Positions 1 through 33,161 of a stretch of 33,161 nt of DNA are shown here, one piece after another. Below the pieces are notes generated by a model. The model was not told the DNA's origin and made no database searches. It saw only the letters and a program-made list of their open reading frames with translations. The stretch's first letter is position 1, and every line of letters begins with the position of its first letter. The position numbers and the translations under genes are program-made. Origin of the DNA: Patescibacteria group bacterium (GTDB taxonomy: Bacteria; Patescibacteriota; Minisyncoccia; Phycocordibacterales; Zambryskibacteraceae); assembly GCA_038058745.1 (NCBI GenBank), contig JBBUAI010000011.1:1-33161 (forward strand), in the 5' to 3' direction.

Positions 1-879
1 CAGGATTGGGAGAAGATGACTGAAGATGAGCGGCACGCGGTGAAGTTTCTTATGGCCTTTTTCAATCCTGCGGAGCTTATCGTAAACCGCTCCATTGCCC
101 TCGGCATGTATCCGTATCTCAAGGCGCCGGAATGCCATCTTTATCTCGCCAAAGTGATGTGGGAAGAAGCCAATCACTGCGTCGCCTTTGAGTACGTGCT
201 GGAAACTTTCCCATTCTTTGAGCGCGATAAGGTCTTCAATCTGCACAACAACGTCCCCTCGATGCAGGTTAAGGAGAAATATATCAATACTTACATGAGA
301 CGCATGACCGAAGACACTCTTGATATCTCTTCGACCGCAGGCAAGAAGGATTTCATCAGGAATCTTATCGCTACGAATATCGTAATGGAAGGCATCTGGT
401 TTTATTCCGGCTTTATGGTGGCACTTTCCTTCAGGCAAAGGAATATTTTGAGAAATTTCGGCTCAATGATTAATTGGGTCTTACGCGACGAATCGCTCCA
501 CCTCAAATTCGGCATGAATCTGGCGCACACTATCCTCGAAGAGAATCAGGAGCTTCTGACGGAAGAATTCGCTAAGGAAATAAGTGGTATCATCACGACC
601 GGAGTAAACCTCGAGACCGCCTACAACCGCGACCTTTTTCCTAACGGCATCTTGGGCTTGAACGCCGAATACGTCAACCAATACGTCGAGTACGTCGCCG
701 ATCGGCGGCTCGAGGAGCTGGGACTGCCGAAGCACTACAACTCGACCAATCCGGCCAAATGGATGGGCACGGCCACCGATGTCTACGAACTGGTTAATTT
801 CTTCGAGACCCAGAACACAAGCTATGAAGTGGACGTACATGCCTCGAAGCAGGATGTGATAAAATTTAAGAATGAATAA
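1..879 (+). CDS. nrdB: Ribonucleotide reductase beta (R2) subunit, class Ic (R2c)-type; 5'-truncated by the window edge
   Basis: Frame is open from base 1 (QDWEKMTEDERH). Ferritin-like ligand motifs FFNPAE, EEANH, MEGIWFYSGF, RDESLH; C-terminal NFFE...Y tail. Confidence 0.95.
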   Translation, partial: QDWEKMTEDERHAVKFLMAFFNPAELIVNRSIALGMYPYLKAPECHLYLAKVMWEEANHCVAFEYVLETFPFFERDKVFNLHNNVPSMQVKEKYINTYMRRMTEDTLDISSTAGKKDFIRNLIATNIVMEGIWFYSGFMVALSFRQRNILRNFGSMINWVLRDESLHLKFGMNLAHTILEENQELLTEEFAKEISGIITTGVNLETAYNRDLFPNGILGLNAEYVNQYVEYVADRRLEELGLPKHYNSTNPAKWMGTATDVYELVNFFETQNTSYEVDVHASKQDVIKFKNE

Positions 880-1900
880 AACTGTGAGAGTTGCCATCAA
901 TGGTGCCGGCCGAATCGGCAGGGCCTTCTATCGGCTGGCGCGCGAGCATTTGGAAATTGAGGTTGTCGCCATAAACGACTTGGGCAGCGTGGAAAATATC
1001 GCCTATCTCATGAGGCATGACAGTGTCTACGGCCGGCCGAGCTTTGTAGTTGAAACGAATGGAATAAACCTGGTGGTGGATGGCAGAGAGATAAGGCATT
1101 TTAGTGAAGTAGACCCGAAGAATCTGCCTTGGAAAAATCTGAATATTGACGTGGTGGTTGAAGCGACGGGCGCCTTCACCTCCTACGCCAAGGCCAAAGC
1201 CCACTTGGATGCCGGAGCAAGGAGAGTGGTAGTGACGGCGCCCATGAAAGATGGGCCGGAAGCTGGAATTTCTGGCGCCACAGTGCTTATGGGAGTTAAT
1301 GAAGAGAAGCTTTCGACCTGTCTTATCACTTCAAATGCTTCTTGCACGACGAACGCCGGCTCGCCCTTAATTGCCATCCTCGATGAGGCCTTGGGCATCG
1401 AGAAGGCGGTTCTGAATACCACTCACGGCTATACTGCCTCGCAGTCGCTCGTCGACGGTCCATCTAAAAAGAATATGCGCGAAGGGCGGGCTGCTGCCCA
1501 AAACATCGTGCCGTCTAGGACGGGCGCCGCCATTGCGGTCACCAAAGCATTTACGAAACTAGAGGGCCTATTCGACGGCATAGCCGTCCGGGTGCCTGTT
1601 GTAGCCGGCTCTTTGGTGGATGTTACCTTTATCTCCAAGCGGCCAACTTCTAGAGAGGAGGTCAACGAGATTTTGAAAAAGGCGGCAGAGGATAAGAGAT
1701 GGGAAGACGTCTTTGCTGTAACGGAGGAGGAATTAGTCTCTTCCGATATCATAGGCGACAGGCACGGCTCGCTTGCTGACCTGAACTTTACCCGCGTGGT
1801 CGGCGGGAACTTGGTCAAGGTTCTCGCCTGGTATGACAATGAAATGGGGTATGCCCAGACTCTTTTAAACCATGTTATTAAATTGGGCCAGTACATCTAA
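872..1900 (+). CDS. gap: Type I glyceraldehyde-3-phosphate dehydrogenase
   Basis: INGAGRIGR NAD-binding motif, NASCTTN active site, WYDNEMGY. Confidence 0.97.
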   Translation: MNKTVRVAINGAGRIGRAFYRLAREHLEIEVVAINDLGSVENIAYLMRHDSVYGRPSFVVETNGINLVVDGREIRHFSEVDPKNLPWKNLNIDVVVEATGAFTSYAKAKAHLDAGARRVVVTAPMKDGPEAGISGATVLMGVNEEKLSTCLITSNASCTTNAGSPLIAILDEALGIEKAVLNTTHGYTASQSLVDGPSKKNMREGRAAAQNIVPSRTGAAIAVTKAFTKLEGLFDGIAVRVPVVAGSLVDVTFISKRPTSREEVNEILKKAAEDKRWEDVFAVTEEELVSSDIIGDRHGSLADLNFTRVVGGNLVKVLAWYDNEMGYAQTLLNHVIKLGQYI

Positions 1901-1901
1901 T

Positions 1902-2345
1902 ATGAAAATTTATGTCGCCTCCGACCACGCGGGATTCGAACTGAAGGGGAAGCTCATTGTGTACCTACAAGGTCTGGGTTATGAGGTTCTTGATAAGGGC
2001 GCTTTTAAATATAACGAAAGCGATGATTATCCAGATTTTATAAAACCAGTCGCGAGCGCTGTAGCGAGCGATCCCGAGCGAAGTCGAGGGATTATTCTGG
2101 GAAAGTCGGGTGAAGGAGAAGCAATATGCGCGAATCGTGTTAAGGGCGTAAGGGCTACGGTCTTTTATGGTAGTCCTTTGGATATTATCCGTCTTTCACG
2201 CGAACATAATGATGCCAATATCTTATCTCTTGCGGCCGGCTTCGTCGAAGAAGGTATGGCGAGACTGGCGGTTAAAAGCTGGCTTGAAACGCCGTTCTCC
2301 GGTGATGAAAGACATATAAGAAGAATAAAGAAATTAGACGAATGA
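1902..2345 (+). CDS. rpiB: Ribose-5-phosphate isomerase B
   Basis: ASDHAG, DYPD, GKSGEGE, ANRVKG, REHNDAN, RHIRRI motifs. Start taken as the ATG at 1902, just after the gap stop. Confidence 0.93.
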   Translation: MKIYVASDHAGFELKGKLIVYLQGLGYEVLDKGAFKYNESDDYPDFIKPVASAVASDPERSRGIILGKSGEGEAICANRVKGVRATVFYGSPLDIIRLSREHNDANILSLAAGFVEEGMARLAVKSWLETPFSGDERHIRRIKKLDE

Positions 2346-2899
2346 ATGAGATTATTCCGGCAATTTTACCGAAAGACGCAGGAGACCTAGTGACTAAGAC
2401 CGATGTCTTGCCGCTTGAGATTCCTTTTATCCACCTGGATGTTTTGGAAGAAGATATTTGGGCCGATATAAGCAAGAGTTTCGAAGCGCATCTTATGGTC
2501 GAGAGCCCGGAAAAGATTGCCGGTAAGTGGCTTGAGAGGGGAGCGAAGAGGATAATAGTGCACAAGGTCGATGAGAGCATCATTAAGTGTCGGGACGGTG
2601 CGGAAGTCGGTCTTGGTGTTGAAATCGATAAGCCGCTTGAAAAATTCTCTCCGTTTCTCGACTTCGTCGATTTCATACACCTCATGTCTATAGAAGAGAT
2701 AGGTGAGCAAGGGCACCCGTTTGATGAACGAATTTTTGCTAGAATAAAAGAGGTCAAAGAAAAGTTTCCGCAGCTGCCCATAAGCGTCGATGGCGGCATT
2801 AACTTGAACAATTATAAAAGACTTCAAGAAGCAGGTGCGACCCGTCTTATCGTGGGCTCTCACTTCAAAGAAATATGGAACTCACTGACGAGAAGCTGA
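2342..2899 (+). CDS. rpe: Ribulose-phosphate 3-epimerase (compact)
   Basis: IIPAIL, HLDV, EAHLMV, HLMS, VDGGIN, VGS motifs; ATGA overlap with rpiB. Confidence 0.88.
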   Translation: MNEIIPAILPKDAGDLVTKTDVLPLEIPFIHLDVLEEDIWADISKSFEAHLMVESPEKIAGKWLERGAKRIIVHKVDESIIKCRDGAEVGLGVEIDKPLEKFSPFLDFVDFIHLMSIEEIGEQGHPFDERIFARIKEVKEKFPQLPISVDGGINLNNYKRLQEAGATRLIVGSHFKEIWNSLTRS

Positions 2900-3741
2900 A
2901 CAAACTCAAAGAGAAGGCCAATGACATCCGCATCTCGCTTATAGAAGCGCTTCTTACAGCTGGTTCGGGACATACTGCAGGGCCATTAGATATGGCGGAT
3001 ATCTTTACCGTCCTCTTTTTCCACACTTTAAACCATAATCCGAAAAAGTCGGACTGGCCGGAGCGCGACCGGTTAGTGCTCTCAAACGGCCATATCTGCC
3101 CGGTCCTGTATTCAACCATGGCTCATGCCGGCTACTTTCCTCTGAGTGAATTAAAAACTTTAAGGAAGTTTGGCAGCCGGCTCCAAGGGCATCCGCACAG
3201 GGACTTCTTGCCTATGCTTGAGACCAGTTCCGGCCCTCTTGGCTCTGGATTGTCACAGGCAGTCGGCATGACGCTCGCGGACAAGATTGACCACGGTCTT
3301 ACCTCCTCCCGGCGCATTTACGCTCTTCTATCAGACGGAGAGAATGAATGCGGACAAACCTGGGAAGCGGCTATGCTCGCGGGTAAAGAGAAGCTCCATA
3401 ACTTAACGGCGGTGGTGGACAGAAACAATATCCAGATAGACGGCTATACAGAAGATGTGATGCCCTTGGAATCTCTTTCAGACAAATGGCGCGCCTGGAA
3501 TTGGCATGTCATAGAGATTGACGGACATAATATGGAAGAGATTGCCGACGCCTTCGAGGCGGCGAAAGGTATTTTTGAAAAACCCACGGTCATCATCGCT
3601 CACACTATCGCCGGCAAGGGCGTGAAAGAATTTGAACGCGACTATCGCTGGCACGGCAAACCGCCGAATGCCGAGGAAGCAGCTATGGCACTTTCAGAAC
3701 TGCGCACTTTGGGAGGCAAAATCAAAAGTGAACATCAATAG
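2875..3741 (+). CDS. tkt: Transketolase, N-terminal (TPP-binding) subunit
   Basis: GSGH, DRLVLSNGH, LQGHP, GPLGSG, SDGE...WEA TPP motif, HTIAGKG, WHG. Confidence 0.93.
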   Translation: MELTDEKLNKLKEKANDIRISLIEALLTAGSGHTAGPLDMADIFTVLFFHTLNHNPKKSDWPERDRLVLSNGHICPVLYSTMAHAGYFPLSELKTLRKFGSRLQGHPHRDFLPMLETSSGPLGSGLSQAVGMTLADKIDHGLTSSRRIYALLSDGENECGQTWEAAMLAGKEKLHNLTAVVDRNNIQIDGYTEDVMPLESLSDKWRAWNWHVIEIDGHNMEEIADAFEAAKGIFEKPTVIIAHTIAGKGVKEFERDYRWHGKPPNAEEAAMALSELRTLGGKIKSEHQ

Positions 3742-3765
3742 TTCGACAAGCTCACTATAAATAAT

Positions 3766-4752
3766 ATGCTTAATACGGATTTGAAACTTAATGAGAAAGT
3801 GTTCGATGCTAAAGTCGAGCAAATTCCGATTCGCAAGGGCTTCGGAGAAGGTTTGCTTGCGGCCGGAGAGAAGGATTTGCAAGTGGTAGCACTTTGCGCT
3901 GACTTGACGGAATCTGCGCAAACCATATTTTTCAAAGAAAAATTTCCTAATCGCTTCATAGAACTCGGCGTGGCGGAGCAAAACATGGCTTCGGTCGCCT
4001 CCGGACTTGCGGCTATGGGCAAGATTCCATTCATCACCTCCTACGCCATGTTTTCTCCCGGGAGAAACTGGGAACAAATCAGGACTACTATCTGCTACAA
4101 CAACCGGCCCGTAAAAATTGCAGGTTCACACGCCGGCATTTCCGTCGGACCTGACGGCGGTACGCATCAGGCCATAGAGGATCTCGCGATTACCAGAGTA
4201 ATTCCTCGCATGGTCGTTATTTCGCCCTGTGATGCTCTAGAAGCGAAGCGGGCCACGGAAGCAGCGGCCATGACAGACACCCCCGTCTACATTCGCTTGG
4301 CGCGAGAAAGGACTCCAGTTATGACGACGAAAAGAACCCCGTTTGAAATAGGTAAGGCACAAATTTTCTGGAAAACGGAAACTCCCAAAGTCGGCATTAT
4401 CGCTACCGGTGCTTTGGTTTACCAGGCGCTTCTAGCTGCTAAAGAATTGGAGGAAGGAGGAGTGGAAGTGGAAGTTATGAATCTCTCAACTATTAAACCG
4501 TTGGATGCCGGGGCGATAATTTCGCTTGCGAAAAAAGCCGGACGGATAGTGACCGTCGAGGAACACCAGAAGAACGGCGGCATGGGTAGCGCTGTCGCGG
4601 AATGTTTGGCGCAAAATCATCCGGTGCCTATGGAATTTATTGCCGTCGCCGACCAATTTGGCCAGTCCGGCACCCAAGCAGAACTTTTAAAGCATTACGG
4701 CCTCGACAAGGAAGCCGTTATAAGAGCAGTAAAGAAAATCTTGAAGAGATAA
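3766..4752 (+). CDS. tkt: Transketolase, C-terminal subunit
   Basis: ADL, GVAEQNM, GPDGGTHQ, PVYIRL, VEEH, DQFGQSG. Confidence 0.93.
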   Translation: MLNTDLKLNEKVFDAKVEQIPIRKGFGEGLLAAGEKDLQVVALCADLTESAQTIFFKEKFPNRFIELGVAEQNMASVASGLAAMGKIPFITSYAMFSPGRNWEQIRTTICYNNRPVKIAGSHAGISVGPDGGTHQAIEDLAITRVIPRMVVISPCDALEAKRATEAAAMTDTPVYIRLARERTPVMTTKRTPFEIGKAQIFWKTETPKVGIIATGALVYQALLAAKELEEGGVEVEVMNLSTIKPLDAGAIISLAKKAGRIVTVEEHQKNGGMGSAVAECLAQNHPVPMEFIAVADQFGQSGTQAELLKHYGLDKEAVIRAVKKILKR

Positions 4753-4804
4753 GTGTAGTAGAATTAAGAGAGACTTTGTTCATCCGTATTCTCTGGAGGT
4801 CAAG

Positions 4805-5602
4805 ATGTCCTGGGATGTGCTGCGTTTCCTGTTAATCTTCGCTCTGGCGTTTTCGATAGCGAACTTCCTGGCGATCCAACTTACCACTATCTACCTTCAT
4901 CGGTGTAAGACTCACGGAGCCTTGATCCTTCACCCTTTGCTTGAGAGGAGTTGCAAGTTTCTGGTCTCCATTCACACCTCTATCGTCTTGAAGGAGTGGG
5001 TCGGCGTTCATCGGATTCATCATGCTCACACCGACGAGCCTGGGGATCCACACAGCCCTCTGATCCACGGCTTCACGAGGGTGCAGTTCTGGAATGTTCG
5101 GCTCTACACCCGGGCCGCCCAGGACAAGCAAATGATCGAGAAACACACGCCCGACATCCCGTACACCAAGGCAGATCGATGGTTCTACAACCATACCGTG
5201 CTGGTACTCGGGACCGGGGGTAGTCTTTACCTTTATTGCTTGGGTCTAGCAGGGCTTGTGGGATTCATTGTAAGCGGCCTTCTCTATGTGTTCCTTCAGA
5301 GCTCCACGATCAACGGGCTCGGTCACTGGCCCTCAAAGATCGGCAGCCGCAACTACACAGGCACCCACGCGGTATCATCGTACAATCTAGAGCTGCCAGG
5401 AGTGCTCAACTATCTCCTCTCATGGTATCTCGGAGGAGAAAACCTCCACAATAACCACCACGGCGATCCGCGATCAGCAATCTTTGCCCACTTCCCGGAT
5501 AAGGGCGAAATCGATCCGGCCGGAGCCATCATTCGATTCCTAAAGCGAATAGGGCTCGCCAAGAATGTGGTGAGACATCGCACGGACGTCATTGGTGTGT
5601 GA
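4805..5602 (+). CDS. Membrane fatty-acid (acyl-CoA delta-9-like) desaturase
   Basis: Three His boxes (YLHRCKTH, HRIHHAHTD..GDPHSP, GENLHNNHH), hydrophobic segments, Shine-Dalgarno GGAGGT at 4795-4800. Confidence 0.9.
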   Translation: MSWDVLRFLLIFALAFSIANFLAIQLTTIYLHRCKTHGALILHPLLERSCKFLVSIHTSIVLKEWVGVHRIHHAHTDEPGDPHSPLIHGFTRVQFWNVRLYTRAAQDKQMIEKHTPDIPYTKADRWFYNHTVLVLGTGGSLYLYCLGLAGLVGFIVSGLLYVFLQSSTINGLGHWPSKIGSRNYTGTHAVSSYNLELPGVLNYLLSWYLGGENLHNNHHGDPRSAIFAHFPDKGEIDPAGAIIRFLKRIGLAKNVVRHRTDVIGV

Positions 5603-5610
5603 GGGAACTA

Positions 5611-5652
5611 GGGCCGCTGCGATCGCGATCGCAGCGGCCCTTTTCGTTTTTT
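5611..5652 (+). terminator. Intrinsic terminator built on a perfect 30-bp palindrome
   Basis: GGGCCGCTGCGATCGCGATCGCAGCGGCCC is its own reverse complement and is followed by TTTTCGTTTTTT; lies between convergent genes. Confidence 0.85.
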
Positions 5653-6627
5653 TTAATTTAATTTCTTAGTTTGAAATTCGAGTGGAGCGGATTTTAAATA
5701 TTCTTCGATTTGGGAGCGGGAAAGAAGGCCTTTTTGAGCGCCGATTTCCTGGATGACGGACATGGCATTAATCATTCCCCATTTTAAAGCTATATCTAGA
5801 TTAAGGCCGAAAGCAAGAGCCGCTACCGTGGTAGAAGCGAGGGCGTCACCGGCGCCAGTGCGTTCATAGGGAGGCTTGGGATCTGGGTAAGGTGACTGGA
5901 ACCACAGCTCGGTACCATCATAGGCATAAGCTCCCTTCGGCCCATCGGTAATCACTACGATTTTCGGACCCAGATCATGCATGCGTTTAATGAGTCCCTG
6001 GATCCCCAGCGTCTCAATACCAAGGATAGTCTCAGCTTCTTCTACGTTAGAGAAGAAAATTTCAGTTCTCTGATAAATATCTTTCAACTGCTCTTTCCCT
6101 AATTTGATTTGAAAGATCCCAGGTTGGAAGGCGAGTTTTATCTCGAAGTGATCATTTAGATACTCAATAATTTCAGTATGGAACTCGATAGAATTTTCAC
6201 CCAGAGAGGTGAGATAGAGCCATCTGGGACTGCCGATATTCGGCAAGGAGTATTGGAAGTTGCTGTGTTTCTGGAGAATAGTTCTATCATTTTCATACCA
6301 GAGTACATAGTGATAGTTGGTTTTCTTATCATCCTGAACACCAATATATTTGGTCGAGACCCCAGCAGCCTTTAAGACCTCTAAACATTTTTCTCCATTA
6401 GCATCATTGCCAATATTAGCCACCAAGGCTGAGTTTAAACCTAAACGTGCTGCAGTTACTACGGCGTTGCTAGCATTACCTACCGCTGGCACTTCTACTG
6501 CAAATTCATAAGGTACTTTGGTAGCAAATGGAAGACAGATTTTAGAATGGTCAGGATCAACATTAATATTCTCTAGTTTAATGAAAACATCAATAGTTGT
6601 CTCGCCAATCGCTATAAAATCAGACAT
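5653..6627 (-). CDS. PfkB/ribokinase-family carbohydrate kinase
   Basis: GN.SN.A..AARLG, IGND..G, N..EA, ITDGPKGA, and RTGAGD signature. Confidence 0.9.
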   Translation of the reverse strand: MSDFIAIGETTIDVFIKLENINVDPDHSKICLPFATKVPYEFAVEVPAVGNASNAVVTAARLGLNSALVANIGNDANGEKCLEVLKAAGVSTKYIGVQDDKKTNYHYVLWYENDRTILQKHSNFQYSLPNIGSPRWLYLTSLGENSIEFHTEIIEYLNDHFEIKLAFQPGIFQIKLGKEQLKDIYQRTEIFFSNVEEAETILGIETLGIQGLIKRMHDLGPKIVVITDGPKGAYAYDGTELWFQSPYPDPKPPYERTGAGDALASTTVAALAFGLNLDIALKWGMINAMSVIQEIGAQKGLLSRSQIEEYLKSAPLEFQTKKLN

Positions 6628-6643
6628 TTGCTAAAATCATAGC
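6628..6643. promoter_or_regulatory. Overlapping divergent extended -10 promoters (leaderless pfkB-family gene and fba)
   Basis: TGcTAAAAT (box 6632-6637) is 6 nt before the fba ATG. On the minus strand TGcTATGAT (6641-6636) is 8 nt before the kinase ATG. Only 16 bp separate the two starts. Confidence 0.6.
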
Positions 6644-7474
6644 ATGAAATCTTTGCGGGAAGCGCTCCGCTGGGCCGAAGAAAAAAATGTCGCCATAGGC
6701 CATTTCAATATTTCTGACTCTGAAGGGTTCAAGGCGGTGGTTCAAGGAGCAAAAGAGCTTAAGGTGTCGGTCATCGTTGGCGTCTCGGAAGGCGAGAGAG
6801 AATTCATCGGTCTCGAGGAGATAGTTTCCTTGGTAAAAATCGCCAGAGGAAACGGTCTTGATATTTTCATTAATGCCGACCACACCTATTCGGTGGAGAA
6901 AGCCAAGAAAGCTATTGATGCGGGAGTAGACAGCGTTATCATCGATGCGGCAGATAAAACACTCGAAGAAAACATCTCCGTCACGCGAGAAATCGTTAAC
7001 TACGCCAGTGGGCGGACCTTGGTCGAAGGCGAGATTGGTTTTATAGGAAAGTCGTCGAAAGTGCTTGAGAAATTGCCTGAAGGGGTGACAAAAACCACTC
7101 CGGAGGAATGCTTGAGATTCGTTAGGGAGACTAGCATCGATCTTTTGGCTCCCGCTGTCGGCAATGTGCATGGAATAGTAAAAGGAGGTGACCCAAAGCT
7201 CGATATAGAACTTATAAAAGCCATTCATGAGGTGGTAAACGTGCCTTTAGTGCTTCATGGCGGCTCTGGTAATAAAGACCAAGAATTTCTTGAGGCCATA
7301 AATGCCGGAATCCGAATAATCCATATCAATACCGAATTGCGATTGGCTTATAAAGAGGGAATAGAGGAGGGATTGAAGAGCGGAGAAATCGCGCCTTATA
7401 AATTCATGGAAGAGGGAGTGGAAGAAATGAAAAGAGTGGTAATGGAACGGCTGAAGCTGTTCAACAAGCTATGA
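6644..7474 (+). CDS. fba: Class II fructose-bisphosphate aldolase
   Basis: GHFN, ADH, VEGEIG, GNVHG, VLHGGSG, INTE. Confidence 0.92.
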   Translation: MKSLREALRWAEEKNVAIGHFNISDSEGFKAVVQGAKELKVSVIVGVSEGEREFIGLEEIVSLVKIARGNGLDIFINADHTYSVEKAKKAIDAGVDSVIIDAADKTLEENISVTREIVNYASGRTLVEGEIGFIGKSSKVLEKLPEGVTKTTPEECLRFVRETSIDLLAPAVGNVHGIVKGGDPKLDIELIKAIHEVVNVPLVLHGGSGNKDQEFLEAINAGIRIIHINTELRLAYKEGIEEGLKSGEIAPYKFMEEGVEEMKRVVMERLKLFNKL

Positions 7475-9144
7475 GTTTAGTCGAAGCAATAAAGAAAGAT
7501 TTTAAAGGAGAGGTAACGGAGACCCTTGAGAAGCTTGAGACCTACAGCCGAGATGCAAGCTTGTTTAAAGTAAAGCCCAAGGTGGTGGCATATCCCAAAG
7601 ATGCGGAGGATTTATGCCATTTAGTAGAATTTGTAAAGGCGAATAAGGCAGTCGACCCCGGCATATCGCTTACCATACGAGCCGCCGGTTCGGATATGAG
7701 CGGCGGGCCGCTTAATGAATCGGTCATCGCCGATGTCACAGAGCACCTTAATAGTATCGGAGAGATTAATGCGGAAGGGACAAAAGTGGAGCCGGGAGCT
7801 TTTTACCGGGATTTTGAAAAGGAATCCTTGAAAAAATGGCTGATTCTCCCATGTTACCCGGCTTCCAAATCGCTCTGCGCGCTGGGAGGCATGTTCGCCA
7901 ATAACTGTGCGGGAGAGAAGACCTTGCGCTACGGCAAGATGGAGAATTTCGTCGTGGAATCCAAATTCATCTTCTCTGATGGACGGGAATATTCGGTTAA
8001 GCCGCTCAATAAATCAGAACTTGAAATAAAAATTGCCAAAGAGGATTTTGAAGGCAATCTTTACAAGCAAATCCTGGAGCTTCTGGAAGAAAACCGGGAA
8101 ATCATAAAGGCAGCCAAGCCGAAAGTCTCTAAAAATTCCGCCGGCTATTACCTATGGAATGTCTGCCCCTCGATGACACTCGGGGTAAAGGACAGCGAAT
8201 ACTTTTTCGACTTAAATAAGCTTTTAGTCGGCTCGCAGGGCACCTTGGGCATATTGACCGAGGCGACCTTGAGACTGGTACCCGTGGAGAAGGCCTCGGA
8301 GCTCTTCGTCATCTTTCTCCATGACTTAACGCCTCTTTCTAAATTGGTCAATGCCATTTTGCCGACCAATCCGGACTCCATCGAATCTTATGATGATGCC
8401 ACCATGAAATTGGCCTTCCGTTTCTTCCCCCAAATACTCAAGAGTATGAAGCCGAAGCATTTTTTCTCTCTTCTCTTCTCTTTCATACCGGAATTATGGA
8501 TGATGGTTAAAGGCGGTATTCCCAAGCTTATTCTCCTTGTCGAATATTCCGGACAAAATAAAGCGGAGATAGACAAGAAAATCGAGAATCTTGAAAATGT
8601 CATCAATCCTTTCAAATTGGTTTCGAGGAAGACGCTCTCGGAAGAGGAGTCCGGTAAATACTGGACGGTCAGGCGCGAGAGCTTCAACCTCTTGCGTAAG
8701 CACGTGCACGGCTTCCGCGCGGCGCCATTTGTCGACGATGTGGTGGTGAGCACGGAAGATATGCCGGAATTTCTGCCGAAGATGCGCGCCATCCTCGATT
8801 CTTACAACCTCAATTACACTATCGCCGGGCACGCCGGCAACGGCAACTTCCATATCATTCCGCTCATGGATATGAAGAACCGCGACAATGTGAGAGTGAT
8901 AAGGGAAGTGGGGGAGAAAGTATATTCTCTAGTCTCTGAATACCACGGCTCGATTACCGGCGAACATAACGACGGCATCGTCCGCACGCCGTATTTACAC
9001 AAGATGTACAGCCCGGCCGTGCTCAAGCTTTTTCAAAGAACCAAAGACATCTTCGACCCGCAAAACATCTTCAATCCCGGCAAGAAAGTTGGTGGGACGC
9101 TTGAGTACCTGGAATCACACATTGACACTGGTGCTCATTCGTGA
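7471..9144 (+). CDS. FAD-linked oxidoreductase (D-2-hydroxyacid dehydrogenase / GlcD-like)
   Basis: RAAGSDMSGG, GGMFANN..G, GSQGTLG, GHAGNGNFH, GEHNDG, FDP..IFNPGK. Confidence 0.88.
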   Translation: MSLVEAIKKDFKGEVTETLEKLETYSRDASLFKVKPKVVAYPKDAEDLCHLVEFVKANKAVDPGISLTIRAAGSDMSGGPLNESVIADVTEHLNSIGEINAEGTKVEPGAFYRDFEKESLKKWLILPCYPASKSLCALGGMFANNCAGEKTLRYGKMENFVVESKFIFSDGREYSVKPLNKSELEIKIAKEDFEGNLYKQILELLEENREIIKAAKPKVSKNSAGYYLWNVCPSMTLGVKDSEYFFDLNKLLVGSQGTLGILTEATLRLVPVEKASELFVIFLHDLTPLSKLVNAILPTNPDSIESYDDATMKLAFRFFPQILKSMKPKHFFSLLFSFIPELWMMVKGGIPKLILLVEYSGQNKAEIDKKIENLENVINPFKLVSRKTLSEEESGKYWTVRRESFNLLRKHVHGFRAAPFVDDVVVSTEDMPEFLPKMRAILDSYNLNYTIAGHAGNGNFHIIPLMDMKNRDNVRVIREVGEKVYSLVSEYHGSITGEHNDGIVRTPYLHKMYSPAVLKLFQRTKDIFDPQNIFNPGKKVGGTLEYLESHIDTGAHS

Positions 9145-9179
9145 TAATGTTTAGGTAGATTGAACAAGTTTTCAGGAGG
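9122..9179 (+). promoter_or_regulatory. Sigma70-type promoter and RBS for the ORF at 9186
   Basis: TTGACA (9122-9127), 17 bp spacer, TAATGT (9145-9150, preceded by TGn); AGGAGG at 9174-9179. Confidence 0.55.
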
Positions 9180-9185
9180 GAATAC

Positions 9186-9488
9186 ATGAAATTGGCGCTC
9201 TTATTTCTCGTCCTTACCAAGCTTTCTTTCATCGCCGGCTTTACGGTTCGCTGGAAGACGTTCCGGGTTATCATCATGCTCGTCGACGGCGGATTCGCCT
9301 GGTGGGGCATGGCGCAGGGATTCCTGGCCCTCACGAGAGGTGCCTCACTCCAATCTGTGTTCATCGGCATGTTTCTGTATTCACTCCCTATGAGTTCCCT
9401 CTACGCGGGCAGATTCGTCCGAGTAGGGCTCGAATTCGCAAGAGAACGGACAAAGAGGGCTCGTTCTCTAGAGTACGAGTTGGGGTAG
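9186..9488 (+). CDS. Small hypothetical membrane protein (about 3 TM segments)
   Basis: Has its own promoter, SD and terminator; hydrophobic sequence. Confidence 0.65.
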   Translation: MKLALLFLVLTKLSFIAGFTVRWKTFRVIIMLVDGGFAWWGMAQGFLALTRGASLQSVFIGMFLYSLPMSSLYAGRFVRVGLEFARERTKRARSLEYELG

Positions 9489-9496
9489 GGCTTCGC

Positions 9497-9538
9497 AAGG
9501 CCCCGGGCGCGTGCGCGTGCGCGTGCCCGGGGCCTTTT
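9497..9538 (+). terminator. GC-rich intrinsic terminator
   Basis: AAGGCCCCGGGCGCG...CGTGCCCGGGGCCTTTT. Confidence 0.8.
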
Positions 9539-9569
9539 CATTTGCTCAAAATTGGGCTAAAATGAACCT

Positions 9570-10235
9570 ATGCTTACCTTAAAGGCGGAAATTCGAGATA
9601 CAGAAACTAAACTGGATATATTTAGAAAAGCGGGGAAAATACCCGCAGTCTTTTACGGTAAAAAGGAAGCATCCACTTCTATTGTCATTCCTAAAATTGA
9701 TTTCCTCAAGGTCTGGAAAGAGGCTGGCGAATCGACTGTTGTTACATTAGAGACCCCTCAAGGAAACAAAGAGAGTCTCATCCAGGACGTCGATATCGAC
9801 CCTGTCTCGGGCGCCCCGCGCCATGCCGATTTCTACGTCTTTGAAAAGGGGCACAAGGTCAAGGTTGCTCTCCCCATTGAATTTATCGGCGTCGCTCCCG
9901 CGGTCAAAGACCAGGGCGGAATTCTGGTCAAAGTTCTCCACGAACTCAAGGTGGAAGCCATGCCGAGAGACCTTCCGCACAATATCTCCGCCGACCTAAG
10001 TATGCTCGCTAATTTCGGAGACCAGATACTTGCAAAGGACCTGCAAATGCCCCAAGGAGTCTCTCCACTGGTAAATCCCGAAGACGTGGTGGCTTTAGTC
10101 TCGGCTCCCCGCGAAGAGAAGGAGGAGGAAGTTGCCCCAATAGACCTGTCGGCAATTGAAGTCGAGAAGAAGGGCAAAGAGGAAGCTCCAGCCGAAGAAG
10201 GAGCCCCGCCAGCAGAAGAAAGGGAGGAGGAATAA
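9570..10235 (+). CDS. rplY: 50S ribosomal protein L25/Ctc (long form)
   Basis: GKIPAVFYG, HADF, AVK..GG.L, acidic tail. Confidence 0.95.
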   Translation: MLTLKAEIRDTETKLDIFRKAGKIPAVFYGKKEASTSIVIPKIDFLKVWKEAGESTVVTLETPQGNKESLIQDVDIDPVSGAPRHADFYVFEKGHKVKVALPIEFIGVAPAVKDQGGILVKVLHELKVEAMPRDLPHNISADLSMLANFGDQILAKDLQMPQGVSPLVNPEDVVALVSAPREEKEEEVAPIDLSAIEVEKKGKEEAPAEEGAPPAEEREEE

Positions 10236-10246
10236 TCAAATTCCTG

Positions 10247-11602
10247 ATGCGAAAGTTCTTGATACTTTTAATATCTGTTTCTATTTCTCTGCCTGTATTT
10301 GTGGCAGCTCAATCCGCGTGCACTTCGGAGACCGCCGGCAAGAGCCGCTCCCAGCTTGAGCGGGAACTCGAGGCCTGCAACATGGAAATTGCGCAGTGGC
10401 AGGAGACTTTGAATAAAACAAAACAAGAGAGCGCCTCTTTCGCCCGGGACGTCGCGGCCCTAACGGCGAAGATTAATGCCGCTCAAGCCAATATCAAAGG
10501 AAAGAATATAGCCATCGCCAACCTGACCAAGGATATCGCCGTCAAACAGTCGGAAATTTCGGCTCTTGATGCCCGGATTTCCAGAGGCAAGCAGGCCATT
10601 GCCGCAATTTTAAGAAAGACTAATGATATCAGTTCATACTCGCTCCTTGAGAACATACTTTCAGACAAGACCTTGTCTGATTTCTTTGTGGACATGGATA
10701 CATACGCTTCGACCGAAAATGCTTTAGACATCCTTTTCGATGAACTGCGCGCCGCCATAGCCCTGACAGAGAGTGAAAAGGTGGCTTTAGCTAAGAAGCG
10801 CGAAGCCCAAGCGGCGGCCAAAGCGGCTATTGAAGCGGCCAAGAAGGAAGTGGAGATAAGCCAGGCTCAGAAGAAAACGCTTCTTGCAGTAAGCCAGAAT
10901 AACGAAAGAACTTATGCCCAAGTGCTTGCCGACAGACAGGCAAAGGCCGCCCAGATACGAGCTATTCTTTTCCCGCTTGTCGACGCCGGGGCCATTCCTT
11001 TCGGCACTGCTCTCGCGTATGCCCAGGAAGCAAGCGTCAAGACCGGGGTAAGACCCGCTCTCATTTTGGGCGTCCTTCAGCAGGAATCGAATCTGGGAGC
11101 CAACGTAGGGCGCTGCGTGATTACAAATCTTTCAAGCGGCGAAACTAGAAACACTGCGACTGGCTACCTCTGGAGAAACGGCATTCATCCGACCAGAGAC
11201 TTGCCGCTCCTGCAAACACTTCTTAATAGCTTGGGTCGGGACCCTTTGAGTACAAAAGTTTCCTGCCCAATCGCGGGAGTGCCGGGCTACGGAGGCGCCA
11301 TGGGACCGACCCAATTTATACCTTCAACATGGAATCTGATTGCTCCAAAAATTTCCGCTTATGCAGGAAAGACGACGCCCGACCCTTGGAATCCGTCCGA
11401 TGCTATCATGGCCGCCGCTATCCTTCTTGCCGGCAATGGCGCGGCAGCCGGCACTTATGAAGCCGAGCGCACCGCCGCCTGCAAATATTATTCCGGCCGT
11501 ACTTGTGGTTCTGCCAGGCATATCGCCTCCTACGGCAACCAGGTCATGACTCGCGCCTCGACGATACAGCTCACTATGATTGACCCTTTGCAAAATTTAT
11601 AA
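10247..11602 (+). CDS. Secreted coiled-coil protein with C-terminal lytic transglycosylase (SLT-like) domain
   Basis: Signal peptide, long heptad coiled coil, QES..G, GAMGPTQFIPSTW, DPW...DAI. Confidence 0.85.
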   Translation: MRKFLILLISVSISLPVFVAAQSACTSETAGKSRSQLERELEACNMEIAQWQETLNKTKQESASFARDVAALTAKINAAQANIKGKNIAIANLTKDIAVKQSEISALDARISRGKQAIAAILRKTNDISSYSLLENILSDKTLSDFFVDMDTYASTENALDILFDELRAAIALTESEKVALAKKREAQAAAKAAIEAAKKEVEISQAQKKTLLAVSQNNERTYAQVLADRQAKAAQIRAILFPLVDAGAIPFGTALAYAQEASVKTGVRPALILGVLQQESNLGANVGRCVITNLSSGETRNTATGYLWRNGIHPTRDLPLLQTLLNSLGRDPLSTKVSCPIAGVPGYGGAMGPTQFIPSTWNLIAPKISAYAGKTTPDPWNPSDAIMAAAILLAGNGAAAGTYEAERTAACKYYSGRTCGSARHIASYGNQVMTRASTIQLTMIDPLQNL

Positions 11603-11624
11603 TTTGTGATAAAATAACATTTAA

Positions 11625-11888
11625 ATGAAGAGGGAAATTCATCCAACCAATTATCGGCCGGTGCTTTTTATAGACAATGCCGACGGCACTGAATTCATCA
11701 TTCCCTCAACTGTAAAGACTATTGAGACCGGTAAGTCGAAAAATGATAAAAAGGAATATCCTATTTTCCGCGTGGAAATTTCTTCCGCCACCCATCCTTT
11801 CTATACCGGCGAAGCAAAAGTTCTCGACTCCGCCGGCCGTGTTGAGCGCTTCAAGCAAAGACAGGCCAAAGCTAAAAAGCGAAAGTAA
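11625..11888 (+). CDS. rpmE2: 50S ribosomal protein L31, type B (zinc-independent)
   Basis: [27 protein letters not shown]; no CxxC. Confidence 0.95.
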
Positions 11889-12622
11889 TGGATTGGCAAG
11901 AGTGGAAAAAACAAGAAAAAGCGAAAGTGGAGGAATTTCCGAATGAAATAATCTTGGAAATCCGGGCTGGCGCCGGGGGAGTTGAAGCGGCTCTCTTTGC
12001 CGAAGAGCTGGCGAATATGTACATCTCTTATGCCAAGAGGCAGGGGTGGGCCGTCTCCGAGATAGATGAATTGTCTTTCGAGATTCGCGGCAAGGATGCT
12101 TATAGGAAACTCCGTTATGAGACCGGAGTGCATCGCATCCAGCGCGTGCCGGAGACCGAGAAGATGGGCCGGGTCCATACTTCCACCGCCTCGGTGGCTA
12201 TACTTCCCGTAAGAAAGAAAACGACCATAGAGATAAAGCCCTCTGACCTTGAAATAGAGACTTCGCGCTCCGGCGGAGCCGGCGGGCAGAACGTCAATAA
12301 GGTGGAAACAGCCGTGCGCATCATCCATAAACCTACCGGCATCGATGTCCGTTCAACTTCCCAGAGAAGCCAGCTTAAAAACAAGGAGATGGCCATGTCC
12401 ATCCTCATAGCCAAACTTGAAGTCAAGAAAGAGGAGGAGGAAACGGCCAAATATTCCGCGGACAGGAAAAGTCAGATTGGCACCGCCGACCGTTCCGAAA
12501 AAATCCGTACTTACAACGTTTTACAGGACCGCATTACTGACCATCGCATTAAAAAATCCTGGCACAATATCGAAAAAATTTTAAAAGGGGAAATCGAGCC
12601 GATTCTAGACGCGATGCAATAA
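11888..12622 (+). CDS. prfA: Peptide chain release factor 1, N-terminally shortened (244 aa)
   Basis: [24 protein letters not shown] (PxT motif), [12 protein letters not shown]...RITDHRI; TAATG-coupled to rpmE2. Confidence 0.9.
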
Positions 12623-12646
12623 TTCTGCTAGACTAGACAGCGCTTT

Positions 12647-13387
12647 ATGGAAAAAACGGGGAACACTTCAGGCGCGGGAGAGGGCGTGGTTAACGCTCTT
12701 TTTTCGGTTGGAGCCCATTTCGGCTTTGTTAAATCGCGCCGCCATCCGTCAGTTAAGCCCTTTATCTTCGGGTCGAAAAACAACATTGAAATCTTCGACC
12801 TCGAGAAAACCGTGAAGGAACTCGAACGCGCGCTTGGCTTCATCGAGAAGCAGGGTAAGGCGGGCACCGCAGGTCTTATAGTTGGAAGTAAAAGCGAGGC
12901 GAGAGAAGCGGTTAAAAGAACGGGCAAGGAACTTGAGATGCCTTACGTAGCCGGCCGCTGGATTGGCGGTACTATTACCAATTTTCCGGAAATCAAGAAG
13001 CGCATCATACGCCTTGAAGAGCTCACAGGCCAGCGGGAAAGGGGTGAACTTGCGAAATATACCAAGAAAGAGCGTTTGCTGATTGACCGCGAAATCGACA
13101 AACTCACTTTATACTTTGGCGGCGTCTCGACCTTGAGGGCTCTGCCAAAGTTCCTCATTGTAATGGACCCCAAAAAAGAATATATCGCTGTCGCTGAAGC
13201 TAGGAAAATGCGCATTCCGACCGTAGCGCTTGCCGGCTCCGATTCCAATCTTTATGATATTGATTACGCTGTCCCGGGCAACGACTCATCGAGACAGAGC
13301 ATCGAATTTGTTTTGAATGAATTAGTCAAAGCATACAAAAAGGGTAAGGACGAGGCGTTGAAAGAAAAAGAAGAACCAAAGCAATAA
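12647..13387 (+). CDS. rpsB: 30S ribosomal protein S2
   Basis: GAHFG, RWIGGTITNF, PGND.S. Confidence 0.95.
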   Translation: MEKTGNTSGAGEGVVNALFSVGAHFGFVKSRRHPSVKPFIFGSKNNIEIFDLEKTVKELERALGFIEKQGKAGTAGLIVGSKSEAREAVKRTGKELEMPYVAGRWIGGTITNFPEIKKRIIRLEELTGQRERGELAKYTKKERLLIDREIDKLTLYFGGVSTLRALPKFLIVMDPKKEYIAVAEARKMRIPTVALAGSDSNLYDIDYAVPGNDSSRQSIEFVLNELVKAYKKGKDEALKEKEEPKQ

Positions 13388-13839
13388 TGATAACCATAGA
13401 AGAAATTAAAGCTCTAAGAGAAGAGACGGGTTTGTCTATCATGCAGTGCCAGAGAGCACTTGAAGAAGCCAAGGGCGATAAAGAGAAGGCCATAACCATC
13501 CTTAAAGCCAAGGGAGCGGAAATTGCTTCAAAAAAAAAGGGGAGAACCCTAGGGGCAGGTACGATAGCAGCTTACATCCACGCCGGAGAGACCGTAGGGG
13601 TAATGCTGGAACTTCTTTCAGAAACTGATTTCGTGGCCAAGAACCCGGAATTTAAGGGAGTGGCTAGGGAAATCGCCATGCATGTAGCAGCTATGAAGCC
13701 CACTGATACAGCAGAACTCCTCTCGCAGCCCTTTATCAAGGACCCGTCAAAGACCGTGGGGGATATTATAAACGGCACGGTTCAGAAATTCGGCGAACGG
13801 GTAGAGGTCGGCAATTTTATCCGCTACGCCATCGATTAA
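13387..13839 (+). CDS. tsf: Elongation factor Ts (short form)
   Basis: IKALREETG...C..AL, ETDFVA; follows rpsB. Confidence 0.93.
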   Translation: MITIEEIKALREETGLSIMQCQRALEEAKGDKEKAITILKAKGAEIASKKKGRTLGAGTIAAYIHAGETVGVMLELLSETDFVAKNPEFKGVAREIAMHVAAMKPTDTAELLSQPFIKDPSKTVGDIINGTVQKFGERVEVGNFIRYAID

Positions 13840-13840
13840 T

Positions 13841-14314
13841 ATGATTACTTTTGCTACTTTCATCTTTTCTGGCATAGCTCTGGCAACACTTACTCTTACG
13901 AAAAGAGTGGAAGAAAGAAGAAAGACGGGAGTCTTTCTTCTTAAGCTCATATCCAAGGGCGATGAGCGCGTGCGAGAGCTGCATCATAAATCCTTGCATC
14001 TTTATTCGACCGGCAAGGAGAAGACTGCGTTCTTCGTCAAGAAGCAACTACCTATGCGTTCGAAGAACTCGCTCCACAAACTTTATGCCAAACTTTCCGA
14101 ACAGACGAAAAAATATATGGGCGATATCAGAGATTCGCGTCTTTTGAAAAAATCCGACGGCATTTCCGAATTCTTTAAAAATATGTCCAGCATCGAGAAA
14201 GGGAAGGGGGAAATTCACGAAGATTTAGGATTTAAGATTCAGGATTTGGGAATAATAGAGCCGACAAAGAAAAGAAAGCCGCATAGAAAAGTAAAAGTGG
14301 TTGAAGTAGAATAA
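13841..14314 (+). CDS. Hypothetical basic protein with N-terminal membrane anchor
   Basis: Starts 1 bp after tsf; hydrophobic N-terminus; Lys-rich. Confidence 0.7.
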   Translation: MITFATFIFSGIALATLTLTKRVEERRKTGVFLLKLISKGDERVRELHHKSLHLYSTGKEKTAFFVKKQLPMRSKNSLHKLYAKLSEQTKKYMGDIRDSRLLKKSDGISEFFKNMSSIEKGKGEIHEDLGFKIQDLGIIEPTKKRKPHRKVKVVEVE

Positions 14315-14323
14315 CTCTTAGTG

Positions 14324-14394
14324 GCCGACGTAGCTCAGTGGCAGAGCAGCGGTTTTGTAAACCGCGTACAGGTGTTCGATTCACCTCGTCGGCT
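14324..14394 (+). tRNA. tRNA-Thr(TGT), CCA not encoded
   Basis: Acceptor GCCGACG/CGTCGGC, anticodon arm GCGGT-TTTGTAA-ACCGC, T arm AGGTG-TTCGATT-CACCT. Confidence 0.95.
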
Positions 14395-15083
14395 CATTCG
14401 TTTTCCTCAGTGCTTGTGGCAGAGGTGGAAGTGGCTGTCTTCAATAGTTTAATAGCCGGAACCTGACTTTCAAGTTCCTCGACCGTTTTAAGGCCGTAAT
14501 AGGGTTTGCCATTAATGATTAGGGCTGGAAGCTCCGGCTTCACTTTATATATGGAAGTGAGGGTGGAAATGGCGCCCAAGTCATAATAGTAATCGAAAGA
14601 ATAGACGCGCAGGTCTGGGTACTTGTCGCGGAGCGCCGTCAAGACGTAGCCCATGCGCTCGCAGTCCTCGCATTGGTCCTCATCGGAAGAATAGAAGTAG
14701 AGGATGAAGGTGGGGTGGATATTGCATTTCTCGGTCAAACGCTTCATCAGGAGATAATCTTTGATTTCAAGGAGAAAATACGAACGCTTGAGAGAATCCA
14801 CGTCTTCTTCGTTGAAGCTGGTGCTATTTTCGGCGTATGAAAGTTTCTCGCCCAAAGGGCCCAATTCTTTCGAAAGGAAGCCGGGGCCGATGTCTCTGCA
14901 GGAAGTTTCCGCGAGCAGGGCAAATTGCGTCTCGGACGAGAGAATGTCTAGCGCCACGCGGTCTTCTATCGAGCGGACATCTTCCACCTTTTTCCCGGCG
15001 AGCATATTGCTCGCCATAATGGCCGTGCCGAAGATAAGCCCGGTAATAAGGAAAGCCACTACGTATTTCTTTGAATCAACCAT
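14394..15083 (-). CDS. Membrane-anchored protein with C-terminal thioredoxin-like domain
   Basis: N-terminal TM; ILYFYS...CEDC, and P.LIING cis-Pro-like segment. ATG at 15083 overlaps the upstream TAA. Confidence 0.7.
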   Translation of the reverse strand: MVDSKKYVVAFLITGLIFGTAIMASNMLAGKKVEDVRSIEDRVALDILSSETQFALLAETSCRDIGPGFLSKELGPLGEKLSYAENSTSFNEEDVDSLKRSYFLLEIKDYLLMKRLTEKCNIHPTFILYFYSSDEDQCEDCERMGYVLTALRDKYPDLRVYSFDYYYDLGAISTLTSIYKVKPELPALIINGKPYYGLKTVEELESQVPAIKLLKTATSTSATSTEENE

Positions 15084-16336
15084 TACCTCCAACTTACCTT
15101 TCTCTTGAATATCGTGTCAAATAGGGCCTTGGAAAGCCAGAGCGGCACCATGAAGGTGTAGAGGAAGAGGTAGTAGAGGATGCCGCGATGAAATTTGAAT
15201 TTACCGTCTGCGAGCCGTATAGAAAGGTAGAGAATAAAGAGAGTGAGAGCGACTGCCAGGGCGATAATAAGCGAGAGTACGCCGGTATTCACGAAATACC
15301 AGTCAAATGACGGCCAGGAGAATTTACCATTAAACCCGACCACCTGATAGCGATTGAATATTTGAATGGCCCTTTGAACCCAGCCCGATACGACATTTAT
15401 GACCATAAAGAGACTTGAGAATATGGATATGGTGGCTATGGGCATGATGAACATGCCGAAGTGCCCGTAATTTTTATTGAAAAACAGTCCTTTGTAATCA
15501 AAGGCGTTATTAAGAAATCCGTAAGTCCAGCGCGCTCTCTGCTTTACCAATCCTCTTATATTGTCTGGAGTAGTAGTGTAGACATGGGCTCCGTGGGAGT
15601 TGACGATTTTATAATGATTCTTCTGCATGCGCATGGCCATCTCCATGTCCTCCGTCATATGGGCTTCCCGATAACCGCCAAGCTCATGGAAGACGCGGGT
15701 ACGGAAGATGGAAAACGGACCGGGAGTGACGTAGAGCGCGCCCATGGATGAGAGCATCCGGCGGAGAAAGATTGACCAGCTGTACTCGGTCTTCTGGATG
15801 TACTGCAGAATGTTTTTCGGCTCATGCACCTTGATTGAAGAAGTTACCGCCATTACGGAGCCGTCTTCAAAGTGGGGAACTATTTTCCGCAAGGCGCTTG
15901 CCGTGACGAATGAATCGGCGTCGAGACAACCGACCAAAGCCGATGTCACATTCTCAATGGCAAGATTGACGGCAGTATGCTTGCCTCCGTTTGTTTTATC
16001 CAATATTTTCACTTGCGGATTGGATTTAAATTGAGCGAGGACTTCCAGGGTACTGTCTGTCGAACCATCATTGACCAAGACAAGCGACAACTTCTCTTTC
16101 GGATAGTCGAGATTCAAGAGCGATTCGATGGTGGCTCTGACCGTTTTTTCCTCATTAAAACAAGGCACTACGATGGTAACGGCGGGGTTCAAGGCCTCTG
16201 GACGAGGCCTTGAGAGCCATTCATTCTCGCGTCTTATTTCCGAGCGCACTTCAAGGTAAGTAATGAGCAGAAACACTTCGAAAAAAAGCGAGATGAAAAG
16301 GGAACAATAAAGAATAATGGTTTGAAACTCGGCCAT
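15083..16336 (-). CDS. Processive GT2 glycosyltransferase (PgaC/IcaA/cellulose-synthase-like)
   Basis: PCFNEE, NDGSTD, GGK, DADS, TED, QRARW (D,D,D,QxxRW) plus TM helices. Confidence 0.9.
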   Translation of the reverse strand: MAEFQTIILYCSLFISLFFEVFLLITYLEVRSEIRRENEWLSRPRPEALNPAVTIVVPCFNEEKTVRATIESLLNLDYPKEKLSLVLVNDGSTDSTLEVLAQFKSNPQVKILDKTNGGKHTAVNLAIENVTSALVGCLDADSFVTASALRKIVPHFEDGSVMAVTSSIKVHEPKNILQYIQKTEYSWSIFLRRMLSSMGALYVTPGPFSIFRTRVFHELGGYREAHMTEDMEMAMRMQKNHYKIVNSHGAHVYTTTPDNIRGLVKQRARWTYGFLNNAFDYKGLFFNKNYGHFGMFIMPIATISIFSSLFMVINVVSGWVQRAIQIFNRYQVVGFNGKFSWPSFDWYFVNTGVLSLIIALAVALTLFILYLSIRLADGKFKFHRGILYYLFLYTFMVPLWLSKALFDTIFKRKVSWR

Positions 16337-16372
16337 TGCGATAAAAGTTACTATACCATAGCATATAAGACG

Positions 16373-17521
16373 ATGTCGGAAAAGATAATCATACAGTCGG
16401 AGGAAGAGCGGGTCTTACGGCAAAAACTTGAAGAAAGACATGATGCGGAGGCGGAGAGGATGAAACGGCTTTTGAATATGCCTGACTTGTCCAGAATTGC
16501 AGGAAGCCCAATTAAGGCCATTATTGACCACATCTTGAATCAGGGCGATTTTAAGAATTTCGACACGATACAAACACCGGAAATAATTGACTCGGAGCTG
16601 ATTTTTAAACTCTTTAATTATCCTAAAGACCATACGGAAAGATCGCCGTCTAATACTTACTATATAGACAAGAAATACATTCTTCGGCCATTGACAACGA
16701 TTATGTGGCATTACTATTTGAACCAACCCGAAACCAAAAAACGAATTGAGGCAGAAGATACGCTCGGATTTTTCTCATTCGGCAAAGTCTACCGTAAGGA
16801 TGAAATAGATCGAACGCACATGAATGTCTTCCACCAGATGGATGGCGGATTCCTTATACCGAAAGCTAGAAAAAATATCTCTATCGATGATTTACAGGAC
16901 GTTCTCGTAAATATTGCAAAAGCCGTGTTCGGTATAGATATTAAATACCGATTCAATAAAGATATTTTCCCTTATACTGATCCCTCTCTGGAAATGGAGG
17001 TGGAAGTTAATGGCCGGTGGGTAGAGGTGCTTGGGTGCGGCATTATGACTGACGCGCTTGTACGAAATATGGGGCTTGACCCCGCCAAATGGAGCAACTG
17101 GGCATTTGGGTTCGGTATCGAGCGATTGGCCATAATTTCTATGGACCTGCCGGACATACGTTTACTCTGGTCAAATGATGAGCGGGTGAAAAAGCAGCTC
17201 AAGCTGGGGCAGAAATATAAAGAAGTTTCCAAATTCCCGCCGGTCATACGCGACATCTCTTTCATCGTGCCTAAAGCTTTCATCCTTAACGATTACTTCG
17301 ACCTGATACGAGAAGTGGGGGAGGGCATAGTAGAAAACGTAGAGCTTCTAGATAAATACGAGAATGCCGAGAAGTTCGGAGAAGATAAAATTTCATACAC
17401 TTTCCGCATTACCTACCGCCATCTCGAGAGAACCCTTACCAATGAGGAAGTGAACAAAATCCACGCCGAATTGGAGAGGAGAACTGAGTCGGATTTCAAG
17501 GCGGAAATTAGAAGAATCTAA
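16373..17521 (+). CDS. pheS: Single-chain phenylalanyl-tRNA synthetase (PheS catalytic core fused to FDX-ACB anticodon-binding domain)
   Basis: Motif 2 YRKDEIDRTH..VFHQMDG, FPYTDPS.E, WVEVLGCG, motif 3 AFGFGIERLA, DIRLLW; then SKFPPVIRDISF...YRHLERTLTNEEV (B8 domain). Confidence 0.92.
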   Translation: MSEKIIIQSEEERVLRQKLEERHDAEAERMKRLLNMPDLSRIAGSPIKAIIDHILNQGDFKNFDTIQTPEIIDSELIFKLFNYPKDHTERSPSNTYYIDKKYILRPLTTIMWHYYLNQPETKKRIEAEDTLGFFSFGKVYRKDEIDRTHMNVFHQMDGGFLIPKARKNISIDDLQDVLVNIAKAVFGIDIKYRFNKDIFPYTDPSLEMEVEVNGRWVEVLGCGIMTDALVRNMGLDPAKWSNWAFGFGIERLAIISMDLPDIRLLWSNDERVKKQLKLGQKYKEVSKFPPVIRDISFIVPKAFILNDYFDLIREVGEGIVENVELLDKYENAEKFGEDKISYTFRITYRHLERTLTNEEVNKIHAELERRTESDFKAEIRRI

Positions 17522-17577
17522 TCCCCAAAATCGCTTTCTTTTAGGCCTTATTTATGCTAGAATAAGGGTAAAGAGAT

Positions 17578-19545
17578 ATGGCAGAAAAAGAGCAGAGAGG
17601 AGCGCATAAATACAGCGCGGAGTCCATTACCGTCCTGGAAGGATTAGAGCCCGTTCGCAAGAGGCCGGGAATGTACATCGGTACTACGGGGCCGGACGGC
17701 TTGCACCACCTGGTAGTTGAAATTTTCGATAACTCAAGGGACGAAGCCATGGGCGGTTTCGCCAATGACATCGAAATCACCCTCTTGCCCGGCAACCGAG
17801 TCCGTGTAGCCGACAACGGCCGCGGCATACCGGTCGATATCCATAAACAAACTAAGGTTTCCGCTTTAGAGACCATCATGACTACCCTTCATGCTGGCGG
17901 CAAATTTGGCGGGGAAGGATACAAGGTCTCCGGCGGCCTTCACGGCGTCGGCGGCTCGGTGGTCAACGCTCTTTCCATCTTTTGCCGCGCCGAAGTCCAT
18001 CGCGATGGCGGAGTCTACGTTCAGGAATACAGCCAGGGCAAGCCGAAATCGAAAGTGAAGAAGGTGGAAGGTTCTAATCTGCACGGCACTATCATCACTT
18101 TTGAGCCGGACCCGGCCATCTTCCCGGATACAAATTTTAATTTTGACCGGATTGTTGCACATTTGCGCCAACAGGCATATTTGGTTAAGGGATTACGCAT
18201 ATCGGTCATTGATTTGAGAGAAATCCAAAAGGTAACCGACACCGAAGTCTTTTACATCCGTGAACTTTCTTTGGATGCGCCATCTATGTCGTTTTATTTC
18301 GAGGGTGGACTGGTTTCTCTTGTCCGTTTTGAGAATGAGCATAACAAGCCGATACACAAAAATATTTTCTATGTCGATAAGAAGGTGAACGGTAATGAAT
18401 ATGAGACTGTGGAAGTAGCCCTTCAGTACGTGGATGACATTTCTTCCCGCGTATTGCCGTTTGCCAACAATATTTATACCGCCGAAGGCGGTACTCATGT
18501 CACCGGTTTCAAGACAGCACTCACCCGAAGTCTCAATAATTACACCAGGAAGAACAATTTAGTGAGTGAGAAGGAAGATAACTTTACTGGAGACGATGTG
18601 CAGGAAGGGCTCACGGCTGTTATCTCGATAAAGCTCAAGGAAATCCAGTTCGAAGGCCAGACCAAGGCGAAATTGGGCTCGGTAGAGGCCCAGAGCATGG
18701 TTACGACGGTCTTCGGCGACGCATTCTCTGCCTTCTTGGAAGAAAATCCGGACGATGCCCGGGCCATAATCCAGAAAGTAGCGCTAGCCCTTAAGGCAAG
18801 AAAGGCGGCCAAGGCGGCCAAAGATTCCGTCCTCCGTAAGGGCGCATTAGAGGGTATGACGCTCCCCGGCAAACTCGCTGACTGTCAATCCAAGTCGGCT
18901 GAAGAGTCGGAATTATTCATCGTTGAGGGAGATTCTGCCGGCGGCACCGCCAAGCAGGGGCGGGACAGGCGCATCCAGGCAATCCTTCCCCTTAGGGGCA
19001 AAATTTTAAATATTGAACGCGCCCGTCTCGACCGAATGCTCGCGTCCGAGCAGATTAAAAACCTGGTGATTGCCTTTGGCACGGCGATAGGAGACACGTT
19101 TGATATTACAAAACTCCGTTATCATAAAATAATCATCGCCACCGATGCCGACGTCGACGGCGCGCACATCCGCACTCTTCTTCTTACGCTCCTTTATAGA
19201 TTCTTCCGCCCGCTCATTGATACAGGATATGTCTACATAGCCCAGCCGCCGCTCTACAAAATAAAACTCGGCAAGGAAATGCATTACGTCTACTCCGACG
19301 CGGAGAAAGAGAGAGTAGTCGGACCGAATACCGGCGATATTCAGCGTTATAAGGGGTTGGGGGAAATGAACGCCGAAGAACTTTGGGAGACGACCATGGA
19401 TCCAGCAAGAAGAATTTTGAAACAAGTGACTATCGATGACGCACGCGAGGCGGACCGCATCTTCGACATCCTCATGGGCACCGACGTCCCTTCCCGCAAA
19501 TCTTTCATCCAATCGAACGCCAAAAAAGCCGTTTTGGATATATAA
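17578..19545 (+). CDS. gyrB: DNA gyrase subunit B (no proteobacterial insertion)
   Basis: VRKRPGMYIG, DNGRGIP, HAGGKF, EGDSAGG, PLRGK, DADVDG, RYKGLGEM. Confidence 0.96.
   Translation: MAEKEQRGAHKYSAESITVLEGLEPVRKRPGMYIGTTGPDGLHHLVVEIFDNSRDEAMGGFANDIEITLLPGNRVRVADNGRGIPVDIHKQTKVSALETIMTTLHAGGKFGGEGYKVSGGLHGVGGSVVNALSIFCRAEVHRDGGVYVQEYSQGKPKSKVKKVEGSNLHGTIITFEPDPAIFPDTNFNFDRIVAHLRQQAYLVKGLRISVIDLREIQKVTDTEVFYIRELSLDAPSMSFYFEGGLVSLVRFENEHNKPIHKNIFYVDKKVNGNEYETVEVALQYVDDISSRVLPFANNIYTAEGGTHVTGFKTALTRSLNNYTRKNNLVSEKEDNFTGDDVQEGLTAVISIKLKEIQFEGQTKAKLGSVEAQSMVTTVFGDAFSAFLEENPDDARAIIQKVALALKARKAAKAAKDSVLRKGALEGMTLPGKLADCQSKSAEESELFIVEGDSAGGTAKQGRDRRIQAILPLRGKILNIERARLDRMLASEQIKNLVIAFGTAIGDTFDITKLRYHKIIIATDADVDGAHIRTLLLTLLYRFFRPLIDTGYVYIAQPPLYKIKLGKEMHYVYSDAEKERVVGPNTGDIQRYKGLGEMNAEELWETTMDPARRILKQVTIDDAREADRIFDILMGTDVPSRKSFIQSNAKKAVLDI
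19516..19545 (+). repeat. Direct repeat copy 1 (last 10 codons of gyrB)
   Basis: aacgccaaaaaagccgttttggatatataa; 27/30 identical to 20197-20226. Confidence 0.9.
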
Positions 19546-19547
19546 TC

Positions 19548-19895
19548 ATGGAAACGAGAATTGTTAAGAATAAGATAAGCCGAGAAGAGTTAAACGAGCT
19601 CGCTCACGAACAATACGTAGATATCATTAAAGCTGTGGTTGATGTGGAACAGGAAATTATGGGCGTGGGTGGGGAGCTCCATGTCGATATCCAATCAATT
19701 TTGATCGATAAAGAAAATTCAAAAGGAGAAAATACTTGGGGAATTAACATGCTTTTGGATAAAATAGGGAACGAATTCATCCAATTTGACTCAATGATAA
19801 ATCTAAAACCTCTGGCTGGGAACAAAACCCGCGGAGTAGAAAATATTGATATGCAAAATAAAATCAGGGAAATTGTAATCAAACTGGTCAAATAA
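19548..19895 (+). CDS. DUF5674-like protein
   Basis: KAVVD.....GGELH.D, WG.N, FDSMIN..P..GN.TR pattern recalled for this family. Confidence 0.7.
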   Translation: METRIVKNKISREELNELAHEQYVDIIKAVVDVEQEIMGVGGELHVDIQSILIDKENSKGENTWGINMLLDKIGNEFIQFDSMINLKPLAGNKTRGVENIDMQNKIREIVIKLVK

Positions 19896-19896
19896 C

Positions 19897-20226
19897 ATGG
19901 CAATTTCCAGAGAACGCTGGCAGAATTTGACGCTCGCTGAGCAGTTGGGCAATATCGGGAGCGAAGTCGGCCGCGCTGCAACCTGGCAAGGCAAAGATGA
20001 AAAGTATTTTTGGGGTGCTGTTACTCGGGCGTTAGAGCTTTTTGATCTCACTCGAGAAGACAAGCGCTGGAGAAATAGACTAATGGAAATAAACCGCGCT
20101 TTTGAAACTTTTGCGGATGCGGTTTTGGGCGGTAACGTTTACCAAAGTAATTTAAAAGATTTAGAGCAATATTTCATGCTCTTTGCTCTCCACGCCAACG
20201 CCAAAAAAGCTGTTCTGGACATATAA
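19897..20226 (+). CDS. Hypothetical helical protein whose C-terminus duplicates the GyrB C-terminus
   Basis: RW..L.L.EQLGNIGSEV.RA; ends NAKKAVLDI, as GyrB does. Confidence 0.75.
   Translation: MAISRERWQNLTLAEQLGNIGSEVGRAATWQGKDEKYFWGAVTRALELFDLTREDKRWRNRLMEINRAFETFADAVLGGNVYQSNLKDLEQYFMLFALHANAKKAVLDI
20197..20226 (+). repeat. Direct repeat copy 2 of the gyrB 3' end
   Basis: aacgccaaaaaagctgttctggacatataa. Confidence 0.9.
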
Positions 20227-20282
20227 ATAACGAAAAACACCGCTAAACCTTTGAAGCCGACGCATATGTGCCGGCTTTTAAG

Positions 20283-20291
20283 TTATCCACA
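20283..20291 (+). promoter_or_regulatory. Perfect DnaA box
   Basis: TTATCCACA in the intergenic region upstream of mraZ. Confidence 0.55.
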
Positions 20292-20327
20292 GTTTGAAGG
20301 GAAATGGGAGTATGGACGTCTAGTATT

Positions 20328-20371
20328 GTGGCGGGGGGTGGGATAGAATAGTATCTAGTGGGAAATAGTGG
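20328..20371 (+). promoter_or_regulatory. Putative MraZ operator (GTGG repeats at 10-bp pitch) around a TAGAAT -10 box
   Basis: GTGG at 20328, 20338, 20358 and 20368; TAGAAT at 20344-20349. Confidence 0.7.
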
Positions 20372-20386
20372 TAATATGAAAAAGCA

Positions 20387-20782
20387 ATGTTTATTGGCGA
20401 ATACAAACATACGGTTGACGAGAAGAATCGTTTCTCTCTGCCGGCTAGATTCCGAGAAGCTCTCGGCAGAAAAGTTGTTGTTACTCGAGGCAAAGATCAT
20501 TGTCTTTTTCTCTACCCCCACAAAGTCTGGCTTCAGATCTCCGAGGAGGTTAAGAAGCTAGGCCATGTAGCGAGCGATCATCGCTATGCGCGGTTCACGT
20601 TTGCTGGTGCATCTGAGATCGAGATTGACTCCATCGGCCGCATCCTCATCCCCGAATTCTTACGGGAATTCGCGGGCCTGAAGAATCCGATCGTCGTTAC
20701 CGGCGTCCACGACAGAGTGGAAATCTGGAATGACAAGAGGTGGACGGCTTACAGGAAGAAGCTCGAATCAGAGTATGCATAG
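20387..20782 (+). CDS. mraZ: Division/cell-wall cluster transcriptional regulator MraZ
   Basis: MFIGEY...DEKNR..LP..FR, D.IGRILIP, G..DRVEIW. Confidence 0.95.
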   Translation: MFIGEYKHTVDEKNRFSLPARFREALGRKVVVTRGKDHCLFLYPHKVWLQISEEVKKLGHVASDHRYARFTFAGASEIEIDSIGRILIPEFLREFAGLKNPIVVTGVHDRVEIWNDKRWTAYRKKLESEYA

Positions 20783-21557
20783 ACCAGTTCTTTTACAAGA
20801 AGCAGTGGATGGCCTCGACCTGAAAGACGGAGAGGTGTTCGTAGATGCTACATTTGGGGCCGGCGGACACACCAGAGAAGTCTTGAGGCGATACCCGAGA
20901 GTAAGAGCCATAAGCATCGACCAGGACCCTGAAACGGGTGCGGAGATTACCGGTAATTTCCGGGACTTGGACAAGCTATTGGGAGACTTAAAACCGGATG
21001 CAATCCTCTTCGACATCGGCTTCTCGAGCGACCAGCTCGCGTCGGGTAGAGGATTTTCCTTCAACTCTGACGAACCTCTCGATATGCGTCTCTCGGGCAA
21101 AGGCCTGACTGCCGCCGATATCCTGAACTCCTGGAATGAACATGCTCTTGAGCTCATCTTGCGAGGATTCGGGGAAGAGAGACGCTCAAGGCAGATCGCT
21201 CACGAGATCGTGAAGAGGAGAATGGTAAAACCATTCAAAACCACATTCGATTTGGTAGAAGTGGTAGGGAAAAGGCGGGGAAAGATTCACCCCGCGACGA
21301 AAACTTTCCAGGCCTTGCGCATCGCAGTGAACGAAGAACTCACTTCTCTTGAAGAAGGATTGGAAAAAGGATGGGAAATATTGAAGCCCGGAGGAAGATT
21401 TGCGGTAATAAGTTTCCACAGTTTGGAAGATAGGATAGTAAAAAAAAATTTTAGGGAGAAGGGGGAAAGAAGGAAACCAATAGTGCCGACGGAAGTTGAG
21501 ATAAGGGAGAACCCTCGCTCCCGAAGCGCCAAATTAAGGATTATTAAAAAATTATGA
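20775..21557 (+). CDS. rsmH: 16S rRNA m4C1402 methyltransferase
   Basis: H.PVLL.E, DATFGAGGH, RGFSF, PLDMR, FQALRIAVN, SFHSLEDR, NPRSRSAKLR. Confidence 0.95.
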   Translation: MHRPVLLQEAVDGLDLKDGEVFVDATFGAGGHTREVLRRYPRVRAISIDQDPETGAEITGNFRDLDKLLGDLKPDAILFDIGFSSDQLASGRGFSFNSDEPLDMRLSGKGLTAADILNSWNEHALELILRGFGEERRSRQIAHEIVKRRMVKPFKTTFDLVEVVGKRRGKIHPATKTFQALRIAVNEELTSLEEGLEKGWEILKPGGRFAVISFHSLEDRIVKKNFREKGERRKPIVPTEVEIRENPRSRSAKLRIIKKL

Positions 21558-21599
21558 CCCTTCGATAATACTCAGGGTCATGGTGAGTAAAATCGAACC

Positions 21600-21971
21600 A
21601 TGAAGAGAAGAATCAAAATAAATTATAACCAGCTCTCTCTCCCGTTTACGGAGAGGGGCGCGAGAACTATTTCACTCGAAGACAGGCGCCGTTTCTTCTG
21701 GTTTTTAGCGGGAATATGCTTTTTCGCCCTTGTTCTTTACATCTATGCCATAGAGGCGACGGCAAGAAACATTGCCATGCGGGCAAATTTGGAGATGCGG
21801 GTAGCCGAGGCGGAAGGGAAGCTCTCTTCTCTTGAATTCGCTTATATTGAACTTAAAAACAATGTGAGTATCGAGCTTGCCCGCCTATACGGCTTTGAGG
21901 AGGTAAAAAGACCGTTGTACATTTCAAGGAGCAAGGATAATTCCCTTACTTTAAATGACGTTAAAAGGTAA
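21600..21971 (+). CDS. ftsL: FtsL-like bitopic coiled-coil protein
   Basis: Single TM plus coiled coil, A...G motif; lies between rsmH and the PBP. Confidence 0.6.
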   Translation: MKRRIKINYNQLSLPFTERGARTISLEDRRRFFWFLAGICFFALVLYIYAIEATARNIAMRANLEMRVAEAEGKLSSLEFAYIELKNNVSIELARLYGFEEVKRPLYISRSKDNSLTLNDVKR

Positions 21972-21982
21972 AATAGGGGCCC

Positions 21983-23740
21983 ATGCCGGGTTTTCAAAAC
22001 AGATTGCGCTTCCTAACCCTTCTGGTGTTGCTTTTCGCCCTGCTTCTTGTCGCCAAGCTGTATTTCCTTCAGATAGTATCCGGCGAAGATTTCAAGCTCA
22101 AGGCAGAGCACCAGTACGTGGCTGGCATCAATTATTTCGACCGGGGGTCGATATTTTTTTCTACCAAAGACGGTACGCTGGTACCCGCCGCGACAGTAAA
22201 GCTCGGCTTCACCATCTCTCTTAATCCGAATATCCTCAAGGACCGGAGCGACCTCGAGGAGATATATGGGCGCTTAAACGCCATCATCCCTTTAGATAAA
22301 GAAATTTTTCTTTCCAAGGCGAAAAAGGTCAATGACCCGTATGAAGAGCTCTCCCGCCGTCTTTCGGATGAGCTGGCGGAGAGGATACAGAATGAGGAAC
22401 TTCCCGGAATTTCCGTTACCCGGGAGCGCTGGAGAAGTTATCCGGGGGAGAAGATGGCCGCGCACGCTGTAGGCCTCATCGGGTATTCAGGTAATGAATT
22501 GGCCGGTCGCTATGGCTTGGAACGCTTCTATGACAAGACGCTTGAGAGAAGCGGAGATGATGTTTTCGTAAATTTCTTCGCGGAAATATTCTCAAATATA
22601 AAGTCGGCGGTAGAAGAAGATGAAAGATTGGAAGGAGATATTGTCACCACTATCGAACCGTCGGTCGAGGCGTTTCTGGAAAGCGAAGTAGGGAAGGTGA
22701 CGACGACTTACTCTTCAGACTTCTCCGGAGCCGTTATCATAAACCCCCAAACCGGAGAAATCTTTGCCATGGCCTTGAATCCCGCCTTTGACCCGAATTT
22801 TCCGCAAAATGAGAAGGATTCTTCTGTTTTTAGGAATATCCTGGTGGAAGACCGCTACGAGATGGGCTCGATTATCAAAGCGTTGACTATGGCTTCCGGG
22901 CTCGACTCCGGCGCTGTAACCGCGAAAACCGTCTACAATGACCCCGGCTGTATTACCCTAAATACCAAAACGTTCTGTAATTACGACGGGCAGTCGCACG
23001 GCTATAACTTGTCTATGCAAGAGGTACTCAACAAGTCATTGAATACCGGTGCCGCCTTCGTAGCTTCGAAAATAAGTACGCGGAAATTCGAGGATTACAT
23101 GCTCCGCTTCGGGCTTGAGAATCTTACCGGCATAGATTTGCCTAACGAAGGGAAGTCCATTGTGTCAAACTTGAAGACTCATCGCGACCTAGAGGCAGCC
23201 CAGGCCTCGTTTGGGCAGGGTATTGCCCTTACTCCCATTACAACCGTACGGGTGCTTTCCGTCTTGGCAAACGGCGGCACCCTTATCACTCCGCATCTGG
23301 TCAAAGAGATCAGATATAAATTGGGGCCAACAAAGACCATTTCTTACCCTCGGGAAGAAGATGGGCAAAGAGTCATTTCTAAAGAATCATCGGCCGAAAT
23401 ATCAAGAATGCTTACCGAAGTTGTCGATAGAGCCCTCCGCTACGGCCAAATGCGGCTTGAGAATTATAGTGTCGCCGCTAAGACCGGCACCGCCCAGATT
23501 GCCAATCCGGCGGGGGGCGGTTACTACCAGGACCGCTTCCTTCATTCATTTTTCGGCTACTTCCCGGCTTATGACCCGCAGTTCCTCGTCTTTCTCTACA
23601 CTTATTACCCCAAGAACGTCCAGTTCGCTTCCGAAACCCTGACCGACGCCTTTTTCGACATTACCAAATTCCTGATTAACTACTACGATATTCCACCAGA
23701 CAGGCAAGCCCCGCCGCCTGCTTCATTCAGTCTTAATTGA
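21983..23740 (+). CDS. ftsI: Class B penicillin-binding protein (FtsI-like)
   Basis: RG.I, R.YP, G.YGLE, SxxK (SIIK), SxN (SLN), KTG. Confidence 0.9.
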   Translation: MPGFQNRLRFLTLLVLLFALLLVAKLYFLQIVSGEDFKLKAEHQYVAGINYFDRGSIFFSTKDGTLVPAATVKLGFTISLNPNILKDRSDLEEIYGRLNAIIPLDKEIFLSKAKKVNDPYEELSRRLSDELAERIQNEELPGISVTRERWRSYPGEKMAAHAVGLIGYSGNELAGRYGLERFYDKTLERSGDDVFVNFFAEIFSNIKSAVEEDERLEGDIVTTIEPSVEAFLESEVGKVTTTYSSDFSGAVIINPQTGEIFAMALNPAFDPNFPQNEKDSSVFRNILVEDRYEMGSIIKALTMASGLDSGAVTAKTVYNDPGCITLNTKTFCNYDGQSHGYNLSMQEVLNKSLNTGAAFVASKISTRKFEDYMLRFGLENLTGIDLPNEGKSIVSNLKTHRDLEAAQASFGQGIALTPITTVRVLSVLANGGTLITPHLVKEIRYKLGPTKTISYPREEDGQRVISKESSAEISRMLTEVVDRALRYGQMRLENYSVAAKTGTAQIANPAGGGYYQDRFLHSFFGYFPAYDPQFLVFLYTYYPKNVQFASETLTDAFFDITKFLINYYDIPPDRQAPPPASFSLN

Positions 23741-23777
23741 AAAACAGATAATTTTTCGTTAAAGTGTTCAAGTTAAC

Positions 23778-23849
23778 GGCCCTATCGTCTATCGGCTAGG
23801 ACACAGCCTTCTCAAGGCTGTAAGCGGAGTTCGATTCTCCGTAGGGTCA
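23778..23849 (+). tRNA. tRNA-Glu(CTC), CCA not encoded
   Basis: Acceptor GGCCCTA/TAGGGTC, anticodon arm CAGCC-TTCTCAA-GGCTG, T arm CGGAG-TTCGATT-CTCCG. Confidence 0.95.
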
Positions 23850-23988
23850 CATTCAGAAACTTCGGCAAGACTGAGCGAAATTCCGGCGGACGCCTTCGGC
23901 GTGTAGTGGTGTAGATAAAGGAATTCCAGCTTGCGGGTCTTGGCGAAAATGGAGGGTGGGCAAAATGAGATTGAGATAGTTTTATCTC

Positions 23989-25758
23989 TTAAAGCGGGGT
24001 TCGTTCCGAGAAATGGTCTTCAATAACTTTTTCGGCAAGATCTTTGAACCGATCAAGCCCTGCTGTGGCTTCCGGTGCGTTTCGCTCTACATGTCGTTCT
24101 GGGAAACCTATGTTTTTATCTTTCGCTTTTTTGTGTATTCCTTTCTTATCTCGCCATTCATAAAGTGCTCTGGTTGGACTTGAACCTTTATAATAAATAA
24201 TTTTAGACGGCCTCTTTGCCGGATTTTCTGCAAAATGTGCCTCCCAGAATTCTTTTGAATTTATTGCGTTCTCGGCTTCTACATACAAAACTCCCTCTTT
24301 TTTCATTGAACTCTCGATAACTGAATCGACCGAATGAAATGGATCTTCCTCTCCATTTTCCTCACCTCGTTTTTGAACATCGAGACTGAATAAGTTATGG
24401 TAATTAAGTATGGCTATCTGAACTCGCCTGTCAGTTATGCCAAATTCCTGCTCTAATCTTTGGCGAAAGGGTTCTAATCTCTCTAGCAACTCTCTATTTT
24501 TTGGTAACAGATTAGGGCTATCCCAATTTTGATTGAGCTTACCTGTTATTTCCATAACTTGATTTGCGAAATTATAAAAATCAGGTGAATCCACCACTTT
24601 CCTGAAAACACTTTGATATTCAGAGTTTTTGATAGGATTTCCGTCTTTATCAAGTTTATAGCGCGACCCAGTTTTGTTATCAACTTTTGCTTCTTCTGGA
24701 ATAAAGACTAGTCCAGCGTTCAAATCCATACCCCTTTCTTCATTGGCCCAAACTCATTGATCATTCCAATATCCTCCACCGGCTTCATTTAGCTGTCCGT
24801 TAAAATAATATTGTGAAGCAATATATGCAGATGGATAAGCAACAAAAATTTCATTTCCTTTTTCTGAGCCATAATAATAATCAGCAACCTCTTCTGTAGC
24901 AAAATGAATTGCCATCCTATCTGTATAGCTTCCTCCTTCTGCCTGATTCGCTTCTGTCATATTGGCAAGATGTTCCAAAGCTTCCTTTTTAGTGGAAAAT
25001 TTATCCAGGTTAAGAAATTTTGCTATGGCCTTATCTTTCTCTCCTTCGACGAGGTGAACGCCAAGAGGCGAGCGCAATCTTCCGTCTTCCGCCATTTTCA
25101 TAAATCCATCAACATAAGCTCCTTCACCAGCAGTATGATACATGTGTCCAATATGATCTCTGATTCCTTGTCGAGTGACGTGTGCCACCATTTCTTCAGG
25201 AAATCTCTTGAGTAAAAGCGAGTAATCTTCAAGTGGTAAAGATGCTAAATGTTCTTCGGAAAAATATTTAGTTATATCTTCCTTTGTATACTCACTTTCA
25301 GTCCATTTTCTTTTCTGCTCTTTGTAGAAATTACCAAGCATAACTTTTGCTTCCTGTAATGCTGGTGCCGTTTCTTCTGAAACTAGCTTTTCAGAAATCG
25401 CTCGTTCCTCAATAGTTTCGGCCTCTTGTTGTTGACTTAATTCCTCAAATGTTTTTTGCCCTACAGCGACATCGGCTCTAAGCTTTCTTAATTGAAAATA
25501 ATTTAAAATCTTTCCAAGTCCAGAAGTAGAAAGTTCAATAATTTCATTTTCTAGATCGTGAACAGCTTCCAGCTGTTCCGCTATAGCCCGTTCACGCTCG
25601 TTCGTAGTTTCTTCTAACTCCGTTTGTCTTTCTGTTTGAGCGTCTTTTTCTGTAAAATATTCTGCTCGCTTCGCCCTAATTGCTCGGGCTGTTTGCTGTC
25701 GCTCTTCCGGCGACTCTTCTTTAGAAAACTCCTTTATAAATTGTGGTGGCTTCTCCAT
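23989..25758 (-). pseudogene. Single hypothetical gene (about 589 codons) split by one in-frame TGA at 24756-24754
   Basis: ORFs 24754-25758 and 23989-24729 share a frame: ...YWNDQ*VWANEERGMDLN... Confidence 0.7.
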
Positions 25759-28487
25759 TATTTAACAGCTAAACTCTGATACTTAGCCATAATAGCTGTT
25801 TCCACTTCTGCCTTATCGCGGCCGTATTTTGCCGAAGATAACTTCTTAACAATTTCAATATTTGCTGGATCGCCAGTCTGTTTTGGCATTAGGCGGATAT
25901 CAAATGGCTCGACAGGTTTGCCGTGCACAAGCATTTTGATATAAGCATTGAAGTTATCGATACTTGCTAAGTCTTGGGCTGTAAAGTTTGGAGCAAATTG
26001 CTTCTCTAGATATTCAGCATTATCTTGCCCGACTCGGAAAGCGCAAATAGTGCCAACATTTCCAAACACAGCATTTTTGATCTCGTCTTGAAGCTGGGCG
26101 ATGAACTGGTGGGCAATGGTAAGAGAGAGCTTGTATTTCCTAGCTTCTGAGAGAATAGTGGCGATGGAGTTGGTAGTGATATTCTGGAACTCGTCAATGT
26201 AGAGATAAAACGGTGGTAGGTTTTGGCCTAGTGAATCTACACGTGAAAGCGCGGCCATCAAAATTTTGCCCACAAGAATTAGGCCGATAAGATTGGCATT
26301 TATGTCTCCTAATCTGCCTTTTGAAAGATTTACCAAAAGGATTTTCTTGCTGTCCATAATTTCACGGAAATTGAATGAGGATTTCTCTTGAGCGATTATC
26401 GGACGCATAATGTCATTGGCCAGAAAAACATCAAACTTGGAAGTGATGTATGGAACCATATTCACAAGCGCCGCTTCGCCTCCGGCCTTGCCGGCGATCT
26501 CATTCCAGAACTGGACGACTACCGGATTCTTGCAGCGAGAAATTTTGAGATCCCGGTATTCCTTGCTAGACATCACTCTAGAAACGTCCAGCAAGGTCGA
26601 ACCGGATTCCGGGTCTTCTATCACAAGCATCGTGGCATTTCTGAAGTATTGCTCGAACATCGGTCCCATAGATTCCGGCACTCCGCCATAGAGCTTTTGG
26701 AAGATGTTAAAGAGCTCATTGACCACGAAGGTCTTCTGCTCCGGGAAATGAGGATCGTATTCCAGCATATTGAGAGCCATCGGCCTATCAAGAGAGGCGG
26801 GGTCAAAATAAATCACATCTTCCAAACGCTCTTTAGGGATTTGAGAAAGCACATCTAAAACATCTGAGCCATGCGGGTCTATCATGCACACACCCTCACC
26901 TTTTTTAATGTCATCTACGATCATATTTTTAAGCAGAGTAGATTTACCTGTGCCTGTCTGGCCAATGGCATAGAAATGCCTCAAGCGGTCTTCTGGCGCG
27001 ATATGGATCTGCTTCTCGACGCCCTGAAAGGCATTTATTCCAAGAAGCGTGCCGACTTCTGAAATTCCGATCGGAGGCGGGGCGCTTCTTGAGCTAGAGC
27101 GAGAAAGAGTGGAGCTTGAAGCAAGCGCTTCGGTGTGGAAATGGAGGATAGTAGAGAGTTCTATAAGATTTAGGGGCATTTTCTCACTATCTTTGAACAT
27201 CCTAAAAATAAATGCCTGATAAAATTCCGAATCTTTAAAGGCAAAAAGTCCTGACGCCTTAGCTCTTTGCCACTTAATAGATTGCTTACCTGGATTTTCA
27301 AATTGATTAAAGGCAGACTCAAAGTTGTGCATCAGTCCTTCTGATTCGGCTTCCGTCGGAGTGGAGATCGCTAAGCGTATATTTGTTTCTACTATCGGAC
27401 TCCCAAGCTTCTTTTTGACCGCTTCCAGGACAGACTGGTCTATGATTGGAGGATTCTCTTCTTTTTCTTTTTTCTTACTGAAAAATGCTTCTCCTATAGT
27501 TCTGGTAAATTCCATAGCCAAGCTATCATCACGCAAGGCTTCTTTAGGGCTTTCTCCCTTCTCAATCTTTTTTAAAGCGCTCTCAAACTTTTTTGTATAA
27601 GTATCTCCGATCGGCTTAAAGACGATTTGGAGAGTGGCTCCGGCGCCTACTTTAGGAATTTTAGAAAAGCCGTTGAGAATAACATTGAGTGGATCAGAAC
27701 CAAAGTTATCAAAAGTTTTTAGTGGATAGGCAGGAGAGGATGAAAGTGAAGCGCTAGCTCCCAGAGTAGTACCAAATTCGTTAAAAATATTATAGTCGTG
27801 TTCTCGAGGAACGAGTTTAGCTTTCGGAAAAATAGCAAGGAGCTGTTTGCTGAATAATTCTTTTCTCGCTTCCGGCACAGAAACAAAGGCTCTTGTGTCC
27901 TCCTCTCCATCTGGATTAGCAATTTCAAAAACTAAATGGCTTACTTTATCCTTCTTATCTCCGGTAATAGAGAGCAAACCGGCATAAAACTGCTCCATAC
28001 TCTTTATAAGCTCGACTAACGGCTTTTCGTTCTCCTTTACTTCCTTCGGTAGAACTATTTCAAAAAGGCGCATATGCAGGGCTTGATAAATTGGGCCAGT
28101 TTCTTTTATAGCAACTGGCAAATCTTGTATGACACGATCGATAAGGAAAGCGTGGAAGTCATCTTCTGAACGCCAGTCCTTAATTTTTTCTACCACCGAA
28201 AGTGCATGAGAAATACCTTTAGCTTCTGCTAGAGTCATCATTTCTTGAAGCTGGGTTTCCTGATGTTTTTCTAGAATCTGTTCGGCATCCTTCTCAATTT
28301 CTGGCGTTTGAGCTACAGGCGCACCTATACCAGCTTCTTTTTTGAACTCTGCAATAGATTCGCGGACCACAGACACTCTCTCCGTCTCCGCTCCGGCGCT
28401 CCCCAGCTTCTTTTCGGCCTCCAAGACCTTAGAGCGCAAGTATTCAAGTTCCTGTTCGGGGGTGGTAAATTTTAGCCCTTCTGACAT
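25758..28487 (-). CDS. Large TrwB/TraD/VirB4-like (FtsK-HerA superfamily) P-loop ATPase
   Basis: RH...IGQTGTGKS (Walker A), IDPHG, YIDEFQN (Walker B), SEARKY.L.L..AHQ..AQL. TATAAT lies 6 nt before the ATG at 28487. Confidence 0.88.
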   Translation of the reverse strand: MSEGLKFTTPEQELEYLRSKVLEAEKKLGSAGAETERVSVVRESIAEFKKEAGIGAPVAQTPEIEKDAEQILEKHQETQLQEMMTLAEAKGISHALSVVEKIKDWRSEDDFHAFLIDRVIQDLPVAIKETGPIYQALHMRLFEIVLPKEVKENEKPLVELIKSMEQFYAGLLSITGDKKDKVSHLVFEIANPDGEEDTRAFVSVPEARKELFSKQLLAIFPKAKLVPREHDYNIFNEFGTTLGASASLSSSPAYPLKTFDNFGSDPLNVILNGFSKIPKVGAGATLQIVFKPIGDTYTKKFESALKKIEKGESPKEALRDDSLAMEFTRTIGEAFFSKKKEKEENPPIIDQSVLEAVKKKLGSPIVETNIRLAISTPTEAESEGLMHNFESAFNQFENPGKQSIKWQRAKASGLFAFKDSEFYQAFIFRMFKDSEKMPLNLIELSTILHFHTEALASSSTLSRSSSRSAPPPIGISEVGTLLGINAFQGVEKQIHIAPEDRLRHFYAIGQTGTGKSTLLKNMIVDDIKKGEGVCMIDPHGSDVLDVLSQIPKERLEDVIYFDPASLDRPMALNMLEYDPHFPEQKTFVVNELFNIFQKLYGGVPESMGPMFEQYFRNATMLVIEDPESGSTLLDVSRVMSSKEYRDLKISRCKNPVVVQFWNEIAGKAGGEAALVNMVPYITSKFDVFLANDIMRPIIAQEKSSFNFREIMDSKKILLVNLSKGRLGDINANLIGLILVGKILMAALSRVDSLGQNLPPFYLYIDEFQNITTNSIATILSEARKYKLSLTIAHQFIAQLQDEIKNAVFGNVGTICAFRVGQDNAEYLEKQFAPNFTAQDLASIDNFNAYIKMLVHGKPVEPFDIRLMPKQTGDPANIEIVKKLSSAKYGRDKAEVETAIMAKYQSLAVK

Positions 28488-28619
28488 AGGGACATTATAG
28501 CTCAAACTTGTCCTAGGGATATGCCCAACGGCTCATATAGATAAGCCGCCGTTGGGCTATGGTTGCGTTTTCCTGCTCAAAGGATAGAATTAAGCCATTA
28601 AATATTAAACAACAAAAAC

Positions 28620-29198
28620 ATGGGAATGGAAGGAGCACCACAGATGCCAGCTACTCCAGACGAATCTGAGAGAGTGGAAGATGTTGAAAAAGCCCAAGTT
28701 ATGGCAGAGGCGGAAATCAGAGGAGGGGAGTATGCAAAAATGGCAAACGAAATAGCGGAAGATGGAAGAGGCGCAGTTATTGAAAATAGAGATGTGTATG
28801 GAGATTTAAAGTCAAAATCACTCGGTCCGCGACAATTTGGGCCCGAAACAACGGAAAAAGAGATGAGAGCAGCATTTGGAGAGGCGGCCGAAAGTGCCAC
28901 AAAAACAGCTGAAGAACATAGAGAAAAAGCTGGTAAGTATTACGACTCTGTAAAAAATGTTTTCAGCGGATTAGAGGGAGATCCGGCAAGAGAATCTCTT
29001 TTGCAACAAAAAGCCCTGGAATATCTTAAGACCGAAGATGCAGAGTACTTCAATAGAGAATTTTCTGGAGAGTTGGATGAAGAAGGCTATCTTTATAAGA
29101 AAGATGGAACCACTTCAAACACTAAGCCTAGTCAAAATATTGGAGGTGGCTTGGCTATGGAGAAAGTGATGCAAATGGTAAGGGCTGAACTTAAATAA
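28620..29198 (+). CDS. Hypothetical acidic protein
   Basis: 192-aa ORF; putative promoter TTGCGT (28563) and TAGAAT (28585) upstream. Confidence 0.7.
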   Translation: MGMEGAPQMPATPDESERVEDVEKAQVMAEAEIRGGEYAKMANEIAEDGRGAVIENRDVYGDLKSKSLGPRQFGPETTEKEMRAAFGEAAESATKTAEEHREKAGKYYDSVKNVFSGLEGDPARESLLQQKALEYLKTEDAEYFNREFSGELDEEGYLYKKDGTTSNTKPSQNIGGGLAMEKVMQMVRAELK

Positions 29199-29401
29199 TG
29201 GATCAGGATATCCATAAAAAATTTTCTGGCCACTTATGCAGTAAATGCGGCGGCCCTGCTCCGGGGTGGAAATGTCCGGCTTGTGGCGTGACAGCAACAG
29301 CTTTCGATTCCTCTCACGCGCTTACCTGCCTAGCCAAAGGTAGTATAGAAGCTCAATGCCAGAAATGTGGCCAGGCTGAATCAAGATGCACGTGTGTTTA
29401 A
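29198..29401 (+). CDS. Small Cys-rich (zinc-binding) protein
   Basis: CSKC, CPAC, H...C, CQKC, CTC; TAATG coupling to the upstream gene. Confidence 0.7.
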   Translation: MDQDIHKKFSGHLCSKCGGPAPGWKCPACGVTATAFDSSHALTCLAKGSIEAQCQKCGQAESRCTCV

Positions 29402-29410
29402 ATTTATCCT

Positions 29411-29689
29411 ATGGTCTTACTATATTTAATAATCGGAGCGGTGGTTGGATATGCACTTGGTTTTATGAGGGGTGTCAAAACATGTGCGGAATCTGAGGTG
29501 AATAGAGAACGCAATGAAAAGATCATGGAACTTTTTGAAGGAAAAGATTCCATTAACAATGATGATATTCAGAAATTGTTGGGGGTATCGGACGCTAGCG
29601 CAACTAGATACCTAGACGAACTAGAAAAGGAAGGAAAAGTTAAACAAGTAGGTAAAACTGGCAAGCATGTGTATTACGAAAAAGCTTAA
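29411..29689 (+). CDS. Membrane-anchored winged-HTH protein (DeoR-like HTH / DUF977-like)
   Basis: N-terminal TM; INNDDIQKLLGVSDASATRYLDELEKEGK. Confidence 0.8.
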   Translation: MVLLYLIIGAVVGYALGFMRGVKTCAESEVNRERNEKIMELFEGKDSINNDDIQKLLGVSDASATRYLDELEKEGKVKQVGKTGKHVYYEKA

Positions 29690-30180
29690 TGACAGAAGAA
29701 ACAGCACAGCCAAGCGTGGTAAGTGAGCCAGTAGTTGAACCCGCACCTATTCCCGAGCCAGTTGCTGTAGAACCAGTACCTGAACCTCAACCTACCGAAC
29801 CAACTCCAACGGCTCAACCCGTTGAGCCGTTGGAGCCTGAGCCTATTTCTGAACCAGAGCCCATCCCCGAACCCACTCCTGAGCCTGTTTCTGTAAATCC
29901 TGAACCTCTGCCGGTTATCCTTTCTGGGCCACTCATAACAAAACAAGACAGCCGATCACTCCTCGCAAAAGCCAGAGACATAATTCAGTTCCGAAAGCGT
30001 AAGAAACTTGAGAAGATAATGAACTTGTTCCTGAAAAAGCAGAGTATCACTAACGATGAAGTAGAGAAACTTCTGCATATCTCTGATGCCACAGCTACCA
30101 GATATCTGGACCAACTGGAACGTGAAGGAAAGATACAGAAACAAGGAAATGGTAAGTATGTGTCGTATGTAAGAATCTAA
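29689..30180 (+). CDS. Pro/Glu-rich low-complexity protein with C-terminal winged-HTH (paralog of the upstream gene)
   Basis: EP repeats, then ITNDEVEKLLHISDATATRYLDQLEREGK; TAATG coupling. Confidence 0.8.
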   Translation: MTEETAQPSVVSEPVVEPAPIPEPVAVEPVPEPQPTEPTPTAQPVEPLEPEPISEPEPIPEPTPEPVSVNPEPLPVILSGPLITKQDSRSLLAKARDIIQFRKRKKLEKIMNLFLKKQSITNDEVEKLLHISDATATRYLDQLEREGKIQKQGNGKYVSYVRI

Positions 30181-30187
30181 GGGAGTA

Positions 30188-30915
30188 AGCTCACTGACCT
30201 AACGACTAAGTGAGCTAGTGCGCGCACGGGTGGCGTGGGGCAAGCACAAGAGTAATGAGCTCGGGCTGTTTCCGCTAGGGCGTCTGGACTACACGAACGC
30301 CGACGTTAAACGAAGTTTCTGTAAGTAATAGCGAAAGCTACACCCTGCAAGTATAATGTAAACAAGGAGAGGGGTTGTGCGAGGGTGGACTCCGAAGGCA
30401 CGCAATACAAGCCACTTTCTCTAAGAAAAGATAAAGATTAGACAGCACTATAAACTCCAAACCACCTCTGCGAGGAGGAGACCGAAGCTGGGGAGAGGAA
30501 CCTCTCCTCTCCCCAAAGAGAAGCGGGTAGGGCTTGCGGCTCATTTACCCGGTATTTGAGCCGCAAGCTAAACTACCCGCACATAGGCATCTAGGCGCTC
30601 GTAGGCCATAGCGGAAACAGCCCGAGGCGGATGCCGAGTGGTGCACCCGTAGTCCTGACTTAAAGCCAGACCGAGCACAATGCATATTGCCTTCCTAGCC
30701 GAGCCCCATCGCTCATACTTCTGAAAAAATCCAACCCCCGCCAACTCTAAAAAGAATGGAAGCGATGGGGCGAGACAAGCCCAGCGCCGAAGGCGCTGGG
30801 CGAAAGTTAGCACATTAGTGGAGCGTAGTAGGAGGTCTAAAGTTAAAAGGAATACGAAGCGTGCACCTTAACCTTGAGACTGGAAATAAGTTCGAGCAAA
30901 GATGATAATATGGTC
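30188..30915 (+). ncRNA. Candidate large structured RNA 1 (about 700 nt; family unknown; boundaries approximate)
   Basis: No credible ORF. Perfect 18-bp long-range helix 30260-30277/30609-30626, continued by 30278-30287/30591-30600 with G-U pairs valid on +. Several internal hairpins and GNRA loops. Confidence 0.6.
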
Positions 30916-30919
30916 ACAG

Positions 30920-30951
30920 TTATCAACAAATTATGCACAGAATTATCCAGA
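30920..30951 (+). promoter_or_regulatory. Three tandem DnaA-box-like 9-mers
   Basis: TTATCAACA (30920), TTATGCACA (30931), TTATCCAGA (30943); each is one mismatch from TTATCCACA. Confidence 0.55.
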
Positions 30952-30959
30952 TAATCAAG

Positions 30960-30988
30960 TTGACAGCTAAAAGGACTTTTGATAACCT
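30960..30988 (+). promoter_or_regulatory. Sigma70 promoter for RNA 2
   Basis: TTGACA (30960-30965), 17 bp spacer, TAACCT (30983-30988) preceded by TGn. Confidence 0.75.
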
Positions 30989-30995
30989 CTTAGGC

Positions 30996-31368
30996 AGATC
31001 AGGGCGCTAAAAGCTGTTTGGATAGGAGTGAGTGGAGCAACTCACTTTCTGGACCTCTTCGAAAGGGGAGGCCTAACAATGGCAAACAGTAATATGTGCC
31101 TGTCGACTCCGGTGTCGTGTATCGGCAAGGTGTGCGGGTAAAACTGCACTCTGGCCGAAGCAGGCCCGGGTTGTCGAGGTCTCGTCTCAGGACTCCGAAT
31201 ACGATCTCCAGTCGTAGATGGAAATGGGATACCGTAACGCAGAGATGTGTTCCGGGGCAAGGTCAGGGGGCAGGTGGAAATCCTGCGGGTTGATCCAAAG
31301 TGATCTAATGCCGTTGGCGTAACAGCTGACGAAACAAAAATCACGGTGGAGAAACCCACCCCTGGTCT
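30996..31368 (+). ncRNA. Candidate large structured RNA 2 (about 373 nt; family unknown)
   Basis: Starts at the expected TSS. 5' AGATCAGGG pairs with 3' CCCTGGTCT; nested hairpins throughout; terminator follows. Confidence 0.72.
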
Positions 31369-31394
31369 TAGCGAAGCTCTTTATGCAAACCCTC

Positions 31395-31425
31395 GGCCAC
31401 TTCCGGTCGGGTGGTTTTTTGTTTT
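31395..31425 (+). terminator. Intrinsic terminator after RNA 2
   Basis: GGCCACTT-CCGGTC-GGGTGGTT followed by TTTTGTTTT. Confidence 0.7.
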
Positions 31426-31436
31426 ATAGTATCTAT

Positions 31437-31691
31437 ATGTTAACTTTCAAAGAAAAAGTCTACGCAGTAGTAAGGAAAATTCCGAAGGGGAAAGTTTTGA
31501 CGTATCAAGAATTAGCGAGAAGGGCAGGGAAGCCGAAGGCGTATCGGGCAGTGGGTAATATTTTAAATAAAAATTTCGATCCCAAGATTCCCTGCCACCG
31601 CGTCATCCGTTCGGATGGCAAGCTCGGTGGTTACAATAGAGGAGAGAAGGCGAAGCTTTCAAAATTAAAAGCGGAAGGGTACCTGAAATAG
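31437..31691 (+). CDS. Minimal O6-methylguanine-DNA methyltransferase (MGMT C-terminal domain only)
   Basis: IPKGKVLTY..LA, RAVG, IPCHRV active site, GGY. TATAGT lies 6 nt before the ATG. Confidence 0.9.
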   Translation: MLTFKEKVYAVVRKIPKGKVLTYQELARRAGKPKAYRAVGNILNKNFDPKIPCHRVIRSDGKLGGYNRGEKAKLSKLKAEGYLK

Positions 31692-31695
31692 TTTA

Positions 31696-31723
31696 AGGGC
31701 GGGCCACAGTAGTGGCCCGCCCT
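31696..31723. terminator. Perfect 12-bp GC-rich hairpin (likely terminator)
   Basis: AGGGCGGGCCAC-AGTA-GTGGCCCGCCCT. Confidence 0.65.
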
Positions 31724-31852
31724 CTTCACCTTCTACTCCTCGAACCTTGGCTCGGTACGCCAGTTCTCTTTCTCTGCGAGTACATCCAGGCGCTCCTGGA
31801 CACCCGCTCCTGCTGCGCAATTACTGAACGCCGCTCGAACCTTTTTTGCCTA

Positions 31853-32091
31853 CCCGTCCGAAGCTCTTGAGCGAAGGCGGGAACGCAATCCCGAATGATG
31901 CCGCGCCTGCCTGCCCGCCAAAGCCTTGGCGATGGAGGGCGGCGCGGTAGAAACCAAACCGCTCCGCCGCCGTTGAAACTTTGGCGGACAAGTCGGGCGG
32001 AGCGGGAAGGAAAGGGAGTTTGGGGGGAAGGAATTTTTGCCCGCCCTCGCTTTCCGCCGCCGCCGAATTTCGTGCCAACGAAGTTGGCGCA
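31853..32091. repeat. Cluster of REP-like GC-rich imperfect palindromes
   Basis: CCCGTC-CGAAGCTCTTGAGCGAA-GGCGGG, CGCCAA-AGCC-TTGGCG, CCGCCG-TTGAAACT-TTGGCGG, GTGCCAAC-GAA-GTTGGCGC. Confidence 0.6.
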
Positions 32092-32162
32092 CCACAGAAG
32101 TTATTGATGTTTCTAAATTCTAACCTTTATGGTATCATTAAAGCAACATTTAATCAAAAATT

Positions 32163-32993
32163 ATGGAACAAAATTTTGACCCAACTTTACAGCCAAATTT
32201 ACCCGAAACTCCAATGCAACGAGATCCAATAATTAATAAGGGGCTAATTATTGCTTTGGTCATTACCGTCGTTTTAGTTGGTGGGTATTTCGTTTTAGCA
32301 AAATATCAATCATGGTGGCCGTTTACTGATGCCGCATTCTCTGCGTGTAGTAAGTTTTCTGATCCACTGGAAAGAAGTCATTGTTACACCGATCTATCAA
32401 TAAAATCTAATAACTCTGACTTGTGCAAGAAAATAGACGGAAACAAAGATGGTTGTTATAGATCTGTCGGAGAAGCACTAAAAGATATATCTGTTTGCAA
32501 TAAAATTCAGGGTAGTAGGGCGAAAGAATATTGCATATTACATGTAAGTGGTTCTGGGGGATTAGTTCCCGAAACAGCGGTAAAAAAAGGCAATTGTGCC
32601 AACCCCGATATAGAAGCACAGGATTATTGTTACGCCGATGACGCTTTTACTTTTGAAGATCCTACTCTTTGTGAAAAAGTACAAGATCCCGCGAAAAAAG
32701 ATGATTGCTACGCTCCAATGACTGTGGCACTTGCCTCAAATATAGAAAATACATGCGGCAAGATTCAAGATATAGAGAAAAAGGAAAGGTGCTACGGGGG
32801 TGTTGCTCAAGCAAAAAGAGATTTCAAAATTTGTGACATGATTAATAATGAGGGAGTAAAGAATGAGTGCTACAGGAGTGTTAGTTATGAGATTGGATAT
32901 CGAGAAGGTATTTCTAAATGCAGTAATGTCCAAAATCAAAATCTAAAAGATATTTGCTCTAACGCAGCTAAAGACCGAGAAGCAAATCCATGA
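32163..32993 (+). CDS. Membrane-anchored extracellular Cys-rich repeat protein
   Basis: Single TM, then about eight ~25-aa units of C..I/V.......CY. Confidence 0.8.
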   Translation: MEQNFDPTLQPNLPETPMQRDPIINKGLIIALVITVVLVGGYFVLAKYQSWWPFTDAAFSACSKFSDPLERSHCYTDLSIKSNNSDLCKKIDGNKDGCYRSVGEALKDISVCNKIQGSRAKEYCILHVSGSGGLVPETAVKKGNCANPDIEAQDYCYADDAFTFEDPTLCEKVQDPAKKDDCYAPMTVALASNIENTCGKIQDIEKKERCYGGVAQAKRDFKICDMINNEGVKNECYRSVSYEIGYREGISKCSNVQNQNLKDICSNAAKDREANP

Positions 32994-33054
32994 CCACATT
33001 ATAGAAAATTTAAATTTTAGAGTTGGGTTAAGCAACTCTTACAGACGGATTCGG

Positions 33055-33105
33055 AGACAAAAATCCGTCGGTGTGCTTAACCCACATCGGCGGATTTTTG
33101 TCTTT
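33055..33105 (+). terminator. Long 21-bp hairpin, terminator-like
   Basis: AGACAAAAATCCGTCGGTGTG-CTTAACC-CACATCGGCGGATTTTTGTCT, with two G-U pairs valid on +. Confidence 0.6.
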
Positions 33106-33161
33106 ATGATTATCATTAAAAGAAATTTAGGGAGTAAAATTGTTGTGTGCGCACGGGTGGG

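Follow-up and report, generated by a model that had tools for sequence, protein, structure and literature searches.

A candidate structured-RNA gene of an uncatalogued family in part of one Parcubacteria genus

Introduction

The locus studied here lies at positions 30960–31420 on the forward strand of a 33,161-nt stretch of DNA (hereafter, the window) from a groundwater Parcubacteria bacterium, and it reads as a non-coding transcription unit. An earlier note, made from the sequence letters, had proposed a stand-alone gene for a structured RNA of unrecognized family. New large structured RNAs are rare, and each has raised questions about the capabilities of RNA with or without proteins. On the present analysis, the segment from ~30995 to 31420 (forward strand) is probably transcribed on its own into a folded non-coding RNA that belongs to an uncatalogued family; the earlier observation is confirmed, and its interpretation is, overall, partly supported.

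Transcription unit and coding potential

The predicted limits of the unit are as follows.
30960–30988, forward strand: predicted promoter, with −35 TTGACA, a 17-nt spacer, and extended −10 TG-A-TAACCT
30995–31420, forward strand: the RNA, ~425 nt, with its 5′ end predicted from the promoter (±3 nt) and its 3′ end likewise from the T run of the terminator
31392–31420, forward strand: intrinsic terminator, with stems 31392–31411 and 31395–31416 followed by a T run

On reading of the sequence, the proposed TTGACA-17-TGnTAACCT promoter is present: a perfect −35 hexamer occupies 30960–30965 and TGATAACCT lies at 30980–30988, the hexamer TAACCT itself spanning 30983–30988. The consensus promoter scan did not list this site, because TAACCT agrees with TATAAT at only 3/6 positions. 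The reality of this putative promoter rests instead on conservation; TTGAC and TGATA(A/G) hold their position in five genomes representing both clades (G000, G003, G019, G009, and G002), with a variable spacer between them. A terminator had been placed at 31395, and the predicted stems and T run bear this out. A GC-rich hairpin followed by a T run is found at the same place in 7/7 members, with differing stem sequences. Promoter and terminator alike hold their positions in relatives, although the intervening sequence is divergent. A sigma-70-type promoter (TTGACA, 17 nt, TG-n-TAACCT) would start the transcript, and the intrinsic terminator would end it; we infer a 5′ end near 30995 and a 3′ end near 31420.

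Homology to the G003 locus spans 30918 to 31441, with different genes flanking it on both sides; these limits indicate that the RNA is independent of its neighbors. As an assembly check on the junction at 30917, a DNA contig from a second study bridges 30735–31066 with zero differences.

The absence of a credible protein, as claimed in the earlier note, also holds: the longest open frames switch strand and frame between members. Open frames of 37–105 aa do appear in the ORF listing for the region, and one could propose a small protein such as that of the 105-aa minus-strand frame at 31042–31359. This is highly improbable, as no frame is kept among six members, most alignment gaps are not multiples of three (6/6, 9/11, 10/12, and 10/12), and tblastx scores are alike across all frames. 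The proposal of a stand-alone structured RNA gene, as opposed to a protein gene, is supported.

Secondary structure and base-pair conservation

The forward strand folds with a predicted energy of −184.1 kcal/mol, as compared with −141.4 ± 5.7 for 100 shuffled sequences (z = −7.47; 0/100 as good); the corresponding z for the minus strand is −4.14. The predicted fold is multi-branched and can be divided into three parts.
31003–31100, forward strand: 5′ domain, with helices 31003–31007/31096–31100 and 31012–31020/31083–31091 enclosing two hairpins, the second GAAA-capped
31103–31189, forward strand: variable middle arm, in the minimum free energy (MFE) fold a long, irregularly paired hairpin with cap GTGCGG-GTAAAA-CTGCAC
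31190–31368, forward strand: conserved 3′ core, with hairpin 31201–31206/31212–31217, motif AAAUGGGAUA, a GNRA-capped hairpin, and a closing helix

Most helices named in the earlier note were recovered, and homologs with compensatory base changes exist. In the 5′ domain, the GCTGTTTG/CAAACAGT helix (31013–31020 with 31083–31090) is present, and its 31012–31017/31086–91 part is 93% paired over five sequences; the GAAA-capped hairpin is likewise present, with double changes at 5 pairs. Two further hairpins occur in the 5′ domain of G019, G009, and G002. Over the 27 pairs of this domain, 87.6% of alignment cells are paired, as compared with 36–50% when the partner strand is slid. Nine pairs are changed on both sides, as compared with 6.5 ± 1.6 in shuffled alignments (50/500 shuffles reach 9), and the covariation score of the domain is reached by 0/500 shuffles.

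In the 3′ core, UCAGGG (31263–31268) pairs with CCCUGG (31360–31365) to form a closing helix, which bounds a junction (~115–125 nt) of hairpin 31270–31286, arm 31300–31344, and hairpin 31345–31360. The inner stem of the arm (31312–31318/31325–31331) has 3 pairs with double changes, and the closing helix of the arm covaries, as judged by eye, within the second clade (CAAAAA/UUUUUG, CAACGA/UCGUUG, CAAAGA/UUUUUG). The core's 19 pairs show 95.5% of cells paired, as compared with 33–53% with the partner slid; its count of pairs with double changes is reached by 221/500 shuffles, and several of its helices are invariant and hence carry no covariation signal. A separate pair count on the core found double changes at 8/44 pairs. 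Two other hairpins from the earlier note are also present: TACGAT/GTCGTA, with double changes at 3 pairs, and GCAGG-TGGAAAT-CCTGC, with an A-U to U-A swap, in whose place the second clade has a UUGGGG-AACCU-CCCCAA hairpin (alignment by eye). A further count gave double changes at 24/133 pairs in 3 sequences. The covariation statistics are weak because a single genus supplies all seven distinct sequences, and the alignments used for the pair counts had also served in part to derive the structures under test.

Other elements fared less well. The long arm described at 31103–31177 is part of the MFE fold, but it is poorly conserved and missing in L247, a metagenome contig from which the segment ~31052–31187 is absent; the arm is longer in G019, G009, and G002 and aligns poorly between members (13 pairs, weak). 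The middle arm is a dispensable, variable part of the RNA. The proposed terminal stem (30997–31003/31361–31367) forms in G000, but by eye it contains one or two mismatches in every other member, and the invariant internal UCAGGG (31263–31268) competes with it for the same CCCUG. The suggested alternative pairing of AGCTGTT with AACAGCT is broken in G003, which reads AACAACC.

Relation to known RNA families

Searches with the 4227 covariance models of Rfam 15 returned only tRNA-Glu and chance-level matches; no family matched the element, either at gathering thresholds in the window or at E ≤ 10 within 30100–31500. The five homologous loci searched against the same collection likewise matched no family at E ≤ 1.

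A tRNA-like 3′ end had been read from the sequence, and this reading was not upheld. ARAGORN finds no tRNA or tmRNA, and tRNA and tmRNA models are without match in 30960–31425. The 7-bp acceptor-like stem is not kept in relatives, and the GGTGG…CCACC hairpin that would form a T arm has a 6-nt loop that varies in length and sequence between members. The RNA thus resembles tmRNA in its size range and in having a stem and adjacent hairpin at the 3′ end, but differs from both tmRNA and Y RNA in lacking a tRNA-like structure by ARAGORN, a conserved acceptor stem, and an associated TROVE gene (Ro/TROVE protein was found in 0/5 RNA-bearing genomes searched). A Y RNA (YrlA)-like RNA was rejected on these grounds, with no tRNA-like match in 30960–31425 and no TROVE gene.

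The conclusion that the element is distinct from RNase P RNA and from tmRNA stands, as both RNAs score above their Rfam cut-offs elsewhere in the genome: rnpB (RF00010) at C14:35657–36011 with 103.6 bits, and ssrA (RF00023) at C20:8842–9257 with 84.8 bits. The element is like RNase P RNA in its similar size, multi-domain fold, and stand-alone gene; it is unlike it in having neither a match to the model, with its P4 core and CR-I to CR-V, nor the hallmark motifs, and whereas RNase P RNA would be expected as one essential copy in all relatives, the element occurs in 6/37 genus genomes. SRP RNA (RF00169 and RF01854) was found in 0/5 genus genomes, which prompted the idea of a divergent SRP RNA. 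This was dropped because Ffh and FtsY are also absent: SRP_SPB was found in 0/5 genomes, and a search of 61 genomes of the order for the SRP54 GTPase domain common to both gave P-loop-level matches that did not exceed 24.1 bits and none that was real. The absence of the SRP pathway in Parcubacteria has, moreover, already been published (PMC4508563). For 6S RNA (RF00013), 0/5 genomes and no site in the window gave a match, and the multi-branched fold predicted here is unlike its long irregular hairpin with a central bubble.

The earlier note had offered a very divergent housekeeping RNA as one of two possibilities. The similar size and the stand-alone gene with its own promoter and terminator would fit an extremely divergent copy of RNase P RNA, tmRNA, SRP RNA, or 6S RNA. 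We nevertheless regard this as barely credible: rnpB and ssrA lie elsewhere, SRP RNA, Ffh, and FtsY are absent, no Rfam model matches, and a housekeeping role is unlikely because only 6/37 species of the genus have the RNA.

Two further candidates were rejected. A CsrB-like sponge was set aside because GGA motifs are not enriched. Guide or template RNAs (retron msr-msd, the omega RNA of IscB/TnpB, bridge RNA, and tracrRNA) were set aside for want of an adjacent partner gene; the loci are flanked by a PBP gene, tRNA-Glu, an MGMT-like gene, and unrelated, locus-specific genes, and the proteins scanned in the immediate flanks contain no reverse transcriptase, nuclease, or transposase domain.

Large ornate bacterial RNAs of unknown function include OLE, GOLLD, ROOL, the raiA motif RNA, and HEARO. 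GOLLD and ROOL are often found beside tRNA genes, and raiA is often found just upstream of a gene that it does not obviously regulate. With such RNAs the element shares a length of several hundred nucleotides, many conserved helices, GNRA-capped hairpins, its own promoter and terminator, a sporadic distribution, and no known partner; it further resembles GOLLD and ROOL in its tRNA neighbor, and raiA in sitting upstream of a gene. However, it does not match the Rfam models of OLE, GOLLD, ROOL, raiA, or HEARO, its range is much narrower (6/37 species of one genus), and it does not appear in the phage and viral collections searched.

Distribution and descent

Seven distinct homologs of 292–526 nt were identified. 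Covariance models R1 and R2, built on the 3′ core (31190–31368), together place the RNA in 6/37 species genomes of one genus, where BLAST alone detects it in 3/37; the relatives carry the label Candidatus Zambryskibacteria. The metagenome scan added contigs L246, which is identical to G003 in the region, and L247; a third metagenome locus (L248) was rejected as a chance match. Under strict filters, R1 had no accepted match in a sample of 150 order genomes, nor had R2 any match in a sample of 150 class genomes. One R1 match in the order sample (G155, 22.4 bits) falls within an open frame of 598 aa or more and was dropped for that reason. BLAST found no match in phage or plasmid records, and the clade-2 pattern had 0 hits in the viral collection. 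A genome-contig pattern and two clade-1 viral patterns proved too unspecific as a means of retrieval; nhmmer recognized no real homolog among the ~230 genome and viral loci that they returned. As far as searched, the family is confined to part of one Parcubacteria genus. The literature searches brought up no description of an RNA of this kind from the Patescibacteria or the Zambryskibacteria. Of the proposal of a new large non-coding RNA class, the new family stands, but it is narrow and patchy rather than a widespread class.

A distribution of this kind could also arise if the RNA were left over from, or carried by, a mobile or decaying element at a tRNA-linked variable spot and had no function of its own for the cell. 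RNA-bearing genomes share 66–86% PBP identity with G000, but the RNA is missing from genomes at 73–76%. The RNA sits beside tRNA-Glu(CUC) in all members, and the gap between tRNA-Glu and the MGMT-like gene is a variable hot spot whose contents differ between genomes. In G000, where the tRNA no longer adjoins the block upstream of the RNA, the sequence directly upstream is an island of ~7 kb that carries a T4SS coupling-protein-like gene and also a multi-copy element; the L247 copy is truncated, with a partly duplicated 5′ end. However, integrating elements usually insert at the 3′ end of a tRNA, and the RNA is found 5′ of its tRNA neighbor. The RNA is also single-copy in G000 and has kept its promoter, terminator, and base pairs; the phage, plasmid, and viral collections searched contain no match. 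Additionally, the divergence of the RNA follows that of its hosts: identity to the G000 copy is 83% in G003, 62% in G019, and not detectable by BLAST in G009 and G002, for which the corresponding PBP identities are 86%, 72%, and 66–68%. This agreement fits vertical descent with losses, and we consider a functionless mobile or decaying element improbable. The RNA is probably accessory and would not be essential. The hosts have genomes of 0.4–0.6 Mb and have shed the signal recognition particle; an RNA of 300–500 nt kept with its promoter, terminator, and pairs in several species with genomes so small is unlikely to be idle.

Relation to the downstream gene

An MGMT-like gene, lying outside the RNA, follows the terminator.
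31437–31691, forward strand: neighboring MGMT-like gene (PF01035), 84 aa, E = 9.5e−30

The arrangement of structured RNA, intrinsic terminator, and same-strand gene is that of terminator-type riboswitches, and suggests a long cis-acting leader in which the core senses a signal and the terminator (31392–31420) gates read-through into 31437–31691. RNA, terminator, and MGMT-like reading share order and strand in G000, G019, G009, G002, and L247, the terminator ends ~15 nt before the MGMT-like ATG, and the junction of the 3′ core is of aptamer size. An MGMT-like gene is indeed downstream in 6/7 members, in four of them directly, in L247 as a disrupted reading, and in G007 ~430 nt away, where an ATG-led reading follows the terminator and another gene appears to intervene.

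Yet the RNA and the gene also occur apart, and obligate linkage of the kind expected of a riboswitch or attenuator is not observed. The MGMT-like gene is present in 22/37 genus genomes and the RNA in just 6, while G003 retains the RNA and terminator with no MGMT-like gene downstream. The gene also seems to carry a −10 element of its own: TATAGT at 31425–31430 lies 6 nt before the ATG, and a −10-like hexamer 6–9 nt before the start is found at 11/20 loci, 4/5 with the RNA and 7/15 without it, which suggests a separate leaderless transcript whether or not the RNA is there. Terminator stems differ between members, and inspection by eye showed no alternative pairing between core and terminator that is conserved. 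No riboswitch family of Rfam 15 matches. The T-loop-like hairpin GGUGRAAAUCC resembles an element of cobalamin riboswitches, but cobalamin (RF00174) and T-box (RF00230) leader models do not match, and the RNA differs from these leaders in its length of 292–526 nt. We therefore consider it improbable that the RNA is a leader of the MGMT-like gene, though some regulation by read-through is conceivable.

Mode of action and the upstream block

A trans-acting folded RNA is the most likely reading of these comparisons. Such an RNA would have nested helices and GNRA-capped hairpins in its 5′ domain, followed by a variable middle arm and a ~180-nt 3′ core built around a multi-helix junction. Its folded form would work in trans, as a protein scaffold or as an RNA-only structure, like other ornate RNAs. 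The family is small and narrow, and its value for now is that of a well-delimited candidate, with coordinates, seven members, and two covariance models.

A conserved block precedes the −35 hexamer.
30920–30959, no strand assigned: upstream block, identical in G000, G003, and G019, with three tandem DnaA-box-like 9-mers

The 9-mers are TTATCAACA at 30920, TTATGCACA at 30931, and TTATCCAGA at 30943, spaced 11–12 nt apart; they resemble the consensus DnaA box. One might therefore tie the RNA to DnaA and replication, with boxes upstream of the −35 either controlling its transcription or marking an origin at which it acts. The block is one of only two clusters of three or more boxes (≤1 mismatch) in the 407-kb genome, variation in its middle box across members is limited to the degenerate position of TTATNCACA, where G, A, or C stands, and the block is 100% identical in three genomes, including G000, in which the tRNA no longer adjoins it. 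However, there is no GC-skew switch at the RNA locus within the 33-kb contig, dnaA is on another contig, the boxes are putative, and single TTATCCACA sites are scattered through intergenic regions. The opposite strand also carries a promoter-like TTGATT-17-CATAAT at 30958–30930, which faces the 5′ end of the divergent tRNA-Glu in relatives and could alone explain the conservation. A link to DnaA seems a long shot on this balance.

A broader reading takes the RNA as the first example of a new class of large functional RNAs in ultra-small Parcubacteria, possibly a ribozyme or a self-assembling RNA-only architecture, with its transcription set by the invariant DnaA-box-like triplet. Many GNRA loops, the T-loop-like hairpin, and the conserved multi-helix core lie behind this suggestion, which we hold to be speculative and unlikely. 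If true, the triplet would couple the RNA to the cell's replication or growth state.

The conservation of the block exceeds that of the gene it precedes: positions 30920–30964 are invariant in three sequences in which the RNA itself is 62–83% identical. A 34-mer of the block occurs once each in 3/37 genus genomes, and nowhere else in those genomes.

A structured RNA gene outside the catalogued families

The candidate gene on the plus strand encodes a real, structured noncoding RNA of an uncatalogued family, predicted to be independently transcribed, and the range of this family is narrow and patchy. The complete transcription unit described in the earlier note is borne out by the sequence of window 30960-31420 (+), which gives a promoter, an interval of ~425 nt, and a terminator:

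30960-30965, + strand: −35 element TTGACA, read from sequence, followed by a 17-nt spacer
30980-30988, + strand: extended −10 element TGATAACCT, read from sequence
31392-31420, + strand: intrinsic terminator (GC-rich hairpin and T run), from a terminator scan

The promoter is not among the sites listed by a consensus promoter scanner because TAACCT matches TATAAT at only three of six positions; the promoter call therefore rests on conservation. The plus strand folds at −184.1 kcal/mol, a z of −7.47 relative to 100 dinucleotide-shuffled controls (−141.4 ± 5.7), and the minus strand gives z −4.14. That the unit holds no credible protein also stands: open frames in the region are short (37-105 aa), the longest stop-free frames differ in strand and phase among six full members, and gap lengths in four pairwise alignments are mostly not multiples of three (6/6, 9/11, 10/12, and 10/12).

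The Rfam search that the earlier note had proposed returned no known family for the element at gathering or at E ≤ 10. Across the window, Rfam 15 at the gathering threshold found two tRNAs only, and ARAGORN nothing beyond two tRNAs; at E ≤ 10, positions 30100-31500 gave two chance-level matches, which lie beyond the element or at its border, and five homologous loci searched at E ≤ 1 gave tRNA-Glu alone. The proposed tRNA-like 3' end found no support from ARAGORN or from Rfam at E ≤ 10. The element is, as had been argued, neither RNase P RNA nor tmRNA: the source genome (407 kb, 25 contigs, 82% complete) has its own copies at C14:35657-36011 (RNase P RNA, 103.6 bits) and C20:8842-9257 (tmRNA, 84.8 bits). 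Small and large SRP RNA, 6S RNA, and the Ffh M and SRP54 GTPase domains were each found in none of five genus genomes, and SRP54-type GTPases (Ffh, FtsY) gave only P-loop-level matches (≤24.1 bits) among 61 genomes of the order. This absence confirms, and does not discover, an SRP loss in Parcubacteria already published (PMC4508563); a hidden SRP RNA is therefore ruled out, by the published loss and the missing Ffh and FtsY. Ro/TROVE protein was found in none of the five RNA-bearing genomes searched.

Distribution of homologs

By BLAST, 3/61 relatives and 3/37 genus genomes (the source genome G000, G003, and G019) carry the element. R1, a four-sequence covariance model of the 3' core, added G009 (52 bits), G007 (36 bits), and G002 (30.9 bits), bringing the count to 6/37; R2, a second model from all seven sequences, recovered the identical six. 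The single R1 match in 150 order genomes (22.4 bits) was rejected, as it lies within an open frame ≥598 aa long, and R2 gave no match in 150 genomes of the class. A metagenome scan added two contigs: L246, with the same sequence as G003 in the RNA region, and L247, a short form without the middle arm. Sizes are 292 nt in L247, 423-428 nt in G003 and G000, and 524-526 nt in G019, G009, and G002.

Close homologs of the neighboring PBP carry names of Candidatus Zambryskibacteria or Parcubacteria, which puts the organism in that group. PBP identity to the source genome is 86% in G003, 72% in G019, and 66-68% in G002, G007, and G009; RNA identity declines in parallel, from 83% in G003 to 62% in G019 and below BLAST detection in the second clade (clade 2). 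Genomes at 73-83% PBP identity (G014, G005, G025, G030, and others) gave no RNA match. As judged from these sequences, the distribution fits an RNA that would be old in the genus and repeatedly lost. A decaying or mobile remnant, which might also be patchy, has lower odds than a trans-acting RNA; phage, plasmid, and viral collections yielded no real homolog.

In L247, the first ~15 nt of the RNA are partly tandem-duplicated at 1440-1520 (two copies of AGGGTGCTAAA-type sequence), the contig has an N, and the MGMT-like reading after the terminator is disrupted; this may be a decaying copy or a low-quality assembly.

Conserved structure

RNAalifold on three sequences kept 133 pairs, 24 of them changed on both sides. 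In the 5' domain (31003..31100; five sequences, 27 pairs) 87.6% of cells are paired vs 36-50% with the partner slid by 1-3 columns, and in the 3' core (31190..31368; seven sequences, 19 pairs, MAFFT alignment) 95.5% vs 33-53%, statistics that draw on few, related sequences and on structures partly derived from those same alignments. Nine pairs of the 5' domain have double changes, a count reached in 50/500 shuffles; its covariation score was reached in 0/500. The inner stem of the 3' core arm has double changes at three pairs; two elements, the helix UCAGGG/CCCUGA that closes the junction and the hairpin GUGG/CCAC, are invariant in all seven sequences and therefore carry no covariation information. 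By eye, the arm-closing helix covaries in clade 2 (CAAAAA/UUUUUG, CAACGA/UCGUUG, CAAAGA/UUUUUG); in place of the T-loop-like hairpin GCAGG-UGGAAAU-CCUGC, G003 and G019 have GCUGG...CCAGC and clade 2 has UUGGGG-AACCU-CCCCAA; and GNRA hairpin loops (GAAA, GCAA, GAGA, GUGA, GCGA) are frequent. The middle arm (31103..31189), missing from L247, gave no usable alignment between members.

These comparisons show a predicted fold that is kept, short of proof. Most helices named in the earlier note are real, but the 7-bp end-to-end stem is mismatched in every member except G000 and competes with the invariant internal UCAGGG, and in G003 the alternative pairing with AACAGCT is disrupted. The folded RNA would most likely act in trans, as a protein scaffold or an RNA-only structure.

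The downstream MGMT-like gene

Directly after the terminator in G000, G019, G009, and G002: MGMT-like gene, 84 aa (PF01035, E 9.5e-30)

This position could suggest that the RNA is a leader of that gene. G007 has the gene ~430 nt downstream of the RNA, and in G003, where RNA and terminator are kept, different genes follow. The MGMT-like gene occurs in 22/37 genus genomes, mostly close to tRNA-Glu; the gap between the two is very variable and contains either small ORFs or a 348-aa frame, or is empty. A −10-like hexamer stands 6-9 nt before the start at 11/20 loci examined (4/5 with the RNA, 7/15 without), which by consensus reading suggests that the gene has its own leaderless transcript. A leader is less probable than a trans-acting RNA.

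In G031 and G035, both without the RNA, the tRNA-Glu to MGMT gap holds CTTGACTTT...TATAAT and then GC-rich inverted repeats, possibly another small RNA in that slot. Past the MGMT-like gene, 31692-32162 is a single-copy stretch in G000 of 470 nt without convincing ORF, with the region's highest G+C (0.59-0.645 vs ~0.40 around).

The upstream block and tRNA-Glu

30920-30964: upstream block, 45 nt, 100% identical in G000, G003, and G019, between the tRNA 5' end and the RNA −35

Gene order in G003/L246, G019, L247, G009, and G002 is PBP, tRNA-Glu(CUC) on the opposite strand, and RNA, the tRNA being divergent from and adjacent to the RNA; in G000, unlike these, it lies at 23778-23850 on the same strand, 7 kb away. 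An island parts the two there, and the block is nevertheless intact; an independent study's contig spans 30735-31066 without difference. The block has no second occurrence within the G000, G003, and G019 genomes. Its minus strand has a promoter-like TTGATT-17-CATAAT directed at the tRNA, and its plus strand three 9-mers that resemble DnaA boxes, spaced 11-12 nt; the middle one differs between members at N of TTATNCACA only. The G000 genome has a single further cluster of this kind, and no GC-skew switch occurs at the block. A DnaA-linked RNA, to which the 9-mers might point, has lower odds than one acting in trans.

The other three-9-mer cluster, at C14:30408-30449, sits at the cumulative GC-skew maximum of C14. 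Perfect TTATNCACA sites in G000 are mostly intergenic; 9/13 are TTATCCACA, and AAG precedes about half. They may be DnaA sites or, on the other strand, part of a promoter motif TGTGGATAA.

The island and a second structured element

Within 23778-30917 of the source genome are:

25758-28505, − strand: T4SS coupling-protein-like gene, 915 aa
29411-29689 and 29689-30180: two paralogous winged-helix genes

The interval, which also contains two genes without assignment and a repeat element, has the appearance of a hot spot next to a tRNA where an inversion or insertion took place; tRNA-Glu orientation relative to the MGMT gene flips in other genus members too.

The repeat element, at 30181-30915 (+) immediately 5' of the RNA, is a second structured element without Rfam match at E ≤ 10. 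It is GC-rich, ~460-730 nt long, and without ORF, with two further G000 copies at C14:49342-49799 (−) and C6:13559-13951 (−), the three sharing 78-85% identity; a small winged-helix gene precedes 2/3 copies. BLAST finds it in 14/61 related genomes, at up to several copies each and including two other genera, and metagenome contig depth over 30144-30705 is ~4-9x that of the flanks in 3/4 runs. Its fold reaches z −10.0 on the + strand and −4.35 on the − strand, and 89 predicted pairs are preserved across the three copies, 10 of them showing double changes. The element may be an RNA of a mobile element or an ncRNA carried by a repeat.
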